Part shown: positions 1 to 64,000 of the stretch, piece after piece | How positions within the stretch are numbered: the first letter of the stretch is position 1 | Layout of the letters: each line of letters opens with the position of its first letter | Sequence record: ON528732 | Direction: 5' to 3' (one strand) | Source of the DNA: Shigella phage ESh22 | DNA: 64,000 nt | The notes under the pieces: generated by a model | The model's database searches: none | What the model was told of the DNA's origin: nothing | Seen by the model: only the letters and a program-made list of their open reading frames with translations | Position numbers and translations under genes: made by a program

Positions 1-253
1 CAATGTCAATACCAATTTTAGCGTAACGCTCTTTGATATCATTATCGTTCATCCAAACGAGACACCAATGATTTCTAACAGACTCTTCAAGCTTATGTAC
101 ACAATCTTGGAATGTTGGGGTATCACCTCTTGTACCAATCATGGCGATTACACCATATAGAAACTCACCATTGCCATATGTCACTTGGGCTACACCAATA
201 TCTTTCTCATTATCTGAGAATACGGCTACAATGGTTTTACCATTAAGTTCCAT
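1..253 (-). CDS. hypothetical protein, partial (N-terminal part only; 3' end lies beyond window start)
   Basis: Minus-strand ATG at 251-253, frame open to position 1; start overlaps the end of the upstream small ORF; no motif recognised. Confidence 0.4.
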   Translation of the reverse strand, partial: MELNGKTIVAVFSDNEKDIGVAQVTYGNGEFLYGVIAMIGTRGDTPTFQDCVHKLEESVRNHWCLVWMNDNDIKERYAKIGIDI

Positions 254-413
254 TAGAGATTACCTCTTTAATTTGTTGTAAGATTGCTTCTGAAGCTTCT
301 TCCCATAAGGTAGAGTTTTCAATTGAATCTTTAACCTGTGCAATACCAATATTAAAACGGGTATCACCATACTCTTCAATCAAGTTAAGAAGCTTCTGTT
401 TGTCCACAATCAT
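243..413 (-). CDS. small hypothetical protein (56 aa)
   Basis: Hand-translated minus-strand ORF (MIVDKQKLLNLIEEYGD...), below the ORF-track size cutoff; its ATG overlaps the TGA of ORF 410..679 (ATGA); same strand as flanking operon. Confidence 0.35.
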   Translation of the reverse strand: MIVDKQKLLNLIEEYGDTRFNIGIAQVKDSIENSTLWEEASEAILQQIKEVISNGT

Positions 414-679
414 TCCCTCGTTTTTAACGTTGCGTAGATTTCTTTGGAATCTTCACCGAACCAGATATAGTGATTCTCTTTGATTTCAGGATGGTTGTCA
501 ACACGAATCTTACATTCTCTTCCAACATGTTTTAACTGTGCCGTGATTCCCTGTATGAATAGGTGACACATGATATCATCCATGATTGTTGGTAAGAAGT
601 CAATTCTCATGTAAGTGTTGCTTGGTCTTGGGAGTAGTAGATAACCTTCTACATAGAACGTTTCATTCTTCTCTGTCAT
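410..679 (-). CDS. hypothetical protein (89 aa)
   Basis: ORF track; ATG at 677-679 overlaps the stop of the upstream o-spanin ORF (ATGA). Confidence 0.5.
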   Translation of the reverse strand: MTEKNETFYVEGYLLLPRPSNTYMRIDFLPTIMDDIMCHLFIQGITAQLKHVGRECKIRVDNHPEIKENHYIWFGEDSKEIYATLKTRE

Positions 680-945
680 TGCTGCTTATTCCCTAACAAA
701 ATCATATCAATCAAATTGTTTGCCTTGATAGCACATTCATAGAATCCATCACGATAAAACTCCATAGCACTAGCAAGGTCTTCACCCTTAGTACCTTTGA
801 CAGTGTACCTAGTTTCTTCCTGAGTGTACTTGTCACTCTCACTTACTTGGGAGTTTTTGAAGGTACTGTTCACCTTGTTCATTGAACACCCTGACATAAG
901 ACTCAGTAGCACAAATATTAAGAAACTCTGTCTTAGTTTTTTCAT
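676..945 (-). CDS. outer-membrane spanin (o-spanin, Rz1-like lipoprotein)
   Basis: 89 aa with signal peptide and lipobox (LSLMSG-C); gene starts inside the 3' part of the i-spanin ORF in another frame (overlap 839-945), the classic overlapped spanin architecture. Confidence 0.65.
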   Translation of the reverse strand: MKKLRQSFLIFVLLSLMSGCSMNKVNSTFKNSQVSESDKYTQEETRYTVKGTKGEDLASAMEFYRDGFYECAIKANNLIDMILLGNKQQ

Positions 946-1186
946 AAGTTAATACCTCTTTTGTGTGTTTGTTTTTAGCAAGCACATCTTTCAAATCGTT
1001 TTTGTAATTAGCGCTAAGGTTTGCTAAACCTTCTTGGTAAGCATCCTTAGCAACACTAACCAATCTCTGATTAGTCAACTCTTTCTCGTTAACTTGGCTG
1101 GTCTTGTAAGTATAACCTCCCCAAGCACCAACACCTAACAGAAACATGATTACAAAAGCAGCTTGACAAAATTCTTTAAATGTCAT
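839..1186 (-). CDS. inner-membrane spanin (i-spanin, Rz-like)
   Basis: 115 aa with N-terminal transmembrane helix (FVIMFLLGVGAWGG) then charged, helix-rich periplasmic domain; contains the embedded lipoprotein ORF; near the endolysin. Confidence 0.65.
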   Translation of the reverse strand: MTFKEFCQAAFVIMFLLGVGAWGGYTYKTSQVNEKELTNQRLVSVAKDAYQEGLANLSANYKNDLKDVLAKNKHTKEVLTYEKTKTEFLNICATESYVRVFNEQGEQYLQKLPSK

Positions 1187-1204
1187 TTAACTTCTCCTAG
1201 AAAT

Positions 1205-1229
1205 GAAAAAGGCTCCCGAAGGAGCCTCT
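1205..1229 (-). terminator. intrinsic terminator (GAGGCTCC-TTCG-GGAGCCTC hairpin + U5), placed directly before the RBS of the next gene
   Basis: Minus-strand reading: perfect 8-bp GC-rich stem, tetraloop, then TTTTT; between ORF 1239..1703 and the i-spanin start. Confidence 0.6.
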
Positions 1230-1238
1230 ATATTAACC

Positions 1239-1703
1239 TTAACCTAGAACTTTAGCAAGCACATTTGCAGCCATTGTTGAGGCTTTAGCAGCAGCGTTAA
1301 CCCCAGCTTTAATGGTGCTGTCCTTGATAGCTGATACCGTTGCAGCATCAGTAAACAGATAAGTGGTAGTCTTTTCACCACTTGTGAAGGAAAGCATAAG
1401 AGCAGTTTCCAGATTGAAGGAACGGTATGGTGCTCCCTGTTTTACAATCCCTGCTGCACCAAGTTCTGAAGCCATACCCATATCATAGATGGTCATCAGA
1501 TTTTCTTTGTGGGCAGTTGTAGAACCAACACCTTTAACGTGTTTAGAAACATTCAGCAGAGCACGATACTCACGAATTTCTCCGTCAGCTTTGACGTTTA
1601 CTGCTCGGAAGATTTTACCTTCAAAGTTGTCTTTGATGATACGACGAACAACTTCAGATTTGTTTCCGGTTGCATCGATAGCTACTGTGATAATATTTTG
1701 CAT
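1239..1703 (-). CDS. hypothetical protein (154 aa)
   Basis: ORF track; followed by an intrinsic terminator; no motif recognised. Confidence 0.55.
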   Translation of the reverse strand: MQNIITVAIDATGNKSEVVRRIIKDNFEGKIFRAVNVKADGEIREYRALLNVSKHVKGVGSTTAHKENLMTIYDMGMASELGAAGIVKQGAPYRSFNLETALMLSFTSGEKTTTYLFTDAATVSAIKDSTIKAGVNAAAKASTMAANVLAKVLG

Positions 1704-1714
1704 GGTTTTATCTC

Positions 1715-2410
1715 TCAGTTTTTAACTAACATTGTTTTAATGTGTGGAAGGATTCTTTCGACCTTTGCCACGTTCTTTACTGTATCTTCTATAAAGCATA
1801 CTACATCATAGTAAGGTAGAATGCAAGACTGAAGCATACGAACTTTCAAACTTTCTGCACTAATCTCATTGTCACCGAATCCACGCATAAATAGTAGGAA
1901 GTCACTGTCTGTGTTCTCATTCAGGAAGAGATGTGTAACCACTCTTTGTGATTCACCACGAGCAGTTAAGAATCCTATATCAGCATTCTGTGAGATTCCA
2001 CATAGGATGTTAAAAACATAAGTTGGTTTAGCCCTGTGAGAGTCTACCAAGTTTGTGTACTGTGAGTAAGTACCATCATCTAACAAGGTTGCATTAAGAC
2101 TTTTGTCAAAGCTTGTAAGAACTCCGTCAATATCTGCCAGAACCATTTTACGTTTTGCTTCTAAGTCTTTTGCAACTAAGATGAGGCTGTTACGATTTAC
2201 ATACACAGTCTTACCAGTTAGCAAATCTTGACAAGGAATCTTTGTCATCGTTGAGTGAAAATCTTCAAAACGACACACAACATATCTTGCTGTATCTGCA
2301 AAGTCAGCTTTAACAGTTTCTGACCAGCTTGCAGAACTGATATCTAAATCCAAAGGTTTGATATCATAAGCATGACACAGCACCTTATCAAATTGTTTTG
2401 ATTCGCTCAT
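1715..2410 (-). CDS. HAD-superfamily-like hydrolase (possible nucleotidase/phosphatase)
   Basis: 231 aa; 'VLADIDGVLT' resembles HAD motif I (DxDG[TV]); assignment by motif only. Confidence 0.4.
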   Translation of the reverse strand: MSESKQFDKVLCHAYDIKPLDLDISSASWSETVKADFADTARYVVCRFEDFHSTMTKIPCQDLLTGKTVYVNRNSLILVAKDLEAKRKMVLADIDGVLTSFDKSLNATLLDDGTYSQYTNLVDSHRAKPTYVFNILCGISQNADIGFLTARGESQRVVTHLFLNENTDSDFLLFMRGFGDNEISAESLKVRMLQSCILPYYDVVCFIEDTVKNVAKVERILPHIKTMLVKN

Positions 2411-2936
2411 ATTTTACCTTTTTAATGTTTGTTGCAAACTCACATTGAGCAAGCAGTTGCATGTTATTGTACACGTCTTGAGAGTATTGTCTAGCCTTTG
2501 GAATCTTATATTTGTAACCAGCATTATAAGATGCTAAGACACGCTTCATAGAATACTTTCCATTTGGGTGACCATGTACATTTGTCCAGAAAAGAAGTTC
2601 CTTGTGAGCCTCTTTAGCTGAGTAATGGAAATCACTGATAAGCTTTCTCTTTGCAACGTTAGGTGAAATCTTGTTACGCTTTACAACAGTCTTCAAATGA
2701 TTCTGGAACACTCCATAATCGTGAGTCTTTTTATTAACAACCTTGACACCTAATTGTGACTCTTGTAAGGCTATAGCTGCTAATGGGATTCCCCAACCTT
2801 GTCCCATCTCTTTCTCGCCATAATTGTAAGCCTTTAACATGTTAACTTTCTGGCTAATTGTTAGTTCTGGACAATCTGACGCTGTAGCAACCTGTGCTGT
2901 TAATAATAAGCACAAACCTAAAATGAATTTCTTCAT
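2388..2936 (-). CDS. endolysin, lytic transglycosylase-like (SLT domain) with N-terminal signal peptide
   Basis: ORF 2388..2960, start trimmed to the ATG (MKKFILGLCLLLTAQVATA) that follows an AGGAGA RBS; 'AIALQESQLG' (catalytic Glu-Ser), 'YGVFQ' and 'SYNAGY' resemble SLT signatures; sits in the lysis cassette with the spanins. Confidence 0.6.
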   Translation of the reverse strand: MKKFILGLCLLLTAQVATASDCPELTISQKVNMLKAYNYGEKEMGQGWGIPLAAIALQESQLGVKVVNKKTHDYGVFQNHLKTVVKRNKISPNVAKRKLISDFHYSAKEAHKELLFWTNVHGHPNGKYSMKRVLASYNAGYKYKIPKARQYSQDVYNNMQLLAQCEFATNIKKVKYERIKTI

Positions 2937-2967
2937 TGGGTCTCCTATTTTGTTAAACATGCAGACA

Positions 2968-2995
2968 ATTATACACCATCCTGCACATTTTTCAA
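2968..2995 (-). promoter_or_regulatory. sigma70-like promoter (-35 TTGAAA, 16-nt spacer, -10 TATAAT) upstream of the endolysin
   Basis: Minus-strand reading of 2968-2995 gives TTGAAA-N16-TATAAT; lies between the terminator at 2997-3021 and the endolysin RBS. Confidence 0.5.
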
Positions 2996-2996
2996 A

Positions 2997-3021
2997 TAAA
3001 AAAGGCTGCCGAAGCAGCCCT
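2997..3021 (-). terminator. intrinsic terminator (GGCTGC-TTCG-GCAGCC + U6) after rIIB
   Basis: GC stem, UUCG loop, U-tract on minus strand immediately 3' of the ORF ending at 3038. Confidence 0.6.
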
Positions 3022-3037
3022 TTAGGATTCTTACTAA

Positions 3038-4147
3038 TTAAACTTCACGTTTACGCTGAGAAATCAGTTCACCAGCAGTACCTACAACTACGTGTAGTGC
3101 TTCTGAACCATCCCACTCTTTAACAACTTCACGACGGCCATTCACGATTGCTGCTACTTCATAACGGGAAGCTCGCATTTTCATATCTTGGTAATCAGTT
3201 GGTACTGATACAACATCTCGTGGGTGTACACGAACTTTCAGGATGGTATCTCCAGAGAAGCTTGTTACATAATCCCAAGCACCAACATGAAGACCCTGAG
3301 AGCAAGTTACGTTACGGTTATTATCAACCATCCAACGTGGCATCTCTACAATGTTACCCAAATCATTAGGAACCTTGCAAGTACGAGAGTCAAACAGTTT
3401 ACCACCACGGCTAGTTACTTTCTTCCAACCAATAATGTAACCTTCTTCGTCAATCTCAACGTCAAGATGTGATACGAATCCCCAAAGTTGTTCTACAGAA
3501 TCTTTGGATGGGTTCTCCATCAGCTTCTCGAAGAACGCTAATAGATGGGTAAATCCTTCATCACCATTCTTCATCATGGTCAGGATACGGTCTACCAGAG
3601 TTGAACGCATCTGAACAGCACCGTAGTACAGGTTATCACCCTTGATAGTGATAGCACCCTGAGTGAAGTTCTCAATAGACTTACGGATATTCATAAGGTC
3701 AAATGCTTTCTTGTACTCACCTGAAACGACTGCTACTTTGATTTCTGCAAAGTTTGGATGAGTTGATTCAACAATCTCAGACTCTGCACCGAAAGTCATG
3801 ATAACAGAATCACCAGTAATCATGTACTCAATCTTGCTGTTACTTTGCATTGCATCATGTAGAGCATTTACTGGTTCGGCTTTGACTTCTTCTTTCTTAA
3901 CAGCTTTTACAACAGTAGTCTTGGAAGTTGCTTTCTTAGAAGTCTTAGCAGCTTTTGCAATAGACTTCAGAGTTTTGGCTAGTTTAGCTGGAGCCTTATC
4001 CAGAGTTGCTTGGTGACGTTCTACAGCACGACCAACAGAACGAGTTGAAGTTTTGTAACGATTTGCAATGGCAGTCTTGGTCAGTTTACCTTCCATTACC
4101 AGTGCATAGATTTCTGCGTCGATTTGTGCTTTAGTTTTAGTAGTCAT
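3038..4147 (-). CDS. rIIB: rIIB-like protein
   Basis: 369 aa, directly downstream of rIIA on the same strand (conserved rIIA-rIIB order); Lys/Ala-rich basic region; assignment mainly by synteny. Confidence 0.5.
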   Translation of the reverse strand: MTTKTKAQIDAEIYALVMEGKLTKTAIANRYKTSTRSVGRAVERHQATLDKAPAKLAKTLKSIAKAAKTSKKATSKTTVVKAVKKEEVKAEPVNALHDAMQSNSKIEYMITGDSVIMTFGAESEIVESTHPNFAEIKVAVVSGEYKKAFDLMNIRKSIENFTQGAITIKGDNLYYGAVQMRSTLVDRILTMMKNGDEGFTHLLAFFEKLMENPSKDSVEQLWGFVSHLDVEIDEEGYIIGWKKVTSRGGKLFDSRTCKVPNDLGNIVEMPRWMVDNNRNVTCSQGLHVGAWDYVTSFSGDTILKVRVHPRDVVSVPTDYQDMKMRASRYEVAAIVNGRREVVKEWDGSEALHVVVGTAGELISQRKREV

Positions 4148-4182
4148 CTTAATATCTCTCTTTAGTTAATTAACAGTTTCGT

Positions 4183-4211
4183 ATTCTAAGGGGCTTTTCA
4201 GCCCCTGTCAA
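4183..4211 (-). promoter_or_regulatory. promoter-like element with hairpin spacer: TTGACA-GGGGCUGAAAAGCCCC-TTAGAAT
   Basis: Minus-strand reading: consensus -35 TTGACA, 17-nt spacer made entirely of a GGGGCUG/CAGCCCC hairpin, -10-like TAGAAT; in the rIIA-rIIB intergenic gap about 30 nt upstream of the rIIB start. Confidence 0.45.
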
Positions 4212-4217
4212 ACTCTT

Positions 4218-6587
4218 TTAAGACCAAGAATTAGTATCTTCTGGGATGTGCTTAACATCAAACCCTAAGAACTTACCAACCTCAACAGGTGATACTTTAT
4301 TCCAGTCTAAGTTAGAAAGCAAGAAGTTTTCTGTGCGACGATGCTCAAAATACTTCTCAATTTTCCTTTTAAGACGGCTCTTAGCTTTGTCAAGAGACTG
4401 TCTCATCTTAGTCTTAGGCCGCATTGCTTTACGTAAGGACTCCAGAACACTGCTAGTACCCTCATAAGCAATAGTCCCAGCAGAGTAAGCCAAACGTCCA
4501 AACATTGCTTCTACAGCGTCTTCGTTACCTTCTAAGAACATCGTAAATTTGATATCCTTGGAGTAAACATAACCTTTAGACTTCTTCTTATTATTAAACG
4601 TAAATTCACGAGAAATAATATGTTTATCAGTCAGGTCACACTTATTTGCAGCCCACTGGTAAATCATGTGACGATGGTAATCTACCCAATGAGAACTGTC
4701 AACATAATCTTTGAAGACTTGTTCAGTTACTTCAATCCAGTCTTCCGGTACTTTCTTCCAGTTTGCTTTACGGAAGACATACACAGACTGCCCAGTTAAC
4801 TCTGTCACGAGTTTAGCAGCAGTCTCTGGAGAACATGAGAACAAGCCACCAATTACTTCATCACTTTGTGCTTTGATGTAAAGTTGTGGTTCTTCAATCT
4901 CATCAAAGTTCTCTTTAACTTCTGAGTAACCTACTTGGTCATCATTGAAGACAAAAGCTTTGTAGAGTTTAACAACTCCACGAGTAATTGTACGTTTCTC
5001 GTAATGGTGCTCTTTAGATGACATATTGTGAACACTTAGCAGACTCTTATCAAGCATGTGTAGCGTTACAAACGCATCAAATTGTTCCTGACTGTTAAAC
5101 AGGAATGCAATACCATTGTAGCGACGGAAGTTTGACTCTTCTTGTTCACGGTCACGGCAAGCACCACGAATAATCTGATTCTTACCAGTTGTCTTTTCAG
5201 TACCATTCTTGTTTCGACGGTCATTGATAAGGAACAGGTAATTGCTCAACTTATCTTTACTCATTGCACCGAAGATACTAAACATTGCAGAGTCTTGTGT
5301 ATGCGTGGCTGAAGTTGCACGAATACGATTCTCAAGACTGCTGTATTTGTAGTATGCAACAGGTTCATACAAGTTACCGATATTAGGAACCTGATTACCA
5401 TCTTTGTCAAGACGGAAGTTACCATTCTCATCTTTTAAGAAGGATGGTGAACCATCAGTCTCAGCCAATTGACCACGGCGAATACCCAAAAGTTTACGTT
5501 CAAGGTCTGCTAAGTTCTGACCTTGCCACTCTAACTTATCATTAACGTGATAGAATATTTCACGAGCATTCTTCCTCATATCATCATAAGCTTGTGCAGC
5601 GTCAATCAACGTGGGTTTGTCTGCAACCTCTTTAATAACATCCTCAACAATAGTTGAAGTAATCTTTTTAACTGCTTCAACAATTTTGTTTTTGGTAGTG
5701 TCGTTCATCTGCAATGCTTCACGAGATGCAGCAATAGCCACTGAACCAATCGGCATGTAGATGTTTACAAGGTCTACAGAACTACGGAAGAACTGAGGCA
5801 GAACCGTTGTAAATTCTGAACCAAGTAATTCACCCATTTCAACAGGGTATGCAATATTCCCCATTACAACGTTGAAGTGAACACTGTTATTGTTTGAGCG
5901 CCAACCCTCTTTGTATTTCATTGCATCATAAACACCATCTTCACGAGAGATTGAAGTCATTGCTGCAAGAATATCGAAGAACTCAATGTTGCAATCTGGT
6001 TTAACTTTAAAGTATGAGAATACATTACTTGCTTCTTCTTGGAACTTAGAAATGCGACTCTCAGAGACTGCTACTCGAACTGCTAAACCATTTGGTTCAG
6101 TTGTTGGGTTAGTAGTCAGTTTAGTAACTTGAGGAATACCATTCTCAAGATATACAGAGTACTTGTTAACAACACCATCAACGTAGCTTGATACAGTGAA
6201 TGATTGAGCAATTGCAAACGGTGACTTTGAACCGATACCCATAGCACCGATGTAGTCATTTGAGTCATTCTTTGTTGACTCTCCGTAGGTCATGTAAAGT
6301 TTCATTACTTTATCATGGGTCAATCCAGTACCAAAGTCTCGAACTTCAAAGTACGGCTCAAAACGAGTTGGTAAGTGAACCAAGAAAGGTTTATCACTAT
6401 TACCTGAATCAATGTGAGCATCTACTGCGTTACAGGATAACTCACGAATTACAGCACGTTCTTTGTAGGTGTATACACCAGAACTCAGAAGACTAAACAT
6501 TTCAGGTGTCATCTTAATCTGAGCTTGAGAAGTTTCTAAAGTGTCTGAACTTTTGATAATCTCTGCGTGGTCATTTACCATACGCAT
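4218..6587 (-). CDS. rIIA: rIIA protein (GHKL/histidine-kinase-like ATPase N-terminal domain)
   Basis: 789 aa; 'IRELSCNAVDAH' (N-box), 'RDFGTGL' (G1 box) and 'GAMGIGSKSPF' (G2 box) match the ATPase motifs recalled for T4 rIIA; followed by an rIIB-like gene. Confidence 0.8.
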   Translation of the reverse strand: MRMVNDHAEIIKSSDTLETSQAQIKMTPEMFSLLSSGVYTYKERAVIRELSCNAVDAHIDSGNSDKPFLVHLPTRFEPYFEVRDFGTGLTHDKVMKLYMTYGESTKNDSNDYIGAMGIGSKSPFAIAQSFTVSSYVDGVVNKYSVYLENGIPQVTKLTTNPTTEPNGLAVRVAVSESRISKFQEEASNVFSYFKVKPDCNIEFFDILAAMTSISREDGVYDAMKYKEGWRSNNNSVHFNVVMGNIAYPVEMGELLGSEFTTVLPQFFRSSVDLVNIYMPIGSVAIAASREALQMNDTTKNKIVEAVKKITSTIVEDVIKEVADKPTLIDAAQAYDDMRKNAREIFYHVNDKLEWQGQNLADLERKLLGIRRGQLAETDGSPSFLKDENGNFRLDKDGNQVPNIGNLYEPVAYYKYSSLENRIRATSATHTQDSAMFSIFGAMSKDKLSNYLFLINDRRNKNGTEKTTGKNQIIRGACRDREQEESNFRRYNGIAFLFNSQEQFDAFVTLHMLDKSLLSVHNMSSKEHHYEKRTITRGVVKLYKAFVFNDDQVGYSEVKENFDEIEEPQLYIKAQSDEVIGGLFSCSPETAAKLVTELTGQSVYVFRKANWKKVPEDWIEVTEQVFKDYVDSSHWVDYHRHMIYQWAANKCDLTDKHIISREFTFNNKKKSKGYVYSKDIKFTMFLEGNEDAVEAMFGRLAYSAGTIAYEGTSSVLESLRKAMRPKTKMRQSLDKAKSRLKRKIEKYFEHRRTENFLLSNLDWNKVSPVEVGKFLGFDVKHIPEDTNSWS

Positions 6588-6619
6588 AACAGGATTCCTC
6601 TTTGTTGTTTGGTGAGGTA

Positions 6620-6649
6620 ACTATATTCTTTTATAGATACCTCTGTCAA
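6620..6649 (-). promoter_or_regulatory. sigma70-like promoter candidate upstream of rIIA (-35 TTGACA, -10 TATAGT)
   Basis: Minus-strand reading TTGACA-N18-TATAGT about 35 nt upstream of the rIIA ATG. Confidence 0.35.
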
Positions 6650-6650
6650 G

Positions 6651-6830
6651 TTACTTTTTAAATTTCTTTCCAGTTCCGTTACAGTAAGGGCAACAATGCC
6701 CAATACCAGCTATTCCAGAACCTTCACACTCATTACATGGTTCAGTCTCTGCAAAGTACTTGCAAAGCAATACTGCAATAGCAACAATACAACCAAGTGA
6801 TAAGATAATCTCTAACCAATAACCTTGCAT
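6651..6830 (-). CDS. small membrane-anchored protein with two CxxCxGxG (DnaJ-type zinc-finger) motifs, 59 aa
   Basis: Hand-translated, absent from the ORF track (<60 aa): MQGYWLEIILSLGCIVAIAVLLCKYFAETEPCNECEGSGIAGIGHCCPYCNGTGKKFKK; hydrophobic N-terminus, then CNECEGSG and CPYCNGTG. Confidence 0.4.
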   Translation of the reverse strand: MQGYWLEIILSLGCIVAIAVLLCKYFAETEPCNECEGSGIAGIGHCCPYCNGTGKKFKK

Positions 6831-7147
6831 ACATTCTCTCCTACAGTTTTGAACAGGATAAAGCTTCTGTCATGAACGATGCTTGAAGAGACTGCAAAAT
6901 TATCTTCAAGGATTCTTTTGTTCGGATTATAGAAGTGTTCACAGAACAGGTCAAGGGCTTCTTGGTGATTTTGTGGAAGACCTTTGATGTAAACCTTCAA
7001 AGTAATCGTTGTATGAATCTCAGAAGCAAGTTGAGTCTGAGCTTCCTGCATAATCTTGTTAACAAACTTATAACCATCTTCAGTACATTTGATGTTTTCC
7101 CAACGTTCTTCTAAGATAAGGTTGATATTCATCTGCTTAATTTTCAT
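6812..7147 (-). CDS. hypothetical protein (111 aa)
   Basis: ORF track; preceded by a terminator-RBS block. Confidence 0.5.
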   Translation of the reverse strand: MKIKQMNINLILEERWENIKCTEDGYKFVNKIMQEAQTQLASEIHTTITLKVYIKGLPQNHQEALDLFCEHFYNPNKRILEDNFAVSSSIVHDRSFILFKTVGENVCKVIG

Positions 7148-7164
7148 AGCATTCTCCAGAAATT

Positions 7165-7187
7165 AAAAAGGCTCCCGTAGGAGCCTC
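7165..7187 (-). terminator. intrinsic terminator (GGCTCC-UACG-GGAGCC + U5); element about 45 nt long, near-identical to the one at 1205-1229
   Basis: Hairpin + U-tract on minus strand after the NAMPT-like gene; flanks (TATTATAAG ... AATTTCTGGAGAA-ATG) conserved with the 1205 copy. Confidence 0.6.
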
Positions 7188-7200
7188 TTATAATACTCAG

Positions 7201-9027
7201 TTAGAGTTGTTTGTCAATGTTATTTCGAACATCACGAAGGTTTACATAACCATATGGTTGAGAGTTGCTAAACACCAACTTCAAAGCACATTCTGGATTA
7301 TCCAGTACACCTTCAAACTCTGCAAAGCCAAAGCCGTCTACAGCTTCCAGTTTATCACCGTCACACATAGGAACTACACCACCAAAAGCAGACTTCTTAA
7401 GACCACTGTCAGTTTTAGGGTCTTTTGCCAGCATGATTTCTTCACCGTCCATCTGAGCAAGAGTAGCCTTGACAGCAAATGCAAAGGTATCACGAGTCAG
7501 GTACTGGTAAGTGTATGAACCAACACCAAAGACCACGTTAGAGCTTGCAAAACCTTTGTCAGCAAGACGACCAAGAATCTCATTAGCTCGCTCAAGGGTG
7601 ATAGAATCACCATAGATTAAACCGATGTGCTCATCCAGTACTTTGTAACCTTTACTGTTCACACGACCACCAAAGATGTTGTAGAGAGTTGGGATAGCCC
7701 CATCAATCTCTGCTGTCAGCATACGCTTAACAACAATATTTCCGGTCTTATTAAAATCTTTCAAGTTAACTGTTTCAGCAGTTTCAAAATCTTCTTTATC
7801 AACAACTAACTCATAACCTTCAGAGATAAGCCATGCAGCAAACCCATAACCCATATCCTGCAACTCACAATACTGAATAAGATTCAGGAGTTTATCATTG
7901 TTCGGTGCAATTTCTTTCATATGTTTGTAGAACATACTCTTGGCATTTTCCCACTCAACAGCACGATAACCAGCAACAATGTGAATGGGGTCTCCAGAGT
8001 CTGGACGTATTACCAGTTTACCTTCACGCTTCAGGATAACTTCACGGAGTTCTGGGAGAATCTCTGTAACAGTACGCCAGAAGTTGTAAGTATCTGAAAC
8101 AACACTTGCAATACCAGTTGGATATACGTCTACCAGTAAATGCTCAAAGGTTTTAACCTCACCACGCCAACGTTTTGCATCCAGCAAGCTATCAGACTGC
8201 ATGATGTACTGTGAATGAATATCTTCCTCTGACAAGTCTTTCATATTCCATGAAATGTTTGCGCACATCACAGAGTGTTCAGTAGCTGGTACAGAGTTGC
8301 CGATATCACTTACTTCCATAAACTGACCATAAGCACGTTTAGCAGTGTAGACAGCAGGGAAGCTGTCAGTACCTTTAAAGCTTGTCAGGTGACCTACAGC
8401 GTTAAAAGCATCATCTGTAAAGCCTGACATACCACGCATTGCAAAATCATGACACTGCCAAGGTAAATGGAAGTCATTATCACAGGTTACATCAGCCCAT
8501 TGCTTACAGATGCGTTTGTAGTGTAATGCAATAGTGGCAATCGTAGAAGCTTTCCAAATTTCAGCAGAGAAAGCATCTTCCAGATATCCAGCTACCCAAT
8601 GGAAGCCCTCTACAGTATTCTTGAAGATAATCATTGGAACACGCATTGGAACCACTGTACCCTCTTCTACAGAGTAGACTTCGACTGGCAGATAGCCTAA
8701 ATCGTGAAGTTCTTCCCAATGCTCACGACCAATCGCATCTGCACCGAGAACACCGTTCATGATTTCTAAGATTTCGTCAACAACTTCTTTCTTATCTCGT
8801 TCAAAGAAGGTAGCATTCCAGTGGTCTACTAAGTAATCTTTAACGAAACGTTGAATACCAAAAGCAACTACACCGTCAATATCAAGTGGAGTGTTAAACC
8901 ACTTATCACCACGAGGTGTAAGATTTAGCATCAGATACTGTGTAGCACTTGGGTACTGGTAGATATGGCCAGCTTTGTAAGCATCCGCATTAAGACCTGC
9001 TGGTACTGCATAAACTGATTTAGACAT
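7201..9027 (-). CDS. nicotinamide phosphoribosyltransferase (NAMPT/NadV)-family protein; possibly a nicotinamide ADP-ribose transferase
   Basis: ORF 7201..9069, start trimmed to the ATG at 9027 (MSKSVYAVPAGLNADAYKAGH...) preceded by a GAGAGAGA RBS; about 609 aa, longer than typical NAMPT; family assigned from N-terminal region and overall pattern recalled for NadV/PncB-like proteins. Confidence 0.7.
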   Translation of the reverse strand: MSKSVYAVPAGLNADAYKAGHIYQYPSATQYLMLNLTPRGDKWFNTPLDIDGVVAFGIQRFVKDYLVDHWNATFFERDKKEVVDEILEIMNGVLGADAIGREHWEELHDLGYLPVEVYSVEEGTVVPMRVPMIIFKNTVEGFHWVAGYLEDAFSAEIWKASTIATIALHYKRICKQWADVTCDNDFHLPWQCHDFAMRGMSGFTDDAFNAVGHLTSFKGTDSFPAVYTAKRAYGQFMEVSDIGNSVPATEHSVMCANISWNMKDLSEEDIHSQYIMQSDSLLDAKRWRGEVKTFEHLLVDVYPTGIASVVSDTYNFWRTVTEILPELREVILKREGKLVIRPDSGDPIHIVAGYRAVEWENAKSMFYKHMKEIAPNNDKLLNLIQYCELQDMGYGFAAWLISEGYELVVDKEDFETAETVNLKDFNKTGNIVVKRMLTAEIDGAIPTLYNIFGGRVNSKGYKVLDEHIGLIYGDSITLERANEILGRLADKGFASSNVVFGVGSYTYQYLTRDTFAFAVKATLAQMDGEEIMLAKDPKTDSGLKKSAFGGVVPMCDGDKLEAVDGFGFAEFEGVLDNPECALKLVFSNSQPYGYVNLRDVRNNIDKQL

Positions 9028-9042
9028 AATTTTATCTCTCTC

Positions 9043-9070
9043 AATAGTGGGGCTTTTCAGCCCCTTCAAA
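9043..9070 (-). promoter_or_regulatory. GGGGCUGAAAAGCCCC hairpin element (identical to the core at 4190-4205), no U-tract
   Basis: Exact 16-nt repeat of the hairpin in the rIIB promoter-like element; sits between the Prs-like gene stop and the NAMPT-like gene start. Confidence 0.4.
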
Positions 9071-9075
9071 GTTTA

Positions 9076-9957
9076 TTACTCAATGTTTGCTACAGTTACT
9101 TGTGAGAACTGATTCAGACCACGGTCTTCAGCATCCCCTAGCGAGTTTGTAGTGTAGATATGGTCAATGCCATTGTCAAGAAGATTTTCAACACCTTTTG
9201 AGAAAATCCCATGAGTTACATAAAGTTCTACACGGCTTGCACCAGCTTCACGAAGATGTTTTGCAGCTTCTACAAAGGTACGACCACCATCACAGATATC
9301 ATCGAGAATCATGACAGCTTTACCAGTTAAGTCTACATCATCAAGGATTCGCATACCAGTGATTTCACCAGTTTTCAGATTACGAATCTTAGCCATTGTG
9401 ATATATGGCTTATCAACCTCTTTAGCAGCCTCTTCAGTCTTCTTGGCTGCACCTGCATCTGGAGCCACTAAGAAATCAATACGTGGGTCACTTGCAAAGT
9501 GTACTGCTGCTTCTTTCTGGGGCAGGTTATGGAAGCACTTAAACAAGTTCTCTGCTACGTTGCTGTGAGTATCTAAAGCACATACTGCATCAAACTCCAT
9601 AGCATTTACCAGATTTGCAAAGACTTTCAATGCTGCTGCATCACCTTTAAACATGTGACGGTCATAACGAGCATTTGGTAAGAAGCCAAATACAGCAGTC
9701 TTCATAGTTGATTTCTGAGGAATTAGTTTGTCAATAGCTTCTTTCGCCAGAGCTAAAGCAAACAGAGTATCTTTGTCGTAACCCTGTACAGTGAGGATTA
9801 CATTCTCAATCTGGGAAGCATTCTGTTCAGCATAGGCTACTAGGTCTTCTGAGAAGTTACCACCAATTTCTCCAGACGGAAACTGGATAATGTTGAACTC
9901 TTCTTGGTGAGCACCTTTTTTACGTGAGTGTAACAGTACACTAATAATAGTTTTCAT
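9076..9957 (-). CDS. ribose-phosphate pyrophosphokinase (Prs)-family protein; PRPP synthetase or ADP-ribose pyrophosphate synthetase-like
   Basis: 293 aa; 'FPSGE', 'FGFLPNARYDR', 'LDTHS' and the PRPP-binding loop 'VMILDDICDGGRTF' follow the Prs pattern; immediately upstream of the NAMPT-like gene. Confidence 0.75.
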   Translation of the reverse strand: MKTIISVLLHSRKKGAHQEEFNIIQFPSGEIGGNFSEDLVAYAEQNASQIENVILTVQGYDKDTLFALALAKEAIDKLIPQKSTMKTAVFGFLPNARYDRHMFKGDAAALKVFANLVNAMEFDAVCALDTHSNVAENLFKCFHNLPQKEAAVHFASDPRIDFLVAPDAGAAKKTEEAAKEVDKPYITMAKIRNLKTGEITGMRILDDVDLTGKAVMILDDICDGGRTFVEAAKHLREAGASRVELYVTHGIFSKGVENLLDNGIDHIYTTNSLGDAEDRGLNQFSQVTVANIE

Positions 9958-9969
9958 ATTTAATATCTC

Positions 9970-10263
9970 TCAATCAAAAGTTACAAAGGTTACAGCCATA
10001 GCTGTTTTGCATTTCTTTGGGTCTACAGTATGATAAATCACTAAACAGTTACCTGTACCGTCTGGAACTGGTTTTGTCCAAGTGCGTTCAATGTTTGGCT
10101 CTCCAAACTCTTTGTAGTAGCCATTAGATTGATGGTCTACCATCTCAAGTGCAAGGGCATCTGGAACGTGACCACGTATCATGTACATTTCACAACCGTT
10201 ACCACCTTCACTAATAAGTTCTTTGATTTCCCATTGTTCTCTAGCCATTATAAGTCGCCTCAT
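9970..10263 (-). CDS. hypothetical protein (97 aa)
   Basis: ORF track; same strand and operon context. Confidence 0.45.
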   Translation of the reverse strand: MRRLIMAREQWEIKELISEGGNGCEMYMIRGHVPDALALEMVDHQSNGYYKEFGEPNIERTWTKPVPDGTGNCLVIYHTVDPKKCKTAMAVTFVTFD

Positions 10264-10756
10264 AAACAGTCTCGAACTTCAACAAGAGAGATATTGCCAG
10301 AACTGCATATTCCTTGTCAAGCATTGGTGGCATATTATTTTTAATATATTCTTTTTGTTCTGCATAGGTCATCTTAGGGGCTTCTAGAAGCTTCTCTCCT
10401 TGCTTCTGGTTATCAAGTTGAGTCTGGATAAACCAGTTAGAGCAATGGTGCTCCCCACCCTTTGTAACGGGCTTATGGTGGCCTAATGTGAAAGATTGCT
10501 TACCAGAGTAACGGCAAAGCTTGTTAAGAGTAGCTATAGTGTTCTTTACAACACAGTACTCATAGAGGTTGTCAATAGTGTAGTGAGGGTAATATGCAAA
10601 GAGGGAACTATCACGGTACTTCCCACGATTCCAAAGAACCATGTGATTAGAGTTTGAAGGGTCATATTGGTGAGACTCAATGAACTCTTGACGCTCATCA
10701 AAATCAAGACGTAAAACAGACATTGCAGCAGCACGTTTAAGGTTTGCGTAGTACAT
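10241..10756 (-). CDS. hypothetical protein (171 aa), His-rich patches (GHHKP, GEHHCS)
   Basis: ORF track; no confident motif. Confidence 0.5.
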   Translation of the reverse strand: MYYANLKRAAAMSVLRLDFDERQEFIESHQYDPSNSNHMVLWNRGKYRDSSLFAYYPHYTIDNLYEYCVVKNTIATLNKLCRYSGKQSFTLGHHKPVTKGGEHHCSNWFIQTQLDNQKQGEKLLEAPKMTYAEQKEYIKNNMPPMLDKEYAVLAISLLLKFETVYEATYNG

Positions 10757-10768
10757 GATTTCTCCAAA

Positions 10769-10796
10769 ATAAAAAGGGAACCTTTTACAGTTCCCT
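10769..10796 (-). terminator. intrinsic terminator (GGGAAC-loop-GUUCCC + U5)
   Basis: Hairpin + U-tract on minus strand between ORF 10809..11120 and ORF 10241..10756. Confidence 0.55.
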
Positions 10797-10808
10797 AATC
10801 ATATACTT

Positions 10809-11120
10809 TTACTGTGTGACTTTCAACACTTTGAAGAAACCTTCTTCACCGATGTTGCTTGTAACGTAATCTGTAGGTTTGATTGAATGGTTCAGACATA
10901 CAATCTTCTTAGCTTTCTTGTCATAAGTCAGCTTAAGTTGTTTTACCTCTTTGTCACTAGCTAGTGACTCATTGTACATCTTTACAGCTTTCTTAAACGG
11001 GATATATTCACCACCAAAAGCTAGAAAACCTGTGCCACAATAATGTGCATTATATTTCTCAACCATAAATTGGCACAGAACTGCAATCTGAATCTTACGA
11101 GTGTTATAAATCTTTTCCAT
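10809..11120 (-). CDS. hypothetical protein (103 aa)
   Basis: ORF track. Confidence 0.45.
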   Translation of the reverse strand: MEKIYNTRKIQIAVLCQFMVEKYNAHYCGTGFLAFGGEYIPFKKAVKMYNESLASDKEVKQLKLTYDKKAKKIVCLNHSIKPTDYVTSNIGEEGFFKVLKVTQ

Positions 11121-11132
11121 GTTGGGTATCCC

Positions 11133-11405
11133 TTATTTGCTACGTTTACGGTTGCGAGCTTTTTTAGCTGCACGTTTAATTGCTGCTGCACCAGACTGAC
11201 GGTGAGCTTGCTTCTTACCACCTTTACCACGTCCAACGTGAATGTAAGGCTGCTGTTCAATCTGGCTTGCAAGAACCTGTGCAACTGCTGAAGCATCTAC
11301 ACCGACCTGCTTACCTGTCATAGAAACAATTGCTGCTGCTTTTGCCAGTGCCGCTAAGAAACCCGCTTTCATGTTACTAAAAATTCCCATTTTAATCTCT
11401 CTCAT
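11133..11405 (-). CDS. hypothetical protein with strongly basic C-terminus (90 aa)
   Basis: ORF track; C-terminal KRAAKKARNRKRSK. Confidence 0.4.
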   Translation of the reverse strand: MREIKMGIFSNMKAGFLAALAKAAAIVSMTGKQVGVDASAVAQVLASQIEQQPYIHVGRGKGGKKQAHRQSGAAAIKRAAKKARNRKRSK

Positions 11406-11726
11406 TTAAAGTTTAATACAGAACTTATTAAGTTCTTCTTCAGTAACTGCGACAACTTTATCATCAACACGTAAGTTTGTCGCGTAAAAATTTGAGAAAT
11501 GTGCTTTGTATTTTACTTTAAATACTCCAGCATCCTCAATACATTTCAATGCTTCCATACCAGTGGAGTCAAACAGACTTTTAGTATAGACTTTCCACTC
11601 TTCAAGGGTTTCTGGATTTACTTTGTAGCTACCAAATAGTGACATGTTACAGTACGACATAACAAACTCACCGCGTTTGAATCCACCGCTACTCTGCTCT
11701 CCATTGACAGTCACCTTGCCAGCCAT
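11406..11726 (-). CDS. hypothetical protein (about 106 aa)
   Basis: ORF 11406..11807 trimmed to the ATG at 11726 (MAGKVTVNGEQ) preceded by GGAGAAAAG; upstream part overlaps nrdG. Confidence 0.4.
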   Translation of the reverse strand: MAGKVTVNGEQSSGGFKRGEFVMSYCNMSLFGSYKVNPETLEEWKVYTKSLFDSTGMEALKCIEDAGVFKVKYKAHFSNFYATNLRVDDKVVAVTEEELNKFCIKL

Positions 11727-12174
11727 ATTCTTTTCTCCACAAGTTTTGGTTGTCTGAACCACGATACGGTTTATTCGTTGGTTTAGAAGCATCATACTTA
11801 CCATCAATCACTACGTCAACATATTTCATCACCTCTTCATTGATTTTTTCATGAAGCTGAAAGCCTGTCCAAAGCCATATAGACTTTTCTGGGTAAACAG
11901 TTTTAATACGTTTACATATGTTGGTGACTTCTTGAATGTTTCTCTCATCCAGAGGCTCTCCACCAAGTATTGACAGCCCACTAATAGCATTATCATTCAT
12001 TAGCTGCATAATGCCATAAAGGTTTGCGTAAGTAAACTCTTTTCCTGCATTAAACTTCCAAGATTCCCTGTTAAAGCAACCCTCACAGTGGTGTCGGCAT
12101 CCAGCTACAAAAAGACTGACACGAGCACCTTCACCGTTAGCTGTATCAAATTTTCGTATTTCCATGTAATTCAT
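11689..12174 (-). CDS. nrdG: anaerobic ribonucleotide reductase activating protein (radical-SAM activase)
   Basis: 161 aa; CxxxCxxC cluster 'CRHHCEGC' near the N-terminus; same region as nrdD. Confidence 0.7.
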   Translation of the reverse strand: MNYMEIRKFDTANGEGARVSLFVAGCRHHCEGCFNRESWKFNAGKEFTYANLYGIMQLMNDNAISGLSILGGEPLDERNIQEVTNICKRIKTVYPEKSIWLWTGFQLHEKINEEVMKYVDVVIDGKYDASKPTNKPYRGSDNQNLWRKEYGWQGDCQWRAE

Positions 12175-12566
12175 TAAATCACCTCAAAATCTACCTTCTC
12201 ATATTTAACAACATACTCTTCACAGTGTTCTTTGATGAAGTCTGTTAGCAATTCATCTTCCTGTGCTCTTGTTATTAAAGCTACGTATTTGGGATTCATG
12301 ATTTGCTGGTGGCTGTGAATCTCGAAGCAACCTACATCTGTACCATCGTCATCAGACCAAGTACCGTGAAGGACTACAACTAACCCGTCAAGTTCTTGAG
12401 GAAGTTGTAGATTGGAATCAATAGCATCTGCAAAGACCTCTGAAGTAATCAAGCACTCTGCTGAGATGTAGAAAGTGCTTCCACGACGATGTTCTTTAGA
12501 AGAACTCCCAAACTCAAGAGCATACTCTACTAAGAACTCTTTCATATCTTTAGTTAGTTTTATCAT
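12174..12566 (-). CDS. hypothetical protein (about 130 aa)
   Basis: ORF 12174..12581 trimmed to the ATG at 12566 (MIKLTK) with AGGAAA RBS. Confidence 0.45.
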   Translation of the reverse strand: MIKLTKDMKEFLVEYALEFGSSSKEHRRGSTFYISAECLITSEVFADAIDSNLQLPQELDGLVVVLHGTWSDDDGTDVGCFEIHSHQQIMNPKYVALITRAQEDELLTDFIKEHCEEYVVKYEKVDFEVI

Positions 12567-12660
12567 TTTTATTTCCTGCAAAGTGTGTGTAAAGTAATCC
12601 TAAACAGAATCCTAGTGTAGTCGAACCTATTAGTGTTATCAATAAAAATTCTTTTATCAT

Positions 12661-12918
12661 TTAGTACCACCATATTGACTGATTGTTATCACAAGTATAC
12701 AAGTACTCTGTACCAGTTTGTGGGACTAGGATTGTTGTATTCCCTGCCTGAACTGACACATAATAAGTGTACTCTCTACTCTGTGAAGTTTGTTGACAGT
12801 GGTTTGCCTCCATCCAGATAGAAGTGTGATAAGCATAGTATGCAGCATAACCTATCATAGCTACTAAGAGAATGCCAATAACCCACATCCAAAAGTTATG
12901 CCAGAAGTCATAACTCAT
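12661..12918 (-). CDS. small membrane protein (85 aa), aromatic-rich transmembrane segment
   Basis: ORF track; WMWVIGILLVAMIGYAAYYAY hydrophobic segment. Confidence 0.45.
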   Translation of the reverse strand: MSYDFWHNFWMWVIGILLVAMIGYAAYYAYHTSIWMEANHCQQTSQSREYTYYVSVQAGNTTILVPQTGTEYLYTCDNNQSIWWY

Positions 12919-13097
12919 GGTGTTACCTCTTGATAGACTTTCCAGAACTCACCTGTTAACTTCTCATCGTACCAAGTGCCATTTGAAGTCTGCCAAGAGA
13001 CTACATAGCCATTGTCAAGAATGTATTTCAGTTTTGCTTCAAGAGTTGTGCCACCAACTTTACCAACAAACAGGTAGACTTTCCCAACTTCCAACAT
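12915..13097 (-). CDS. hypothetical protein (60 aa)
   Basis: ORF track; ATG at 13095-13097 follows a terminator-RBS block. Confidence 0.4.
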   Translation of the reverse strand: MLEVGKVYLFVGKVGGTTLEAKLKYILDNGYVVSWQTSNGTWYDEKLTGEFWKVYQEVTP

Positions 13098-13111
13098 TTT
13101 ATTCTCTCCAA

Positions 13112-13153
13112 TAAAAAAGGTAGTGCAAGCCTATCAAGACCTACACTACCTTG
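13112..13153 (-). terminator. intrinsic terminator (long imperfect hairpin + U6) after nrdD
   Basis: AAGGUAGUG...CACUACCUU stem followed by UUUUUU on minus strand, directly 3' of nrdD. Confidence 0.5.
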
Positions 13154-13161
13154 TCAATTAC

Positions 13162-15306
13162 TTACATAGATTTTCTGTCTTTAATCTCTGCAATTTTTGC
13201 ATCGTTCATTCTTGAGGTTCCCTTGATTTTAGTCCAACCAAGATACCCACAAACACGGTTAATAACAGAGATATCATGTGAGTGACACTTAGGACATTCT
13301 TCAACATCTGCACTTGGACGGTGACCACAATTTTCACAGATTGCTAAGTCAAAGTTAACACCTTGATAGAAGCCCTTACCCATACCCCTTGTAACACATG
13401 CTTCAATAGCTTTATGATTCTCTGGGTTAGCAATACGAACATATTGAATATGCCCTCCATTGCAGGAATGGAAGAAAGGTTCTTCTAAGTCTTGCTTCTC
13501 AAATGGTGTAATATCTGCTGCTACGTTCATGTGGAAGCTGTTTGTAAAGTACTCTTTATCGGAGACACCTTTAATAACTCCAAACATGTGACGAAACTGC
13601 TTCAATTGCGTACCACAAAGGCTCTCAGCAGGTGTACCATAAAGGGCATATAAGAATCCATCTTCTTGCTTAAACTGCTCCAGCTTGGTGTTTAGGTGCT
13701 CCATAACTTGATGTGCAATACCTTCTGAAGATGACTCATGAAGTCTACCTTCTCCAGCCAAAACAGAAAGCTCATCTAGTGCGGTAACACCAAAAGAAGC
13801 TGTGAAGGATTTCACAGTATCCCAACCAATCTTGTCAGTTGGTTTCTTATGACCTTTGTACAGTCCACCTTGAGTAAACGCCAGAGGGTTAGAACTTGCT
13901 GGCATGTTAGCAATCATTTCATAACGCTTCTGGTGGAATGCTCGAATCATTTCAAGGTACTTGTCAATCTCTTCAAAGAAATCAAGTTGATTCTCCTTAG
14001 CATACTGATAAATCATTGGCAAGTTCAGTGAGACAGCACCAATGTTAGCACGTCCTACATAGAACTCTCCACCATCTTCATCAAGGTATGGTGACAGATA
14101 AGCCCTGCAACCCATCGGTGAAATCACTTTACCCGAGCGTTTAAAAGCATCTGCTGCAGCACCATGACCAGATACACTCAGGAAGTCTGGGTACATTGCT
14201 TTAGAGCAACACTCAATAGCTTTTCCATAAAGTTGACCTTGCCAGATATCCAGAGAGTGTCTTTTCTCATCATAGATATATACCAGTTTAGGGAATACTA
14301 CTGGTTTCTTGGCTTTACCTTGACCATTCATACGAACATCCAAGATAGTCTTAGCAATCATATATTGTAGACGGTTATCATGATTTGATATATCTGGTTC
14401 AAGTAATCCAAATGTTAAAGTTGTAAAAGCAAAGTCACCACGACTGCAAGGGACAGTGTTAAGTTTCATCTCAAGGGATTGAAAGCCCTGAGTTAACTCA
14501 ATTTGTAACTGGTTCTTGACATAGTGGTAAATCTTGTCTTGAGGGATTCCATAAGCAATAGCCATTTCCTCATGATACTTCTGAGACTTCTTAGCATATG
14601 GTACTAAAATCTTATCAATCTCTGGGATAGTGAATCCACCAAATTGCTGTGCAGTTGCTGATAGAACAACGTCACCGATAACCTGTAAAGCTGACAGAAC
14701 AGACTTTGGTTCACAGTATTCAATACCAGACATTTCAAAGCCACCTTCCAAGACTTTGCCAATATCAAATAAGCAACAGTTGATTCCACCAAATACCAAG
14801 TCTCTTAGGTCGTGAATGTAGATAAATCCATCTTCAATAGCTCTTATTTCTTCTGGTGTTAAGTGATACTGTTTAAAGATTTCTTTTGTCAGGTATCCAC
14901 GAATAATAGAACCCTTTGTAGAGATTAAGCTACTGTCAAAGTTAGCATTCTCACGGTCACCTAAGAAGAGAGTGTCTTTAGTCTTCTGATACAGATAATC
15001 CCAATTCTGTGCCACCTCTTTACGGTAGTTACGATACGTTGAGTATGACTCATAAATCTCATGGTTAGTGACAGCCAGAGCACCTTCTACAATACTGTGA
15101 ATGTCATCTACAGAGATTAGTAAAGCATTCTGATTAGATGCCTTTGCAAGAATCCTCTTGAAAGCTGCTTCTAAAGCATGGATAACTTCTAGTGGAAGTT
15201 CTTTGTAGCCAACACGATTAGCTGATTTCTCAACGGCTGTCAAGATTTTGTTAATATCTGGTTTTTCCAGTGAGCCGTTCTTTTTGATAATTTGTACTTT
15301 AACCAT
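13162..15306 (-). CDS. nrdD: anaerobic ribonucleoside-triphosphate reductase (class III, glycyl-radical)
   Basis: 714 aa; C-terminal Cys cluster (CENCGH...CPKC) and glycyl-radical motif 'RVCGYLG'. Confidence 0.85.
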   Translation of the reverse strand: MVKVQIIKKNGSLEKPDINKILTAVEKSANRVGYKELPLEVIHALEAAFKRILAKASNQNALLISVDDIHSIVEGALAVTNHEIYESYSTYRNYRKEVAQNWDYLYQKTKDTLFLGDRENANFDSSLISTKGSIIRGYLTKEIFKQYHLTPEEIRAIEDGFIYIHDLRDLVFGGINCCLFDIGKVLEGGFEMSGIEYCEPKSVLSALQVIGDVVLSATAQQFGGFTIPEIDKILVPYAKKSQKYHEEMAIAYGIPQDKIYHYVKNQLQIELTQGFQSLEMKLNTVPCSRGDFAFTTLTFGLLEPDISNHDNRLQYMIAKTILDVRMNGQGKAKKPVVFPKLVYIYDEKRHSLDIWQGQLYGKAIECCSKAMYPDFLSVSGHGAAADAFKRSGKVISPMGCRAYLSPYLDEDGGEFYVGRANIGAVSLNLPMIYQYAKENQLDFFEEIDKYLEMIRAFHQKRYEMIANMPASSNPLAFTQGGLYKGHKKPTDKIGWDTVKSFTASFGVTALDELSVLAGEGRLHESSSEGIAHQVMEHLNTKLEQFKQEDGFLYALYGTPAESLCGTQLKQFRHMFGVIKGVSDKEYFTNSFHMNVAADITPFEKQDLEEPFFHSCNGGHIQYVRIANPENHKAIEACVTRGMGKGFYQGVNFDLAICENCGHRPSADVEECPKCHSHDISVINRVCGYLGWTKIKGTSRMNDAKIAEIKDRKSM

Positions 15307-15322
15307 TCTAACTCCTGATATG

Positions 15323-15345
15323 AAAAAGGTCTCCGAAGAGACCCT
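15323..15345 (-). terminator. intrinsic terminator (GGGUCUC-UUCG-GAGACC + U5) directly before the nrdD RBS
   Basis: Hairpin + U-tract on minus strand; about 17 nt upstream of the nrdD ATG. Confidence 0.55.
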
Positions 15346-15349
15346 TATT

Positions 15350-15556
15350 TTAATTTTTGTTTAAGAGATTATCAAGGAAGTTTTTAACCTTGGTACTCCA
15401 TCCAAACTGAATGTCTAGAATTTCAATGATTAGCCATACTAGCATAAACCCGAACATTAAACCTTGTTTAAAGTCAATGAACATGTTCAGCAAGAAAATT
15501 ACCCAGAGAAGCATAGGAGCATCTTCTTTGAAGCCTTTAAAGATTTTATCCAGCAT
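15350..15556 (-). CDS. small membrane protein (68 aa)
   Basis: ORF track; two hydrophobic segments. Confidence 0.45.
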   Translation of the reverse strand: MLDKIFKGFKEDAPMLLWVIFLLNMFIDFKQGLMFGFMLVWLIIEILDIQFGWSTKVKNFLDNLLNKN

Positions 15557-15791
15557 TATTCACCTCTGCCATGAAGTTTTGTAAAGTACCTACAGGAGTT
15601 AAAACTGTATCTTCCGTTTTCATGATGAACGGCATTTGACGAACTGGCATTTTTGCAATGCCCATCAAATCTTGGAGTTCATAGTCTTTGCCAAGCATTC
15701 TTACAATGTGGTCAATCCCACGAGCTTGAGCAAAATTCTTTGCGGTTACACACTGAGGGCAACCGTCTTTTGAATAAATTACATAAGTCAT
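15546..15791 (-). CDS. glutaredoxin/NrdH-like redoxin
   Basis: 81 aa; CxxC active site 'CPQC' near the N-terminus; sits between nrdB and nrdD. Confidence 0.65.
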   Translation of the reverse strand: MTYVIYSKDGCPQCVTAKNFAQARGIDHIVRMLGKDYELQDLMGIAKMPVRQMPFIMKTEDTVLTPVGTLQNFMAEVNNAG

Positions 15792-16864
15792 TAAGGAACC
15801 TCTAAAAATCCTGAAGATAAATCATCTACAACTGTGTTAAGCAAGTAAGCACCATTTTGCTGTTCTTGGTTAGCATTTTGCTCTTTGTCGATTTCCATCT
15901 TCTTAATCATGTAAGCAAGTGGAGCTTCTTTAGGAGCTACGAAATCTCTTGGGATTCCAAACATATCATACAGCGGTGCAGCATTATAGTAAACCCATTC
16001 GTGAAGAAGTTTTGTGTTTAAACCTACAACTGCTCGACCTTCAGAGAAGATATAGTAAGACCACTTCTCTTCACATTCAACAACTTCGTCCAGAATAACT
16101 TTAATCTCTGGCATAATCTGTCTGAATGCTTCCTGCCAGTTCTCATCCTTCAGAGTTTCTTTCAACACTTCGATATCAATTTTGGTGTGAATAATTTCAT
16201 CAAGCATAATCTTTTGAACAGCTTGTGCAATACCTTGGAACTTATCTTGTGCATCCAGTGCAAAAGTACATGCAAAAGATGCCATGAAGGAAATGCCTTC
16301 CAAAGCAGTCACTGCAAAGAGAGCCTTTAAGATTGCCTTATGGAAATGTAAAGGGTCTTTATCTGTCAGTTCCTGACGAACGTAACTTAAACGATAGTTG
16401 ATACCTTCGTCAAGTAGTTCTTGTAAAGTTCTGTTCACTGTCTTCAGACGGTCTTGAACAGCAACGTTATTGTTAATCTCATCAAGGATTGTTTCAGGAT
16501 TCTTGATACACTGACGAACAATCTCAGAATAAGTTAAAGCATGAAGGTTCTCAATTTCAGATTGCTTCATGATTGCAGTTGCATAAATGTCATCAGAGAT
16601 AAACGGTGCAAAAGCGAATGCTAAACTCTTGGCAACTTGGGTATCTGCTTCCCATTGCCATTTAAGAATTTCAAGCATAACCCCAGACATTGACTGAGGG
16701 ACACTCTCAAAGTCTAAGCGTGATTGCTCAAATGGAAATTCCTCTTCAGACCAGTCTTGAGCTTTCTGCTGCTTATACAGTTCAAAGATTTTTGGATAGT
16801 ATTTATTAAGTGAATCAAAAGTCTTACGTTCTTCACCTAAGAAGATTGGATGTGAATTAATCAT
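15791..16864 (-). CDS. nrdB: ribonucleotide reductase class Ia small subunit
   Basis: 357 aa; ferritin-like di-iron region with spaced Glu/His residues; immediately downstream of nrdA. Confidence 0.8.
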   Translation of the reverse strand: MINSHPIFLGEERKTFDSLNKYYPKIFELYKQQKAQDWSEEEFPFEQSRLDFESVPQSMSGVMLEILKWQWEADTQVAKSLAFAFAPFISDDIYATAIMKQSEIENLHALTYSEIVRQCIKNPETILDEINNNVAVQDRLKTVNRTLQELLDEGINYRLSYVRQELTDKDPLHFHKAILKALFAVTALEGISFMASFACTFALDAQDKFQGIAQAVQKIMLDEIIHTKIDIEVLKETLKDENWQEAFRQIMPEIKVILDEVVECEEKWSYYIFSEGRAVVGLNTKLLHEWVYYNAAPLYDMFGIPRDFVAPKEAPLAYMIKKMEIDKEQNANQEQQNGAYLLNTVVDDLSSGFLEVP

Positions 16865-17136
16865 TCTGGTAATTTTCCTGTTCTGAACATATCTCTCGCA
16901 GCTTGTCTTGTAAGGACTAGCCAGTTTTCCATATTAAATAACTCAGGTGCTCTAACATATTCTTTGCCGCCATTAAAGCAGTCAATATATCTCACACATT
17001 TCTTCCAAGAATCATCATCCTGCTTTACCATTACCTCTGTACTGGCAACATAGTAAAGTGTATTTCTTGGCTTATACATCAGATAAACAGATTTGCCTTC
17101 TGCTTTATTTCTTGCGGATTCTATTAAGTCTATCAT
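16861..17136 (-). CDS. hypothetical protein between nrdA and nrdB (about 92 aa)
   Basis: ORF 16861..17247 trimmed to the ATG at 17136 (MIDLIES) with GGAGAG RBS; upstream part overlaps nrdA. Confidence 0.45.
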   Translation of the reverse strand: MIDLIESARNKAEGKSVYLMYKPRNTLYYVASTEVMVKQDDDSWKKCVRYIDCFNGGKEYVRAPELFNMENWLVLTRQAARDMFRTGKLPE

Positions 17137-17191
17137 AGACTCTCCAAAGTTAATTTTAGAGGGTCTTTTACGACCCTCATAGTTATTGAAA

Positions 17192-19426
17192 CTAAACACC
17201 ACAACCTTCACAGTAAGTATCTTGTAGTGCTGACTTACCAACACCAATACGACTGTTAAGGTAATACATGGTTTTCATACCAACTGAGTTAGCATAAATC
17301 ATGTACTTCAGAGCTTGCTCTAATGATACCTTCTTAGACTTCGAGTAGTCAACATAGAAATCTGAAGAGATAGCTTGACCAGTGAATTTTTGAACAATTG
17401 CATAGCAATCAATCATATCAAATGTGTCAATATCCCAAGCAATTTCATAGACATACTTCAACTCTTCGTAGTCTGGTACGATAAACAGTACGTTACCAGT
17501 TGCAGACTTTTTAGTTAAAATAAAGTCACGGATTGGGTACAAGCCATTTGTCGTATTAGTTGCTAGTGAAGAACTCTCGTTAGGCATGTAAGCTTCTAAT
17601 ACAGAGTTTCGGATTCCACCATTTTCTTTGATACGTTGTGCTAAGTCATCCCAATCATATCTTAGTTTTGCATCATGTTTTTCATCAATCTTCTTGTTAG
17701 CTGTCTTAGTTGGAACCCAACCATCAGGGTACTTAGTAAACTTCATGTACTCAGGTACACCACGCTCTTTAGACAGTCTCAGTGAAGCCTCATGCAGATA
17801 GAATGAGTGCATCTCTGCAAGTTCATGTAGCTTCGTTTTACCAGCCCTTGAAGAGTAGTTCACGTAGTTCTTTGCAAGGTAATGAGCCACATTTGTAAGG
17901 CCAATCCCAACAGAGCGACGTTTCTGTACATGGTTACACATCGACGGATACGGGTAATCCATAAGGTCAATAACGGAGTCAACCATTGCAAGAGCATAAT
18001 AAGCAACGTCAGCGTATTCATCTTCTGAAATTCTCCCTGCAACCAAACTAGCTAGGAAGCAAAGAGCTACTTCACCATCTTCTTTAGCAGCATTGTAGCT
18101 GTAAAGGTCTGTCTCTTTCTCAAATCCATAAACTGGCAATATAATTTCCATGCACAGGTTAGACATTTTCAAAGGTTCTTTGAACGGCGTATGTGTGTTT
18201 GCGTTGTTCGTAAAGAACGGATAAACACGACCAGTTGCATAACGTTGCTGGATAAACAACTTAGCAATCTCACGAGCTTTTACTCGTTTATGTTTAACAC
18301 CAGTGTGAACCGCATGTCCAACAGCCATTGCAAACTCATCTGCACTTGCTGTATAGAACATATCATACAATTTTGGAGCGTCCTTGTAAGAGAACAGTAG
18401 CCAATCTGTATCGTACTGCACACATTGCCAGAAGTAATCGTTTGTTCCAAATGAGTAATCCATCTCATTAATACGCTTTGAAGTAACCGTTGTAGGGTGC
18501 TTCAGACGAAGTAAATCTTCAATCTGAGGGTCAAGAGCAGTGTAGAAGTTGTTCGCTGAACCACCTCGACTCTTTTGTTTATTAGCCTCTACAGCAGCAC
18601 GTACAAGCTTATAATAAGGGAGTTTCCCCATATGCTCAATGGTATTCTGACGAATCCCGTCACCAATCGTTCTGGTCTCCATAAGCATACCAATACCAGC
18701 TTGCTTTGTAGTCATATCATAAGCTACCTTTGTAGCAATACCAAGTGATTCAGCGGTATCGTTAGCTTTAATCAAGCAGCATGAAGCATAACCTGACTTA
18801 GTAGCTCTCAAACCATTCAGGTAAGGAGTTGGAGCATTAATTTTCAAGTCTGACAGATAAGTATACAGCTTGATAACATCCTCTAAGCGACGGTGCTTAG
18901 GCTGTCTCTCAAAGGCTTTCATAGCCATTCCCATAAACATAAACTGAGGTGACTCAAAGAGTTGTCCAGTTTTAATGTCACGGATTCCGTACTTGTCACG
19001 GAACTGTTTCAGTACTGCATAACCATATGAGATATCTTTTGAGTGAACGATGAAGCCTTGAAGGTATTCTAACTCTTCTCGTGAGTAATCCATCTTCTCC
19101 CATAAACCTGACTCTTCCATATTCTTAACAAATACGTAAAGATTTGGAACTTTAGTGAATCCACCAAAAGCTTCTTTATAGATAATACCTAACAGAAGTC
19201 GTCCAGCCATGTCAGAGTATTCTTGACTTTGCTTATCAATACAAACGTCAATCATAGCTTGGTGCATCTCTTTAGTGGTGCAACCTTCATAGACACGTTT
19301 CATAGCTTCCATTGTAACTTCTGACCAGATAATACCTCGTTTGTCAGCCCATGAAGCCCACTTATTCAAACGTTCAGGCTCGAATGTTACAACGTTTCCG
19401 TTAGATTTGCGAATAGTTTTAATCAT
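17192..19426 (-). CDS. nrdA: ribonucleotide reductase class Ia large subunit
   Basis: 744 aa; N-terminal ATP-cone-like segment (MIKTIRKSNGNVVTFEPERL), C-terminal Cys pair '...CEGCGV'. Confidence 0.85.
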   Translation of the reverse strand: MIKTIRKSNGNVVTFEPERLNKWASWADKRGIIWSEVTMEAMKRVYEGCTTKEMHQAMIDVCIDKQSQEYSDMAGRLLLGIIYKEAFGGFTKVPNLYVFVKNMEESGLWEKMDYSREELEYLQGFIVHSKDISYGYAVLKQFRDKYGIRDIKTGQLFESPQFMFMGMAMKAFERQPKHRRLEDVIKLYTYLSDLKINAPTPYLNGLRATKSGYASCCLIKANDTAESLGIATKVAYDMTTKQAGIGMLMETRTIGDGIRQNTIEHMGKLPYYKLVRAAVEANKQKSRGGSANNFYTALDPQIEDLLRLKHPTTVTSKRINEMDYSFGTNDYFWQCVQYDTDWLLFSYKDAPKLYDMFYTASADEFAMAVGHAVHTGVKHKRVKAREIAKLFIQQRYATGRVYPFFTNNANTHTPFKEPLKMSNLCMEIILPVYGFEKETDLYSYNAAKEDGEVALCFLASLVAGRISEDEYADVAYYALAMVDSVIDLMDYPYPSMCNHVQKRRSVGIGLTNVAHYLAKNYVNYSSRAGKTKLHELAEMHSFYLHEASLRLSKERGVPEYMKFTKYPDGWVPTKTANKKIDEKHDAKLRYDWDDLAQRIKENGGIRNSVLEAYMPNESSSLATNTTNGLYPIRDFILTKKSATGNVLFIVPDYEELKYVYEIAWDIDTFDMIDCYAIVQKFTGQAISSDFYVDYSKSKKVSLEQALKYMIYANSVGMKTMYYLNSRIGVGKSALQDTYCEGCGV

Positions 19427-19444
19427 TATTTGAATCCTACAGGT

Positions 19445-19470
19445 GAAAAGGGTCTCCGAAGAGACCCCTT
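19445..19470 (-). terminator. terminator-like hairpin (GGGGUCUC-UUCG-GAGACCC + U4) before the nrdA RBS
   Basis: GC-rich hairpin with short U-tract on minus strand, about 18 nt upstream of the nrdA ATG. Confidence 0.45.
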
Positions 19471-19475
19471 AGAGA

Positions 19476-19811
19476 TTAAATGCTAAAAATCTTTTGATTA
19501 TCCCAGAGTTCGTAGAATCTTTGAGATACTTTGGTAATTGAGCCTTTAGACATTGCATTGCAATACCAGCTACCATATTGGTCACTGAAGATTCTTTCAA
19601 GTTTTTCATGGATATTGTCATCAATCCTTGCAATTGAAAAGTTACCACGAACTTTAGAAACAACACGACCAAACTTAATATCACTACGACCTTTGCAATC
19701 TTCTGTATACATTACAAAGTCACCGAAGTGGAGTGGTTCTCCATATTTGTCAACACCTAGTTCTACACCAGATTTAACATCTTCAATAGTCAACTTTTTA
19801 GCTTTAGACAT
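19476..19811 (-). CDS. hypothetical protein (111 aa)
   Basis: ORF track. Confidence 0.45.
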   Translation of the reverse strand: MSKAKKLTIEDVKSGVELGVDKYGEPLHFGDFVMYTEDCKGRSDIKFGRVVSKVRGNFSIARIDDNIHEKLERIFSDQYGSWYCNAMSKGSITKVSQRFYELWDNQKIFSI

Positions 19812-20127
19812 GGTATCTATCCAGATTTCGTTTTAAATAAGTCCACTGCTCATCTGTGCGTTCTACACCAATAAACAGAGGAGCTACAACTACTTGACCA
19901 TAAGTATTTCTGTGCTGACAAATCTCATAAGAGAACTTTTTATCAATGTTAAAGCCATATTTGTACAGGACAGCTTTAAGAACTTGTTCGTTATCCAGAA
20001 GTGTATCTGGAGTTTCACCATATTTCGCTAACAGTGAATCATTCATGAATACTGTCATAGAAATATTATAGTTTGAGAAATGGCTCTCCTGAGCCACCTC
20101 TGCTTTATTAGTGTTCTGTGAATCCAT
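19804..20127 (-). CDS. hypothetical protein (107 aa)
   Basis: ORF track. Confidence 0.45.
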   Translation of the reverse strand: MDSQNTNKAEVAQESHFSNYNISMTVFMNDSLLAKYGETPDTLLDNEQVLKAVLYKYGFNIDKKFSYEICQHRNTYGQVVVAPLFIGVERTDEQWTYLKRNLDRYHV

Positions 20128-20863
20128 TATAACCTACCCCTTTTAACCAATTCTTCAGGTTATTTGCATCATAGTTCAACTTCGGGTATGAGGTCGTATG
20201 GAACTTCTCACCATCGTAGTAAACGATATCTGCAACCCACAAGTCATTATCTCTACAGAAATCTCTATCAGCTTTAGAACTGATTGGAGTAATTTCTGTG
20301 AAGTTATCTACACCAAGGCTTCTCAGACTTCCTAGTAAGCCCTGACAGATAACACATGTGTCAGATACTACCACGAATAACTCTTTAGATTCAACCTCTG
20401 CGATAAACTCTGCAAGCTGAACTTTTGGGAGATTAGACTGCTTCATAATCTTACCATCTGATTTACGTACTACTGCAAACCACTCTTTACCTTCAACCAT
20501 TGACGGGCGTAGATAGCATTCATCACCAGTACGTTTCTCAATGTCAAACATACGTTGTACAGCTTCTTGATAGTTATCTGTATATTTCAGGTTGTTATTC
20601 TGGCAAACAGCTTCCATAGCACCATCGTGGTCATGCTGTGACAAGAATACCAAACCATCTAAAACATACTGCAAATCAGCCTGAGCATCAAGGGTTTCAA
20701 CAGGGTCTTTTGCTTCAACTGCTGACACTAACTCTTTAGCTTCTTCCAACATACAAAGAGATTGACTCTTCAGTGATTCCCAATATTCAGGGCTGTATAG
20801 AACCTTTGGAGTATTACCACAACGAAGATTCCAATTTACTACGGATTCTCTGGAATTAAACAT
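20108..20863 (-). CDS. two-domain protein: MazG-like NTP pyrophosphohydrolase segment + thioredoxin-like CxxC segment (tentative)
   Basis: 251 aa; N-terminal 'LEEAKELVSAVEAKD...ETLDAQADLQYVLDG' resembles the MazG acidic helix pattern; C-terminal 'VVVSDTCVICQGLLGSL' has a CxxC in a thioredoxin-like context. Confidence 0.35.
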   Translation of the reverse strand: MFNSRESVVNWNLRCGNTPKVLYSPEYWESLKSQSLCMLEEAKELVSAVEAKDPVETLDAQADLQYVLDGLVFLSQHDHDGAMEAVCQNNNLKYTDNYQEAVQRMFDIEKRTGDECYLRPSMVEGKEWFAVVRKSDGKIMKQSNLPKVQLAEFIAEVESKELFVVVSDTCVICQGLLGSLRSLGVDNFTEITPISSKADRDFCRDNDLWVADIVYYDGEKFHTTSYPKLNYDANNLKNWLKGVGYNGFTEH

Positions 20864-21072
20864 TAAACCTCCTGAAACAATTCCTGTTTAGACAAAATAT
20901 AATCCAGACGGGCTTTCAGTTCAACACGTTTGTTAATCAGGTGCTGAATTTGAGACTCCAGAGCATCCATCTCTGTTTCAGTGGCTTCTTTAGCCTTTGC
21001 AATAACCGTCTTCAGATTATCCAAGCCAGCTTCGATTTTAGCTTGATGGTCGTGCTTGATAGATTTAAACAT
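20863..21072 (-). CDS. small coiled-coil protein (69 aa)
   Basis: ORF track; heptad-like charged sequence. Confidence 0.4.
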   Translation of the reverse strand: MFKSIKHDHQAKIEAGLDNLKTVIAKAKEATETEMDALESQIQHLINKRVELKARLDYILSKQELFQEV

Positions 21073-21577
21073 GATTTTCTCTCTCGTTAAGCTTCATGAT
21101 TTTGTTAATACGTTTCTCAGCTTCTTCATAAGTTTCTTTTGTAAGGAACTTGATAGCTGCAATATTGGCATTGTAGAAGAGTCTGAGTTTCGAGTCAATC
21201 CTTTTTGTCATAACATCGAACTTATGTTGGAGATTTGCTTCTCCGTAGACTAATCCACCTCGTGTATAATAGGTTTGCACAATGTAGAAGTCAAACTCTT
21301 TCATACCAAAAGCTTCAATATCTTTCTTAATGTACTCAGAAGAAGTCTGGTAAACCATCCAGTCACTCTCTTTGGTGACAACCTTACGTCTGGTCTTTCC
21401 AGCAACCTTCTTCTTAGTGATACTATTGAACTGTTTTTTACCCAAATAGTACTGACCAGTCTTTTTGCAGTAGACTAGATAAACGAAGCCAAAGTACTTT
21501 GCAGGGTCAATTTCACCACATAATGATACCCAATGTCCGTAAGTAGGGCAATTACCAAAACCTTTAATCTTTATCAT
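21065..21577 (-). CDS. GIY-YIG-like homing endonuclease (tentative)
   Basis: 170 aa; 'GFVYLVYCKKTGQYYLGKK' fits the GIY-(10-11)-YIG spacing; adjacent to an HNH endonuclease. Confidence 0.4.
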   Translation of the reverse strand: MIKIKGFGNCPTYGHWVSLCGEIDPAKYFGFVYLVYCKKTGQYYLGKKQFNSITKKKVAGKTRRKVVTKESDWMVYQTSSEYIKKDIEAFGMKEFDFYIVQTYYTRGGLVYGEANLQHKFDVMTKRIDSKLRLFYNANIAAIKFLTKETYEEAEKRINKIMKLNERENHV

Positions 21578-22110
21578 TCATAAGTTTCTCCGTGATTTGC
21601 AAACTCTCTATGGAGTTCTTCTCTTTTCTTTCTAACAACATTTTCAGCCTCAGCTACAGAATCAAACAGTCCGAGGTGATAGCAAACTTTATTATGTTTA
21701 ACCTGCGCAACCCATCTGCATCTTTGCTTGTGGTAATAGACACCCTTCACACCAGACTTGTTGTCTTTCCTCTTAGTTGCGTTGCAGTTATTATCTGACC
21801 TGCTGCACTCTCTTAAATTGTCGAACCAGTTTTCGTGCCTAATACCGTTCTTATGGTCAACTAATTTAGGTAGGTAACCTTTTATGTATAAAAATGCTAA
21901 CCTGTGTGCTGCGTACCTTTTACCAAAAAGTTTTATATAAACATAGCCGCTATGGTGTTTAACTCCAGCTACAGAGCCAGCTTTAGCCTTACCAGTTCTA
22001 TCTACTAACCAAGTAAAGACCCCTGTTTCGGGGTCATAGTGTAGGTATTCTTTAAGAATCTGCTGAGTTAACATTTGGTGTCCACCCATACTTATCAAAA
22101 GTGAAATCAT
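21574..22110 (-). CDS. HNH homing endonuclease with AP2-type DNA-binding domain
   Basis: 178 aa; 'VDHKNGIRHENWFDNLR' HNH motif; 'GVKGVYYHKQRCRWVAQV...GLFDSVAEAE' AP2-like domain; ORF start overlaps the 3' end of the exonuclease gene, so the true start may be an internal ATG. Confidence 0.7.
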   Translation of the reverse strand: MISLLISMGGHQMLTQQILKEYLHYDPETGVFTWLVDRTGKAKAGSVAGVKHHSGYVYIKLFGKRYAAHRLAFLYIKGYLPKLVDHKNGIRHENWFDNLRECSRSDNNCNATKRKDNKSGVKGVYYHKQRCRWVAQVKHNKVCYHLGLFDSVAEAENVVRKKREELHREFANHGETYE

Positions 22111-23098
22111 CTTTCTTGTTTCTTTCCTGATAGGCTAAGAAGAAGTGTTGCTGCATTAACTCTAAAGGTGTTCTGGTAATTGTCTGGCCATCCCATGAAA
22201 CATAAGTATAAGAGTCTTTCTTAGCGTAGAGTTCGTAAATTGCATCAAGACATTCTTTATAAGTGGTTTTACCTTCAAGAGCTTTCATTACTGCAACTTT
22301 ACCAGCACCTTTTAAACCAAAGTAGTTATCTGCATTATCACCAGCGACAGCTTGGTAGCAGAGGAATTTAAATCCCACTCCGACCGCCTTCTTAGCTTTT
22401 GGTGTAGATTTTATTGGACAATCCCAAATCTCACCAACGTTATTATCAGCAATAAAAATCAATGGGTTTTTCTCATAAGTCATATCAATGCAATAAGTAC
22501 CTTCAGCTTGACGAAGGTCTTTGTCAATACTCATGAGGGCAGCTTTTTTACCCATCTTCTCAGCTTTCGCAATAACGATAGAGTCAGCTTCAAATCCATC
22601 AAGAATCAGCTTAAACTCAGGTCGTGACAGAAGATACTCACGACAAGCAACTAGGTGCGTAGGTGTCACCGCTTCTTTTCTGTTACCTTGATATTGGTGT
22701 TCAAGACCTTTGATATCCTTGTGTTTGTGAACACCTTTCTCAGTAAGGTAACCCATCCATTTTCGCTCTTTACCAACGACTTTCAACCACTCCTGAAGAA
22801 CCTGCTGAGTCGCCATAATAGCTTCTTTTTCACTCTTGGCTTCCTTCCAAGTCTGTCTTTCCCATTCATCTTCATCAAAGTCAAGTCCAAGTTCCTCTGT
22901 AAGAACTCTCTGGTCAGCTAACCATTGTGAAGATAACTTAGCACTATCAAAGTCATCAGACTCTTCAGCGGTAAGTTTATTCACATACTTGTACTTTGCT
23001 TTTTCAACTACACAAGCACCCTTGTAAGCAATGCTGTCTGCGTCAATGAAGACGTGTGTAACGCTTTCTGGGAGCTTTGTAAGTGTATACTGATTCAT
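22052..23098 (-). CDS. 5'-3' exonuclease / flap endonuclease (FEN/RNase H-like)
   Basis: 348 aa; N-terminal 'VFIDADSIAYKGA' acidic motif typical of FEN family; in the replication block. Confidence 0.5.
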   Translation of the reverse strand: MNQYTLTKLPESVTHVFIDADSIAYKGACVVEKAKYKYVNKLTAEESDDFDSAKLSSQWLADQRVLTEELGLDFDEDEWERQTWKEAKSEKEAIMATQQVLQEWLKVVGKERKWMGYLTEKGVHKHKDIKGLEHQYQGNRKEAVTPTHLVACREYLLSRPEFKLILDGFEADSIVIAKAEKMGKKAALMSIDKDLRQAEGTYCIDMTYEKNPLIFIADNNVGEIWDCPIKSTPKAKKAVGVGFKFLCYQAVAGDNADNYFGLKGAGKVAVMKALEGKTTYKECLDAIYELYAKKDSYTYVSWDGQTITRTPLELMQQHFFLAYQERNKKDDFTFDKYGWTPNVNSADS

Positions 23099-23111
23099 TG
23101 TACCTCCATAC

Positions 23112-23143
23112 GAAAAAGCCCTATACGTTCTGTACAGGGCTTT
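23112..23143 (-). terminator. intrinsic terminator (AGCCCU-loop-AGGGCU + U5)
   Basis: Hairpin + U-tract on minus strand between the SSB-like gene and the exonuclease gene. Confidence 0.5.
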
Positions 23144-23160
23144 GTAGTAACTACTGAGAA

Positions 23161-24006
23161 TTAATCTTCAGTATCGAAATCATCATCATCATCCGGTGTT
23201 GGTAGGTCGTCATCGTCATCACCACCTTTATCATCATCAGAATCTTTTGCATCTTCTTCAGAGATTTCACCGTTGTCTTCAACACCTGCGAGACCAAGCA
23301 GTGCCAGTTCGTCTTCATCAAGTTCAGTCTCGGTTGCACCACCAGTACCACCAGTGTATGGAACCAGAGTATCAATGATAAACTGCTCCTGAATTGGCTT
23401 AGTCAGAACGTTACCTTCGAAGGTGTAGAAGTGAGTCGAAAGAATCACACTACCAAAAGAACCATTACCGACTGCAATATCTGGACAGACAACATCGTAA
23501 GTCTTGTCATCGTCATGCTTGTCAGATTTTGCTGCCTTAATTTTCTTCATAGGTTGCTTAACCGCAACACGTTTACCGTTCAGTTCTTCAACCAGCATCA
23601 CAGGAAAACTCTGTTTTGCTGACCATACAGCACCATCTTTGTAAGCTGCTGAACGGCTAACCTTCAGGATGTAATAAGTGTCAGCTTCGAATGGAGGCTC
23701 ACAACCAAACTTCTCTTCAAAGTCATCTGCATCAACAGTCTCTGTAGTGACCTTATCCCAACCATCTGGATTTTTTTTAGACTTGGTGAACTCTTTAAAG
23801 AGCTTGTTACCGTCTTTTGCCAGAATTGAAACGCTGTAATTACAGTCTTTGCCTGGGAAATGTTTGTCTACAGACTTGCCCTTCTGAGGGCGTGGAATAG
23901 TATTCAGGTAGTAGAACCAAACATCTTTCAGCAGGTAACGATAAGTTTCAAGTTCTTTACCGTTGTATTTTTCTACCGGAGATTTCATTTTAACAACTTT
24001 AGACAT
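23161..24006 (-). CDS. candidate single-stranded DNA-binding protein with poly-acidic C-terminal tail
   Basis: 281 aa; C-terminus '...DDDKGGDDDDDLPTPDDDDDFDTED' resembles the acidic tails of T7 gp2.5/T4 gp32-type SSBs; in the replication block. Confidence 0.35.
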   Translation of the reverse strand: MSKVVKMKSPVEKYNGKELETYRYLLKDVWFYYLNTIPRPQKGKSVDKHFPGKDCNYSVSILAKDGNKLFKEFTKSKKNPDGWDKVTTETVDADDFEEKFGCEPPFEADTYYILKVSRSAAYKDGAVWSAKQSFPVMLVEELNGKRVAVKQPMKKIKAAKSDKHDDDKTYDVVCPDIAVGNGSFGSVILSTHFYTFEGNVLTKPIQEQFIIDTLVPYTGGTGGATETELDEDELALLGLAGVEDNGEISEEDAKDSDDDKGGDDDDDLPTPDDDDDFDTED

Positions 24007-24095
24007 TTTAATACCTCTTTCTCAAATTAACTATCAATTCAAATCTTATTGGGAGTACAATCTTACATGCTTCATACCCCCATGTCAAACATTTT

Positions 24096-24233
24096 AAGCA
24101 GCTTTCTTGGCAGCTTTACGAGCAGTCTTACCAGTGCGAACTCGCTTCGTTTCGTAATGTTCAGCAGACTTACCAGCAGTTGCTTTCAGGGAATCACCAA
24201 ATACTGCTTCAAATGCTTTAGAGTGTTTCATTT
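24096..24233 (-). CDS. small basic protein (45 aa)
   Basis: Hand-translated MKHSKAFEAVFGDSLKATAGKSAEHYETKRVRTGKTARKAAKKAA; its ATG overlaps the stop of the upstream ORF (ATGA). Confidence 0.3.
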
Positions 24234-24506
24234 TGTGCTCCGATATATTTCATATTCAAATGTTTTTAAAGTCAAGGTAAAAAGATAAATTGTTTCAGCT
24301 TTGTCAATTGACAGTGCAAACAAGTCTTTATCTTCACGGCTTTCATGTTCATAAGTAACATCATGCCCCTTGTTGATTAGTACTTTAGCGAACTCTTCAA
24401 TCTTAGTCAAGCAATCTTTTGCAAATTTTTTAGTGCTATTTTCTGAATAGAAGGGCGTGATGCCCTCCTTCAGATAACTATCAGTCAGTTTCAAACGGGC
24501 AGTCAT
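24228..24506 (-). CDS. hypothetical protein (about 92 aa)
   Basis: Downstream part of ORF-track 24228..24773; only the segment after the primase-helicase stop (24481) is likely coding; candidate ATGs at 24506/24509/24515. Confidence 0.35.
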   Translation of the reverse strand: MTARLKLTDSYLKEGITPFYSENSTKKFAKDCLTKIEEFAKVLINKGHDVTYEHESREDKDLFALSIDKAETIYLFTLTLKTFEYEIYRSTK

Positions 24507-26469
24507 CATCACCATCCTCATTGATTGCAGGAGGAATTGTAGAACTCTGACGTTGCTCTTGAGTATACAACTCTCCAGTGTCACGGTCAAATGCTTCATC
24601 TTCATAGTGTGGCATGGTATCATCGTAATGGTCTTCAGCATCACCAATACCATACTGCTGACGGATATTCTCTGCTGCACCATCAATATCAACACCACAA
24701 CCAGCAGCCTTGATAAGACGGCCTGTTTCTGGATTATACCAAGTGTGACCAGCAATACCAGTGGATTTACCATGACGACGACATTTAGTTAACTTGATTT
24801 TTGTCAAGTTTTTCTTAACAGGGTCTGGGTCAACCTTGTTGCGCATTAACAAAATGTTGTTCATAGAAATCTGGAAGTATGCACCAGAACCCTTGATATC
24901 TTCTTCAGAGATATCTCCACCTTCAGAGTTAGCTTTCTGACCACCTGCACTCTTACGAACGTGACAGACGTTTACCTGAGCATACTGATAACGCTTGCAA
25001 CGACGCAACAGTTCAGACAGGACTTCTTCTTCGTCAGTATCAGAGCGTGACAAAGCCAATGTAATTGGGTCAAGGATGATAATCTTACAATCAAGACTAT
25101 TAACAAGATAGTCAACAAATTCTAGCAAGTTGTCTTGGTCAATTGCCCCTTGATGGTCTACGATGTGAATACGACGACCTTTTGACAAATCCGCATGTGC
25201 TCCTTTTAGCTCATCCCAATCTCGCTCATCGTAAGGAATCTCTGAAATCTGCTTACTTAGATGGATTGCACAGAGCATTTCCATAAGTTCTTCGTAAGTA
25301 TCTTCTACAGGAATTACACCAATGTTGTACTCAGTATCTTTCCATGCTGTATAAATCATTTCACGAGTATAGGCAGATTTACCAACAGATGACGGTGCAG
25401 CCAGTGTAGTGATTTCGCCTAACCCATAACCACCATAAGTTAACTTGTTCAAATCCCCGAAAGATTCTGGAAAAGGAATCAAAGGAATCTGACCACGATT
25501 CTTCATTGCTTCGAAACCATCTGCAAAGTTCTTAATACCAGCAGGGCAGTAACGAGGTGCATTATAGATTCTCTGCTTAAACCCTTCTAAGACTGTATCT
25601 TTGTCTTTAAAGAATTTAGTCCACCACTCACTAAGGTCTTTGACACCTTCAGGGTACTGGAACAGTCGAACCTTTTCAATAGGAAGGATACCAGCAGCTT
25701 CCTTAGTTACCTTGGCACCTGCTTCATCGTTGTCGAAGCAAAGGTAAATCTCATCAAAGGATGTGATGTACTGATAATTCTCCTTGATAGACTTAACGTT
25801 TGCACCAGATGGGACAGATACGTGACAGTAGTTCTTTCTACGTGACTTATCCTTAATTGCCAAAGAAGTCATATAGACTGCTGTAGCACACTCCATCTCA
25901 CCTTCCCAGATGAATAAGCGATTACCACCTTCAGGTGCAATCCATGAACCGAACATAGCCAGTTCACCTTTGATATCACCTACACCACCTGAGAAGTCTT
26001 TTAACTTACCACGAAGCTGTTCTTTAGGGTGGTCATCAGGGTATTTGTGACGAACTCGATAACCAACATGCTTCAATTTCCCATCTTCATCCTTCTTATA
26101 AGTTGGATAGAAATGAGCGTCAATATCTCCATTCTCATCTACGTCAACTTTAATACCAAGACGTTCTAAAACCTTTGCAGGAATCTTCCTGTCTTTTAAA
26201 TCCATTGCTTCGAGGTTTTCTTTAACATCATCTAAATCCATACCACGAAACTTACGATTTTTACTATCAGAACCTGTAGACATTGTGCTAACAATTTGAC
26301 CTTTATCAAAATCCCACTCTGGAAAACCTTTACCACAACTAAAACAAGTCATTGAATATGAGTCGTCGTCGTGATGATAAATTGAACCTGCATCTGAAGA
26401 ATCACATTTAGGACATGCACAATGTCCTACAAATTGACCAGCTTCTTTTAATTTTCTTGGTTTAGCCAT
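24481..26469 (-). CDS. DNA primase-helicase (T7 gp4-like: zinc-ribbon primase + DnaB-type helicase)
   Basis: ORF 24481..26511 trimmed to the ATG at 26469 (MAKPRKL) with AGAGGTG RBS; N-terminal Cys4 cluster (CACPKC...CFSCGKGF); helicase P-loop 'AAPSSVGKSA'. Confidence 0.75.
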   Translation of the reverse strand: MAKPRKLKEAGQFVGHCACPKCDSSDAGSIYHHDDDSYSMTCFSCGKGFPEWDFDKGQIVSTMSTGSDSKNRKFRGMDLDDVKENLEAMDLKDRKIPAKVLERLGIKVDVDENGDIDAHFYPTYKKDEDGKLKHVGYRVRHKYPDDHPKEQLRGKLKDFSGGVGDIKGELAMFGSWIAPEGGNRLFIWEGEMECATAVYMTSLAIKDKSRRKNYCHVSVPSGANVKSIKENYQYITSFDEIYLCFDNDEAGAKVTKEAAGILPIEKVRLFQYPEGVKDLSEWWTKFFKDKDTVLEGFKQRIYNAPRYCPAGIKNFADGFEAMKNRGQIPLIPFPESFGDLNKLTYGGYGLGEITTLAAPSSVGKSAYTREMIYTAWKDTEYNIGVIPVEDTYEELMEMLCAIHLSKQISEIPYDERDWDELKGAHADLSKGRRIHIVDHQGAIDQDNLLEFVDYLVNSLDCKIIILDPITLALSRSDTDEEEVLSELLRRCKRYQYAQVNVCHVRKSAGGQKANSEGGDISEEDIKGSGAYFQISMNNILLMRNKVDPDPVKKNLTKIKLTKCRRHGKSTGIAGHTWYNPETGRLIKAAGCGVDIDGAAENIRQQYGIGDAEDHYDDTMPHYEDEAFDRDTGELYTQEQRQSSTIPPAINEDGDDDCPFETD

Positions 26470-26659
26470 TGACACCTCTACGACGCAGTTCTGCTTTAAG
26501 ACCATTCTCAATCTTATCTAATTCATGAATTTCTTCTGCAATCTCTTTCCGACGAGAAGCGACCCTTTCAAGTCGCTCCATCATTACTTCTTTAGAAAGA
26601 GATGAGAGTTCTACACTACGGTGGTCAACAACTTTCAAGTTATTATCTCTCATCTTCAA
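26462..26659 (-). CDS. small coiled-coil protein (65 aa)
   Basis: ORF track. Confidence 0.4.
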   Translation of the reverse strand: MKMRDNNLKVVDHRSVELSSLSKEVMMERLERVASRRKEIAEEIHELDKIENGLKAELRRRGVNG

Positions 26660-26666
26660 TATCTCT

Positions 26667-27404
26667 CTATTTTATGATGACTTTCAGTTTATCTGCAAGT
26701 TCATCTATTGTTCCGTTGTTCTGAATAATATCTCTTTCGAAGCGTGTAGAGATACCTTTTTCAGAATGGTGTGAAGCAACCTGCTCAATACCATTTCTGG
26801 TCACTTCGATGATTTGACTATTATAGCTCTTGATAAATTCCGCTTCAATATCAAACCTCAAATCACAAATTAGGATTACTGGAATGTGGCCTTTTCTTTC
26901 TGTTTCACCATAAAACTTTTCTATTCTTTCTGCAAGGTCAATAATCCAGAAACGCTCCCCAAGGATTTTACGAATAACCTCACTACCCCAAACTTGTTGG
27001 ATTTGTCGTGAAGAGAAGATGTATTCATTCCTGAAACCCATCCTTGTCAAGAGAGTCGGTTTAGCAACCTTCTTCAGTTCTTTGATAAGTCTGTCTGTGA
27101 TTTCACCACAAAGTTTCTCATCATTATGTATACCTTTATCTTTCAAGTGTCTGAAGAAAGAATATTTAACGTTACTATGCACATTTGAGAATGTTAAGTC
27201 AAATTTCTGAGGTTTCTCTTTGGTGTCGCCATACAAGTCTTGCCAATCTAAGTCAAAGATATCTCCAGCAGTTGCTTTAAGATTATCTGCGAACGCAAAG
27301 ACTTTAACAGTGTAGCCTTCTTCAATCAAGTGGTTCTTAACGATGGTGCAGGAAGTATCTTTACCAGAACGTGCCTTACCAGTGAATGCAATAATACTCT
27401 TCAT
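26667..27404 (-). CDS. P-loop nucleotide kinase (dNMP kinase-like)
   Basis: ORF 26667..27434 trimmed to the ATG at 27404 (MKSIIAFTGKARSGKDT) with GAGAGG RBS; Walker A 'GKARSGKDT'. Confidence 0.55.
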   Translation of the reverse strand: MKSIIAFTGKARSGKDTSCTIVKNHLIEEGYTVKVFAFADNLKATAGDIFDLDWQDLYGDTKEKPQKFDLTFSNVHSNVKYSFFRHLKDKGIHNDEKLCGEITDRLIKELKKVAKPTLLTRMGFRNEYIFSSRQIQQVWGSEVIRKILGERFWIIDLAERIEKFYGETERKGHIPVILICDLRFDIEAEFIKSYNSQIIEVTRNGIEQVASHHSEKGISTRFERDIIQNNGTIDELADKLKVIIK

Positions 27405-27421
27405 AATATACCTCTCATAAT

Positions 27422-27452
27422 AAAAAGCCCCCAATTAAGGAGGCTTGGGGAA
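27422..27452 (-). terminator. intrinsic terminator (CCCCAA-loop-UUGGGG + U5) before the kinase RBS
   Basis: Hairpin + U-tract on minus strand. Confidence 0.5.
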
Positions 27453-27462
27453 AACAATTGTA

Positions 27463-28266
27463 TTAGTGAATCTGGTTAGAGTCCAGTTTTTCTTTTTCAG
27501 AGATAGCCTGAAGAGTCTCAACAAACTCATCACCGAAGTGGATAGCAATTTTCTCTTGGAGTACTGCTGCACCAGTCTGCATAATGACTTCGCGTAGTGC
27601 TTCACCACTTACATCACCAGCAATCTGTTCAACAAACTCGATAGGTGCATCAATCAGTTGAGCGACTTCAAACAGAGCGTGGATACCCATTACAGTGATG
27701 ATTGATGGGACCAATGCGGTAAGTTTAACCTGAATCTCATCAAGTCCATGTTCAGCTTCACGCGCAACAACCTCTTTAAGTTGCTCACTAGTAAGGGCCA
27801 CCATCTCCAGCACTCGCTCAAAGATATCTACGAATCCCCAATCAAGTTGTTCATAGCGTGGAAGTTTATCTTGAACACGCTTCTCAAGAACAGCCATAAC
27901 ACTTGCAATTGAGTTGATAATCAGTTCAAAGGTAGCATCTTCAGAGAAGTTAAGGATTCCTTCTTTCTCTTCCTCAGAAAGAACTTTGAAGTCACCAGTC
28001 TGCATGTTGTCAAAGATATAACCAGCAAAGGCATCTACACCAACCGCTACAGATGCCAGAGCTAGTTTACGGTCACTTAGAAGGAGTTTAACTTGCGAGC
28101 GAAACGATGACTCATCAGAGATATCTCCATTAACCTGATATGATTCAGGCATTACCTTGGAACTAAATGTGTTGCTACGCATTACAATAGCAAGACTTTC
28201 AATTGTATTGAGCATAAAGTTGCTATCAATACCTTTTGAGGACAGCATTTCATTTACAGTAGTCAT
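27463..28266 (-). CDS. hypothetical protein (267 aa)
   Basis: ORF track; first or second gene of the minus-strand transcription unit leaving the divergent region. Confidence 0.5.
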   Translation of the reverse strand: MTTVNEMLSSKGIDSNFMLNTIESLAIVMRSNTFSSKVMPESYQVNGDISDESSFRSQVKLLLSDRKLALASVAVGVDAFAGYIFDNMQTGDFKVLSEEEKEGILNFSEDATFELIINSIASVMAVLEKRVQDKLPRYEQLDWGFVDIFERVLEMVALTSEQLKEVVAREAEHGLDEIQVKLTALVPSIITVMGIHALFEVAQLIDAPIEFVEQIAGDVSGEALREVIMQTGAAVLQEKIAIHFGDEFVETLQAISEKEKLDSNQIH

Positions 28267-28267
28267 A

Positions 28268-28690
28268 TTAATTCTCTCTTATTTTGTTAATAGTTAGTCG
28301 TGATAATCTTAAGCTTTCTTGTGAAGAGAAGTCAAGTCCTTTTTCAGACCTTGGGAAGTAATTCCTGTCCCATGTATTCTCTGCATCCTGAAGCAGTTGT
28401 GATAGACTATCTAAATCCGTTCCATTTTGCAACTTATTTTTTAAGGTATCTATCAAAAAGATAGTATCTTTTGCTTTACGTCTTTCTGAAGATATCTCTT
28501 TCATGTGCTCAAAGACTGAACACTTCATCTTATCGTCGTACCCTTCTGACAACTCTATCTCATGCTGCACATCAACCATACGTCGATGATGGAAAGCATA
28601 TTCCTTCTGTGCTTCTAAGTCAAGCCTTTCAAGTTTCTCTAAAGCATCAATGAAGTTTTGTATATCTGGGTGAATGTACATCCTCTGCAT
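28268..28690 (-). CDS. hypothetical protein (140 aa)
   Basis: ORF track. Confidence 0.5.
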   Translation of the reverse strand: MQRMYIHPDIQNFIDALEKLERLDLEAQKEYAFHHRRMVDVQHEIELSEGYDDKMKCSVFEHMKEISSERRKAKDTIFLIDTLKNKLQNGTDLDSLSQLLQDAENTWDRNYFPRSEKGLDFSSQESLRLSRLTINKIREN

Positions 28691-28949
28691 AATTGCCTCT
28701 ACTAAGTTTCTATAAAGATTTTAATCTCTTATCTTTACGTATTCTATACGTATAACTTTAAAGCTTTTAAAAGACTATTAAAAATCTTTTAAGGGTTTTA
28801 AAGAATCTGTATAGTTAACCTGTAAAGAGAGTCTATTAAGATAAAACCCACTCCGCAAAGATTAACACCTTGTCAAGTGCTTTGTCAACTTGCTTTTTCA
28901 TAAAAATTGGAGTAGGGTATTAAGCAGTATGATTTGAGAGGGAGTTAAA
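28691..28949. promoter_or_regulatory. divergent intergenic control region (259 nt, AT-rich) between the minus-strand early block and the plus-strand polymerase block
   Basis: Strand switch; two TTGTCAA direct repeats 10 nt apart (TTGACA on the minus strand), several TTTAAAG repeats; GAGGGAG RBS before the polymerase ATG. Confidence 0.45.
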
Positions 28950-31649
28950 ATGAACAATGTAGATTTTGAGAACTTACATTTGGTTGGTGATACAGAAACT
29001 GACGGGTTGCTGCTTGAGTTTACAAAAGCTCACGTTATGGCATTCGCAGATTACAAAGATGATAGTGATGAACCTGCTGTGTGGGTTTTCACTGATGAGC
29101 CTATCCTTGGTCACAAGTATACAAAATACATCAAAGGTGGTTTGCGTGAAGGTGTGGAGTTTGCATTGAAAGCCAAACGCCTTTGTATCCACAATGGTCT
29201 TGGTTATGACTGGTGGGTGTTCAACCATATTGCACCTGACCTGTGGAACTTTGATAATCCTAAGTGTAAACCTTGGAGTGACTTCTTTCAGGATTCACTT
29301 ATCCAATCTCGTGTGCAGTGGATGGATAGACCTACACCAAAAGGCTACAAGGGTGCTCATGGCTTGGCTGCATGGGGTGCTCGTGTCGGTGTTCGTAAAC
29401 CAGAGATTGAAGAGTGGGGTGTGTGGAACGCTGATATTCTTAACCGTGTTGTTGAGGATATTCGAATCAACGCCAAAGCAAAACGTGCTATGGATAATGA
29501 ATACCTTAAGCTTAAGAAGTGTGGTGTAGATACTTACGAAACCTACATGCGAGCTAAAGAGACTTCTTTCTGGATGAGTCAACAAGCTATTAATGGTTGG
29601 AAAGCTAACATTGACCTTATGAAGTCCTGTGTAGAAGAACTGGATAAGATGACTTCTGAGTTAGCCTCTGAAGTTGAACCGTTCCTACCTCCGACTATTA
29701 AGACGAAAGGTAAAGTAACTGGTGAAGAGTTTGCCAAGGCATGGAATGAGTATGTTGAAACATTTGGTCATGTAGATGGTTTGAAACGTATCACAAAGTA
29801 TCCAAAGACAAAGTATCGTGAGCAGATGCGTGAAGGGGAACTGAAGACGTACCCTATCAAGCCATATGGGAAACCAACTACAAAGATTTTCAACATTGAG
29901 AAACGTAATTGCTACACTCCAACTAACACTGTCACTGGCGAAGAGTACAGGGAAGGTTTTGTAGCAATGAAAGATGCTCGTGCAATCTGCAATGAGTTGA
30001 ATGCTAAGGTTGGCAAGAAGTGTAAGGATTGGAAGCCAGTTAAGACAGTTAAAACTGTGAAGTACTACAATAACCACGTAGTAAATCACTTTGAAATGGA
30101 GTCAAGCCGTTACACAGGTCTTGTTGATGCACCTTATACACCAATTGAGTTTGAAGTTTCACGTATGACTCAAGTTGCAGTGGTGAAGGAATACTTGAAA
30201 TCTGTTGGCTGGATTCCTGATGATTGGAACTACAAAAAGGATTCTGATAACCGTCCAATCAAGGTATGCCGCTTCAAAGATAATAAGAAGATGATTCGTA
30301 AACATCCTAAGTGGGATGAGATGGTTGAACGTTGTGGATTGAACTACATTGAGCATGAAGGGGTTCATTACATTGAGTATAACTGGTCTGTTAGGAAGTA
30401 CACAGATTTGCTTGAGCCTTGCTTGATTCGTACTTCACCTAAACTTACTGAATCTTCTTATGACACCATTGAAGGTGAACTTGGACAAAAGATTGCGAAG
30501 TACTATACTTTGATGCACCGACGTAGAACTATTGAGAACTCAAAAGATGACGAGAAAGGTTGGTTAAACCAGATTCGTCCAGATGGTCGCTTGAGTGCTG
30601 GTGCAATGGTGTTTGGTACTTCAACTGGTCGTATGACACAGTATGGTATTGTGAACGTACCTTCTGGGGCTGCTGTTTACGGGGAACCAATGAGGGCAGT
30701 CTGGATTTGTGAAGAAGGAACCAACGTAGTATCCGTTGATATGAACTCTGCACAGCTTGTGTTACTGTGTAACTTTATGGGTGATAAAGAGTTCACCAAA
30801 GCAGTAACAGAAGGTAAGGAAGAAATTGAGTTTATTCGTCAAGAAGATGGTCGCTATTACTGCAAACACTTCGACGAATACCTTAACCCAGAAGTTGACA
30901 AGTATCTGCGTTATGACTCTGAAAACGACTTGTACGTAGTCTATTCAGGCACTGATGCTCACACACTGAACAGTATTTACTTCAGCTTGAATGATGAGCA
31001 GGATATCTTGACTTGTCGTATGACTCAGGATGAGAATCTTCTCCATGAGATTAGTAAGGGTCGTAAGAAAGCTAAGAACGGTATCTATGCACTGCTGTTC
31101 GGTGCGGGTGATGAGAAGTTTGCTAAGACCATCAAAGCTTCAACTACTCAAGAAGGTGCATTGACTAAGCAGACTTACTTTGTTCGTTTGCCGAAGATTA
31201 AGAAACTGATTGATAACTTAGAAGCTGACTTTAAAGCAACTAAGAAAGCTCTTGAAGAGGTCTTTGGTAAAACTGCTGCAATTGCTAAAGGTGGATTTGT
31301 TCAGGTTGCTGGGGCGTGGTTGTGGTGTAAATCTCCACACAAACTCTTGAACTATCTGTTGATGGGTTCAGAAGCACAAGTTCAGAATGAAGCAATCAAC
31401 CTTGCTTGTCGTCGTATGATTGATGAAGGTTTGATGAAACTAAATGGTCGTAAGCCAGCTATCGGTGCTCGTTTACTTTGTGCTTACCACGACGAAACAA
31501 GCTGGGAATGTCCAGAAAGCATGACAGCAGAAGTTAAGGCAGTAACTGACTGGTATTATGGTCAAGCTTCTAAAAACTTGGGACTGAAGAAGGATACTTT
31601 GGTAACGGGTACTGGTAAGGTTGGTAAATCGTGGCTTGAAGTCCACTAA
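28950..31649 (+). CDS. DNA polymerase, family A (Pol I-like) with 3'-5' exonuclease domain
   Basis: 899 aa; Exo I 'GDTETDGL'; polymerase motif A 'VVSVDMNSAQLVLL', motif B 'RKKAKNGIYALLFGAG', motif C 'YHDE'. Confidence 0.85.
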   Translation: MNNVDFENLHLVGDTETDGLLLEFTKAHVMAFADYKDDSDEPAVWVFTDEPILGHKYTKYIKGGLREGVEFALKAKRLCIHNGLGYDWWVFNHIAPDLWNFDNPKCKPWSDFFQDSLIQSRVQWMDRPTPKGYKGAHGLAAWGARVGVRKPEIEEWGVWNADILNRVVEDIRINAKAKRAMDNEYLKLKKCGVDTYETYMRAKETSFWMSQQAINGWKANIDLMKSCVEELDKMTSELASEVEPFLPPTIKTKGKVTGEEFAKAWNEYVETFGHVDGLKRITKYPKTKYREQMREGELKTYPIKPYGKPTTKIFNIEKRNCYTPTNTVTGEEYREGFVAMKDARAICNELNAKVGKKCKDWKPVKTVKTVKYYNNHVVNHFEMESSRYTGLVDAPYTPIEFEVSRMTQVAVVKEYLKSVGWIPDDWNYKKDSDNRPIKVCRFKDNKKMIRKHPKWDEMVERCGLNYIEHEGVHYIEYNWSVRKYTDLLEPCLIRTSPKLTESSYDTIEGELGQKIAKYYTLMHRRRTIENSKDDEKGWLNQIRPDGRLSAGAMVFGTSTGRMTQYGIVNVPSGAAVYGEPMRAVWICEEGTNVVSVDMNSAQLVLLCNFMGDKEFTKAVTEGKEEIEFIRQEDGRYYCKHFDEYLNPEVDKYLRYDSENDLYVVYSGTDAHTLNSIYFSLNDEQDILTCRMTQDENLLHEISKGRKKAKNGIYALLFGAGDEKFAKTIKASTTQEGALTKQTYFVRLPKIKKLIDNLEADFKATKKALEEVFGKTAAIAKGGFVQVAGAWLWCKSPHKLLNYLLMGSEAQVQNEAINLACRRMIDEGLMKLNGRKPAIGARLLCAYHDETSWECPESMTAEVKAVTDWYYGQASKNLGLKKDTLVTGTGKVGKSWLEVH

Positions 31650-31710
31650 TAGTGTTGACAAGGTGCTCATGGAAGAGTACCATATACTCTATATTGTATA
31701 GGAGACTTGT

Positions 31711-31911
31711 ATGACTATTTCAGAAATTGAAGTTCAACTGCAATGTGCTGGATATTCTCAAAGTGAGATTGAGGCTATGTGCATCATCATTTGCAGTAGC
31801 CATAAGCACCTCAAGCTTTCTAATGAAAATCTTTTCAAGGTTGATATTTTTATCGCTGGGGGCAAGATTATCAAGGATAAGACAGGCTACCTTAAAGGTG
31901 AACGTCTATGA
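31711..31911 (+). CDS. hypothetical protein (66 aa)
   Basis: ORF track; AGGAGA RBS. Confidence 0.45.
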   Translation: MTISEIEVQLQCAGYSQSEIEAMCIIICSSHKHLKLSNENLFKVDIFIAGGKIIKDKTGYLKGERL

Positions 31912-32120
31912 GCCACCGTGGAAGAACCCATCTCGCCATGATGCAAGGTGCTTCAAAAGATACTATCAAGAATCGGAAGAAAACTCTTTTTGACAGAATG
32001 AATAGACTCATTGATAATGCGAGCCTACCTAACTCTGAAAAGGTTTTCTTGAAAGGGAATCTGAAGAGTATTGCACAGGAACTTATTGACATTGAATTTT
32101 GGAGAAATCAAAATGAGTAA
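31908..32120 (+). CDS. hypothetical protein (70 aa)
   Basis: ORF track; ATGA start/stop overlap with the upstream gene. Confidence 0.45.
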   Translation: MSHRGRTHLAMMQGASKDTIKNRKKTLFDRMNRLIDNASLPNSEKVFLKGNLKSIAQELIDIEFWRNQNE

Positions 32121-32361
32121 AGAGCAAGAAGCAATAGATATCTTTAAAAATGACGATAAGTCAATAGCTTATATCTCAGAAGCTTGGTGCAGAGGGCTAG
32201 GTTATGACTGGTATCTTTTCCTATGTGCTAAAAAGGATGTTAAACCAGTTGATGAAACCAGATTCAAAGAACTGTATAATATCTGTCAAGAAGGTTATGA
32301 AGAACATTACGAAGGTTCTTTGAATCCTGTAAATTCAAAAGCTTCAGATTTATTTTATTGA
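32113..32361 (+). CDS. hypothetical protein (82 aa)
   Basis: ORF 32071..32361 trimmed to the ATG at 32113 (MSKEQEA) with GGAGAAA RBS. Confidence 0.45.
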   Translation: MSKEQEAIDIFKNDDKSIAYISEAWCRGLGYDWYLFLCAKKDVKPVDETRFKELYNICQEGYEEHYEGSLNPVNSKASDLFY

Positions 32362-32371
32362 GAGGTTTGAA

Positions 32372-32617
32372 ATGTTAAAATTATTGATACCAGCTTTAGT
32401 AGTCCTACTGGTTGGATGTAACCCTTCTTATGAGAATAAGGATGCTTCTTACAGACTTCCTCCAGAAATGCAAGACTGCAAGATTTATAAACTTAATGGT
32501 GATGCCATTAGCAGGGATGTTATTGTAGTTCGCTGCCCAAATTCTCAGACTACAACTTCTTACAAGTATGGAAAGAATAGTCAGTCACACACCACAGTTT
32601 TTGATGGAGGATATTGA
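32372..32617 (+). CDS. small lipoprotein (81 aa)
   Basis: Signal peptide with lipobox 'LLVG-C'; GAGAGG RBS. Confidence 0.5.
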   Translation: MLKLLIPALVVLLVGCNPSYENKDASYRLPPEMQDCKIYKLNGDAISRDVIVVRCPNSQTTTSYKYGKNSQSHTTVFDGGY

Positions 32618-32618
32618 T

Positions 32619-32825
32619 ATGCAGGTTCTGGTAAACTTTATCTATAAGTATGAAAACATCTTCAGCACTATGACTGAAGGTCAACGCAATCCAGTTATCC
32701 CACGAGAAGGGGAGACTGTTGAGATTAATGATTGGAACCACAGAGTTGCAGAGGTCAAGCATAAACTTAAAGATGATTATGACCACCAAGTTGTAAATGT
32801 GTATTTAGAAGGTAAGTGGCAATGA
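32619..32825 (+). CDS. hypothetical protein (68 aa)
   Basis: ORF 32568..32825 trimmed to the ATG at 32619 (MQVLVNF) with GGAGGA RBS. Confidence 0.4.
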   Translation: MQVLVNFIYKYENIFSTMTEGQRNPVIPREGETVEINDWNHRVAEVKHKLKDDYDHQVVNVYLEGKWQ

Positions 32826-32916
32826 GAATCTTACATATCATCTCTGAAGATTTTGGAGGGTGCTCTTGGCACTCATTTTTCACAAAAGGTTGTCTAGCTT
32901 GTGAGGCACGTAATAA

Positions 32917-34017
32917 ATGACAATTCTGTACAAACAAAATAAAGATGGTTCTTTCAACGTCTGGTCATGTGTTGCTGTAGGTGATAAAGTCGTCACAACT
33001 TATGGTAAAGAAAATGGCAAGATGATGTTTGAAGAGTACACAGCAGAATCTAAGAACATCGGTAAGAAGAATGAGCGTAATGCTGAACAGCAAGCTCTCT
33101 TTGAAGTTTCTGCAAAGTACAAGAAGCAAGTAGACCGTAAAGGTTATGCTTACACAAAGTCTGAAGCAGAGAACGTTGAAAAGGTTGGTGTACAGCTTGC
33201 TCACGATGCTGTAAAGATTAGTCACGCAAAATACCTGAAGTTCCCTGCTGACGCTCAACCTAAACTTGATGGTGTTCGTTGCAGGATTTCAAGAGATGTT
33301 GATACAGTAAGCTTCACGGCTTATTCTCGTGAAAACACTGTTTATAATGTACCAGCAGAGCTAATCCCAGATTTGTTCCTAATGCTGAAGTGTCACCCAC
33401 AAGTTGAAGATTTTGATGGTGAGATTTACGCTCATGGTTGGGACTTAGAGGATATTGTATCCATGATTAAGAATACTGACAATCCAGACCGTCACCTTCT
33501 TAAGTTCTACTGGTATGATATCTGTGATAATACCAAGACTTGGCCTGAGCGTCGTGAAGTTATTGACAATTCACCTCTTGTTGAACTTGGTGAAGCTTGC
33601 AGGGTTGTTCCTGTACAGACTATCCGTGTTAATTCTTGGGAAGAGTTCGACAAAGCACATGATAATTGGGTTAAGCTGAAGTTTGAAGGGGCAATGTACC
33701 GTTCAATCTCCCCAGAATCCTTCTATGAGTGTGGTCACCGTTCTTACTTCCTGATTAAACACAAGAAGATGCACACTCAGGAGTTTAAAGTCACTGGTGT
33801 GAAGACTGACAAACGGGGTCATGGTAAGTTCGTTGTAGAGACTCTTCCTAACGTCTTTGTAGATGTTTCATGGAAAACTACCCATGAGAAGAAGAAGTAT
33901 CTTGCTGAACATCCTGAAGAGTTTATCGGTAAACCTCTGACGGTTCAGTTCCAGAAGATGACTCGTAAGGGGTCTTTACAGTTCCCTGTTGGGCTTGTTA
34001 TTAGAGATTATGAGTGA
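32917..34017 (+). CDS. ATP-dependent DNA ligase
   Basis: 366 aa; adenylation motif I 'KLDGVRC' (KxDGxR); size similar to T7-type ligase. Confidence 0.7.
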   Translation: MTILYKQNKDGSFNVWSCVAVGDKVVTTYGKENGKMMFEEYTAESKNIGKKNERNAEQQALFEVSAKYKKQVDRKGYAYTKSEAENVEKVGVQLAHDAVKISHAKYLKFPADAQPKLDGVRCRISRDVDTVSFTAYSRENTVYNVPAELIPDLFLMLKCHPQVEDFDGEIYAHGWDLEDIVSMIKNTDNPDRHLLKFYWYDICDNTKTWPERREVIDNSPLVELGEACRVVPVQTIRVNSWEEFDKAHDNWVKLKFEGAMYRSISPESFYECGHRSYFLIKHKKMHTQEFKVTGVKTDKRGHGKFVVETLPNVFVDVSWKTTHEKKKYLAEHPEEFIGKPLTVQFQKMTRKGSLQFPVGLVIRDYE

Positions 34018-34174
34018 TTACACTATGGGGATTGCAATTGCAGTAGTGATTATCGGTATCTTATTTTTCTCTTGGTTATACATGTAGAAAGTTGTTGACA
34101 TGAGATTCTTAGTGGGTATACTAGCAATATACAAGATATTATATAGGAACCCACTAGTTAGTTTGGAGGTAATT

Positions 34175-34555
34175 ATGAAAAAGCTTGCACTATGTCTCTT
34201 TGCAGTACTAAGCTTCAATGCTTATGCGGTTATGCCAAATATGGACTACGGTAAAGTTAAACTGGAGTCTTGTGAGCTTTCTCAAAAGATTGTTTCTAAG
34301 TCTGGAGAGTTAACTAAACCAATCACTCAAGAAACTTTTCAGGAAATGACAGACCGTACAACTGACCTCATCTACCACACTATGGGTGGTTACTACAACG
34401 ATGTGGCTGATATGATGGTTTCTGAGAATATTGATGTGCTAAGTTCTGAACAGATTTCTGAAACTAAAGCTGTAGAAGAACGTGTTACACAGTCTGTTTT
34501 AGATGGGTTTGAGTACTTTATCATTAACCGTCACTGCATGGGTCTGCCACAATGA
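34175..34555 (+). CDS. secreted/periplasmic hypothetical protein (126 aa)
   Basis: ORF 34100..34555 trimmed to the ATG at 34175 with GGAGGT RBS; signal peptide MKKLALCLFAVLSFNAYA. Confidence 0.45.
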   Translation: MKKLALCLFAVLSFNAYAVMPNMDYGKVKLESCELSQKIVSKSGELTKPITQETFQEMTDRTTDLIYHTMGGYYNDVADMMVSENIDVLSSEQISETKAVEERVTQSVLDGFEYFIINRHCMGLPQ

Positions 34556-34755
34556 AAAAGAACATCTGTAGAATCGACTATGGTGAAGTTGTTGACGACG
34601 ATGGAGTAGTTATTTACAGAGTTTGGGCTAAGGATTTTAATACAGTTGTAGAGGCTCTAGACCACTTCGTCAACGGGACTCGTGAGAATGTAAGAGCAAC
34701 CAGTATAGATTCCTTAATAGACACTTCGCGTAAACGGAGGAAGAAGGATGAATAA
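34552..34755 (+). CDS. hypothetical protein (67 aa), basic C-terminus
   Basis: ORF track; ATGA overlap. Confidence 0.4.
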   Translation: MKKNICRIDYGEVVDDDGVVIYRVWAKDFNTVVEALDHFVNGTRENVRATSIDSLIDTSRKRRKKDE

Positions 34756-35047
34756 AGTCTTCGACCCTTATGCACCCCAAGATGATTGGGAAGCTGATAG
34801 AGAGTCTGAAATGGAAGCATACATAGCTGGAATGGATGTGGATGAGATGAAGTTCTATATCTCTGAGAAACTACACATTCACATGAAAAGAAACAATCTA
34901 TCACAAGTTCAGGTAGCAAAGATTTGTGAGATTTCTCAAGCAAGAGTTTCAAACATCTTAAACGGTAGCGGTAAAGTTTCTCTTGACTACATGATTAGTG
35001 TTTGTGATAAACTTGGTTTAAACTTCAACTTAAGTAAGGCAGATTGA
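34748..35047 (+). CDS. helix-turn-helix DNA-binding protein (XRE/Cro-like HTH)
   Basis: 99 aa; 'LSQVQVAKICEISQARVSNILNG' matches the HTH_XRE pattern. Confidence 0.5.
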   Translation: MNKVFDPYAPQDDWEADRESEMEAYIAGMDVDEMKFYISEKLHIHMKRNNLSQVQVAKICEISQARVSNILNGSGKVSLDYMISVCDKLGLNFNLSKAD

Positions 35048-35049
35048 TT

Positions 35050-35409
35050 ATGAAACGTAAGAATGCAATTTTCAACGACAACTTTGCACTTGGTTTCTAC
35101 GGGAAACCGACGAGTGCTGAGAAGTCATTTGGTGAAGAACTCTTGGGAGTCCTGAAGCAGATGTATCAAGAAGGAAGAATCAAGCATACTGAGAAGAGGC
35201 GTATTGCTGGTTATATGACAATTGGCTCCGCTATCTCTAACATTAAGCTTGAGACAACTTGTGCTCATGATGTTCGTAACAAGTTCATCAAAGAACTGGT
35301 TGGCAATATTGATGGTGTATCTGTTAAGGCTATCTGGCTAAATGTTGATGGGACTAACTACACCACGTTCACCTTTAAAAATGAGGATATTAAATGTCTC
35401 TTCCCGTAA
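35050..35409 (+). CDS. hypothetical protein (119 aa)
   Basis: ORF 35044..35409 trimmed to the first ATG. Confidence 0.45.
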   Translation: MKRKNAIFNDNFALGFYGKPTSAEKSFGEELLGVLKQMYQEGRIKHTEKRRIAGYMTIGSAISNIKLETTCAHDVRNKFIKELVGNIDGVSVKAIWLNVDGTNYTTFTFKNEDIKCLFP

Positions 35410-35897
35410 AACTGAACTTGTACTTTGGATACAATGTATTACAAGATTGTATTCTAAGCCTCCCTAAATCAGATTATCGTGCTGATTTAGGTTCTGTGAA
35501 ACGTGCTGCTCACTTCAACAACGTGATTTTTGGTCTCCAGAGTCTTTATCGTTGGCTTGAAGAAGACGGTCGCCTTAACGAGTACCTTCATAACCTAAAG
35601 ATTGCCAGAGAGAAAGGTCAAATGGGTTATGAGCTTCTTCCAAGACTCTACAAAGTTGGTAGTGTTAGTGAGCAACGTTGGAATGAGCAAGCTGTTGAGA
35701 GCTATAAGAGAGCCAATATAACTATTGGTACAAGAGCTTGGAAGGAATATGACGCTCTGCGTGAAATTATCTATCAAACAGTTGGTAAGAGAGTCTCTCA
35801 AGGTCTTTCTTATGACCAAAAGATTGACTGGAAGACTCAGAAGTGTATAAAATTCTTCAAGTTTGATAATGACAAAAACACCTTTGTAGAGGTATGA
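35394..35897 (+). CDS. hypothetical protein (167 aa)
   Basis: ORF track. Confidence 0.45.
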   Translation: MSLPVKLNLYFGYNVLQDCILSLPKSDYRADLGSVKRAAHFNNVIFGLQSLYRWLEEDGRLNEYLHNLKIAREKGQMGYELLPRLYKVGSVSEQRWNEQAVESYKRANITIGTRAWKEYDALREIIYQTVGKRVSQGLSYDQKIDWKTQKCIKFFKFDNDKNTFVEV

Positions 35898-35898
35898 C

Positions 35899-36420
35899 AT
35901 GCAAAAGATTGGAATCAACTTACTGCTCCCAGAAGCATCAATGTTGAGAGGTATTATCACCACTCACCTTGAAACCAAAAAGTCACAAGAAGGTGAAATA
36001 CTGATTAAAACAAACTATGATGCAGGAACTATTGAGTTGGTTGATGAAGATACTGGGGACTCACTTTGTATTCTTCCTGCTCATCTGTTCGCAACTGAGT
36101 TCAGAGATGCTAAATCAATCTCTGTAAAGACTGAAGCAAGCATTGACTTGTATGAAGGGACTCAGTACCCTAAATCCTTCAAAGCTCTTTTGAACATCTT
36201 CATAGATGATATCAGAGAGGTTGTGAAGCCATACATAGGCCGACATGTAGTTAACGCAACCTGTGAAAACAATTATTACATTCGCTTAGTAGGTGACTTA
36301 GGTTCTATGGACTTCCTAAGCTTTATACCCAAGCACTTTGAAGATTTCTTATCAAGTGAGTGTGATGATTTAGACTTCGTAGTTGATATCCAGCAAACTT
36401 TTAAGGTAAACAAAAAATGA
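35899..36420 (+). CDS. hypothetical protein (173 aa)
   Basis: ORF track. Confidence 0.45.
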   Translation: MQKIGINLLLPEASMLRGIITTHLETKKSQEGEILIKTNYDAGTIELVDEDTGDSLCILPAHLFATEFRDAKSISVKTEASIDLYEGTQYPKSFKALLNIFIDDIREVVKPYIGRHVVNATCENNYYIRLVGDLGSMDFLSFIPKHFEDFLSSECDDLDFVVDIQQTFKVNKK

Positions 36421-36689
36421 AACTTTTTGAGAAGTTTGAGCAATGCTACAACCAAGATGGTGAACCTCTAAAATGCCCCCATTGTGGGGGTACAAATTTC
36501 CAAGGTGAGATTACAGAGATTGTGGCAGGGAACGTAGCAGAAGAGTACACACGTTGCACTGATTGTGACAACATCATCTCTTTCTGGGCTTATGGCAGTT
36601 ATCAACCACAACCACGCTTAGTATTCCATCCAGTAAAAACTGTGAAGAATATTGCTAACTGGTTTATTGTAAAAGGGTTCACACAATGA
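36417..36689 (+). CDS. small zinc-ribbon protein (90 aa)
   Basis: CPHCGG ... CTDCD Cys4 arrangement. Confidence 0.45.
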   Translation: MKLFEKFEQCYNQDGEPLKCPHCGGTNFQGEITEIVAGNVAEEYTRCTDCDNIISFWAYGSYQPQPRLVFHPVKTVKNIANWFIVKGFTQ

Positions 36690-37231
36690 TTAAATTGGTT
36701 TTTGCAAACGGTCTTAACGGGGAGTTTGGTTGCCCCTCTGGTATGCCTTGGCCTCGTAATAAGCAAGATATGCAAGAGTTCAAGAGGATTACTACAGGTC
36801 AATTGGTAGTTATGGGTAATGACACTTTCAAGAGTCTTGGAAGTAAACCTTTACCAGACCGTGATAATCTTGTTCTGACAAACTCATTACCGTATGAAGG
36901 TATAGATTTTGGTAGAGAAGATGTAATGTTTGCTAAGGTTCACCCAGACGCTTTTGGGGCATTCTTAAAACATCTGGATAGTAGTATTGAGCAAGATGTT
37001 TGTATAATTGGTGGAGCAGGTATTCTTATCCAAGCTTTACCATATGCAGATGCAATTTGTCAAACATATATCCGTGAAGTGACTGAAGAAGCAACTGTTA
37101 AGCTGCCTTATAAGGGTTTCTTTGAGCACTTGTATGACGAGTCAACTTTTGCTAGAATACAGTCAAAACCGTCGAAAGATGACAGCGTTGTATTCAACAT
37201 TTATGTTCCACAAGTAAGAGGACGTTTCTAA
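36686..37231 (+). CDS. frd: dihydrofolate reductase
   Basis: 181 aa; N-terminal 'MIKLVFANGLNGEFGCPSGMPW' DHFR signature; immediately upstream of thymidylate synthase. Confidence 0.8.
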   Translation: MIKLVFANGLNGEFGCPSGMPWPRNKQDMQEFKRITTGQLVVMGNDTFKSLGSKPLPDRDNLVLTNSLPYEGIDFGREDVMFAKVHPDAFGAFLKHLDSSIEQDVCIIGGAGILIQALPYADAICQTYIREVTEEATVKLPYKGFFEHLYDESTFARIQSKPSKDDSVVFNIYVPQVRGRF

Positions 37232-37232
37232 T

Positions 37233-38132
37233 ATGTCACAAGCAGATGTAAGCTACAAAGGGATTCTCAACCATGTTCTTTCTGTTGGTGAAGAACGTAA
37301 AACCAGAACTGGAAAGGTTATTACAACGTTTGCACCTCCAGAGTTTCGTTTTGACATGCGTAGTGGTTTCCCATTAATTACTTCAAAGCAAACCTTCATG
37401 CGTCAAGTTTTAGGTGAAGCATTGTGGTTTTTGAATGGTGAAAACAAGTTGGGTGATTTACGCTACAGAACTTGGGGAGAGAACGATGGAGAGCGTTGGA
37501 CTATCTGGACAGATGATTTTGAACGTTGGTTAAAGACAACCTATGCAACTGAAAATGATTGGTTGGAAGACGCAGGTGGGCGAATCTATGGTGTCCAATG
37601 GAGGTCTTTTGAGGGGCATGGTGGGGTTGTCGTTGACCAGTTGAGTAATCTTGTGGATAAGATGAAAAAGTCTCCTACAGACCGTTACATGCTGGTTAAC
37701 GCATGGAATGCAGCAGATATCTCAAGCAACTCTATGGCATTAGCACCTTGTCATGTTCTTTTCCAGATTTATATCTCGAATACTGGAGAGGTTGACTTGA
37801 AATGGTATCAACGTTCATGTGATACGTTCTTAGGTTTACCATTTAACATTGCTTCTTATGGGTTTATCTTGCAAGTTCTTTGTAAGATGACAGGATTAAC
37901 TCCACGTTATCTTGTTGGTACTTTTGGTGATACCCAGATTTATCTGAACCATATGCAGCAAGTTTATCAGTTGTTAGGTAACGAAGATTACCCAGCACCT
38001 AAGTTTGAGATTGATGTTGAGTTAAACAGTATTGATGACCTGAAGCACTTAACAGCAAGTGACTTTATAGGTGGTTTGAAAGATTACCGACATGCTGGTA
38101 AGATTGAAGCTCCCTTGTCAGTAGGTAAGTAG
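37233..38132 (+). CDS. td: thymidylate synthase
   Basis: 299 aa; active-site region 'LAPCHVLFQIY' with catalytic Cys; uninterrupted ORF (no intron). Confidence 0.85.
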   Translation: MSQADVSYKGILNHVLSVGEERKTRTGKVITTFAPPEFRFDMRSGFPLITSKQTFMRQVLGEALWFLNGENKLGDLRYRTWGENDGERWTIWTDDFERWLKTTYATENDWLEDAGGRIYGVQWRSFEGHGGVVVDQLSNLVDKMKKSPTDRYMLVNAWNAADISSNSMALAPCHVLFQIYISNTGEVDLKWYQRSCDTFLGLPFNIASYGFILQVLCKMTGLTPRYLVGTFGDTQIYLNHMQQVYQLLGNEDYPAPKFEIDVELNSIDDLKHLTASDFIGGLKDYRHAGKIEAPLSVGK

Positions 38133-38135
38133 ATA

Positions 38136-38166
38136 CAAAAAAGGCTCCTTTTTACGGGAGCCTTAG
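38136..38166. terminator. bidirectional intrinsic terminator between convergent td (+) and the minus-strand late genes
   Basis: AAGGCUCC-loop-GGGAGCCUU hairpin flanked by A6 on one side and U-rich sequence on the other. Confidence 0.55.
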
Positions 38167-38168
38167 CA

Positions 38169-38543
38169 TTATTTCTTTTTAACATTCTGTGTATTTTGTT
38201 CGGTAATTGCTTGTAAAGCTGATACAGACTGTGCTAAGTTGTTCACACTATCTGAGAATTTATCAAGGGTTTTGGTCAACTTAGCGTTTTCCCCTTTAAC
38301 GTTCTCTAACTGCACTTTCTGGTTTTCCATCCCTAACTGAAGGAGTTTCATATCAGACTGTAAATCACGAATAGCTGAATAGTTACCTTTTGAGTAACCA
38401 TCCAACTGTTGTAACTTTGTGTTGATAGAAACTTCTTGCTTTCCATCAGAGACCTGCATCGTAGTGTACATACCAATTACACTGAAAATACCTACAACAA
38501 TTGCGCCAATGTTGTTCTTAAAAGCCTCTTCAATCCACTTCAT
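38169..38543 (-). CDS. membrane protein with N-terminal TM helix and coiled-coil periplasmic domain (124 aa); lysis-related candidate
   Basis: TM 'IGAIVVGIFSVIGMYTTM' then heptad-rich charged sequence; directly follows a small membrane protein, downstream of the tail-fibre genes. Confidence 0.4.
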   Translation of the reverse strand: MKWIEEAFKNNIGAIVVGIFSVIGMYTTMQVSDGKQEVSINTKLQQLDGYSKGNYSAIRDLQSDMKLLQLGMENQKVQLENVKGENAKLTKTLDKFSDSVNNLAQSVSALQAITEQNTQNVKKK

Positions 38544-38737
38544 TATTTTTCACCCTTAAAAGCCTTTTCCAAGGTATCTACAAATTCATCATCAATAGGT
38601 GTGTCTGTTTTACTCGCAAGGTATCTTGCAAGCTTGAAGAACACTTTTTCAATCATGTATTCGCTAAGAAGAGAAAGTAGAAGCTTCCAGAAGAATGCCC
38701 CAAGATTTTTCAAGAGGATTGCTAGAATGGTTGGCAT
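38543..38737 (-). CDS. small hydrophobic membrane protein (64 aa); holin candidate
   Basis: N-terminal hydrophobic segment 'ILAILLKNLGAFFWKLLLSLL', charged C-terminus; AAGGTGA RBS. Confidence 0.35.
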   Translation of the reverse strand: MPTILAILLKNLGAFFWKLLLSLLSEYMIEKVFFKLARYLASKTDTPIDDEFVDTLEKAFKGEK

Positions 38738-38759
38738 TTAATCACCTTACTTCTTAAGC

Positions 38760-38815
38760 CAAGATGGTGAGAATACCTACTAAGAAATATTAACACCATC
38801 TTGACAGTTAGTCAA
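38760..38815. repeat. inverted repeat (10-bp arms CAAGATGGTG / CACCATCTTG, 24-nt loop) followed by palindrome TTGAC-agtta-GTCAA
   Basis: Perfect 10-bp inverted repeat at 38760-38769 / 38794-38803; palindrome at 38801-38815; intergenic between the tail-fibre stop and the next gene. Confidence 0.5.
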
Positions 38816-38823
38816 CAAGGTAA

Positions 38824-41199
38824 TTATGCAGTTCTTACCCAAGCCATTAGTTTAATGTAAGTGTTAAGAACACTGAATGCTGCACCAGAACCAGTCGCAC
38901 CAGTGTCACCACTGAATGTGTGGTTGTGTCCACCAATGCCTACACCGTGAGCATGAGCACCTACCCAACTTGTTCTACCTGTCCAAGTTCTGGAAGCATA
39001 GAAGTTAACTGGCGCACCATAAGTGAAGTTAGAACCTGTCCAGCTATGCAAACCTTGGCTACCACTCATTGCAAAAGCACCGTCTGCAACGTAGAACGAG
39101 TTATTATCACTTCTAAACCATCCAAAGTTACCAGAGATTTCCATATTACCTCTGTCATGGTCGTGAGCACCCTGACCATCTGTGTACTTAGTTCCATAGT
39201 CAAACCAAGAAGTTGTCCCAGAGAAGCCGTGAGTGTGTGCAGGGATGTGACCAACACTTAATGCAACCGTATCAGCACCACCAAGACCTTTCACATCAGA
39301 GCCATTTTCAGAACCAATCCTAATAGTTCTGTTTGCACCCTCAGTTAAGTAAGTCCAAGTAGTGCCTGGGAAAGCTGTATTTGGGTTGACATTAGAAGCA
39401 AAGAACGTCACAATACCAACTGGATACACTTTCTTAAGGTCTGTAGCATCAGTTACAGCGGAAGCAATACGTTGGTCTACTTCAGCCTTGGTGTAAGCAC
39501 CAAGTTCAGAAGGTGTAGGCTTAGCCTTATCTGTATAGATTTTAGTCCAAAACTCTTCAAAACCAACACTATCCCTTGCTGTTCTATAGTAGATTCCACC
39601 ATTTTTGTATTCGAACCTAAGCTGTGCAGAAGGTGTAGATGCACCAATTCCAAGGTGCATTTGGTAAACTAAGTGAGATGAACCACCACTTGCACTTGTA
39701 ACATTGTACAAACCTGTTTTTGCATCCCAAGCAACACCTGTGCCATCACCTACTTCTGTTCCAGTTCCAGATACACCAGACAACATATATCTTGAGTTTG
39801 CAGCAGATTGTGTGTAGTATCTTGAGTCAAAGTTTGACCAATCGCTTGGTCTTACTTGTCCAACAATATTCACATGTGTATTCACATCTAAATCAGTACC
39901 AATATTGATTGCCTTTCCTGTTACATCATTGTTAAGTACCACATTGTTTTGACCAGCATCACCAATACCCAACCACCATCTCCTGCTCCCATTAGCATTA
40001 TGTGCAGACATGTAGATTCCAGAGTCTTGTACTGTTGCCTGTAGTCTAAAAGGATTGTCGCTGTCAGTATTGATAGTCTGTGGACTAGTAAAAACGTTTG
40101 CAGCATTAGTTCTTGCAAGAACGTTCGTCAAAGAGCTTGGAACATATCTTGTATCAAAGTTAGAAAAGTCACTTGGTTTTACCTGACCAGCTACATTGAT
40201 AGCTTTGTTAAATGAAAACTCTGTAGCAATTTTCAAGTTAACATTTGTCATCTGGTTTGCTAAAACAATCTCAGACTGCGTACCATCTGGTTGACCTACA
40301 TACCAAGTTCCTGTCCCAGCACTGTTATAACCACGCATAAATAATGCAGCATTCTCTGTAACCGCTCTTAAGTTAAGTGCATTACTATCTGCAATAACAT
40401 AAGTCTTACCATTGAAGTTGTTAACCCCAACAAAGTTATTACTTGCATTAAGTTTTGCAAATCTCTGGTCAGCAGCAGTCTGTGTAAAGAATCTTGCATC
40501 AAGGTTATTCCAGTTATTAGGCTGAACCTGTCCATTGATTTCAAAATTCTTATCAACACTAACAGAGTTTGTGCCAAGAGTCAACGTAGCACCCTTGCTA
40601 TTAACTAATGTAACATCAGTACTAGAAGTCAAGTTACCAACTGTGAATCTTAAAGCATTATTTGAATCCCTTGCTTCAATATATGCTCCACCATCTGGTA
40701 AGATACTTTTAAGTGTTAGACCAACACCGTTGATATTAATGATTTGTCTTGCCAAGAAAGTATTTTCAGTTTCCTTCATAGCATATCTTGCATCATTTTC
40801 AATATTAGTTCTCATACCTAATTCATTAGGAGATGGTTTATTAAGTGTGTGATAAACTGTTGCAGACCTTGTGGCATCGTTTACAGTTAATCTTAAAGCA
40901 CTCGCATTAATTCTAAAGGTTTTGGCAGTGTCACCAAGAATAACCTCAGAAGAACCTGTTGGGTCTAATAAGTCTTTTCCACCGTATCTTAATTTAACGA
41001 TTCCAAGATTCCCTACCATATCTCCACCAGTTAGTTGTAAGAATCTTTCTAGTTTGAAAGAGGCAAGGAAATTTGCATAGGTCATTTTACGGTCTTCATC
41101 ACCAAGCATATCAGACCTTTTGATAACTCTTAGGTGAAGTAAATCTTCTGAGCGAACTGTGTCAATACTGTTTAGCTCACTTAGCTTATATTCAGCCAT
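38824..41199 (-). CDS. tail fibre protein (long, His-rich C-terminal receptor-binding region)
   Basis: 791 aa; Gly/Ser/Thr/Asn-rich repetitive body; C-terminal HxH repeats (HIPAHTHGF, GAHDHD, GAHAHGVGIGGHNHTF); ends '...MAWVRTA' like the neighbouring fibre. Confidence 0.7.
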   Translation of the reverse strand: MAEYKLSELNSIDTVRSEDLLHLRVIKRSDMLGDEDRKMTYANFLASFKLERFLQLTGGDMVGNLGIVKLRYGGKDLLDPTGSSEVILGDTAKTFRINASALRLTVNDATRSATVYHTLNKPSPNELGMRTNIENDARYAMKETENTFLARQIININGVGLTLKSILPDGGAYIEARDSNNALRFTVGNLTSSTDVTLVNSKGATLTLGTNSVSVDKNFEINGQVQPNNWNNLDARFFTQTAADQRFAKLNASNNFVGVNNFNGKTYVIADSNALNLRAVTENAALFMRGYNSAGTGTWYVGQPDGTQSEIVLANQMTNVNLKIATEFSFNKAINVAGQVKPSDFSNFDTRYVPSSLTNVLARTNAANVFTSPQTINTDSDNPFRLQATVQDSGIYMSAHNANGSRRWWLGIGDAGQNNVVLNNDVTGKAINIGTDLDVNTHVNIVGQVRPSDWSNFDSRYYTQSAANSRYMLSGVSGTGTEVGDGTGVAWDAKTGLYNVTSASGGSSHLVYQMHLGIGASTPSAQLRFEYKNGGIYYRTARDSVGFEEFWTKIYTDKAKPTPSELGAYTKAEVDQRIASAVTDATDLKKVYPVGIVTFFASNVNPNTAFPGTTWTYLTEGANRTIRIGSENGSDVKGLGGADTVALSVGHIPAHTHGFSGTTSWFDYGTKYTDGQGAHDHDRGNMEISGNFGWFRSDNNSFYVADGAFAMSGSQGLHSWTGSNFTYGAPVNFYASRTWTGRTSWVGAHAHGVGIGGHNHTFSGDTGATGSGAAFSVLNTYIKLMAWVRTA

Positions 41200-41211
41200 T
41201 TATAAATCCTC

Positions 41212-41242
41212 TTTCTAGGGGCTGTGCAGCCCCTTATAAAAT
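41212..41242 (-). promoter_or_regulatory. GGGGCUG-CAC-CAGCCCC hairpin element between the two tail-fibre genes (no U-tract)
   Basis: Same GGGGCUG/CAGCCCC stem as the elements at 4190 and 9049; flanked by a TAGAAAG box and the AAGAGG RBS. Confidence 0.4.
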
Positions 41243-41244
41243 AA

Positions 41245-42420
41245 TTACGCAGTTCTCTTCCAAACATATACAACATAAGAAGGTTGCTCAATATTAAATG
41301 CTTGTCCAGCACCAAATGCACCAGTTGTGCCTGAGTGAGTGTGTTCAGAAGATTGAACTGTCACAGTACCAGAGTGTCCATGCGAACCAATTACAACACT
41401 GTGTCCATGTGCTCCAATATACACACTGTGAGAGTGGTTACCACCAACTGAAGAGTTAACGTTGAATGTATGTGTATGAACCCCATCAAAGTCTGTATAT
41501 GACGCATTACCAATACCTGCATCAGCCGATGCTGTGATAGCGTTCACACCACCCCTGTCAGAACCCCTCAATGGAATCCTGTGGCTGTGACTACCAGCAC
41601 TGCTTACAGAACCATTAACGTTATGAGCGTGGCTTCCAGAGTCATTTGTGGCCTTAGAATCATAATCAAAACTTGATGTGTTCCTAATCCCATAGTCAAA
41701 GCTAGAAATTACTACTGTTGCATTATGAGAGTGCCCACCACCAGTTAGCAACACAGAGTGTGTGTGACTTGGAATGTTATTTTGTGTAAGTGTTGCAGTA
41801 GCAGAACCAAATACTGATTCTACAGGTCTTGTATCTGTGTCATAACCAACAAGAGACCTTCCTTTAGAAACTAACTCCCAAGTACCACCACAAAGTAAAT
41901 ATGTAGTTGGGTTCGCAGGGTTAACTGATAAATGAATAGTACCAATTGGATAGCTATCCTGAATAGCTCTGTATAAAGCATTCACAGCTTTTGCAGTAGC
42001 ATACTTATCAGCATCTTCAGAATAAGAGTTTGAATATGTCCAGTTTTGGATATTAGACAAACCTACTTGAATCTTGTTGGTGTTGTGAGGATTATTCTTG
42101 TCATTAATGTGGTTCTGGATAAGAGTATTGACTTCATCACTTGATAGAATATTAAGATTCTGTCTAGCCTCTTCAACACTGACCACATCTGACAAGTTAT
42201 TAGCAGCCACTAATTGGAGTGCGTTAACAACATTCCCAAGGTCTACGTGAACCTTTGTAACACCGTGTGGGTTATTTCTCAAAGATGCGTGTGGAGCAAG
42301 TAATTGCTCAAGTGTGCATCGCCTATCCTCAATACCTTGCTTAAGGTGAAAGATATCACTTAAATCAATAGGTAATGAGGCTTGAGGTAATGCACTAATT
42401 TGAATTTCACCGACTGCCAT
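41245..42420 (-). CDS. tail fibre / receptor-binding protein with dense HxH repeats
   Basis: 391 aa; 'GGGHSHNATV', 'GSHAHNVNG', 'GSHSHRIP', 'VHTHTFNVN', 'GNHSHSVYIGAHGHSVVIGSHGHSG', 'EHTHSG'; C-terminus '...YVVYVWKRTA'. Confidence 0.7.
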   Translation of the reverse strand: MAVGEIQISALPQASLPIDLSDIFHLKQGIEDRRCTLEQLLAPHASLRNNPHGVTKVHVDLGNVVNALQLVAANNLSDVVSVEEARQNLNILSSDEVNTLIQNHINDKNNPHNTNKIQVGLSNIQNWTYSNSYSEDADKYATAKAVNALYRAIQDSYPIGTIHLSVNPANPTTYLLCGGTWELVSKGRSLVGYDTDTRPVESVFGSATATLTQNNIPSHTHSVLLTGGGHSHNATVVISSFDYGIRNTSSFDYDSKATNDSGSHAHNVNGSVSSAGSHSHRIPLRGSDRGGVNAITASADAGIGNASYTDFDGVHTHTFNVNSSVGGNHSHSVYIGAHGHSVVIGSHGHSGTVTVQSSEHTHSGTTGAFGAGQAFNIEQPSYVVYVWKRTA

Positions 42421-42422
42421 TA

Positions 42423-42722
42423 TTAGCTCCCTTTATATTCATATGTGTAAAGGTTAGTAGTGCTGGTGTGTGCAGTCCCTGTTACTGTGTCAATTAATTC
42501 CCAACCATTGGCAACTAAATCAGGTTGCTCCGTAGCAAATGAACGAACCTCTCCAACCGTACCATTTACTTTATTAAGCAAATAGTTGATAATATAGTTG
42601 AACCACTGACGACCCATAGGCTCACCCCTTAATAGGCCAGTGGCTTGAATTTCTGGAGGTGGTAAAACTTTAAGCTGGTTACCATCAGCATCCACTGTGT
42701 CTGTAGACCATGAAAGAGACAT
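42423..42722 (-). CDS. hypothetical tail/baseplate-associated protein (99 aa)
   Basis: ORF track; inside the structural operon. Confidence 0.45.
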
Positions 42723-43618
42723 TATGAACTTCCTTCTTGTTGAGATTTATCTTTTCTGCCTTTGACGATTTGGGCGACTTCTGCCATAACCCCATAATCA
42801 CCACCCGCTACTGTTTCTTTACCAGCAATAAAATAGTCGTTGCTATTGTTTGTTTTGCTGACTTTTAAATAATCTTTACTGGCACTGCCACCAGTTTTAT
42901 CAACTCTGACATAACCATCTCTTACACCTGCATCTGCAAAACTACCTAATTTATTTGCTTCTAGGGAGCCACCTGTGTTGTTCGTAATTAGACCCTTGTT
43001 AGTGTTGGTTACGAACCAGTTGTTGCTCTCATCAGTGATTGCCAGAGATGAATCAGCAACCTCTACAGGAGTCCAAGCAGTACCATTTAAGGTAACATCT
43101 CTAAGGATAACTGCTGAACCAATAGTTGTTGCAGCAATCTTAGAAAGCGTGTATGCTGTATCTAACACATTATTACGAGTGTTTACACGGACAACAATCC
43201 CACCAGTCTTTGGCGTAATATGCTCAAAAATCTGGCTGAATGAGGCATCGTAAAGAGTCATGACAGCTTTTTGTAAAAAGCTTGGTGTAGTGTCAGAACG
43301 TCTTAAGAAAATTTGAATGTAGAGGATAGCTCTGTAAGTGTCATCATCAGCACCAATAGGTCTAGGGACTTTAATTAAAGCCCCGATGTTATCAAGTTGT
43401 GTGCCAACACCTACACGAATATTCCTTTCAGTATATAACTGATTACTAATATCCTCTAATAATTGTAACTCATCTGTGATAGATTTCAATAGGCTTGTGT
43501 AGATAAACTTGTCTTTGAATTGAGTTACAGTTCTTTCGTCCAATGTTTTCTCATAAAAGTTTTCAATCTTTTTAAACATTGTTACTCCTTGGCAATTGTA
43601 TACTGTGAGCTTTCCCAA
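42722..43618 (-). CDS. baseplate/tail-fibre-associated structural protein (298 aa)
   Basis: ORF track; position between the baseplate J-like gene and the fibres. Confidence 0.45.
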
Positions 43619-45051
43619 ACAGTGTACTGGTCACCATCAATAGTGATTCTTGAAGTAGTGTACTGGCCCTCAGCAGGTGAGATTGCTTGGTTATTTGAGA
43701 GTGCAACCTTAATCTCATTAATTTCAATACCTTGAAGCACATCATAGATATGTCCATAGATTCTATTAGGGATTACATCATTACCCACTTTCAATGTTCT
43801 ACCATAGGCATTAATGCCTTGAACAATCCTGTCGTGAATATCCTGTTCAGGGATGTTAAGAGTTTCTTCATCGTAAAGAGAGTAAGCAACCTTGACAAAA
43901 ACATATTTAGGCATTGGTCTGCTAAAGTAAACATCATGAGGGAGAGAACCTAAGTCATATGCAGTCCCAAAGATTGAACCAAATGGGCGAATACCAGCAG
44001 GTTTCGTGTCCCAGATTGCCTGTGCAATATTATCATTCTGACCACCAACTACAACAATCTTAAAAGACTTCGGAGGAAGACCATCAGAGTTTGTTGTCTC
44101 AGTGTCATTCTCTACACCAGAAGCGTCAGACACACCTTGAACTCTCTTTACAGCAGCTACAATAGCATCCAGAGTACCCACACCAGTAACAGCCAAAGAT
44201 TCTAAGTAACGTTGTCTCAGTTCTGTGTCAGTTTCCTCATCACGACCAGTTGTCAAGTCATATCTGTTGAAAACACTGTCAAGACCATCTACAGTTGTTT
44301 CAATCTCAATCAAGGTTCCTGCCAGAGTCTGGATAGCTCCAGTTTCATCTGCTACAACGTCACTGATTGAGGTAATCTTTGTAAATGTTAAGAATGTCGT
44401 TGCAGTCACAACCATAGGGTTAGTTCTGGCAATGATATCTCCAGTGTCTTTATAAATTCTTAGCACTGAACCATCATTAATAACTTCAGCCTTTGCAACA
44501 ATACCACCATTGATAGAGTCTGCAAGTTTCTGTAGCAATGTTGTAATGGTGTCAGAGCTAGTCGGCTGATATGAATACTCAATGTTGTCAATGATAATGA
44601 CATAGTTTGCATCTGTTCGTAAAGAGTTAACTTCTAAGTTTGCCTCTACACAATAAGATGGAGTCAGTGTGAAAGTTGACACAGGGTAAAAGATGTTACC
44701 TGCTGTGCTTCTTAATCTTGTAGTGGCTGGTACAGGAGCACCAGAATTACCAGTGAACTCAGCTTGACCTCTTGTAGCCTGTGCCACATATCTGTATACA
44801 GCATTCAAAGCTGTTACATCATCTAAACTGAATCCTTCAGCTTTGTCAATAGTACCACCATCATAGATTTCTGACAAGATTTCATGAACGTCTGCAAGAC
44901 CTCGGCAAACAGAAGCTAAGAATAACCCAAGTTCGCTATCTTCAGAAACATCAAGGTTTGGTGAGATATCTCTATACAGACTTGCTTTAACATCATCCAA
45001 GATTTCTTGATATCTTTTTGTTTGTAAACCTGTATTTGTTAATCCAGCCAT
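43582..45051 (-). CDS. baseplate wedge protein (J-like), tentative
   Basis: 489 aa; size and position downstream of small baseplate genes; no motif verified. Confidence 0.45.
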
Positions 45052-45466
45052 TAAATGTTTACCTCTGTATTAATTTCAACATTGTCAGCAGTTGTCGTTG
45101 CATTAAATCTGACTGACACTTTTCTCATTGCATTGTCCATTGTTGAAGAGTAGTTGTAGATGTTTGTTACATCTCTCGTTTCAACAAGGTAACCTTTCAT
45201 ATAATTATCAAAAATAGAGGTCTTCTGTTTAAACTTAGCAAGCTGCAAATAAGGGAACCCAGCAGAGGTATTAAAGAATACTTCTCCAGCCCTTAGAAGA
45301 CACCTAATATGTAATCTCTGTGCTACCTGTGTAGCTTTATCATCTTCTGGGATAATTCTAATTTGATTACCCGTAATTTTTAAATCTCCGTGAGCTACGT
45401 ATACAGAGTCATTACCCATTTTTGCTACGTAGTCTCCACCAAGATTAATTGCAAAATCTGTCTTCA

Positions 45467-45467
<1 letters not shown>
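45051..45467 (-). CDS. baseplate wedge protein (gp25/W-like), tentative
   Basis: 138 aa; position immediately upstream of the J-like gene. Confidence 0.4.
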
Positions 45468-47422
<1,955 letters not shown>

Positions 47423-47423
<1 letters not shown>

Positions 47424-48229
47424 TAGTAAGTTCCTTTTTTGTTAGGGTTTACAGAATGAGTCTTAAGTGCATTACCTTCACCAGCAGTAAGTTGAGACTG
47501 CCTAATTGCACTTGCAGCATCAGCGTTAGCTTTATCACTAAATGATGTGACACCTTTACTAGTGTTTGCAGAAAGACCGCAATTACCTAAAGCTTTCTGT
47601 TCTGCACTAGAAAGTGGTCTTACTCCGTTAGCTCGCAAGTCATATAATAGTTGACAGTTCAGTTTACCATTTCCAATAGATGTTGTAGTGTTACCTGTAT
47701 TCTTCTTAGAAGTAACTCCATCATCTTTTGTCGTCGCTGTTTTACCAGTTGCAGCAGAAACATCAGTTGTCCCAACTACAGCTTTAAAGTTAATTTCTTG
47801 AAAGGTCATCTGAATACGAAGACCATTAGCAATTGTATGTTCCTTCGAAGCTTTAAACTGTGTAATAATAGAATCATCAATCTTGATACCATCTTTACAG
47901 ACAATTGAAATAATCTGTTTCTGGTCTCTCCACGTTTCAACTGTGCTAATGAAGTTCTCTACAAGTTGACCTTGACGAGTTAATAGAAGGCTACCTTCGT
48001 AGCCCACTACAACAACACCACTAATGGAAATAGTCTTTGGAGAACGCTGTACGTTATCTGTGACTGTTTGACCACTTTGAACCGATTGAGTTGTCACCAA
48101 CATAGGTGAGTCATACTCCATGTTTTCTGTTGCAGATAGTGTAAGGAAAGCATCTACATTATCCCTCAGATGGAAATAAATACCATCCTTTCCAGAATAC
48201 TTGATTTGCATGTTGTTATCCCATAACAT
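47423..48229 (-). CDS. tail/baseplate protein (268 aa) directly after the tape measure
   Basis: ORF track; position. Confidence 0.45.
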
Positions 48230-50463
48230 TATTCATCCTCTGGGTAGCTAGAACTTAACAGAATATCTTCCTGACTCTTATTAGTGATATCCACCATTTT
48301 ATTAGCAATCTGCTTACCATCCAGATTAAAGGAAACATTAAGCGTCTGCTTAGTTTGTAATGGGAATCCAGATGGACTCATCATCATTGGTGTCTGGTTA
48401 AACTTAGTTGCAAAGTTGTTTAAAGACTCAGACAGGTTGTTCATGATGATATCCCAATTTGACAATCCATTATCCACTCTCTGAATATTTCCAGAAGTGT
48501 CAGTGGTATATTGTGCGAACCTCAACTGTCCATTTTGGTCAAAGAACATCGGACGTTTAGCATTGGTAACTCCAGCAATAGCTTCGTTGAAAGGGTTTGG
48601 TGTATTAACATCACTAAATCTCTTCCCAGCATTTGGGTCAGCCGAACTTGAAAGCATAAGTGCAGAACCACCTACACCAAGAGCCATTCTAGTTCCTGTT
48701 ACACCAGCCGTTGTAGCTACTGTCTCTGCTGCTGTTGTCAGACCAAGCTTTTGAGCAATCTTAGCCAAAATACCTTCTTCAAAAATACTCTTGACAAATG
48801 CTACAGTACCACCGAAGATTTTAGCAACTTTCGTGATAGCTGCAATTGCAACACCGATAGCAGTGAACGTTGCAACTAACTCAGCAGAGTCCTTGATAAG
48901 TTTCTGTTGACTTGCACCTAAATCACTGTAATATCCCATTGCTAGGTAGTACAGTCCAGAGATTCGATACATGATATCTGTGATGAAGTCCAGAAGGTTA
49001 CTAGCACCTTTTAACAGGTAGTCAATACCAGTACCAAGAGCTTCAGTAGTCCCAAGGGAACCTTGCAAGAACATTGCAACGGAGTTAGACAACTGTGAGA
49101 TACCATTACTAGAGTTGTTGAAGAGAGCCACTAAGGTGTTATCCCACATCGCTTTTGCTTGACCCATTGATGTAGCAGTCTGCTTAGATACAGCATTCAT
49201 ACCACCTGCTGCGTCAACCAATTCTCTCATCTTCTCAGAGACTTTTGGAAGAACGTCTTTAGCAAGTAGCTTACCATCCTGCATCAACTTATCAAGTTCT
49301 TGTGGAGTCTTACCAATAGCATCAGAGAACAACTGAACAGCACCTGCCAAACGGTCACCTAACTGACCACGAAGTTCTTCAGCCTGAACTTTACCCTTAG
49401 ATGCCATTTGCTGGAAAGCAACCATGATACCTTTCAAGTCTTCATCAGATGCCCCTCTAATACGAGAGAACATTGCAGCGTTCTTATAGAACTCCTGAGT
49501 ACCTTTGAAACCAAGTGCAGGTTGAGCACCAGCAGCAAAGTTTGAGTACTGCTTCATAGTGTCTGTGTAGTTCTGACCAATCTGGTGAGAGAATGCAGCA
49601 GCGAACATTCTAGCTTGCTGTGTATCTGCTCCAAAGATAGCTGTAGAGGCTAACTGTGCAGACTGTCTTTTAACACCTGCATCAATGGTCTTCTGAGCTA
49701 ATTCTAACAAAGCATAGGCAGAAACAAAACCACCAATTAACTGTCTTAGTGAAGAGTTTGCTCTATCCTGTAGCCAAGCTGATTCTTTGACTGCCTTGAT
49801 TCTAGCATTTTCTGCAATAACCCAACGTTTGGTTGTGTCAATGAGTTTTTTAACTTCCATCTCATATTCACCAACCTTACCACTCCCTTTATACTTGTTA
49901 TAGATTCCTTGCAAGTTGCCTCTGAAAGAAGCAGCCATTTGGTTACCCTGTCCACCAATAGTTTCAAGACGACGAGTAAGACCAGAGTAGAAGTTGTTAT
50001 TAAACATCCTTTCCATTTGTCTCTGAGCAATATCAGGTCTAACTCTTGGTGAACCTCCACCCATTGGGGGAACGGTATTCCCACGACCTCTACCAGCACC
50101 ACCACGAATATTAACTTTACCGTCAACGTTCATAGCTTGTCTTAGAGCCTTATTAATTTCTTTGGCTGTCTTCTTCCCTTGTGTCTCTAATTTACGTAGA
50201 GATTTAACACCTTGAGAATCTAAATTGAGAGCGTTGTTTAGGGATTTATTGATTCTGCCCGAAGCAGTCTGAGCGTTTTTAACAAGTCTGTTTAGAGCTT
50301 CTTGAGAACTTTTATTAGGCTTCACGTCAAAGGCTTTGTTAATGTTTCTTTCGATGCGTTGAGCAGATTGCATAGCCATCTTTTCAACTCTCTGTAAACC
50401 TTTTACAACCTTTTCACTGAATCCAAGTTCCACAATAAAACTATCAACTGTATACTGTGCCAT
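48229..50463 (-). CDS. tail tape measure protein
   Basis: 744 aa, Ala/Gln/Lys-rich low-complexity helical sequence; immediately downstream of the chaperone pair and tail tube/sheath. Confidence 0.7.
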
Positions 50464-50690
50464 TAAATTTTACCTGCCTTTCTGAGTTCGTTATAGGCCA
50501 TTTCTTCTTTGTATGACTTCTGGATTTCCAGATATTGACGAAGAGATAATAGGTCAACGAAAGTCATTGAGAAAAGTTGGTCGAGTGTTTCTTTACACCC
50601 TTCCATTCCATAAATGGCAAGCACAAATTTCATCTCATCTGCTTCTTCATAAGTTGATTCTACAGCCCCGTCAGTCAGCGGGGTCTGCAT
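50463..50690 (-). CDS. tail assembly chaperone, -1 frame extension ORF (T-like part of a G/GT pair)
   Basis: 75 aa ORF in the -1 frame relative to ORF 50699..51106; that frame is open from the slippery site into this ORF. Confidence 0.5.
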   Translation of the reverse strand: MQTPLTDGAVESTYEEADEMKFVLAIYGMEGCKETLDQLFSMTFVDLLSLRQYLEIQKSYKEEMAYNELRKAGKI

Positions 50691-50698
50691 AACATACT

Positions 50699-51106
50699 TT
50701 AAGCTTCCTGAGAAGTTAGGCTTTTGAAAATGCTTGCCTCGAAAAAACTTCCGAAGTTTGCCTCCAAAGCAAAGGCTAAGAAGTCAATAAATTCACCGTA
50801 GTTTGCTTGGAAGTAACTATCAATTTTCAGTGGGAAGTCATCAACAGTTGCCCCCTGAAATAGTAATTCTGCCATTGAGTCAATATCTAACTCATCAATT
50901 CTGTCAAAGCAAGCTTCTACCAGTTCTTTGAAAGGAACTTTAGGAGCTTCTGGATTCTCATCTTTACCAGCAAGACTAGTAATCATCTGAGCAAAGGTGG
51001 GTACAACGACCTTACCAAGCTTCATAGAAATTTTGATACCATCTCTTGCACCAAGAAGGATAATTGTCACCTTCTTACCATTAATATGTTTTGTTTCAGT
51101 CTTCAT
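50699..51106 (-). CDS. tail assembly chaperone (G-like)
   Basis: 135 aa between tail tube and tape measure; contains slippery heptamer U_UUU_UUC near its 3' end. Confidence 0.55.
   Translation of the reverse strand: MKTETKHINGKKVTIILLGARDGIKISMKLGKVVVPTFAQMITSLAGKDENPEAPKVPFKELVEACFDRIDELDIDSMAELLFQGATVDDFPLKIDSYFQANYGEFIDFLAFALEANFGSFFEASIFKSLTSQEA
50741..50747 (-). other. candidate -1 programmed ribosomal frameshift slippery site (T_TTT_TTC)
   Basis: Heptamer in the zero frame of ORF 50699..51106 (codons AGT TTT TTC); the -1 frame from here is stop-free and runs in frame into ORF 50463..50690. Confidence 0.5.
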
Positions 51107-51137
51107 TGTGATTCCTTAAAAGTTATGCTATAAAAAC

Positions 51138-51170
51138 ACAAAAGGGGAAGACCTTTTACAGTCTCCCCCT
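51138..51170 (-). terminator. intrinsic terminator after the tail tube gene (GGGGGAGAC-loop-GGUCUUCCCC + U4)
   Basis: Hairpin + U-tract on minus strand between the tail tube and chaperone genes. Confidence 0.5.
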
Positions 51171-51182
51171 TATTAGGATTTG

Positions 51183-51629
51183 TTAAACGTTTGATGCAGG
51201 GATTGTTGAAGTGTAATCTAACTTCTCACAACCGAAAATCCAAGTTTTCGAGTTCTGGTCACGACCTAATTCAATCTGTGGAAGCTCTTGCAACCAAGCA
51301 TTAATACCTGTTGCCAGAACTGAACCAGATGGGTCATAAATTACAAAGTTAGATGAGATATCTTCTTCAAGTTCCATGTCATCTTGTTTAGCTTGAATTG
51401 CAGAAAGCATCTGGTTAGAGAGAGAAGTCTGCATTAGCTCAATCTCAATAGTACCTGTCTTATCTGCATTTCTTGTCAGAGCTACTTGACCACCTGCACC
51501 TACAACTGGCGTAACAAGTGGAGAAGTTCTCTGTAGACGCAAGAATGAGTCTGGGGCAAAGCCTTCAATAGCAATGCCGTTCCAGCTACATACAACGTCT
51601 TTAGGGGAATATTGCTGATACATAGCCAT
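51183..51629 (-). CDS. tail tube protein
   Basis: 148 aa, immediately downstream of the sheath gene (conserved myovirus order). Confidence 0.55.
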   Translation of the reverse strand: MAMYQQYSPKDVVCSWNGIAIEGFAPDSFLRLQRTSPLVTPVVGAGGQVALTRNADKTGTIEIELMQTSLSNQMLSAIQAKQDDMELEEDISSNFVIYDPSGSVLATGINAWLQELPQIELGRDQNSKTWIFGCEKLDYTSTIPASNV

Positions 51630-51644
51630 TCCAATTTACCTCTA

Positions 51645-52997
51645 TTATTCGTAAGCCACTGTACCTTTCAAGTCAACATCCAAGATAGCTCCTGCTAAGA
51701 TACCTGCGAAGGTAACATCTTTCAGGATACGAGCTTTCTTATCTGCCAAAGCAACTTGAGAGGCTTTAGGAACATTAACTGTGTAAGATGACAGGAAGTT
51801 TCTGTTAACTGCTCTTTGTAGAGAGGTTTCAATGACTTGACGAATACGGGTAATACCAGTATCATCATAAGTAATCTTACCACCCTTCTGGTTAATTAGC
51901 AAGTCTCTCAGAGATGTTTTCAAATCAGATTCAAGCCAATCAACACCACGTACAATATCAATCCATTCACCACCAGAAGTGATACCTCTACGCACTACAG
52001 GAACTCCACCATCAAGGTCAATGAAGTTACAGTTACGAGTGTCCAAAGCTGACTTCTGAATACTTGTCAGTGGTCTCTGGTTAGCAGGTTGTAGAGATGC
52101 TGCAACACCAGTTAATTGAGCATTACCCCAAGCAATTGAACCTGCATCATATGGTGCTCCATATGCGATGTAAGCCATTTCTGGGTAGTCATACTCAGAT
52201 TTGTGATGCCACAAGCAAACTGTACGAGTGTACTTATTTTTAGCTAACTGTGCCGGAACATCGGTTGCAGAGGTTAATTCAGTTCCTTGCAAAGCTTTAA
52301 CGTCAGCATTAGCTGTGAAGAAAATCTTCTTACGAGCCTGAATCTCTGAAGCCATTGCCAAGACAAACTGTTGAGTTCTGTCTTCTGCTGAGATGAAGTA
52401 CCAATCTGTTGAATAAGTTTCGATGGACGCCAGAGCAGCGGAAGCTGTGTCAGCAGTTGTAGCTGCAATAGATGTTGTAGCCGTGATAGATGTTACTTTT
52501 ACGAAATCATTATCACCAGCTTTAGTAATAATCATCGTCGCAGAAGCACCAGTACCTGTTACACTAACATTCACACCATCTTTAATTGTTGGGCTTGCTT
52601 CAATCTGTGATTTAAACTCACTCAAGACAATAAGTGCTGTGTCACTTTCTTTTGCAGTGTATTGGAATGGCTGAGAAACACCACCACCAATAGCAACTGT
52701 TAATGAATATTCACTTCCTTCAGCAACTGTATCAGGAATAGAAACGGTATATTGCATAGTTCTTCTACCAATATACAGTTGAGTTACTTTTGGAGTTTGG
52801 CTCCATAGCTGTTTTGCAGCTTTATATGCAGCAGTACTTTCATCAAAGTCTTCAGCCACTTCTGTTAATGAAGTATAACCACGGATTCTTTCTTCAAAGT
52901 TATCTGTTGAAGCAAGGAATAATGGTAAACCAAAACCTTCTCTTGTAGTCCCTGCTGTGTTCAATGTAATATCTACATTAACAATTGGATTCCACAT
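51645..52997 (-). CDS. tail sheath protein
   Basis: 450 aa, directly upstream of the tube/chaperone/tape-measure genes. Confidence 0.6.
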   Translation of the reverse strand: MWNPIVNVDITLNTAGTTREGFGLPLFLASTDNFEERIRGYTSLTEVAEDFDESTAAYKAAKQLWSQTPKVTQLYIGRRTMQYTVSIPDTVAEGSEYSLTVAIGGGVSQPFQYTAKESDTALIVLSEFKSQIEASPTIKDGVNVSVTGTGASATMIITKAGDNDFVKVTSITATTSIAATTADTASAALASIETYSTDWYFISAEDRTQQFVLAMASEIQARKKIFFTANADVKALQGTELTSATDVPAQLAKNKYTRTVCLWHHKSEYDYPEMAYIAYGAPYDAGSIAWGNAQLTGVAASLQPANQRPLTSIQKSALDTRNCNFIDLDGGVPVVRRGITSGGEWIDIVRGVDWLESDLKTSLRDLLINQKGGKITYDDTGITRIRQVIETSLQRAVNRNFLSSYTVNVPKASQVALADKKARILKDVTFAGILAGAILDVDLKGTVAYE

Positions 52998-53597
52998 TTA
53001 TTTTACCCCTTTGGAGTCTACATCTAGATGGATAGTATATTCTGGTGGCTCCTGTCCTTCCTCGTAAACCAATTCACCATCCACAATGACATGTTCAATA
53101 ATACTCCCATGTTCATCTTTTAATACTGAATTTTTTACAAGGGTTACAACAAGAGGTGCAGAATTTTCAAAGTCTGTGTTGAGATAAGTGTAGTCATTTG
53201 GGATAGCCCCTGTGTCAAGTACTGAAGCACCTGTCTCTTGAGCTAATAAATCTCTTGTCGTACTCATCTCTAATCTTTGTTTTAGCTCCAGCATAATACT
53301 GTGAGCACCTTTACCATTTACGGTAATTAATACTGGAATCTGAAAAGCAATTCTGTAACAAACTACATCGTCTTCCACAAACTTATCAAGAACCCATCCA
53401 TAAGGAGTGGTAGCATCTTGACAATAAACCGTAATAAATGGCTGGTCAGGTTTTAAACCTTTGTCATTAGAATTGTCAGAAGGGTAAGCCCTAATAACGT
53501 TTGGTCTGTTATTCTTATCTCTTGCTAAACGGTGACCGATAACATCTACCAAAGTTCTAACAATCCCCTTTTCAAGTTCTGCTGTTTCTAACTGCAT
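52998..53597 (-). CDS. tail completion / sheath terminator protein, tentative
   Basis: 199 aa; position between the head-completion genes and the sheath. Confidence 0.4.
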   Translation of the reverse strand: MQLETAELEKGIVRTLVDVIGHRLARDKNNRPNVIRAYPSDNSNDKGLKPDQPFITVYCQDATTPYGWVLDKFVEDDVVCYRIAFQIPVLITVNGKGAHSIMLELKQRLEMSTTRDLLAQETGASVLDTGAIPNDYTYLNTDFENSAPLVVTLVKNSVLKDEHGSIIEHVIVDGELVYEEGQEPPEYTIHLDVDSKGVK

Positions 53598-53973
53598 TCA
53601 TCTTATCCCTTCTAATGATGATATATTCATAATGGGATGTGTGAGCTAATTGTTCAGACCAATCCATCGTCATGAAGACTTCGTATTCGTGTCCATCAAT
53701 CATAACAATGTCAGATTCAGTCCAATCAACGTCATCAGACGTTCTTAATTTAGCTACAGTGAAAAGGATTCTTGTATCTGTTAATCTGATACCTTCAGGT
53801 AAAACAATCTGAGTACCATTCTTTACAGAACCCTTGATATAAGGTTGAATATTACCTTTGCAGTTAATTGCTACAATATCCTGAGAAGCTACCCAATCAC
53901 CATCGTTATTGTAATAACCATCTTCAGAAACCTTACGTTTAACTACAAAACTGTGTCTGTTCAAGAGCCTCAT
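53572..53973 (-). CDS. neck / tail completion protein, tentative
   Basis: 133 aa; position. Confidence 0.4.
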   Translation of the reverse strand: MRLLNRHSFVVKRKVSEDGYYNNDGDWVASQDIVAINCKGNIQPYIKGSVKNGTQIVLPEGIRLTDTRILFTVAKLRTSDDVDWTESDIVMIDGHEYEVFMTMDWSEQLAHTSHYEYIIIRRDKMNAVRNSRT

Positions 53974-54452
53974 TTCTTAATACCTTTCTTTGTAGAAATT
54001 TTATAAGCAAGGTTATCTCGTAAATCTCCAGTTTCCACAAGAGGGGCATTAAAGCCTTTCTTTTTAACTGTAGATGGAGCGTTAGGAGGCAATATAGCCG
54101 TATTACCAAAACCTCTTTTAATTGCTTTCTGAGCACTCTTTGCAAACGCTTCTAAAGTATCTGAGGGGTCAGTATTAAGACTGTTTAATTGCTTATAGAG
54201 ATTCTTCTTAGTCTGCTCTAACAAGGTCTGTCGAGATAACATCATAGTAATTTCAAACAGCCTACGATAAACTTTACCAGAAGCAGAGGGAACCCCAATA
54301 ACTTCGTGTAAATACATTAAAGCAGGATAAGAAAAACCAGAGCTATGTTGACCTTGTTCTTGAAAATACCCAACTTGAGCATTAGCCGTATGCAAGTTCT
54401 TCATAGCCCCGACTAATTTAGCTCTAGCGGGGTGAATAACCCTTTTAACCAT
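53970..54452 (-). CDS. head completion / neck protein, tentative
   Basis: 160 aa; position. Confidence 0.4.
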   Translation of the reverse strand: MVKRVIHPARAKLVGAMKNLHTANAQVGYFQEQGQHSSGFSYPALMYLHEVIGVPSASGKVYRRLFEITMMLSRQTLLEQTKKNLYKQLNSLNTDPSDTLEAFAKSAQKAIKRGFGNTAILPPNAPSTVKKKGFNAPLVETGDLRDNLAYKISTKKGIKK

Positions 54453-54901
54453 TATTCATCTCGCTCGATAACAAATACACCATTCACACGTTCACAGTAA
54501 TCTCTACCATAATAACGTGCAGCATCACCGTATTCAGTATATTTCTTGACAGAGCAAGGATTTTGACGACGCATATCAATGTCGCACTGATTAATACCTC
54601 CCGCATAAGGGATTCCATTAACAGAGCTTTTAACTAGGTCGTCATATGCAGCTTTTAGAGATTTGAATCTGGAAGAGTTACGTAAATAAACACCACCAAC
54701 TTTCTCATCTCCCATCTTGGCTACTTGAAAGAGTAAATATTTAAGAGCTTTGATGGCTGCTTTATTTTCATCCTTTCCAGATTCTTGGTAGAACCACTCA
54801 AGCACCGACTGTTCAATAAGTAATTCATTATTGTCAGTATCGGTGCAGAGGATTCTAACTCTATCAAGAGGGTTATTGGCTGGGTCGCCTGTGTAACACA
54901 T
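54452..54901 (-). CDS. head-tail adaptor/connector protein, tentative
   Basis: 149 aa; first gene after the major capsid gene. Confidence 0.4.
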   Translation of the reverse strand: MCYTGDPANNPLDRVRILCTDTDNNELLIEQSVLEWFYQESGKDENKAAIKALKYLLFQVAKMGDEKVGGVYLRNSSRFKSLKAAYDDLVKSSVNGIPYAGGINQCDIDMRRQNPCSVKKYTEYGDAARYYGRDYCERVNGVFVIERDE

Positions 54902-54922
54902 TAATAACCCTCCTTATCTGTA

Positions 54923-56029
54923 TTAAGCAGCATCTGAACGAACGTCAACCAGTAACTGAGGACGTGTGCAGTATGGAAGCATGTAAGAGTGAGCTTCGAA
55001 GTCAATACCTTCGTCACGGTCTTTTTCATATTCGAATACGTACAGTTCCTGACCAAGAGTGTTTGCGTAACCCATCTTAGGACATGGAGCATAAGCCACT
55101 TCAAAGATGTTGTTTGCTTCACCCAGCATTGCAACGTTAGGGAAAGCGTGACCTACACCGATATTAACATCGGACACACCGTCAATGCTCACCAGAGTGT
55201 GAGTCTTGTTACGCTTGTCTTTGAACTTACCGTTGTACTGGACAAACTTAACACCACCGTAGTAGAATGTGTTCATATGAGCCTGAACACCATCAGAACC
55301 ACCAGTTCTTAGAGAACCAGTAATCTGCTGCCAAGCCAGAGGGGTCTGCTGTGCAAGGTATGCGTCACGAATCTTCGGATGCTTGGTAAGTTTGCTGAAG
55401 AAAGTTCTGTCAACAACGATGTGAATTTCTTCACCGTTAATTACAGTACCTGTCTTAGCTTCGTCTTCCATGTGCATACGCAGGTCTTCAATGTGCGCAT
55501 CGATATCAGAGTTCGGGTTGTCAAGGTCGAAGTAGATAGTCTTCTTAGTTACATCGAACTGCTTGTACAGGTCTGCGTACAGAACACCGTTAGCGTCAAT
55601 TACTTTACCCTTCAGGGCTTGCATGAACAAGAACTCACGAGTAATATCGAACTTGGTACGAATCTTCATCAGCTTCTTAGCACGTACAACTGCTTCAGTA
55701 GTCAGTTCATTTGCAGTGCCTGGCTGACGTACACCCTGAATTTCGTCAGGAGTGATGCTTTCAACTTCCTTGAAGTACATCATTGGGAAGCTAATCTGCT
55801 TAACACGTTCAGGTGCACTTGTTTCAGCTTTACGACTAGTGCGGTCTACAGCGTCAAGCAAGCTGATATCCCAATCTGTCAAGTCCATCAGGAAAGTAGT
55901 TTGAGTCTGTGGAGCAGAACGGAACAGTCCCAAACCGGAAATATAACCGTAAGTATTTGGGATAGACTGGACTTCACCAGTCAGGTCAGCAAGGAAAAAT
56001 CTGCTTTTTTCAGAATTAGTTAATGCCAT
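54923..56029 (-). CDS. major capsid protein
   Basis: 368 aa; follows protease/scaffold and decoration genes; size typical of HK97-fold capsid proteins. Confidence 0.6.
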   Translation of the reverse strand: MALTNSEKSRFFLADLTGEVQSIPNTYGYISGLGLFRSAPQTQTTFLMDLTDWDISLLDAVDRTSRKAETSAPERVKQISFPMMYFKEVESITPDEIQGVRQPGTANELTTEAVVRAKKLMKIRTKFDITREFLFMQALKGKVIDANGVLYADLYKQFDVTKKTIYFDLDNPNSDIDAHIEDLRMHMEDEAKTGTVINGEEIHIVVDRTFFSKLTKHPKIRDAYLAQQTPLAWQQITGSLRTGGSDGVQAHMNTFYYGGVKFVQYNGKFKDKRNKTHTLVSIDGVSDVNIGVGHAFPNVAMLGEANNIFEVAYAPCPKMGYANTLGQELYVFEYEKDRDEGIDFEAHSYMLPYCTRPQLLVDVRSDAA

Positions 56030-56060
56030 TATAAAATTCTCCAGAATGTCTTATTATTAA

Positions 56061-56438
56061 TTACAGGCCAGTTGGTACGAAATCAATACCTTTTGCTTTC
56101 AGGGCAGACTTAACAGCAGCAGCATCAACACCATCTGCTAATGTCAGTAAGTCCTTGAGTTCAGCGTCACGGTAGATACCAACAACTTTCAACTGACCGT
56201 GGTAAGACAGTTGCAGGTCTGCATAGAAGTTTACGATACAAACAGAGTCAGCCTGAGCTTCTTGACCAGCAGCTACTTTAGAGCCGTCAGCTTTCAGAAC
56301 TTCACCTACACGGTATTCTGTGCTGGCTACAGGAGCATACTCTTTACGAGAGTGACCAGTTGGTGTAATCTGTTCCCATAGAATGATATCATTCAGAGGT
56401 TCTCTTTCACCTAATTTAGTAAAACCTTGATATGCCAT
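56061..56438 (-). CDS. head decoration / capsid accessory protein, tentative
   Basis: 125 aa between protease/scaffold and the major capsid gene. Confidence 0.4.
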   Translation of the reverse strand: MAYQGFTKLGEREPLNDIILWEQITPTGHSRKEYAPVASTEYRVGEVLKADGSKVAAGQEAQADSVCIVNFYADLQLSYHGQLKVVGIYRDAELKDLLTLADGVDAAAVKSALKAKGIDFVPTGL

Positions 56439-56450
56439 TATTTGTGTTCC

Positions 56451-57788
56451 TTATTTGATAAGAGATTTCAAAGCATTCTGGAGAGCCAGTTTGCGTTGGT
56501 CGGTGTTTGCATCAGCATTTGGAGCTTCTTGTTCTTCTTCCAAATCTGCTTCACCGTTATTGCCAATTTCTTCCATTGCTGTAGAATGTTCCAGAACAGC
56601 ACCAGCAGTTTCTTTCAGCTTAGTGATTTCTGAGTCCTTCTCAGACATTGCAGAAGCATGGGACGCGATAGTTTCATTAAGTTTCTGGTTAGCACCTTCC
56701 ATAGCATTCATAAACAGAACACTCAGAGGGTTGTCAAGACCAGCACCTAAAATAGCTGTTGCAGCTTCTTTTGCATCAAACCCAAAAGCTTCAGCAGAAG
56801 CAGAAATCTTGCCAGTTAAATCTGACAGAGTAGCTTCCTGTTCTTTAGCTTTCATTTGAGCAACCTGAAGACGCAAAGCTTCTAGTTCTTGCTTTTCTTG
56901 TTCAGTCATTTCTTCACCTGAATTGTCAACGTTTAAACTTACAGGAGCCTCTTCAGAACCTTGTAAGTAATTTAAGAAATCATCTTGAGACATGATTGAA
57001 TTGATTAAACCAAGTTCAAGAGCTTCCTGAGCAGAATAAACATTCGCCTCAGTATTCTTTACAGCTTCTTCAGAGAGATTACGAGATTCAGCTACAAAAC
57101 CTGTAAAGGTTGAATAGGTGTCATTAATTCTCTTTTGAAGTCTTTCTTTGCTTTCTTCTGAAAGTGCTTGGAAGGGAGAACCCATACCTTTAAACTCACC
57201 AGCTTTAATAACGTTAATTGTAACGCCATTTTTTTCAAAAGCCTTTGTTAATTCTTGGTGAACCATAATTACACCGATTGAACCAACGTCTGCGTCTGGT
57301 GATGAAATAATTTCTTCGGCAGAAGATGCAAGAGCATATGCAGCGGAACAAGCGAACTCATCTACATAAGCGATAATTTTCTTTTGGCCTCTTGAAGCCA
57401 TGATGTGACGTGCCAACTCAAAGCAACCTGACGCTTCACCACCACCTGAGTCAACATGCAGTACGATAGTCTTAATAGATTCATCTGCTAAAGCTTCGTC
57501 GAAGCCTCTGCGTAAACCTTCATAAGAACTCAGACCACCAGTACACATAGCATCCATAAATGTCATACGATGTGTTAGGCCACCCATAATAGGGATAATA
57601 GCAATATCGTCTTTAACTTTTAAAAGACTTCTTGCTTCACCTTTAGGTTTGTCGAAGTTTACTGCTGCTTGTACTTCACCTAGCAAGCGGTTATTTACAT
57701 AAGTCGCTGCTGAGTGAGCTAATGATTCAGTGGCTAGTAAAGGTTGGTTGAATAATCTATCAGCAAGTCTGAAGATATTCGAACTCAT
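56451..57788 (-). CDS. prohead protease (S49/ClpP-like) fused to a scaffold-like coiled-coil C-terminal region
   Basis: 445 aa; 'IVLHVDSGGGEASGCFELARHI' and 'DEFACSAAYALA' resemble the S49 family core; C-terminal half Glu/Ala/Lys-rich coiled coil. Confidence 0.7.
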   Translation of the reverse strand: MSSNIFRLADRLFNQPLLATESLAHSAATYVNNRLLGEVQAAVNFDKPKGEARSLLKVKDDIAIIPIMGGLTHRMTFMDAMCTGGLSSYEGLRRGFDEALADESIKTIVLHVDSGGGEASGCFELARHIMASRGQKKIIAYVDEFACSAAYALASSAEEIISSPDADVGSIGVIMVHQELTKAFEKNGVTINVIKAGEFKGMGSPFQALSEESKERLQKRINDTYSTFTGFVAESRNLSEEAVKNTEANVYSAQEALELGLINSIMSQDDFLNYLQGSEEAPVSLNVDNSGEEMTEQEKQELEALRLQVAQMKAKEQEATLSDLTGKISASAEAFGFDAKEAATAILGAGLDNPLSVLFMNAMEGANQKLNETIASHASAMSEKDSEITKLKETAGAVLEHSTAMEEIGNNGEADLEEEQEAPNADANTDQRKLALQNALKSLIK

Positions 57789-57799
57789 TATTACTCACC

Positions 57800-58132
57800 C
57801 TATTTGTTTAAGTCAACGGACACTGAAGAGATAACATAGATACCTTCTTCAGCAAAGAACTGAGGTTTACTCAAAGCACCTGTTGCCACGCACTTGATAT
57901 TCTCATCCCATAGGCTATAATGTGAAACCGTTGCAGAAGCCGGAACAGTAATGTTTACCGTATCTTCTGAGGCAATTAGACCGTTATCAGGTTCCGAAAA
58001 GAAGATAGCCACTGGCTGAGTAACCTTATTTGCTGTAGGGTCTGCCGTTGGGTCTACATTGTGTAATACAATAGTCGTCGGGGTTAGTGTGGCTAGGATT
58101 TTATTCTTACCATCAATAGTTAATGTTCCCAT
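57800..58132 (-). CDS. hypothetical head protein (110 aa)
   Basis: ORF track; between portal and protease. Confidence 0.45.
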   Translation of the reverse strand: MGTLTIDGKNKILATLTPTTIVLHNVDPTADPTANKVTQPVAIFFSEPDNGLIASEDTVNITVPASATVSHYSLWDENIKCVATGALSKPQFFAEEGIYVISSVSVDLNK

Positions 58133-58632
58133 TAATTAAACCTTACTTTTTGTTTAAGGACTGTTGAATGGTTACCAGATTCATCCACCACATTTACAAT
58201 CATATCATAAACTTTACCTTTGACAAGTACTTTGTAATCATTTTGTGAAAAAATGTATTCAAGTCTGTTAGTAGACTTGTTTACTGTCATTGGAGATTGA
58301 AATGCTGTATCAATGGTAATGAAAGCAGCTTCAACACTATTAACGTTAACACGTTTATTCTCACAGTTATATAACTTTACACCCAAAAGGCATGAACTGT
58401 CAAATGGAATTTTAACAATTTCGCTACAATTGTTTGAAATAAACGGATTTCCGTTCATTGGAGCATCAAGTAACCTGCAAATAGTGAAAACGTCAGAGGT
58501 TCCACCACCACTAATATACCCTGATAGGCTGACTCTTGAGCCAGCCTCTATAGTTAAATCATCAGTGATAATTAAGACACCTCTATAGGAATGCACTCTA
58601 GTAGCATTTGAAATAGAGATAACTTCTGCCAT
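58132..58632 (-). CDS. hypothetical head protein (166 aa)
   Basis: ORF track; directly downstream of portal. Confidence 0.45.
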   Translation of the reverse strand: MAEVISISNATRVHSYRGVLIITDDLTIEAGSRVSLSGYISGGGTSDVFTICRLLDAPMNGNPFISNNCSEIVKIPFDSSCLLGVKLYNCENKRVNVNSVEAAFITIDTAFQSPMTVNKSTNRLEYIFSQNDYKVLVKGKVYDMIVNVVDESGNHSTVLKQKVRFN

Positions 58633-60098
58633 TATTTGTTTGCCTTGTTAGCTGTACTTGGGTCTTTTGCTGAAGGAGTCTTAGCAGTTCCATCTCCAGC
58701 AGTCTTATAACCATCTCCAGAACGACTTTGAGTGTTAGGAGATAATTCTTCAGATACAGGTTTAGATGAATCAGCAGGTGGTAAACCAATATGTTCTCTT
58801 AACTTATCAGACAATGGCTTATCAACTTCCATAGCCCCAACTGCAACGGTCTTCTGAATATAAGCACCAATAGCTTCTAGGTCTGGAGTTTCAATATCAT
58901 CATAAACAATCTCAACGTGTTCTTCGTCATCCCACATATTCAGAGCGTAAGTCTGTGCTACTAGGTCACGGTTAATAACGTTCTTGATTTGCTTCAGAAG
59001 AATATCTACAGACATTGCTAACAAGCTTGTCTTAGAGTCTGCCAAAGAGAATGAACCATATTTTGATTGCCCCATAGCAAGAACATCTGACATAAAGGCC
59101 ATCATAATCTGCTTAGAATATCTGTCAATGATTGAACCTGTATCATAAGCCTTAGCACCCTGTCTAGAAACTAATGAGAACTCAAAGATATCTTCTTTAG
59201 TTTCTGGGTCGATAAATCTAGGCCAGATAATACCTGCTCTATCATTTGCAATTAAATCATTCACGATATCTTTGCAATACTTCACGAAAGCTTTCTTTTC
59301 AGGTTCTGCATTCTCATCCAGATAATCTGGTGGAAGACCAATCTTAGGCATACCCACTAAGTCTCTTGATACACCAACTGCTTCATACTCTTCAATCTGA
59401 ACCTTATATTTCCAAGGTACATAAGCATTAAGGAGTGGTGAACGTCCCTCTGGGTTTCCATATTCATCATCGTACTTGAATAGCAAGAATTTACTTCTAG
59501 GGAGTTTTCTTGTCAATGGTTGTTCTGCAAGATTAATTGCACCAGTAATATAAGAGACATTTCTCAGGTTCTGTCTAACTCCAGTAACTTTTCTGTAGTC
59601 AGCATCAAAATACCACTTATCCAGTGTTGACTGATTTCTGATTGGTAACTTAGCCCAACCAATTAAACCATCATTGTACTTGGAAGGATATTTACCTTTC
59701 TTACCTTGACGTTTCTTATAAACCTTTTCATTTACGCAGAAGCCATAAGTACAGAATGACATAACAGAGTTAATAAAGTCAGCCCAATCATGCTCCATGT
59801 CATTCATTAATGAGTTGAAGAACTCTGCTCTTTCAATTAGCTTCGCATCTTTCTCTTTACCCTTCGGTGGTACGAATCTCCAGTTAACCTTTCTGACAAA
59901 CATTTTAATAATGTTCACAGATGCAGCTACTGCTGGGTCTCGCATCATAAGTTGGAAAGTCTTAATACTTTCTGGGAATCTTAAAGCCTGTCTAGGTTCT
60001 TCATAGATTCTTCCTGAACGAACTTTAAGGCCAAGACTCCCAACCTCACCCATTCTGAATGGAGGAAGGCTTTCTTGTGTTTCTGTGATATCTGCCAT
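58632..60098 (-). CDS. portal protein
   Basis: 488 aa, immediately downstream of the terminase large subunit; size typical of portals. Confidence 0.6.
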   Translation of the reverse strand: MADITETQESLPPFRMGEVGSLGLKVRSGRIYEEPRQALRFPESIKTFQLMMRDPAVAASVNIIKMFVRKVNWRFVPPKGKEKDAKLIERAEFFNSLMNDMEHDWADFINSVMSFCTYGFCVNEKVYKKRQGKKGKYPSKYNDGLIGWAKLPIRNQSTLDKWYFDADYRKVTGVRQNLRNVSYITGAINLAEQPLTRKLPRSKFLLFKYDDEYGNPEGRSPLLNAYVPWKYKVQIEEYEAVGVSRDLVGMPKIGLPPDYLDENAEPEKKAFVKYCKDIVNDLIANDRAGIIWPRFIDPETKEDIFEFSLVSRQGAKAYDTGSIIDRYSKQIMMAFMSDVLAMGQSKYGSFSLADSKTSLLAMSVDILLKQIKNVINRDLVAQTYALNMWDDEEHVEIVYDDIETPDLEAIGAYIQKTVAVGAMEVDKPLSDKLREHIGLPPADSSKPVSEELSPNTQSRSGDGYKTAGDGTAKTPSAKDPSTANKANK

Positions 60099-60110
60099 TC
60101 TTTCTACCTA

Positions 60111-61712
60111 TTAGAATCTCAGCCCTTCGTATGGATTACTTCTTACAATATCTGTATGAGTACCCATTGAAGGTGGCTTGAATAGTTTAACTTCATTAAG
60201 ACTGTTGAAAGCATCACTGGTAGCGTCCACTTGGTCATCCTTAGTACGACCATCACCACAAAAACCTTCTAGTTCTTGGAAATAAGCTTCATTCCAAGAG
60301 CCTCTAACAATTTTAACAAGACCAGCTTCTGAAGCAGCAGAGAAACCCGCAAAACGGGTAACTTTATCTTTATTGGTAGGTTTAGCTCTTGCTCTATAGC
60401 CTTTCTCAGCAAGTTTTCTAATAAGAGATGTTGCGTAGGATTTACCAGCAGCGCCTGGGTCTTGTGGGATAAAAATACCAGTACGTTTACCATCACCTTC
60501 AGCAGTCATATTAATTTGTGTTTCAACTCCAGAAGGTCTATCTCTAAATCTTACTACGTTAATTACATAATAGCAACCATCTTTTTTAGATTTACCCATT
60601 TTCACACCTGCTGTCCAGTCAGGATTAGGGTTAACTTCTGAGGGTAATGTTGCTGCTAAGTCCCAAGCACGAACATCAAATACGTCTGCTGGAACACTAT
60701 CAACAATCTCACACCATTGTCTTTGCCAATAGTTTGAACCTTCTGCACGAGCTTTCCAGTTACCAAAACGAAGACGAGCAACGTTAACTGGTGTGTTGTT
60801 TTCCAATTTACCACGATACTTAGGTTCTAAGAAATCAAGAATTGGGTTGTCATCAATCGTACCAGAAATAAAGGTATATGTTTGAGGAATCTCTAGAGGG
60901 AACATTTCAAGAATCTTATTCTTGTCCCAATCAGAAACCATTACACCATCACTCATAACATACCAACGAATCCTGCCGCATTTAGCTGGGTCTGGATAAC
61001 CTTCTTCATCTAGGAAAGGTTCTACCCAATCATAAATAAAGTGGTCTCTGTCGGGGTTCATTGAGATTTTCATATATGAGTCACCTTCAGCGCCAGAACG
61101 TAAACGTGTCTGAAGATATGAAATCTGTGAAGCCGAGAAGTGTGTACCTTCATCGAAGTAAATAGCTGAGTATTCGATACCTTGGTGACCTTCTGAGTGT
61201 TTTTCAAGTTCCAAATAAGTAAACTTAATAGTCGCCCCTGAAGGGAACGTAATAGTCATTTTCTGTTCGTGTGGGATTCCACCAAACTTACCAAATAGCT
61301 TTTTAGCTGCTGGCCATAAACCACCTTGTAACTGTGTAGTATTTCGACGGAAATATACAGCGTTATAGTTAGGGTCATCAATGAATCTCAAAGAGTCCAT
61401 TAAAAGGGCAGCAGTCTTACCAGCACCAGCAGCACCACCATATAACACCAAGTCAGCATTGGTATTCAAGAATACCTCTTGAGAGCCAGGCTGTGGAGCT
61501 ACATAGTTCTTGTCAGTCATCAATTTAAAGATGAGTCTTACTTGGTCTGGGGTATATCTTAATAAAGTCAGAATTTGAGTTGGAAGGAATTTAGAGGGGT
61601 CTTTACCAAAGGATTTGATAATATCTTTTACTTCTTCAGAAAGCCCCAACTCACCTGCTAGGACTTTCCTTACATCTTCCACTCGCTTCTGCTTAATAAC
61701 ATTTAAGTCCAT
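60111..61712 (-). CDS. terminase large subunit
   Basis: ORF 60111..61727 trimmed to the ATG at 61712 (MDLNVIK) with GAGGTG RBS; Walker A 'LYGGAAGAGKTAAL'; C-terminal nuclease-like acidic residues. Confidence 0.8.
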   Translation of the reverse strand: MDLNVIKQKRVEDVRKVLAGELGLSEEVKDIIKSFGKDPSKFLPTQILTLLRYTPDQVRLIFKLMTDKNYVAPQPGSQEVFLNTNADLVLYGGAAGAGKTAALLMDSLRFIDDPNYNAVYFRRNTTQLQGGLWPAAKKLFGKFGGIPHEQKMTITFPSGATIKFTYLELEKHSEGHQGIEYSAIYFDEGTHFSASQISYLQTRLRSGAEGDSYMKISMNPDRDHFIYDWVEPFLDEEGYPDPAKCGRIRWYVMSDGVMVSDWDKNKILEMFPLEIPQTYTFISGTIDDNPILDFLEPKYRGKLENNTPVNVARLRFGNWKARAEGSNYWQRQWCEIVDSVPADVFDVRAWDLAATLPSEVNPNPDWTAGVKMGKSKKDGCYYVINVVRFRDRPSGVETQINMTAEGDGKRTGIFIPQDPGAAGKSYATSLIRKLAEKGYRARAKPTNKDKVTRFAGFSAASEAGLVKIVRGSWNEAYFQELEGFCGDGRTKDDQVDATSDAFNSLNEVKLFKPPSMGTHTDIVRSNPYEGLRF

Positions 61713-61733
61713 TAAGCACCTCTGCAAATAGAA

Positions 61734-61940
61734 TTATTCAGAAACTTCTTCAGATTCCTGTTTAGGTTCTACACCAAACTTTTCATCTACTAAATTAAGA
61801 AGTTTATCCATCGTTGCTTCTTGTGGGTTAATACCAGTTGCAACAATTAAACGTTCAGCCACAGCCATTACAGTTGCTTGAAGCATTTGAGCCTGTTTCT
61901 GAGTTTCATATAGTTCTTTGTAAACATTAGTCTCGTTCAT
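61734..61940 (-). CDS. small protein upstream of terminase (68 aa); possible small terminase-associated protein
   Basis: ORF track; first gene after the terminator that closes the tRNA cluster. Confidence 0.4.
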   Translation of the reverse strand: MNETNVYKELYETQKQAQMLQATVMAVAERLIVATGINPQEATMDKLLNLVDEKFGVEPKQESEEVSE

Positions 61941-61978
61941 TGTATTTCTCCAAAATTAAAGTTATAGTGATTCTCCTG

Positions 61979-62003
61979 AAAAAAGACGGTGCAGAGACCG
62001 TCA
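61979..62003 (-). terminator. intrinsic terminator (GACGGU-CUCUGC-ACCGUC + U6) between the tRNA cluster and the terminase operon
   Basis: Hairpin + UUUUUU on minus strand, downstream of tRNA-Cys. Confidence 0.55.
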
Positions 62004-62160
62004 AGGAGAAACCACAATGTATGCCAGAGACATACTGTATAGGTCTTCCCATAAAGTATAACTCTACAAAAAAGCCCTGTCTAAAAATACTCTCCGGTAG
62101 CGAAAGGGAGAATACTCATAGCAGGGCATATAATAACTTTGAGAGAGATATTATTTAAAT

Positions 62161-62237
62161 TGGAGTATCGGAAGGGACTTGAACCCTTATATACCTGTTT
62201 TGCAGACAGGCGCATAATCCATTTCTGCCACCGACAC
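62161..62237 (-). tRNA. tRNA-Cys (anticodon GCA)
   Basis: Hand-folded cloverleaf: acceptor GUGUCGG/CCGAUAC, anticodon stem CCUGU/ACAGG with loop CUGCAAA, T-arm AAGGG-UUCAAGU-CCCUU, encoded CCA. Confidence 0.75.
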
Positions 62238-62244
62238 ATTAATT

Positions 62245-62337
62245 TGGAGGAAGATACCAGACTTGAACTGGTACGCCGATTTCTCGGTTACTGGCAGTTT
62301 AGCAAACTGCTCCCTTACCTTTTAGGGTTAATCTTCC
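62245..62337 (-). tRNA. tRNA-Ser (anticodon GCU), type II with long variable arm
   Basis: 93 nt; acceptor GGAAGAU/AUCUUCC perfect 7 bp, anticodon loop UUGCUAA, variable-arm hairpin CCGA-GAAA-UCGG, T-arm ACCAG-UUCAAGU-CUGGU, encoded CCA. Confidence 0.75.
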
Positions 62338-62340
62338 AAA

Positions 62341-63066
62341 TTATTTGTTTAGAGCATCTTTCATCTCTGGAGTTGCGATTGTATCAATCACACCAGTTTT
62401 ACAAGCATCATCAAACCAATCTGGTAAGACATTAGCAAGAAAACCGTTAATATTCGTTTTAAGGTAGTCAGCAATCAGGGCTGCTTCATCTGCAATCATC
62501 TGAGCCACTTCATTAGCGTAGGCAGTAATCTTTGCCATACCCTCATTAATCGCTGTAACAGCTTGTGTAGCGAGTTCAGAGATAGTGTCTAGTCCTTTAT
62601 CAATCGCATCTTGTAAATCGCTTAGAACGCCATTTACAGCGTCTATGGATGTATTAATCAAATCCATAGCTTTGTTACCGTACTCTGTAGCAACTCCCAT
62701 GATTCCACTAAACGGTGTACAACCGACTTGTTCACCTGCTGCTCCCATAACGTTAGAGTAACCTTTAGCTACTTGCATACGTTGTGAAAACTCATCTACA
62801 GACTTCTGTCCATAGTCAGTTAAAGTAGTTGTCGTTGAAGTGGTGCTACCAAGGCTTGTTGTAAAGCTGCTTAGTAAGGCAGTTGTCAAGCCAGCAGCAA
62901 TAAGAATTTGCTGGGTAGCTGGGTCTGATACAGAACCAATAGAAGTTACTAATGACTGAGAAGCAGCAACTGTACCACCAAGAACTGCTGCACCAGTAAT
63001 AAGAGGGTTAGAGAACCCGTTACCGGATTTAAGGAGACTGAAAATCTCTTTACCTTGTCCTGTCAT
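62341..63066 (-). CDS. hypothetical Ser/Thr/Ala-rich protein (242 aa) embedded in the tRNA cluster
   Basis: ORF 62341..63138 trimmed to the ATG at 63066 (MTGQGKEIF) because the upstream part overlaps a tRNA-like gene; stop lies 3 nt from tRNA-Ser. Confidence 0.5.
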   Translation of the reverse strand: MTGQGKEIFSLLKSGNGFSNPLITGAAVLGGTVAASQSLVTSIGSVSDPATQQILIAAGLTTALLSSFTTSLGSTTSTTTTLTDYGQKSVDEFSQRMQVAKGYSNVMGAAGEQVGCTPFSGIMGVATEYGNKAMDLINTSIDAVNGVLSDLQDAIDKGLDTISELATQAVTAINEGMAKITAYANEVAQMIADEAALIADYLKTNINGFLANVLPDWFDDACKTGVIDTIATPEMKDALNK

Positions 63067-63091
63067 CTCTTTCATTATGCACCTATAAAAT

Positions 63092-63167
63092 TGGTAGCCC
63101 ATCGGGATTTGAACCCTGTTCTCATGTTTTTCAGACACGCGCTTTAACCATATAAGCTAATTGAGCT
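63092..63167 (-). tRNA. aberrant tRNA-like gene (anticodon-loop candidate CUGAAAA, GAA/Phe-like); possible pseudo-tRNA
   Basis: Clear T-arm/3' end (GGG-UUCAAAU-CCC ... CCA) and anticodon hairpin CGUGU-CUGAAAA-ACAUG, but no hand-fold gives consistent acceptor and D-arm pairing (5' half and 3' half imply different acceptor stems); 5' boundary uncertain. Confidence 0.35.
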
Positions 63168-63174
63168 GTTGAAT

Positions 63175-63251
63175 TGGGGTGACCTACGGGAATCGAACCC
63201 GTATAGACCATGTTCACAGCATGGGTCATTATCCATTTATGATAAGGCCAC
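63175..63251 (-). tRNA. tRNA-His (anticodon GUG)
   Basis: Acceptor GUGGCCU/AGGUCAC, D-stem UCAU/AUGA, anticodon stem CCAUG/CAUGG with loop CUGUGAA, T-arm ACGGG-UUCGAUU-CCCGU, encoded CCA; no encoded G-1. Confidence 0.75.
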
Positions 63252-63282
63252 ATTTAAGGACTCTCGTAAGAACCCTTAGAAG

Positions 63283-63358
63283 TGGCAGCAGCGTAAGGAT
63301 TTGAACCTTAATCGTTCAGCTTCAGAGGCTGGAGCATTGCCAGTTATGCTACACTGCT
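63283..63358 (-). tRNA. tRNA-Gln (anticodon CUG), isotype by anticodon only
   Basis: 76 nt; acceptor AGCAGUG/CGCUGCU, D-stem GCAU/AUGC, anticodon loop CUCUGAA, T-arm UAAGG-UUCAAAU-CCUUA, discriminator G, CCA. Confidence 0.6.
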
Positions 63359-63364
63359 AATATT

Positions 63365-63443
63365 TGGTACTCCATATCGGATTCGAACCGATACATAACA
63401 CAGATTTTAAGTCTGGCCTCTCTGCCAATTGGAGTAATGGAGT
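63365..63443 (-). tRNA. tRNA with anticodon UAA (Leu-like) but short variable region; atypical, isotype uncertain
   Basis: 79 nt; acceptor ACUCCAU/AUGGAGU perfect 7 bp, T-arm AUCGG-UUCGAAU-CCGAU, anticodon loop CUUAAAA; 7-nt variable region instead of the long arm expected for Leu. Confidence 0.5.
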
Positions 63444-63445
63444 AT

Positions 63446-63521
63446 TGGCGGGGGATGTTGGAATTGAACCAACTTCTTCGATTTCAAAGACCGAGGTTTT
63501 AACCTTGTAAACTAATCCCCT
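63446..63521 (-). tRNA. tRNA-Gln (anticodon UUG)
   Basis: 76 nt; acceptor AGGGGAU/AUCCCCC with G73 discriminator (as recalled for E. coli tRNA-Gln), D-stem GUUU/AAAC, anticodon loop CUUUGAA, T-arm GUUGG-UUCAAUU-CCAAC, CCA. Confidence 0.7.
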
Positions 63522-63747
63522 AACGAACTCTTGTCAGGACATATGCGTTATTACACGTATCCTGATTTTCTGGTAATAGCGTTTCAAATATGATTTGATT
63601 AAATTCAATTCCTGCAAAACCATGAACAACCTTCATAGCTGCTATTGGGTCACATTTCCAACCTACAAGAATGAAGTCAGTGTCCCCAACTTGTGTTGTT
63701 TCAATCTTGTCAGCATCTTTATGCTTTTCAATAATGAGTTTACGCAT
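63520..63747 (-). CDS. hypothetical protein (75 aa) between tRNA genes
   Basis: ORF track; GAAGG RBS upstream of the ATG at 63747; stop abuts the 5' end of tRNA-Gln(UUG). Confidence 0.45.
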   Translation of the reverse strand: MRKLIIEKHKDADKIETTQVGDTDFILVGWKCDPIAAMKVVHGFAGIEFNQIIFETLLPENQDTCNNAYVLTRVR

Positions 63748-63766
63748 ATAATTACCTTCTAGTAAT

Positions 63767-63843
63767 TGGTGCAGAATAAGGGATTCGAACCCCTAACAAA
63801 CAACTTCGTAGGCTGCTGCTCTATCCGTTTGAACTAATTCTGC
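63767..63843 (-). tRNA. tRNA-Arg (anticodon ACG)
   Basis: Acceptor GCAGAAU/AUUCUGC perfect 7 bp, D-stem GUUC/GAGC, anticodon loop CUACGAA, T-arm AGGGG-UUCGAAU-CCCUU, CCA. Confidence 0.75.
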
Positions 63844-64000
63844 AATATTATTTCGAGATTCCTGTCTAGCTTTCTTCTTATCTCTTCTGAGAAAGCGTCT
63901 ACGATGGTCTGTACGCCACTTGTAGTAATCTTCTTCACCATCGTGAGAAGCACAGCAACCACAACTTGCAATTTCAACTTTACCATGTCTACCATAAGGC
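63834..64000 (-). CDS. partial ORF at window end (3' portion only; frame ambiguous)
   Basis: Two minus-strand frames are stop-free over 63844-64000; one encodes a Cys/His-containing segment (GRHGKVEIASCGCCASHDG...), both terminate only inside the tRNA-Arg gene; start lies beyond the window. Confidence 0.2.
   Translation of the reverse strand, partial: LMVDMVKLKLQVVVAVLLTMVKKITTSGVQTIVDAFSEEIRRKLDRNLEIILQN

Follow-up and report, generated by a model that had tools for sequence, protein, structure and literature searches.

Do the two small nuclease genes that lie between an exonuclease gene and a block of nucleotide-metabolism genes in a Felix O1-like phage both belong to mobile elements? A preliminary description of this DNA had taken them for a tandem of free-standing homing endonuclease genes, one GIY-YIG-like and one HNH-AP2. 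We analyzed the pair in a 64-kb window, by which we mean the whole stretch of DNA under study, from a phage of the genus Mooglevirus (Ounavirinae). Of the proposed tandem, the mobile HNH gene was retained, and the GIY-YIG-like gene beside it is better described as a resident nuclease gene. We therefore consider it probable that the locus consists of one selfish mobile gene of recent arrival (HNH-AP2) wedged next to a resident partner of the exonuclease (GIY-YIG).

Organization of the locus

The ORF listing confirmed that both nuclease ORFs lie on the minus strand. The gene for the GIY-YIG-domain nuclease (21065..21577, minus strand; 170 aa; PF19835/phrog_447), which we describe as resident and conserved, is preceded by the free-standing HNH-AP2 homing endonuclease gene of allele type A (21574..22074, minus strand), whose ATG at 22074 gives a product of 166 aa; at its longest, the HNH-AP2 ORF spans 21574..22110 (minus strand) and encodes 178 aa. 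The pair is flanked by the gene for a 5'-3' (FEN/T7 gp6-like) exonuclease (22052..23098, minus strand; phrog_107, E=8.6e-65) and by the MazG-like/NrdA block, in which the MazG-like/PRA-PH protein gene occupies 20108..20863 and the NrdA gene 17192..19426; a 69-aa ORF is a further neighbor. ORF coordinates and the Pfam and PHROG matches agreed with the preliminary description on the ORFs, their neighbors, and their position between the exonuclease gene and the nucleotide-metabolism block. It was also right that the start of the HNH ORF overlaps the 3' end of the exonuclease gene, the overlap being 23 nt when counted from the likely ATG at 22074 versus 59 nt for the longest ORF. This ATG (MLTQQ..., 166 aa) is likely the true start, since orthologs are annotated in this way, the family consensus begins there, and GGTGGA is found upstream. 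The HNH gene is an ORF of its own, outside any intron or intein, and in addition to its 23-nt overlap with the exonuclease stop, its own stop codon overlaps the ATG of the GIY-YIG gene (ATGA, 4 nt). No paralogs of the HNH or GIY-YIG gene were found in the window with phmmer, and the counts from promoter and terminator scans did not differ from those in shuffled sequence.

A perfect 6-bp GC hairpin (GACCCC-GAAACA-GGGGTC, followed by TTTACTT; 22018..22035, minus strand) was present within codons 14 to 19 of the HNH gene. It was the only minus-strand terminator-like match in 19300..24500, was unique in the window, and was identical in all HNH alleles at the locus. Its codons include CCC, which accounts for 2% of Pro codons, and GGG, which accounts for 7% of Gly codons, and the probability of the codon string under the codon usage of the window was 1.6e-5. 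The hairpin is not a general trait of DNA that encodes YDPETGVFTW, as a perfect stem occurred in only 5 of 113 instances, those from Ounavirinae.

The HNH-AP2 protein

The HNH-AP2 ORF matched Pfam HNH_3 at 40.6 bits (cutoff, 24.8) and phrog_99, "HNH endonuclease," at E=2.6e-72, and its translation contains the HNH motif VDHKNGIRHENWFDNL. The match to Pfam AP2, at 27.8 bits, fell short of the 33.3 required. In the AlphaFold model of the protein (pLDDT, 94.1), the three strands and helix at the C terminus resembled the plant AP2/ERF domains 7et5, 7wq5, and 1gcc (Foldseek probability, 1.00; rmsd, 1.2-3.1 A). The predicted structure thus confirmed the fold of a putative separate DNA-binding (AP2) domain and, together with the HNH_3 match and the motif, bore out the earlier assignment of an HNH motif plus an AP2-like domain. 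Residues D73, H74, N82, N86, and N98 were invariant across 44 HNH homologs and are all present in the protein of the window, and dN/dS within an allele type was 0.05-0.12.

Presence, absence, and alleles of the HNH gene

The HNH site was empty in ESh21, Sf13, Silverhawkium, Bas63, and phiEa104 and was occupied in Henu11, Moogle, Felix O1, a wV8-type phage, and EcSzw-2, and both presence and absence of the gene at the identical site were seen within one genus. In the empty-site genomes, the exonuclease and GIY-YIG genes were both intact. The HNH DNA was matched by 133 of approximately 300 phage records, and the gene occupied 12 of the 32 Ounavirinae-like IMG/VR loci. Three divergent intact HNH alleles were found at the one insertion site, each of them in more than one genus. 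They have conserved 5' and 3' ends in common, with types A and B sharing approximately 53% aa identity. The HNH protein of the window was 96% identical in aa sequence to Henu11 gp14, and the Felix O1 allele (ORF106), at the same site, was 89% identical to the HNH of the window. Because the site is polymorphic, being either empty or filled by one of three alleles, we regard the HNH gene as a mobile free-standing homing endonuclease gene, and we conjecture that allele types A, B, and C may compete with one another.

Comparison of the window with ESh21

Outside the exonuclease segment, Shigella phage ESh21 was approximately 99.5-99.6% identical to the window. The only large indel between ESh21 and the 64-kb window was a block of approximately 499 bp with no ESh21 counterpart (21583..22081, with approximately 10 bp of boundary ambiguity), which was delimited by local blastn boundaries and the junction alignment and corresponds to the HNH gene; the locus was 494 bp longer in the window than in ESh21. 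Of the 382 mismatches between the two, 130 fell within the 1351 bp at 21443..22793, and there were none in either 19500..21442 or 22794..23175. This segment, a recombination (co-conversion) tract on an ESh21-type backbone, is made up of approximately 135 bp of the 5' end of the GIY-YIG gene, the HNH cassette, and approximately 710 bp of the 3' part of the exonuclease gene, and its flanks differed from ESh21 by 14-25% over the 135 bp and 710 bp. Within the tract, the window was 93-98% identical to the HNH carrier Henu11, versus approximately 85% outside it. ESh21 kept its usual identity to Silverhawkium (88-95%) through the tract, and that of the window to Silverhawkium dropped to 76-84%. Between the window and Henu11, dS was 0.26 for the HNH gene versus 0.96-1.23 for the MazG and GIY-YIG genes. 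The polarity of the tract identities shows the window to be the recipient in the exchange, and the 1351-bp patch is, as judged from the alignments, a textbook co-conversion footprint. By the same comparison, an ESh21-type phage gained the HNH gene from a Henu11-like donor, and with it came approximately 710 bp of exonuclease and approximately 135 bp of GIY-YIG sequence. The earlier expectation that such insertions can vary among otherwise identical isolates was thus correct for the HNH gene, which is on or off at exactly this site and lies in an imported tract on an ESh21-type genome.

The HNH insertion has reshaped the C terminus of the exonuclease. The last approximately 247 codons of the exonuclease gene lie within the imported tract, and in the junction alignment the exonuclease ended in ...GWTPNVNSADS (stop) with the HNH insertion and in ...GWEPTMNED (stop) without it, a C-terminal haplotype that tracks HNH presence across genera. 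The empty-site haplotype at the exonuclease/GIY-YIG junction, as found in ESh21, is QHFWIAYQERNPKD. Where an Ounavirinae site is empty, these two genes share a stop/start overlap of 11 nt; the overlap in other lineages measures 4-20 nt.

A transfer of this kind could also have come about by ordinary homologous recombination in a coinfected cell, without HNH cleavage, in which case the HNH protein might be inactive or otherwise employed. Smaller patches of mismatch between the window and ESh21, at 10314..10529 and 32106..32292, have no endonuclease gene nearby, and ordinary recombination can therefore produce such mosaics. We nevertheless consider this account unlikely, since no other patch comes near the HNH tract in mismatch density or carries an indel, the HNH catalytic residues are invariant and all alleles are under purifying selection, the one site has repeatedly been filled by three divergent alleles, and the flanking exonuclease haplotype follows the HNH gene across genera.

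Domain and fold of the GIY-YIG-like protein

The GIY-YIG-like ORF matched Pfam SegE_GIY-YIG (PF19835) with an E value of 2.7e-26 (92.6 bits; cutoff, 25), and the AF2 model of its product had a pLDDT of 87.6. The best sensible fold match of the model, a weak one, was to the catalytic domain of I-TevI (TM, 0.61-0.65; Foldseek E, approximately 0.6). The hhalign comparison of the protein with I-TevI was not significant, and sequence and profile searches against PDB chains returned nothing meaningful. Invariant residues of the protein include Y33, Y44, G46, E113, R132, and N136. The catalytic domain covers residues 23-139 of 170 and is followed by a single helix (residues 151-169), and neither a NUMOD, HTH, or zinc-finger match nor any added DNA-binding region was found with Pfam and the model. 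Direct homology to EndoII (T4 DenA) was dropped after an hhalign probability of 0.7%, and the enzyme was kept as a functional analogy only. A PhageMaP lead, a preprint in which Bas63 gp77, called "GIY-YIG," is said to counter retron Ec67, was ruled out because genes there are numbered by locus tag, so that gp77 is bas63_0077, equivalent to 10241..10756 of the window and hence another locus; the Bas63 ortholog of the GIY-YIG gene of the window is bas63_0057.

Conservation of the GIY-YIG gene and its pairing with exonucleases

The GIY-YIG gene was present in one copy per record in 301 phage records by DNA search, or in 782 by protein search, and was syntenic wherever inspected among the DNA-search records. 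No empty GIY-YIG site was found in approximately 300 relatives. Approximately 296 Ounavirinae records carried the GIY-YIG protein at an aa identity of at least 60%, the corresponding number for the exonuclease being approximately 257 plus Erwinia phages, and the carriers of the GIY-YIG gene include Erwinia, Yersinia, and Pectobacterium phages. The order exonuclease-(HNH)-GIY was kept in all 32 evaluable Ounavirinae-like IMG/VR loci. When compared to Erwinia phage phiEa104, aa identity was 60% for GIY-YIG, 53% for the exonuclease, and 34% for MazG. Purifying selection was equally strong on the GIY-YIG and exonuclease genes (dN/dS of 0.053 versus 0.051), and the dS of the GIY-YIG gene (0.86-2.0) was like or deeper than that of neighboring genes, with no shallow-divergence sign of horizontal movement. 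Pairing with an exonuclease extended beyond the Ounavirinae: among 44 evaluable loci from other phages, an exonuclease gene ended no more than 150 nt upstream of the GIY-YIG gene in 37 (31 Cas4-type and 6 FEN-type) and no more than 1 kb upstream in 43. The IMG/VR loci surveyed were the best 80 matches, and as many of them come from related marine phages, they are not independent. Cyanomyophage homologs of the GIY-YIG gene, such as that of S-TIM4, had no adjoining exonuclease gene. Nothing relevant was found in the literature on a pairing of GIY-YIG and Cas4-type exonuclease genes. We take the GIY-YIG protein to be a housekeeping endonuclease and infer, from gene order only, that it is a partner of the adjoining exonuclease.

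The comparison of relatives for presence and absence therefore split the pair that the preliminary description had put forward, with the HNH gene sporadic, as it had held, and the GIY-YIG gene, against its reading, kept at this site by every relative. The two ORFs would both be free-standing homing endonuclease genes if the GIY-YIG gene were old, had spread until fixed throughout Ounavirinae, and still served to exclude markers of more distantly related phages. The GIY-YIG catalytic domain does belong to the SegE-type family, the weaker PHROG matches of the protein are to "homing endonuclease" families, relatives and many GenBank records label the gene "GIY-YIG homing endonuclease," and an ancient fixed homing endonuclease could look conserved too. 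However, the gene was fixed, with not one empty site in approximately 300 relatives; it was single-copy, with a dS as deep as that of the backbone and the low dN/dS of 0.053; its product had no DNA-binding extension, when T4 SegE has approximately 120 extra residues; and a selfish gene would not be expected to pair, in phages far apart, with exonucleases that have two unrelated folds. On these grounds, the GIY-YIG gene finds no support as a free-standing homing endonuclease gene, and we consider a pair of homing genes quite improbable. Proteins of PF19835/phrog_447 are annotated variously as homing endonuclease, NAD synthetase, and hypothetical, and the GIY-YIG gene is probably misannotated in hundreds of records.

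Finally, loss of the HNH gene from ESh21 by deletion, with the window as the ancestral state, is hardly credible: just two near-identical genomes are at hand and the direction of change was not directly observed, yet a simple deletion is rejected by flank divergence and polarity, as the flanks should have stayed identical and instead differ by 14-25% over 135 bp and 710 bp, with those of ESh21 backbone-like relative to Silverhawkium and those of the window jumping to Henu11-like identity.

Discussion

If one mobile gene lies next to a resident one, as we propose, events at this locus might run as follows. In a mixed infection, the HNH nuclease, guided by its AP2 domain, would cut or nick the exonuclease/GIY-YIG junction region of HNH-less genomes, and recombinational repair from HNH-carrying genomes would copy the gene and flanking DNA into the cut genome; we infer both the cleavage and the position of the cut. 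The HNH gene entered exactly at the 11-nt stop/start overlap of the exonuclease/GIY-YIG pair, and a new overlap formed on each side of it, the exonuclease gene sharing 23 nt with it and the GIY-YIG gene ATGA. With overlaps rebuilt in this way, the operon would keep its translational coupling, and the insert would be hard to remove without harming a neighbor. The GIY-YIG protein is a vertically inherited, strongly constrained, domain-only nuclease, and in many unrelated phages its gene comes directly after an exonuclease gene, often overlapping it. It would introduce nicks or breaks for the exonuclease to enlarge, whether in the breakdown of host DNA for nucleotide salvage or in the processing of replication or recombination intermediates, a role analogous to that of T7 gp3 plus gp6 or of T4 EndoII. 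A broader reading, which we find plausible but would not call probable, is that PF19835/phrog_447 proteins are widespread, unrecognized housekeeping endonucleases and obligate partners of FEN-/Cas4-type exonucleases in myoviruses and podovirus-like phages, a GIY-YIG counterpart of T7 gp3/gp6, and that the Ounavirinae HNH genes specifically exploit the coupled junction, with three competing alleles and a conserved, expression-tuning hairpin.

As originally posed, the finding is of little consequence. The arrangement is known, the HNH and GIY-YIG pair being already annotated at this position in Felix O1 (ORF106/107), Moogle, Sf14, Mushroom, and others, and homing with co-conversion of flanks is textbook, having been established for free-standing phage endonucleases (PMC2988022, in which I-HmuI and I-HmuII are also mentioned). 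The window and ESh21 are nearly isogenic natural genomes, one HNH-plus and one HNH-minus, with sharp limits to the conversion tract, and they are suited to the study of homing in the Ounavirinae, a group employed in biocontrol and typing. The pairing of the GIY-YIG gene with exonucleases of two unrelated folds yields a testable hypothesis for a conserved gene.

The closest parallels to the HNH gene are T4 MobE and Felix O1 ORF106, which like it combine an HNH nuclease domain with a separate DNA-binding domain, are ORFs of their own wedged among conserved DNA-metabolism genes, and are sporadic in relatives, with flanks co-converted (PMC2988022, PMC2790892). The T4 Mob proteins have a different C-terminal region, whereas the DNA-binding module of the HNH protein studied here is AP2. 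Unlike the T4 Mob type, the three divergent Ounavirinae HNH alleles share one insertion site and conserved 5' and 3' ends. Goodrich-Blair and Shub are said to have described, in 1996, I-HmuI and I-HmuII as HNH endonucleases that compete at one site in the Bacillus phages SPO1 and SP82. As at the present locus, divergent HNH alleles occupy one position in related phages, and flanking-marker exclusion has been tied to them; I-HmuI and I-HmuII are, however, intron-encoded inside a DNA polymerase gene, whereas HNH genes of the type in the window are free-standing.

T4 SegE has the SegE-type catalytic domain (PF19835) in common with the GIY-YIG-like protein (hhalign probability, 93.6%; E=2e-7; 61 columns), but it has 205 aa, of which approximately 120 lie past the catalytic domain, and occurs only sporadically among T-even phages. 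The GIY-YIG-like protein, which is fixed in its subfamily, has 170 aa, a single-helix end, and a beta-hairpin insertion of approximately 16 residues following the YIG strand. It has no extension comparable to the zinc finger, NUMOD3, and DNA-binding domains of I-TevI. T7 gp3 endonuclease I and gp6 exonuclease, as well as T4 endonuclease II (DenA), are phage nucleases that act in host-DNA breakdown and DNA processing. In the T7 case, as in the window, the gene for a small endonuclease of a lytic phage accompanies those for an exonuclease and for nucleotide metabolism (here MazG-like and RNR), but T7 gp3 differs in fold from the GIY-YIG protein, for which function is read from gene order. T4 DenA, encoded beside nrdB, is like the GIY-YIG protein a small domain-only GIY-YIG enzyme; it matches PF01541 rather than PF19835 and has no detectable sequence relationship to the GIY-YIG protein. 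In ICP1 and other lineages, as in the window, an endonuclease gene beside essential replication genes coincides with an exchanged block between similar phages; there, the blocks are large islands of more than 10 kb, whereas the block described here is 1.35 kb around one gene.

Gene content of the region

The phage is a Mooglevirus, a Felix O1-like myovirus of the Ounavirinae, and every gene of the region lies on the minus strand. The gene order runs from primase/helicase through small ORFs to a 348-aa 5'-3' exonuclease (22052..23098; phrog_107, E=8.6e-65), the HNH ORF (21574..22110; Pfam HNH_3 above the cutoff, AP2 just below it), the GIY-YIG-like ORF (21065..21577; PF19835, SegE_GIY-YIG, E=2.7e-26), a 69-aa coiled-coil ORF, a MazG-like/PRA-PH pyrophosphatase (20108..20863), two small ORFs, and finally NrdA. 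The preliminary description had placed an HNH-AP2 and a GIY-YIG-like ORF between the exonuclease and nucleotide-metabolism genes, and the HNH_3 match, the AP2 fold, the PF19835 match, and the MazG-like/PRA-PH and NrdA genes that follow confirm it. The overlap it described between the HNH start and the exonuclease 3' end was also found, with a different start coordinate: the most likely start is the ATG at 22074, because orthologues are so annotated and the family consensus begins there, and this gives a protein of 166 aa and an overlap of 23 nt. The AlphaFold model of this protein (pLDDT 94.1, from 44 homologues) contains a C-terminal three-stranded sheet plus helix resembling plant AP2/ERF domains (Foldseek probability 1.00). 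The catalytic residues are invariant among homologues, within-type dN/dS is 0.05 to 0.12, and we infer cleavage by the HNH protein.

Felix O1, Moogle, Sf14, and Mushroom, among others, carry annotations of both genes at the same position, and six HNH genes were already noted in the Felix O1 genome paper (PMC3185647). As first posed, the HNH and GIY-YIG pair is not new and belongs to ordinary phage biology.

Mobility of the HNH gene

The window was compared by local blastn to the complete genome of ESh21 (ON528731), a near-identical phage lacking the HNH gene, and the two gave three collinear alignments over 64 kb with 99.6%, 95.2%, and 99.5% identity. The sole large indel was a block of approximately 499 bp (21583..22081) corresponding to the HNH gene, as anticipated for an insertion that can differ between otherwise identical isolates. 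Of the 382 mismatches between these phages, 130 fell in 21443..21557 and 22085..22793; the stretches from 19500 to 21442 and from 22794 to 23175 were free of mismatches. Across this 1,351-bp tract, the window was 93 to 98% identical to the HNH-carrying relative Henu11, versus approximately 85% elsewhere. ESh21 retained its usual 88 to 95% identity across the tract to its next relative, the HNH-less Silverhawkium, whereas the identity of the window to Silverhawkium fell to 76 to 84%. The window lineage is therefore the recipient of the tract, and a plain deletion of the HNH gene in ESh21 is excluded by the drop of the window against Silverhawkium while ESh21 was unchanged. The dS between the window and Henu11 was 0.26 for the HNH gene versus 0.96 to 1.23 for MazG and GIY-YIG. 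By this measure, the HNH gene is younger than the backbone in the window genome, and the comparisons taken together indicate that it is mobile. Added here is a natural pair of nearly isogenic phages, the window and ESh21, in which the co-conversion tract has defined limits.

Occupancy and alleles of the HNH site

Empty sites, in which the exonuclease/GIY-YIG junction lacks the HNH gene, were found in ESh21, Sf13, Silverhawkium, Bas63, and phiEa104, and the remaining subfamily sites carry one of three divergent, intact HNH alleles of nearly equal length (types A and B, 166 aa; type C, about 163 aa). Among evaluable Ounavirinae-like IMG/VR loci, the gene was present in 12 of 32. The three HNH-AP2 alleles, although deeply divergent, occupy an identical insertion site in the window (type A), Moogle (L003), a wV8-type locus (L006), and an IMG/VR locus (L014). 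Types A and B, each found in more than one genus, are approximately 53% identical; they share 83 to 100% identity in ~60 nt at the start and ~50 nt at the end but only 40 to 60% in the middle, where divergence is saturated. The two ends of the alleles thus behave as an extension of the conserved flank, and allele replacement via recombination within them is plausible. The A/B structure looks cassette-like and may reflect competing endonucleases.

In Ounavirinae with an empty site, the end of the exonuclease gene and the beginning of the GIY-YIG gene share 8 to 13 nt. The HNH gene lies precisely where this overlap used to be and takes the place of the final few codons of the exonuclease gene; its stop codon and the GIY-YIG start codon overlap in the sequence ATGA. 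The insertion keeps the operon tightly packed and, probably, translationally coupled. The last ~25 exonuclease codons form a haplotype that follows HNH presence across genera (window 22052..22150 compared to L001, L002, L004, L007, L008, L011, L014-L021, and L149). At occupied sites this haplotype reads QHFFLAYQERNK[KS]D...GWTPNV, and at empty sites QHFWIAYQERNPKD...WEPxMNED; irrespective of genus, the C terminus reads FFLAYQERNK.. when occupied and FWIAYQERNPK.. when empty. This haplotype may mark an HNH target or immunity polymorphism, or it may simply be closely linked flanking DNA that was co-converted.

Within the HNH gene, codons 14 to 19 (encoding DPETGV; 22018..22035, minus strand) form a hairpin with a perfect stem (GACCCC-GAAACA-GGGGTC), and TTTACTT comes next. 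No HNH allele at the locus departs from this sequence, and a set found by exact match shows it in several further HNH paralogue families of the Ounavirinae. The hairpin holds the gene's only CCC and GGG codons, which account genome-wide for 2% of Pro and 7% of Gly codons, respectively (string p~1.6e-5), and elsewhere in the virosphere 75 other codon strings encode the same peptide, all without the stem. This pattern suggests that the hairpin is under nucleotide-level selection in Ounavirinae, and it might serve as an attenuator or a processing site.

The GIY-YIG-like gene and its exonuclease neighbor

The proposal of tandem homing endonuclease genes held for the HNH gene, which is sporadic among relatives, but not for the GIY-YIG-like gene, which was syntenic in every relative inspected, with no empty site. 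Its DNA is single copy in each of 301 phage records spanning Erwinia, Yersinia, Pectobacterium, and Hafnia Ounavirinae, among others. With tblastn at at least 60% identity, it was found in approximately 296 records, versus approximately 257 plus Erwinia phages for the exonuclease. Its dN/dS was 0.053 (exonuclease, 0.051; MazG, 0.128), and its identity to the Erwinia phage orthologue was 60% (exonuclease, 53%; MazG, 34%). The AF2 model (pLDDT 87.6) has one terminal helix past residue 150, and no DNA-binding Pfam match was found; the protein is in essence a catalytic domain alone. That domain is related to the one in T4 SegE (hhalign 93.6%), which has approximately 120 further residues that the GIY-YIG-like protein lacks. 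Conserved residues Y33, Y44, G46, E113, R132, and N136 fit an active GIY-YIG center; matches to solved structures were weak, and profile comparisons to T4 DenA and I-TevI were not significant. Having neither a specificity domain nor a sporadic distribution, the gene therefore fails two defining homing-endonuclease features. We add here that, judged from its domain content and distribution, it is not a homing endonuclease gene and is resident.

In Felix O1, ORF106 is the HNH gene and ORF107 is mislabelled "NAD synthetase." This name for the GIY-YIG-like family has spread through RefSeq Ounavirinae and cyanophage records and PHROGs (phrog_447), but Pfam, NCBIfam, and fold comparison do not back it, and the protein is instead a nuclease with a GIY-YIG domain.

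In unrelated contigs, the immediate upstream neighbor of the GIY-YIG homologue is likewise an exonuclease gene, either FEN-type (phrog_107) or Cas4-domain PD-(D/E)XK (phrog_1990), commonly with overlaps of 4 to 20 nt and with MazG/PRA-PH and ribonucleotide reductase genes nearby. Among the best 80 IMG/VR matches, which gave 44 evaluable non-Ounavirinae loci that are not phylogenetically independent, 37 (31 Cas4-type and 6 FEN-type) had an exonuclease gene whose end was no more than 150 nt from the GIY-YIG domain, and 43 had an exonuclease gene at a distance of up to 1 kb. The pairing is not seen for homologues in T4-like cyanophages, such as that of S-TIM4. From gene order, we infer an endonuclease-exonuclease partnership, and the documented pairing of these genes is added here. 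The pair would break down host DNA, feeding the adjacent nucleotide-metabolism genes, or alternatively would process replication or recombination intermediates.

Other patches and insertions

Bas63 (Felixounavirus) gp77 was reported as a "GIY-YIG" anti-retron protein that counters retron Ec67 (PhageMaP preprint, PMC11482910). It was rejected as the GIY-YIG-like gene of this locus: PhageMaP gene numbers follow locus tags, and gp77 therefore corresponds to window 10241..10756, a different locus. This 171-aa ORF (minus strand), an orthologue of gp77 with 80% aa identity, has no GIY-YIG domain by Pfam, and its motif GHHKPVTKGGEHHCSNW looks HNH-like. Approximately 30 mismatches to ESh21 are packed into ~215 bp of it (10314..10529), which suggests that an anti-defense gene has been the site of another small patch of recombination or diversification. 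A further dense patch, 32106..32292, lies within a 96-aa ORF (32071..32361, plus strand) and contains approximately 32 mismatches plus small indels in less than 200 bp, with identical surroundings and no endonuclease gene nearby. In Bas63 (L149, MZ501086; 6631..9517), nrdD is annotated as joined from two pieces, and the gap holds bas63_0068, an HNH_3 plus NUMOD1-like endonuclease gene. This insertion is of the intron or intein type, which is not present at the exonuclease/GIY locus of the window phage.

Comparison to known systems

We consider it likely that the locus combines a mobile HNH gene with a resident GIY-YIG-like partner of the exonuclease. Intronless homing is established for the T4 Seg and Mob enzymes (PMC2988022), and the sequence features of the HNH locus are the hallmarks of that process.

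Follow-up and report, generated by a model that had tools for sequence, protein, structure and literature searches.

The spacer described here lies in a stretch of 64,000 nucleotides from the genome of Shigella phage ESh22 (sequence record ON528732), referred to as the window. A 4.3-kb segment around the spacer shares 99.9% identity with Shigella phage ESh21 (ON528731; Ounavirinae, Mooglevirus) and 78-88% with about 290 phages of the Felix O1-like type, and the window is assigned to an Ounavirinae (Felix O1-like) myophage. The spacer is 259 nt long (28691-28949), and its limits, as given in a preliminary description of this DNA, are exact, since it is bounded in the list of open reading frames by the start of a leftward ORF at 28690 and by that of a rightward 899-aa ORF at 28950. 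When ORFs of at least 100 aa are considered, the minus strand is the coding one as far as 28690, the plus strand takes over between 28950 and 38132, and coding returns to the minus strand from 38169. The spacer is the sole minus-to-plus switch in the window, as had been stated, in agreement with the annotation of ESh21.

In ESh21 the genes for DNA polymerase, ligase, DHFR and thymidylate synthase are found to the right of the gap, while a 140-aa hypothetical gene, a second hypothetical gene, dNMP kinase and primase/helicase are found to its left. In all Ounavirinae examined the gap has a hypothetical gene on one side and the gene for DNA polymerase on the other, and the arrangement is the same in SUSP1, Felix O1, Moogle, ASO1A and others. 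The homologous locus in Felix O1 is the gap between genes 96 and 97, which has the same flanking genes and is 80% identical to the window across the spacer. The first gene of the leftward unit (28268-28690, minus strand, 140 aa) was assigned as a homologue of Felix O1 ORF97 by using the ORF list, the annotation of ESh21, Felix O1 and SUSP1, and scans against PHROGs and Pfam; it falls in phrog_4039, a group of unknown function. AlphaFold predicts for its product a helical hairpin (pLDDT 71), for which no informative match was found in the PDB, none having an E-value below 0.2. The product was evaluated as a possible regulator and discarded as such, on the grounds that it has no Pfam match, a PHROG of unknown function, 10 relatives only, and a helical hairpin model with no match to a DNA-binding fold.

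The spacer was found in 258 phage records. The comparison set was composed of 26 distinct spacers, together with two metagenomic relatives (L037 and L038), whose ORF97 is only 59-60% identical, and with Erwinia phage phiEa104. Searches of metagenomes and IMG/VR added little diversity beyond four sequences (L032, L037, L038 and L051). At the left border of the spacer, a Shine-Dalgarno sequence for the leftward gene, AGAGG, is located at 28696-28700 on the minus strand, and the corresponding plus-strand CCTCT is invariant in the 26 spacers. At the right border, the start of the DNA polymerase gene (28950-31649) was located by sequence, alignment and annotation: its ATG and the preceding Shine-Dalgarno sequence, GAGAGGGAG, together span 28936-28952 on the plus strand. 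Small ORFs within the spacer (20-26 aa) were discarded, because they are not conserved and contain indels in the relatives; no tRNA was found in the spacer.

Alignment of the window with Felix O1, ASO1A, Moogle and SUSP1 revealed that the core of the spacer (28752-28899) is 85-91% identical to these four genomes, compared to 83-87% for the polymerase gene and 57-85% for the two leftward genes. Such conservation of non-coding DNA between genera indicates that the core is under selection. The spacer was confirmed to be AT-rich, with a GC content of 0.293 vs about 0.395 in the flanking genes and 76.7% AT within 28697-28846, and one may ask if it is a neutral sequence, in which the repeats arose by chance from low-complexity composition. 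At 77% AT short A/T-rich words easily recur, a simple promoter scan gave 5 sites vs 3.3 expected, and nothing was found above threshold in Rfam. The probability of this reading is considered negligible, and it is already disfavoured by an identity between genera exceeding that of the neighbouring leftward genes, by promoter-critical positions that are kept while the promoter spacers drift, by a hairpin fold with a z-score of -5.2 accompanied by compensatory changes, and by the occurrence of a paralogous module elsewhere in the genome.

Predicted promoters on the two strands

Two copies of TTGTCAA are present in the spacer, at 28870-28876 and 28882-28888. They had been described as 10 nt apart; the pair is there, but the distance is 12 nt from start to start, with 5 nt between the copies. 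The exact pair TGTCAA-N6-TGTCAA occurs only once in the window. On the minus strand the two copies read as a tandem TTGACA-N6-TTGACA and, judging from the sequence, they are to be assigned to a leftward promoter and not to a plus-strand feature. As a single word, TTGTCAA is enriched in the window, with 40 occurrences observed vs 22.3 +/- 4.8 expected, mostly in the form of TTGACAA on the sense strand of genes, which suggests that the phage uses many host-type -35 boxes.

A search with a position weight matrix (PWM), combined with the analysis of conservation, led to the identification of the second copy as the -35 box, TTGACA (28883-28888, minus strand), of a predicted leftward promoter, P_L. 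Its extended -10 element, TGT followed by TAATCT, is located at 28859-28867 on the minus strand, the hexamer running from 28864 to 28859, and the predicted start is at ~28852, in the leftward direction. The whole arrangement, i.e. TTGACA, 18 nt, TGnTAATCT, has a PWM score of 11.9, a value matched by just 9 plus-strand start positions in the window, and it contains the elements expected for the sigma-70 class: a TTGACA -35 box, a TAnnnT -10 box, a distance of 16-18 bp between them and a TGn. The 18-nt spacer is suboptimal and the -10 hexamer matches at 3 of 6 positions; neither P_L nor the rightward promoter described below was listed by a simple consensus scan.

The -35 box of P_L is invariant across the 26 spacers, L037, L038 and phiEa104, and the one TGTCAA kept in phiEa104 is precisely this copy. 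The -10 hexamer differs only at positions 3-5, reading TAATCT in the window, TAGTCT in Moogle and L032, and TACATT, at the same spacing, in phiEa104, so that T1, A2 and T6 are always kept; in L037 and L038 it is identical to that of the window. The TG is kept in all sequences compared, with the exception of phiEa104, where a TG directly abuts the -10 hexamer. The other TTGACA hexamer (28871-28876, minus strand), corresponding to the first TTGTCAA copy, is located inside the P_L spacer, from -23 to -18. It is invariant in all Felix-, Moogle- and SUSP-type spacers compared, as well as in L037 and L038, and no -10 partner was found at 16-18 nt from it.

On the plus strand, a weak promoter for the DNA polymerase gene, P_R, is predicted at 28890-28918, composed of TTGCTT (28890-28895), a 17-nt spacer and TAGGGT (28913-28918), with a predicted start at ~28925. 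Its -35 box is invariant, the sequence between the boxes varies freely while keeping a length of 17 nt (16 in one sequence), and the -10 box is found as TAGGGT, TAATGT, TAAGGT or TAATTT, with T1, A2 and T6 kept in all forms. Downstream of the -10 box the sequence drifts up to the ribosome-binding site. Because the PWM score of P_R, 6.7, is at background level, being reached at about 257 start positions on the plus strand of the window, this promoter is proposed entirely on comparative grounds. The -35 boxes of P_L and P_R are one base apart, and the two predicted starts are separated by some 73 bp.

In the record of Escherichia phage vB_EcoM_ASO1A (MZ726791) one promoter per strand has been annotated by pattern matching. 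The minus-strand one uses the same TTGACA as -35 box, but pairs it with GTTAAT at 16 nt. The plus-strand one, TTAAGA-N15-TATAGT, lies inside the hairpin described below; it is not conserved in L037 and L038, and its TATAGT, at 28810, was rejected as a -10 box for lack of conservation in divergent lineages. Other candidates rejected as not conserved were TTGCGG-17-TAGACT on the minus strand, TAGAAT-17-TAAAAT, and TATGAT at 28928. A T4-type MotA box was excluded by its spacing, 15 nt rather than 11-13, and a T4-type late-promoter motif, TATAAATA, by the finding of a one-mismatch match only, not conserved. Folding of the plus strand over 28822-28960, taken as a 5' leader of the polymerase gene, gave nothing better than shuffled sequences (z 0.02), which rules out an operator hairpin for the polymerase at the TTGTCAA pair.

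The pattern formed by two TTGACA hexamers, each with up to one mismatch, separated by 6 nt and followed after 4-6 nt by TAnnnT, is found 6 times in the genome vs 0.56 +/- 0.75 expected. The matches include a promoter of the tRNA cluster and the one, here called P41, at the second divergent gap of the genome. A 19-base tandem promoter pattern also matches six viral contigs not belonging to the Ounavirinae, two of which (L068 and L063) carry genes resembling those of T4-like pelagiphages and cyanophages.

Divergent early promoters had been assumed in the homologous gap of Felix O1 by Whichard et al. 2010 (PMC3185647), who found no recognisable host-like promoter there and reported, from RT-PCR timing, that transcripts of ORFs 96 and 97 are present by 5 min, with a peak at 25 min. 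No mapped transcript starts for Ounavirinae were found in the literature searched. The preliminary description had likewise proposed divergent early promoters, a proposal which is sustained by the comparison between phages and fits the assumption made for Felix O1, although the strand of the TTGTCAA pair and the role of the TTTAAAG units differ from those initially suggested. We infer that transcription would start at, or close to, the predicted P_L and P_R sites.

A conserved hairpin in the putative P_L leader

Units related to TTTAAAG had also been pointed out as repeated. Two exact copies are indeed found, at 28757 and 28797, but the wording was loose, the rest being one-letter variants: TATAAAG at 28711, TTTAAAAG at 28766, TTTTAAG at 28787 and TGTAAAG at 28821. 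RNA folds and covariation define here an imperfect palindrome, or long hairpin, of ~93 nt (28734-28826), which holds TTTAAAG/CTTTAAAG units; these are CTTTAAAG-type palindromes inside the dyad, and not promoter elements. The hairpin is composed of three helices, pairing 28734-39 with 28821-26, 28744-50 with 28808-14, and 28756-74 with 28786-28803. A local palindrome, TACGTAT-TCT-ATACGTA (28736-28752), with a 7-bp stem and a 3-nt loop, offers the 5' arm of the long hairpin another way of pairing. A word search of the window for other copies of blocks of the spacer gave noise only. A possible terminator or attenuator, CAAGT...ACTTG followed by CTTTTT, was rejected, its stem being of just 5 bp and broken in one sequence.

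When folded as RNA, region 28725-28835 reaches -30.9 kcal/mol on the plus strand (z -5.2) and -25.4 kcal/mol on the minus strand (z -3.7). In the 26-sequence alignment, 99.3% of the 688 cells corresponding to the 30 proposed pairs are standard pairs. Compensatory changes are observed at two pairs of the hairpin: in the Felix group T-A has become A-T, and in the Moogle group C-G has become T-A. In the local palindrome at 28736-28752 two pairs likewise show these changes, and the columns involved also co-vary with positions 28822 and 28824; three copies of one short motif therefore change in concert. The covariation score was reached by none of 500 shuffles, while the count of covarying pairs was matched by 174 of 500, and the signal as a whole derives from just two independent events. 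Binding of a dimeric protein to a palindrome in the DNA would produce compensatory changes as well. In L037 and L038 the long hairpin is kept with a largely different sequence (-30.3 and -25.2 kcal/mol; z -5.9 and -4.3, respectively). In phiEa104 the hairpin is weak (z -0.2), and an outer stem of ~13 bp around two CTTTAAAG palindromes remains. An Rfam scan of 28500-29100, with E-values up to 10, produced sub-threshold chance matches, the best one (E-value 0.034) being far below the gathering score.

Taken together, the predicted promoters and the hairpin suggest a model in which the spacer would be the transcription control region of two divergent units of replication genes, with P_L and P_R acting as back-to-back host sigma-70 promoters with adjoining -35 hexamers. 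Transcription from P_L would run leftward, crossing a leader of ~160 nt before it enters the ORF97 homologue and then the replication genes behind it, and from P_R it would reach the DNA polymerase gene after a short leader. The AT-rich region with the TTTAAAG units would then be the transcribed P_L leader, folding into the conserved ~93-nt hairpin. On balance, we regard it as probable that the spacer contains two divergent sigma-70 promoters and a transcribed, structured leader on the leftward unit. The hairpin is presumed to act at the RNA level, and possible roles of the leader include RNase III processing or stability, control of ORF97 translation, and read-through of downstream terminators.

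RNase III processing hairpins are known in early leaders of phages, such as T7 R0.3 and the lambda N leader. As in those cases, a long imperfect hairpin with internal loops is found here between a predicted early promoter and the first ribosome-binding site; it differs from them for its very AT-rich stem and for the better folding of the antisense strand.

The strand asymmetry raises the alternative that the functional hairpin is the one of the plus strand, either as a rightward antisense or leader RNA whose promoter, to the left of 28734, would have escaped recognition, or as a single-stranded DNA hairpin formed during replication. The plus strand, which is antisense to P_L, folds better in five of six lineages, with a consensus energy of -13.2 vs -6.6 for the minus strand, and it contains four invariant G.U pairs which become C.A mismatches on the minus (P_L sense) strand; the same asymmetry is seen in single-sequence folds of the P41 leader, described below. 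This alternative is nevertheless considered very improbable, since no sigma-70-like rightward promoter was found upstream of 28734 (best score 6.9), no T-run follows the hairpin, the substitutions in the P41 leader favour the sense strand, and the difference between strands is small when DNA energy parameters are used.

The concerted changes could also be explained by an array of DNA operators, in which the palindromes (CTTTAAAG, TACGTAT-N3-ATACGTA and the long dyad), the phased TTGACA pair, or both, bind a phage or host protein which turns the early promoters on or off. Lambda CII binds TTGC-N6-TTGC repeats straddling the -35 box, and the phased TTGACA pair may be likened to such sites or to the operator of a repressor. 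The three motif copies changing in concert between genera (28733-42, 28746-55 and 28820-27) are in line with this explanation, as are the persistence in phiEa104 of CTTTAAAG and CTGT(A/T)AAG, though not of the long hairpin, the invariance of the second TTGACA in spite of its missing -10 partner, and the combination of a weak P_R with TTGTCAA repeats at -38 to -56 from its predicted start, a usual position for activators. No candidate regulator was found, however; the ORF97 homologue matches no DNA-binding fold and no polymerase modifiers are reported by Whichard et al. (PMC3185647). In addition, pairing in the dyad is kept in L037 and L038 despite the replacement of the sequence, and one-sided changes are mostly wobble-compatible, as expected for a single-stranded structure and not for a protein site. 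Binding of a regulator to these sequences as DNA is for these reasons considered unlikely, and a structured leader is the preferred interpretation of the dyad.

A paralogous module at the second divergent gap

The other divergent gap of the genome, equivalent to that between Felix O1 genes 40 and 41, is located in the part of ESh21 outside the window. This gap, containing P41, carries TTGACAAGGGGATTGACAAG, again with a 12-nt period, with a TAGTGT found 17 nt after the upstream hexamer and an AT-rich leader which folds into a long hairpin. Global alignment of the P_L and P41 promoter-leader modules gave a score of 100, vs 70.6 +/- 5.9 for shuffled sequences, none of 300 reaching it. The similarity includes a leader box of 45 nt (28799-28843, minus strand; about +10 to +55 of the predicted P_L transcript), 76% identical to the P41 leader. 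In both modules the block (45-46 nt) is equally distant from the promoter, with a local score of 33 vs 18.7 +/- 2.9, reached by 2 of 500 shuffles, and the motif TTAA[AT]AGACTCT[CT] is found exactly at these two leaders only in the 86.4-kb genome.

The P41 module is conserved in four genera, in which both TTGACA hexamers are invariant, the -10 box reads TAGnnT, and the 6-nt linker between the hexamers varies (AGGGGA, TTCCTC, AATGAC, AAGTAC). In its hairpin, one pair is found as U-A, C-G or the intermediate U-G, and another as A-U or G-U; this pattern fits selection on the transcribed (sense) strand. Both modules are oriented leftward with respect to the window, and head the two longest units of the genome (about 36 kb and 31 kb), corresponding to Felix genes 97-131/1-23 and 41-79. 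Intrinsic terminators are found in both units; downstream of P_L one is located at 27446-27425, at a distance of 1.4 kb, and others are found further on.

In lambda and HK022, leader elements (nutL/nutR and putL/putR, respectively) are located close to the promoter, downstream of both divergent early promoters. The two modules resemble these systems in having a related structured leader at a fixed short distance downstream of two promoters, each heading a long unit (30-36 kb) containing terminators. Differently from lambda nut, no boxA/boxB similarity and no Rfam match were found, and no N-like protein is known; differently from HK022 put, there is a single ~93-nt hairpin and not a fold with two stem-loops. 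In addition, both phage modules point the same way in the genome, and do not diverge from one region as in lambda and HK022. A related element is thus found at each promoter, but the specific signatures of either type are not, and we consider it improbable, though worth stating, that both leaders act in cis as a put-like or nut-like signal for processive antitermination. If they did, this would explain how terminators are read through without a phage RNA polymerase or a known polymerase modifier; the analysis of Felix O1 found no polymerase modifiers, and left open the read-through of many intrinsic terminators (PMC3185647).

The origin reading and implications for Felix O1-like phages

The preliminary description had also suggested an element resembling a replication origin next to the polymerase gene. 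In its most specific form, this would be a transcription-activated origin, in which P_L fires into the AT-rich palindrome and the transcript is used as R-loop or primer by the T7-like polymerase and the primase-helicase; promoter and origin functions would coexist. The AT-rich core (28697-28846) is indeed the most AT-rich and the least stable 150-bp segment in the window, and therefore a candidate DNA-unwinding element. Its nearest-neighbour duplex energy is -163.3 kcal/mol, compared to a mean of -192.9 +/- 6.2, i.e. 4.8 sd away, with the next region at 3.4 sd, and it is still the lowest at this scale after adding the remaining 23 kb of ESh21; at the 100-bp scale another AT-rich stretch of the genome is equally unstable, which weakens the argument.

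In the T7 primary origin, as in T4 oriF and oriG, a promoter is followed by an AT-rich unwinding region. The spacer is similar in that the predicted promoter P_L, which is conserved, is directed into the genome's most easily melted DNA, and a T7-like polymerase and a primase-helicase are encoded alongside, the locus lying between the polymerase operon and the primase/helicase operon. It differs in that P_L is a predicted host sigma-70 promoter, rather than a phage-polymerase or MotA-dependent one, and in that the AT-rich region is a conserved palindrome. The replication proteins of Felix O1 are described as T7-like (PMC3185647). TTGTC, a recognition sequence of T7-type primases, occurs twice in the spacer.

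In favour of an origin, the cumulative GC skew has a local minimum at 28899; its maximum is at 38275. Both mirror gene orientation and, since these turning points coincide with the switches of gene strand, the skew does not discriminate. No exact DnaA box, IHF or Fis site was found in the spacer, where only 1-mismatch matches are present, and no iteron array, the repeats being two to four short AT-rich words and one dyad; the features of an initiator- or iteron-type origin (lambda ori, DnaA-dependent) are therefore missing. In addition, the P41 module is tied in orientation and offset to its own promoter, which is a better fit to a transcription element, although T4 has several promoter-type origins. 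The existence of a paralogous, promoter-linked module speaks for a regulatory element made of promoter and leader rather than for a unique origin, and we consider the origin reading to be possible but rather unlikely. No origin mapping for Ounavirinae was found in the literature searched.

The main idea of the preliminary description is thus right in outline, and had already been anticipated in the literature. What is new is the assignment of the promoters at the base level, the reinterpretation of both types of repeats, and the description of a paralogous module and of a conserved hairpin. In the Ounavirinae literature searched, neither the tandem hexamers nor the hairpin nor the P41 module was found described.

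Felix O1-like phages are widely used in typing and biocontrol. The analysis provides base-level predictions for the promoters of both units of replication genes, in a gap where the reference genome paper saw none, and connects the spacer with its paralogous counterpart heading the unit of structural genes. Should they be confirmed, these predictions would offer defined early promoters for the engineering of Felix O1-like phages, and a handle on the control exerted by leaders on read-through, RNA processing or the initiation of replication.

Genes flanking the divergent spacer

To the left of the 259-nt divergent spacer, a gene on the minus strand (27463-28266) encodes a 267-aa protein, which both PHROGs (phrog_4251) and several sequence records label 'minor tail protein'. 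The gene is located within the early replication-gene cluster, its product has no match in Pfam, and it is the least conserved among the nearby genes, being 57% identical to Felix O1 at the DNA level. The label seems questionable. Between this gene and the dNMP kinase gene, an intrinsic terminator, formed by AAGCCTCCTTAATTGGGGGCTT followed by a T-run, is found on the minus strand at 27425-27446, and the ASO1A and Moogle annotations have a terminator at the same location. Transcripts from P_L, the predicted leftward promoter of the spacer, would be halted here after two genes, barring read-through.

A minus-strand site at 4183-4211 is promoter-like (TTGACA-17-TAGAAT, score 14.9). The spacer between its two hexamers itself forms a GC-rich hairpin, ggggctgaaaagcccct, and terminator and promoter therefore overlap within a single 29-nt stretch.

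On the polymerase side, HNH homing endonuclease genes adjoin the DNA polymerase gene in some of the compared records (L002:7246-7773, L011:1974-2450 and, in a divergent metagenomic relative, L037:1-65); the window contains none. Such a gene follows the polymerase gene in SUSP1, and in phiEa104 it separates the spacer from the polymerase gene. The KMM2 annotation gives the polymerase gene as split ORFs.

Divergent and convergent switches outside the window

In the relative ESh21, the genome's second divergent gap was located, outside the window, at 41670-41848 (17671-17849 of the extracted part, L053). It contains a strong predicted leftward promoter, TTGACT-17-TACCAT (score 12.2), together with P41, a predicted promoter of the tandem-TTGACA type, whose hairpin leader of about 99 nt shows 87-90% identity across genera. 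The leftward promoter is overlapped by an annotated 34-aa CDS (L053 17566-17670), which may be spurious. In the record of Salmonella phage Si3 (NC_041922.1), position 1 falls within the P41 leader, approximately at the predicted transcript start, and the remainder of the match is found elsewhere in the same record; this start may correspond to a physical genome end or may be arbitrary.

A convergent gene switch, also outside the window (L053:8178-9077, about 32.2-33.1 kb in ESh21), includes a segment of about 900 nt with only tiny annotated ORFs. This segment equals the spacer in AT-richness and in instability at the 100-bp scale (-106.9 vs. -107.2 kcal/mol), and is another candidate structural or replication-related element.

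Tandem -35-like arrangements in the window and in other viral contigs

The same tandem arrangement observed in the spacer at 28871-28888 is found on the minus strand at 9151-9191, in this case within a coding region: a triple -35-like array, TTGAAA-N6-TTGACA-N6-TTGACC, with hexamers phased at 12 nt and a downstream TACACT, 17 nt from the middle hexamer. Over the whole window, TGTCAA-N6-TGTCAA occurs six times when up to one mismatch is allowed, against 0.93 +/- 1.0 expected.

The longer pattern TTGACA-N6-TTGACAA-NN-TGTAG-NN-T was also matched outside the Ounavirinae, in IMG/VR viral contigs (L062, L063, L065, L068 and L075). The flanks of L068 are similar to T4-like pelagiphage and cyanophage UvsW and gp55, and its promoter-like stretch has 14 of 21 unconstrained positions in common with the P41 promoter of VpaE1. 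These occurrences could be due to chance, or could reflect an early-promoter architecture held in common.

Follow-up and report, generated by a model that had tools for sequence, protein, structure and literature searches.

What do the two small genes that follow the tail fibre genes of Shigella phage ESh22 contribute to the phage? We examined this question in a window of 64,000 nucleotides (record ON528732), the whole stretch of DNA that was analysed, which represents a Mooglevirus (Felix O1-like) with 99.5% identity to Shigella phage ESh21. Felix O1-like phages find wide use in Salmonella typing, biocontrol and therapy, and to our knowledge their holin has never been identified experimentally. 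An initial annotation had viewed the pair, encoding proteins of 64 and 124 amino acids (aa), as lysis-related membrane proteins, either holin and antiholin or a pinholin working with a secreted endolysin. We found that a lysis-related role is indeed the most likely one and that the pair sits in the slot of holin t, but that a holin or antiholin is not the best reading of the 64-aa protein. The pair makes up a plausible lysis module, an ordinary feature that had largely been recognised before. The features discussed are collected in Table 1.

Table 1. Positions of the gene pair, its surroundings and other lysis-related genes in the window
Feature	Position	Strand	Evidence or remark
64-aa gene	38543..38737	minus	ORF list, phrog_402, dN/dS
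124-aa gene	38169..38543	minus	ORF list, phrog_4038, dN/dS
791-aa gp37-like tail fibre gene	38824..41199	minus	Pfam gp37_trimer 1e-44, gp37_C 3e-18
Intergenic leader of 64-aa gene	38738..38826	minus	stable nested hairpin, RNA fold
Sigma-70-like promoter match TTGACT-17-TAATAT, extended -10 TG	38787..38815	minus	consensus scan; inside hairpin
Bidirectional intrinsic terminator	38141..38164	both	ends late minus-strand operon and convergent thyA; two-strand scan
Spanin pair, overlapped	676..1186	minus	i-spanin 839..1186; lipobox ORF 676..945
SLT-like protein with signal peptide	2388..2960		ORF list, sub-threshold Pfam

Two ORFs with overlapping stop and start were present after the tail fibres on the minus strand, as had been described. 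The gp37-like tail fibre gene lies directly 5' of the pair, and a bidirectional terminator closes its 3' end, facing thymidylate synthase. The two genes overlap by one base in a TAATG stop/start, and each has its own Shine-Dalgarno sequence, AAGGTGA at 4 nt upstream of the ATG of the 64-aa gene and AAGGGTGA at 6 nt upstream of that of the 124-aa gene. Median pairwise dN/dS was 0.045 for either gene (dS about 1.0 and about 0.3, respectively), indicating strong purifying selection on both. The stop/start coupling, counted as a 1-nt overlap, a 4-nt overlap or a start immediately after the stop, was kept in 34 of 34 related loci, distant genera included. Because of the dN/dS values, this conserved coupling and PHROG matches of 1e-21 and 7e-70, the two ORFs are real genes and not chance ORFs. 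Each has a single Met start, and no dual-start motif was found in either.

The smaller protein matched phrog_402 in a PHROG profile search (E = 1.2e-21), a group into which gp l (P18) of phage PM2 falls as well (E = 8.2e-14). Homologues that are 92-95% identical to the 64-aa protein carry the precomputed assignment PF26925, "Phage_PM2_Gpl"; the 64-aa protein itself had no Pfam match in a search whose Pfam set contained no PF26925 model. PM2 gp l also scored 18 bits against a family HMM that was built without it. Judged by these profile comparisons, PM2 P18 and the 64-aa protein are truly homologous (PF26925/phrog_402), and P18 homologues in Felix O1 and RB49 were already reported in 2007 (PMC1950889). 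Three helices were predicted, a hydrophobic and cationic H1 (residues 2-23), an amphipathic H2 (26-43) and an acidic H3 (47-63), with a T-x-T-P-x-D-D turn motif between H2 and H3; the AlphaFold model had a pLDDT of 83. Among 30 sequences of the P18-like family, F33, A37, T46, D49 and D50 were invariant, the N-terminal part was net positive in all 30, and the C-terminal part had a median charge of -3.5. The 64-aa protein displays all the features by which we delimited the family: a stand-alone protein of about 50-90 aa, a cationic amphipathic N-part, a T-x-T-x-x-D-D turn and an acidic C-helix. The family comprises 279 cluster representatives; of the 150 listed, nearly all have a length of 49-101 aa. 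A Foldseek search of the 64-aa model against viral structures returned uncharacterised family members only. We advise that the 64-aa gene be annotated as encoding a PM2 P18-like lysis protein, neither hypothetical nor a holin. A receptor-blocking or superinfection-exclusion role was considered for this protein and rejected, as it has no signal peptide or lipobox and its family spans phages with different receptors.

The family assignment bears directly on whether the pair is a holin and antiholin, or whether the SLT-like enzyme is served by the 64-aa protein as a pinholin. Such roles would fit a hydrophobic N-terminal helix in both proteins, their co-translation and the presence of an encoded, secreted SLT-like protein. 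In several marine phage cassettes, moreover, a P18-like protein is the sole hydrophobic one beside a soluble endolysin. Against these roles, puncturing of the cytoplasmic membrane is ascribed to P17 in PM2, and P18 is said to assist in outer-membrane disintegration (PMC6356626). The role given to P18 in PMC6356626 and PMC1950889 is disruption of the outer membrane once another protein has permeabilised the cytoplasmic membrane. The description of the 64-aa protein as "strongly hydrophobic" was also overstated: its GRAVY is +0.28, and its hydrophobic stretch covers only residues 2-23, including two lysines. The corresponding helix is borderline as a membrane helix throughout the P18-like family, with the usual threshold reached by 13 of the 30 members and PM2 P18 scoring 1.1. 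Neither protein has more than one hydrophobic helix, so that a two-helix pinholin topology is missing together with a dual-start motif and a SAR domain, and neither matched an RI/RIII-type antiholin family in Pfam, NCBIfam or PHROG. We consider holin/antiholin or pinholin roles for the pair very unlikely, and assignment of the 64-aa protein to any of them is unsupported.

The pinholin proposal had rested on a lysis cassette thought to be incomplete around a secreted endolysin. Its overlapped spanin pair is real, the i-spanin gene being Rz-like (phrog_1152, E = 4.8e-36), but the signal-peptide-bearing SLT-like protein is not the main endolysin. This protein has a cleavable Sec-type signal (cleaved between ...VATA and SD), a Pfam score of 20.8 against a threshold of 21.3, and a match to a PHROG of unknown function. 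Relatives encode a soluble GH24 lysozyme (Sf13 gp25) outside the window, and the main endolysin of this phage group is this soluble GH24 enzyme, encoded elsewhere. The premise of an incomplete cassette was thus a weak one. In Sf13, no membrane protein flanks the GH24 endolysin, and other small membrane proteins in the genome are alternative holin candidates.

The genomic company of P18-like genes is consistent with a function in lysis. They lie directly 3' of genes for Phage_lysozyme (loci L052, L053/54, L062 and L006), Amidase_3 (L055/56) and DUF5675 (L057/58), and thus adjoin endolysins of three enzyme families. In T4-like phages, a P18-like gene lies directly 5' of Phage_holin_T, and the RB49-like order runs from fibre genes through the 64-aa homologue to t. 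This order bears out the earlier remark that the pair occupies the position of holin t in T4-type phages. A one-pass coiled-coil membrane protein is encoded in overlap with the P18-like gene in PM2, a T7-like contig (L044) and Pseudomonas phage Bjorn, and in the T7-like contig the pair occupies the slot of the gp17.5 holin. Very often, too, the gene ahead of a P18-like gene encodes a fibre, needle knob or spike, as in Ounavirinae, RB49-like and SU10-like phages, Grimontviridae, Lahexavirus and PH1. In several of the endolysin-adjacent cassettes there is no other membrane protein close to the P18-like gene, and the P18-like proteins there might therefore permeabilise the inner membrane themselves. 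As to whether phages with an endolysin-adjacent P18-like gene lack spanins, one of them, Vibrio phage 2.095.B, has an annotated lipoprotein gene that overlaps another ORF.

The partner of the P18-like protein is the holin candidate of the pair. The 124-aa protein matched phrog_4038 (E = 7e-70), and its counterparts are Felix O1 gp79, Sf13 gp120 and Sf14 gp55. Kyte-Doolittle, AlphaFold and heptad analyses agreed with its earlier description as a protein with one transmembrane helix plus a coiled coil. Its sole hydrophobic helix comprises residues 11-29 (Kyte-Doolittle 1.62; AlphaFold helix 2-29) and is flanked by nearly balanced charges, and an unbroken coiled-coil helix of 84 residues (40-123) has 75% hydrophobic a/d positions over 12 heptads. 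The AlphaFold model is a single low-confidence helix, and fold matches to such a helix are meaningless. In the family alignment, the distal end of the coiled coil is the most conserved part and carries the motif LDKF/LxDSVNNL..VSAL. The C-terminal tail is hydrophilic and charged, ending in ...NVKKK. The protein thus agrees with the generic description of a holin, namely small size, one or more membrane helices and a charged, hydrophilic C-terminus. Homologues are annotated as holin or "putative holin" in many relatives' GenBank records, so that the candidacy proposed for the 124-aa protein is plausible and had already been put forward. The Felix O1 authors placed gp79 among five holin candidates in their 2010 genome paper, and the Meda genome announcement (2019) identified no holin. 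For HolST-3 (Liu et al. 2022, Microb Pathog 169:105624), the citing literature gave no detail on the ST-3 ORF concerned. Measured by endolysin adjacency the 124-aa gene does not look like a holin gene, since in relatives the GH24 endolysin gene lies beyond the window, at a distance of tens of kb; Felix O1-like and T4-like phages commonly have the two genes apart, and the distance is not disqualifying. A long coiled coil of periplasmic type is a trait more of i-spanins than of holins and counts against the protein being a holin.

Comparison with T4-type holin T (PF11031) revealed a likeness of position and not of sequence. Both are one-pass membrane proteins whose genes come last in a late transcription unit, immediately 3' of the distal fibre genes, and the RB49-like succession of fibre, P18-like and t genes mirrors that of fibre, P18-like and 124-aa genes here. 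By contrast, the 124-aa protein has no sequence or profile similarity to holin T: hhalign of its family against four T4-type holin T sequences gave a probability of 0.4%, and no Pfam Phage_holin_T match was found at E <= 1. In holin T, about 30 N-terminal aa form a cytoplasmic domain and the periplasmic domain is globular, whereas the N-terminus of the 124-aa protein measures 10 aa and a pure coiled coil takes the place of a globular domain. Other searches were equally negative. Hhalign of the 124-aa family gave a probability of 0.3% against PM2 P17, which falls in another PHROG (32586), below 1% against the 90-aa partner in the T7-like contig, and at most 3% against Bjorn gp61 (E = 0.015, a 15-residue N-terminal match). 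Pfam and NCBIfam searches with both proteins gave coiled-coil noise only, PADLOC defence models gave nothing meaningful, and a PDB sequence search gave generic coiled coils and chance matches only.

In architecture, with a membrane helix at the N-terminus and then a long, unbroken coiled coil, the 124-aa protein also fits Rz/Rz1-type i-spanins. This raises the alternative that the pair is a non-canonical, lipoprotein-independent outer-membrane device, in which the 124-aa protein would be an i-spanin-like anchor with a periplasmic coiled coil of about 12 nm and the P18-like partner would replace the o-spanin. The holin would then be another small membrane protein of the genome, for example a two-helix protein like Sf13 gp33. 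The reported role of P18 at the outer membrane agrees with this, as does conservation concentrated at the distal coiled-coil end, where a partner-binding site would be expected. Weak similarity to Rz-like PHROGs also recurred in the 124-aa family, partly in register (phrog_739 at 4.7e-7 for one member and 0.002-0.02 for others; E = 0.02 for the 124-aa protein itself). However, these matches may reflect coiled-coil composition only; profile matches to PDB entries were to generic coiled coils, and hhalign of the 124-aa family against the window's own Rz gave a probability of 0.2%. The window has a genuine Rz-like pair at another place, and the Rz of that pair shares no profile similarity with the 124-aa protein. 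The 124-aa gene has no cognate lipoprotein gene: no o-spanin lipobox ORF was found within or beside it, its neighbours being the P18-like gene and the terminator. A C-terminus-out topology would be needed as well; it is putative, given the nearly balanced flanking charges. In PM2, finally, the one-pass partner of P18 was assigned to permeabilisation of the cytoplasmic membrane. We regard this alternative as unlikely.

A position after the fibre genes could also mean that the two proteins are structural parts of the tail fibre or needle, helpers in its assembly, or particle-borne, membrane-active entry factors, and not lysis proteins. The initial annotation had taken non-lethal, non-lytic expression together with the presence of the proteins in virions as structural components to speak against a lysis role, and published data touch part of this. 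Sf14 gp55, the 124-aa homologue, was found by mass spectrometry among the structural gene products in Sf14 particle preparations, and the Sf14 tail needle carries a dome-shaped cap that is unassigned (PMC11821841). The material analysed had been pelleted at 13,000 x g and TCA-precipitated without a CsCl or other gradient step, so that membrane debris is expected in it, and an assembly chaperone was scored present too. Conversely, gp78 and gp79 are not among the 17 virion proteins listed for Felix O1 particles that were banded twice in CsCl, and the ORF table in the VpaE1 supplement lists ORF76/77 as hypothetical proteins only, no table of proteomics being found in the text consulted. Coiled-coil profile matches include trimeric fibre stalks, and P18-like genes very often come after fibre, needle-knob or spike genes; but they also adjoin endolysins far from structural genes, and PMC1950889 classes PM2 P17 and P18 as lysis proteins, separate from the structural virion components P1-P10. 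We judge a virion- or fibre-associated role quite unlikely. Holin genes are common after fibre genes, T4 t and T7 17.5 among them, which speaks further against it.

Given these comparisons, we favour, with about even confidence, a two-gene lysis module that ends the late structural operon and is analogous to PM2 XVII/XVIII. That system, which encodes P17 (gp k) and P18 (gp l), was described by Krupovic, Daugelavicius & Bamford (2007, Mol Microbiol 64:1635), as cited in PMC1950889 and PMC6356626, and the 64-aa protein is homologous to its P18. The two phages have in common that the P18-like gene and that of a small one-pass membrane protein, whose C-terminal part is helical and coiled, overlap and close the late structural operon. 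For the 124-aa protein, the correspondence to P17 would be one of architecture and of pairing with a P18-like gene only: P17 has 53 aa, and homology between the two is undetectable. The gene order is P17 then P18 in PM2, and P18-like gene then partner here. The 64-aa protein has about 13 extra N-terminal hydrophobic residues, making H1 long enough to span a membrane. Furthermore, this phage has an endolysin and canonical spanins, whereas in PM2 none of the proteins was recognised as a putative endolysin (PMC1950889), and no spanin was found in the PM2 annotation.

In the proposed module, the 124-aa protein would insert into the inner membrane by its N-terminal helix, oligomerise through its long coiled coil and act as the holin, so that a permeabilised cytoplasmic membrane would let the soluble GH24 endolysin reach the wall. 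The 64-aa protein would act last and help to destabilise the outer membrane beside the Rz-like spanins, and synthesis of the two proteins is probably coupled at the level of translation. As canonical spanins are encoded elsewhere in the window, the pair is not the sole outer-membrane device, and a second outer-membrane factor is not obviously needed, which counts against the module. Late expression is suggested by the place of the 124-aa gene at the 3' end of the late operon. RT-PCR in Felix O1 put ORF79 into the earliest (5-min) class, in a data set that looks noisy; this placement and the detection of Sf14 gp55 count against the module as well. If correct, the module would link a "putative holin" to an adjacent P18 homologue and narrow the search for the Felix O1-like holin to two genes. 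It also draws attention to the P18 family as agents of outer-membrane breach that coexist with spanins in many phages.

How might expression of the pair be timed? The leader of the 64-aa gene folds into a hairpin of -34 kcal/mol (z = -6.55), a stability equalled in 0 of 200 shuffles. Its outer stem pairs UAAUUACCUU, at the fibre stop codon and immediately beyond it, with AAGGUGAUUA (38739..38748), the Shine-Dalgarno region of the 64-aa gene. A like fold was obtained in most of 23 unique Felixounavirus/Mooglevirus sequences. In an alignment of relatives the hairpin core is invariant and covariation almost nil, so that the alignment neither supports nor refutes the fold. On read-through late transcripts, this conserved hairpin would hide the ribosome-binding site of the 64-aa gene, and synthesis would be restrained or tied to fibre translation. 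The hairpin also holds the sigma-70-like promoter match, both hexamers of which are conserved in nearly all relatives; promoter-like matches were not enriched overall, with 11 found against 14.5 expected from shuffles. A transcript from the embedded promoter would lack the left stem arms and may leave the ribosome-binding site free. In phage lambda, the sdi stem-loop of the S gene exerts translational control over the holin and antiholin starts. The two cases share an RNA structure over the ribosome-binding region of the first lysis gene. They differ in that a single start codon here sets no ratio of dual-start products, and in that the hairpin pairs the Shine-Dalgarno sequence with the upstream fibre stop-codon sequence and contains a promoter-like element.

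A broader idea, which we offer as speculation and regard as unlikely, is that P18-like proteins and varied one-pass partners form a widespread, lipoprotein-independent module for envelope disruption in tailed as well as tailless phages, parallel to spanins in Felix O1-like phages. It would be gated here by an RNA switch, with the ribosome-binding site hidden on read-through transcripts and translatable on those from the embedded promoter. At the other end of the pair, the terminator that separates the late operon from thyA is the same element as that given as t79/t80 in Felix O1 (PMC3185647).

The 64-aa and 124-aa ORFs form the extreme 3' end of the late structural operon, which runs on the minus strand from terminase to tail fibres (roughly 61.7 to 38.2 kb). 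Around them, window positions 36000-42000 are matched by Shigella phage ESh21 at 99.5% identity and by Sf13, Sf14 and other Moogleviruses (Ounavirinae, Felix O1-like) at about 88%. Both ORFs of the initial annotation are real: each possesses a good Shine-Dalgarno sequence, dN/dS has a pairwise median of 0.045 in both genes, and their coupling is kept. The overlapping stop and start that it described was found as TAATG.

Coordinates of the pair, its flanking elements and the spanin, SLT-like and small membrane-protein genes elsewhere in the window
Feature	Coordinates	Strand	Remarks
gp37-like fibre, 791 aa	38824..41199	-	precedes 64-aa ORF, gap 86 nt
Leader hairpin	38738-38826	-	very stable, conserved
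64-aa ORF	38543..38737	-	between fibre and 124-aa ORF
124-aa ORF	38169..38543	-	last gene before terminator
Bidirectional terminator	38141..38164		after 124-aa ORF; faces thyA
Overlapped spanin pair	676-1186	-	i-spanin and lipobox ORF
Rz-like i-spanin	839..1186	-	phrog_1152, E = 5e-36
Lipobox ORF (LMSGC)	676..945	-	spanin partner
SLT-like protein, 190 aa	2388-2960	-	Sec-type signal peptide ...QVATA/SD
59-aa protein	6651-6830	-	strong membrane helix, then two CxxCxGxG motifs (zinc-ribbon-like tail)
Small hydrophobic ORFs, 36, 85 and 68 aa	12550-12918 and 15350-15556	-	68-aa ORF in phrog_4532 (unknown function)

The 64-aa protein was assigned to phrog_402 (PHROGs, E = 1e-21), and its homologues in a large protein collection are tagged Pfam PF26925, named "Phage_PM2_Gpl". 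The 51-aa gp l (P18) of PM2 itself matched phrog_402 at 8e-14 and scored 18 bits against an HMM of the P18-like family built from tailed-phage members only, in an alignment spanning the conserved core KLL..L.sE..I....f..A..lA.k(T/S).(T/N)..D(D/N)E(F/L)(V/I)D.LE. In PM2, the cytoplasmic membrane is punctured by P17 (gp k), and disintegration of the outer membrane is aided by P18 (PMC6356626). P18 homologues were noted already in 2007 in Felix O1, RB49, PaP3 and cyanomyoviruses (PMC1950889); the identity of the 64-aa gene is therefore already published, and GenBank records still label it hypothetical. HMMER, run against all 1.84 billion cluster representatives, found 279 representatives of the family; among the 150 matches listed, nearly all stand alone as proteins of 49-101 aa. 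One 4303-aa library protein (P0254) matched profile positions 31-59 in 10 separate stretches; it could be built of repeats, or the matches could be a compositional artefact. The predicted structure of the 64-aa protein (pLDDT 83) consists of helices at residues 2-23, 26-43 and 47-63. To call it "strongly hydrophobic" was an overstatement, because hydrophobicity is limited to the first helix, which bears K10 and K18, and the usual hydropathy cut-off for a membrane helix is reached in only 13 of 30 members of the P18-like family.

P18-like genes recur in three kinds of genomic context. In the first, the gene lies directly downstream of a soluble endolysin gene of varying enzyme family, namely Phage_lysozyme (a Shewanella prophage, marine siphovirus contigs, Vibrio phage 2.095.B and a topoisomerase-bearing phage), Amidase_3 or DUF5675. 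In the second, it adjoins the gene of a one-pass membrane protein: it precedes Phage_holin_T in RB49-like phages (with or without gp38 between), follows P17 in PM2 (gp l), follows a 90-aa membrane-helix and coiled-coil protein in a T7-like contig (L044), exactly in the T7 gp17.5 holin slot, precedes an 82-aa protein of the same build in Pseudomonas phage Bjorn, and precedes the 124-aa family in all Ounavirinae. Throughout 33 related loci and the window, the 124-aa-type gene starts -3 to +1 nt from the P18-like stop. In the third, seen in SU10-like and GAP227-like podoviruses, the gene lies within the structural operon after a needle-knob or adaptor gene. The first two contexts are those expected of a lysis gene; the third is neutral in this respect, since T7-like and SP6-like phages also carry their holin genes in structural operons. 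A gp38-like adhesin ORF (N-terminus ...GW(V/I)GSSA..ETGQRWMS...) intervenes between distal fibre and P18-like gene in an uncultured Ounavirinae-like locus (L038, 5450-5932) and an RB49-like locus (L042, 5139-5939), indicating that the P18-like gene tracks the downstream membrane protein and not the fibre. In Vibrio phage 2.095.B (L067, 42391-43115) lysozyme is followed by the P18-like gene, and an annotated membrane lipoprotein of this phage overlaps its preceding ORF. These two may be a spanin pair, which would argue that P18-like genes are not simple spanin replacements.

The one TM helix and coiled coil claimed for the 124-aa protein were borne out. It has a single hydrophobic helix (residues 11-29), and AlphaFold predicts one helix for residues 40-123 (pLDDT 70-83 there), with an unbroken heptad register and 75% hydrophobic a/d positions. 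The protein corresponds to Felix O1 gp79, Sf13 gp120 and Sf14 gp55 (phrog_4038, Ounavirinae only), and conservation within the family is highest in the membrane helix and in a distal motif, LDK(F/L)xDSVNNL..VSAL. Its PDB matches are generic coiled coils, and its profile was negative against T, P17, the L044 partner, Bjorn gp61 and the window's Rz. Many records and UniRef label the family "holin" or "putative holin"; the Moogle announcement calls its homologue a putative holin and the lysis genes scattered, the Felix O1 paper counts gp79 among five holin candidates, and the Meda announcement gives the holin as not identified. The best explanation, which we hold at about even odds, is that the pair is a PM2-type two-gene lysis module, in which a P18-family factor for the outer membrane or for late lysis is joined by a one-pass coiled-coil holin candidate; within such a module, the lineage-specific 124-aa protein is the leading candidate for holin. 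Much of this finding was foreshadowed by existing annotation and by the 2007 paper; its value is that the holin question of Felix O1-like phages becomes directly testable. The main alternative, in which the two proteins would act together as a spanin-like device and the holin would be encoded elsewhere, draws on weak, partly in-register matches of the 124-aa family to Rz-like PHROGs (4.7e-7 for the L038 member, 0.002-0.02 for others). However, no lipoprotein partner gene for the 124-aa gene was found among window ORFs at the locus, a genuine Rz-like pair is present at 676..1186, and we regard such a device as rather unlikely.

A virion or fibre role of the pair, which we keep as a rival reading, seems quite improbable, although Sf14 gp55 ("Holin or lysozyme"; locus tag FDI99_gp102, confirmed as the 124-aa homologue) was detected by mass spectrometry of particles (PMC11821841). 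That sample was a TCA-precipitated 13,000 x g pellet prepared without a gradient (PMC11821841), and the list of 17 virion proteins from Felix O1 banded twice in CsCl contains neither gp78 nor gp79 (PMC3185647), so the detection is probably membrane carry-over. For VpaE1, CsCl-purified particles yielded 22 virion proteins, and the supplementary ORF table enters ORF76 and ORF77 only as hypothetical proteins. RT-PCR in Felix O1 placed maximal expression of ORF79 at 5 min and that of ORF78, which overlaps it, at 25 min, and the major capsid gene was also classed "early" (PMC3185647); these data look too noisy for timing ORF78 and ORF79.

The lysis cassette of the initial annotation stands for its overlapped spanin pair, which two unrelated genes (one a polynucleotide kinase in Sf13) separate from the SLT-like gene. 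The signal-peptide-bearing SLT-like protein is present too but is not the main endolysin; relatives in this phage group use a soluble GH24 lysozyme (Sf13 gp25), whose gene lies outside the window. The SLT match is near threshold (20.8 bits against a cut-off of 21.3), and the protein belongs to phrog_600 (unknown function). The proposal that the pair acts as holin and antiholin, or as a pinholin for a secreted endolysin, appears very unlikely. As the endolysin is soluble and no membrane protein flanks its gene in Sf13, a canonical large-hole holin is expected somewhere in the genome. Small membrane proteins besides the pair do exist: the 59-aa protein has a conserved counterpart in Sf13 (gp71, "predicted membrane protein"), and the 36-, 85- and 68-aa ORFs might be further candidates for the holin, much like the additional ones listed for Felix O1.

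Upstream of the 64-aa gene, the 86-nt gap has a predicted fold of -34 kcal/mol (z = -6.55), in whose outer stem the fibre stop-codon region would pair with the Shine-Dalgarno sequence of that gene. Of 23 distinct sequences from Felixounavirus and Mooglevirus, most are predicted to fold in this way, with a core so invariant that covariation cannot confirm it. In other Ounavirinae genera, as seen in Kolesnikvirus and in an uncultured relative, an intrinsic terminator replaces the hairpin in the same gap. With either a terminator or a hairpin carrying the conserved element TTGACT-17-TGTTAATAT at this position, the pair appears to be insulated from the fibre genes and separately regulated, by a mechanism that we infer. 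The element within the hairpin is a sigma-70-like promoter match (TTGACT-17-TAATAT with TG), and a transcript from it would lack the left stem arms, leaving the ribosome-binding site open.
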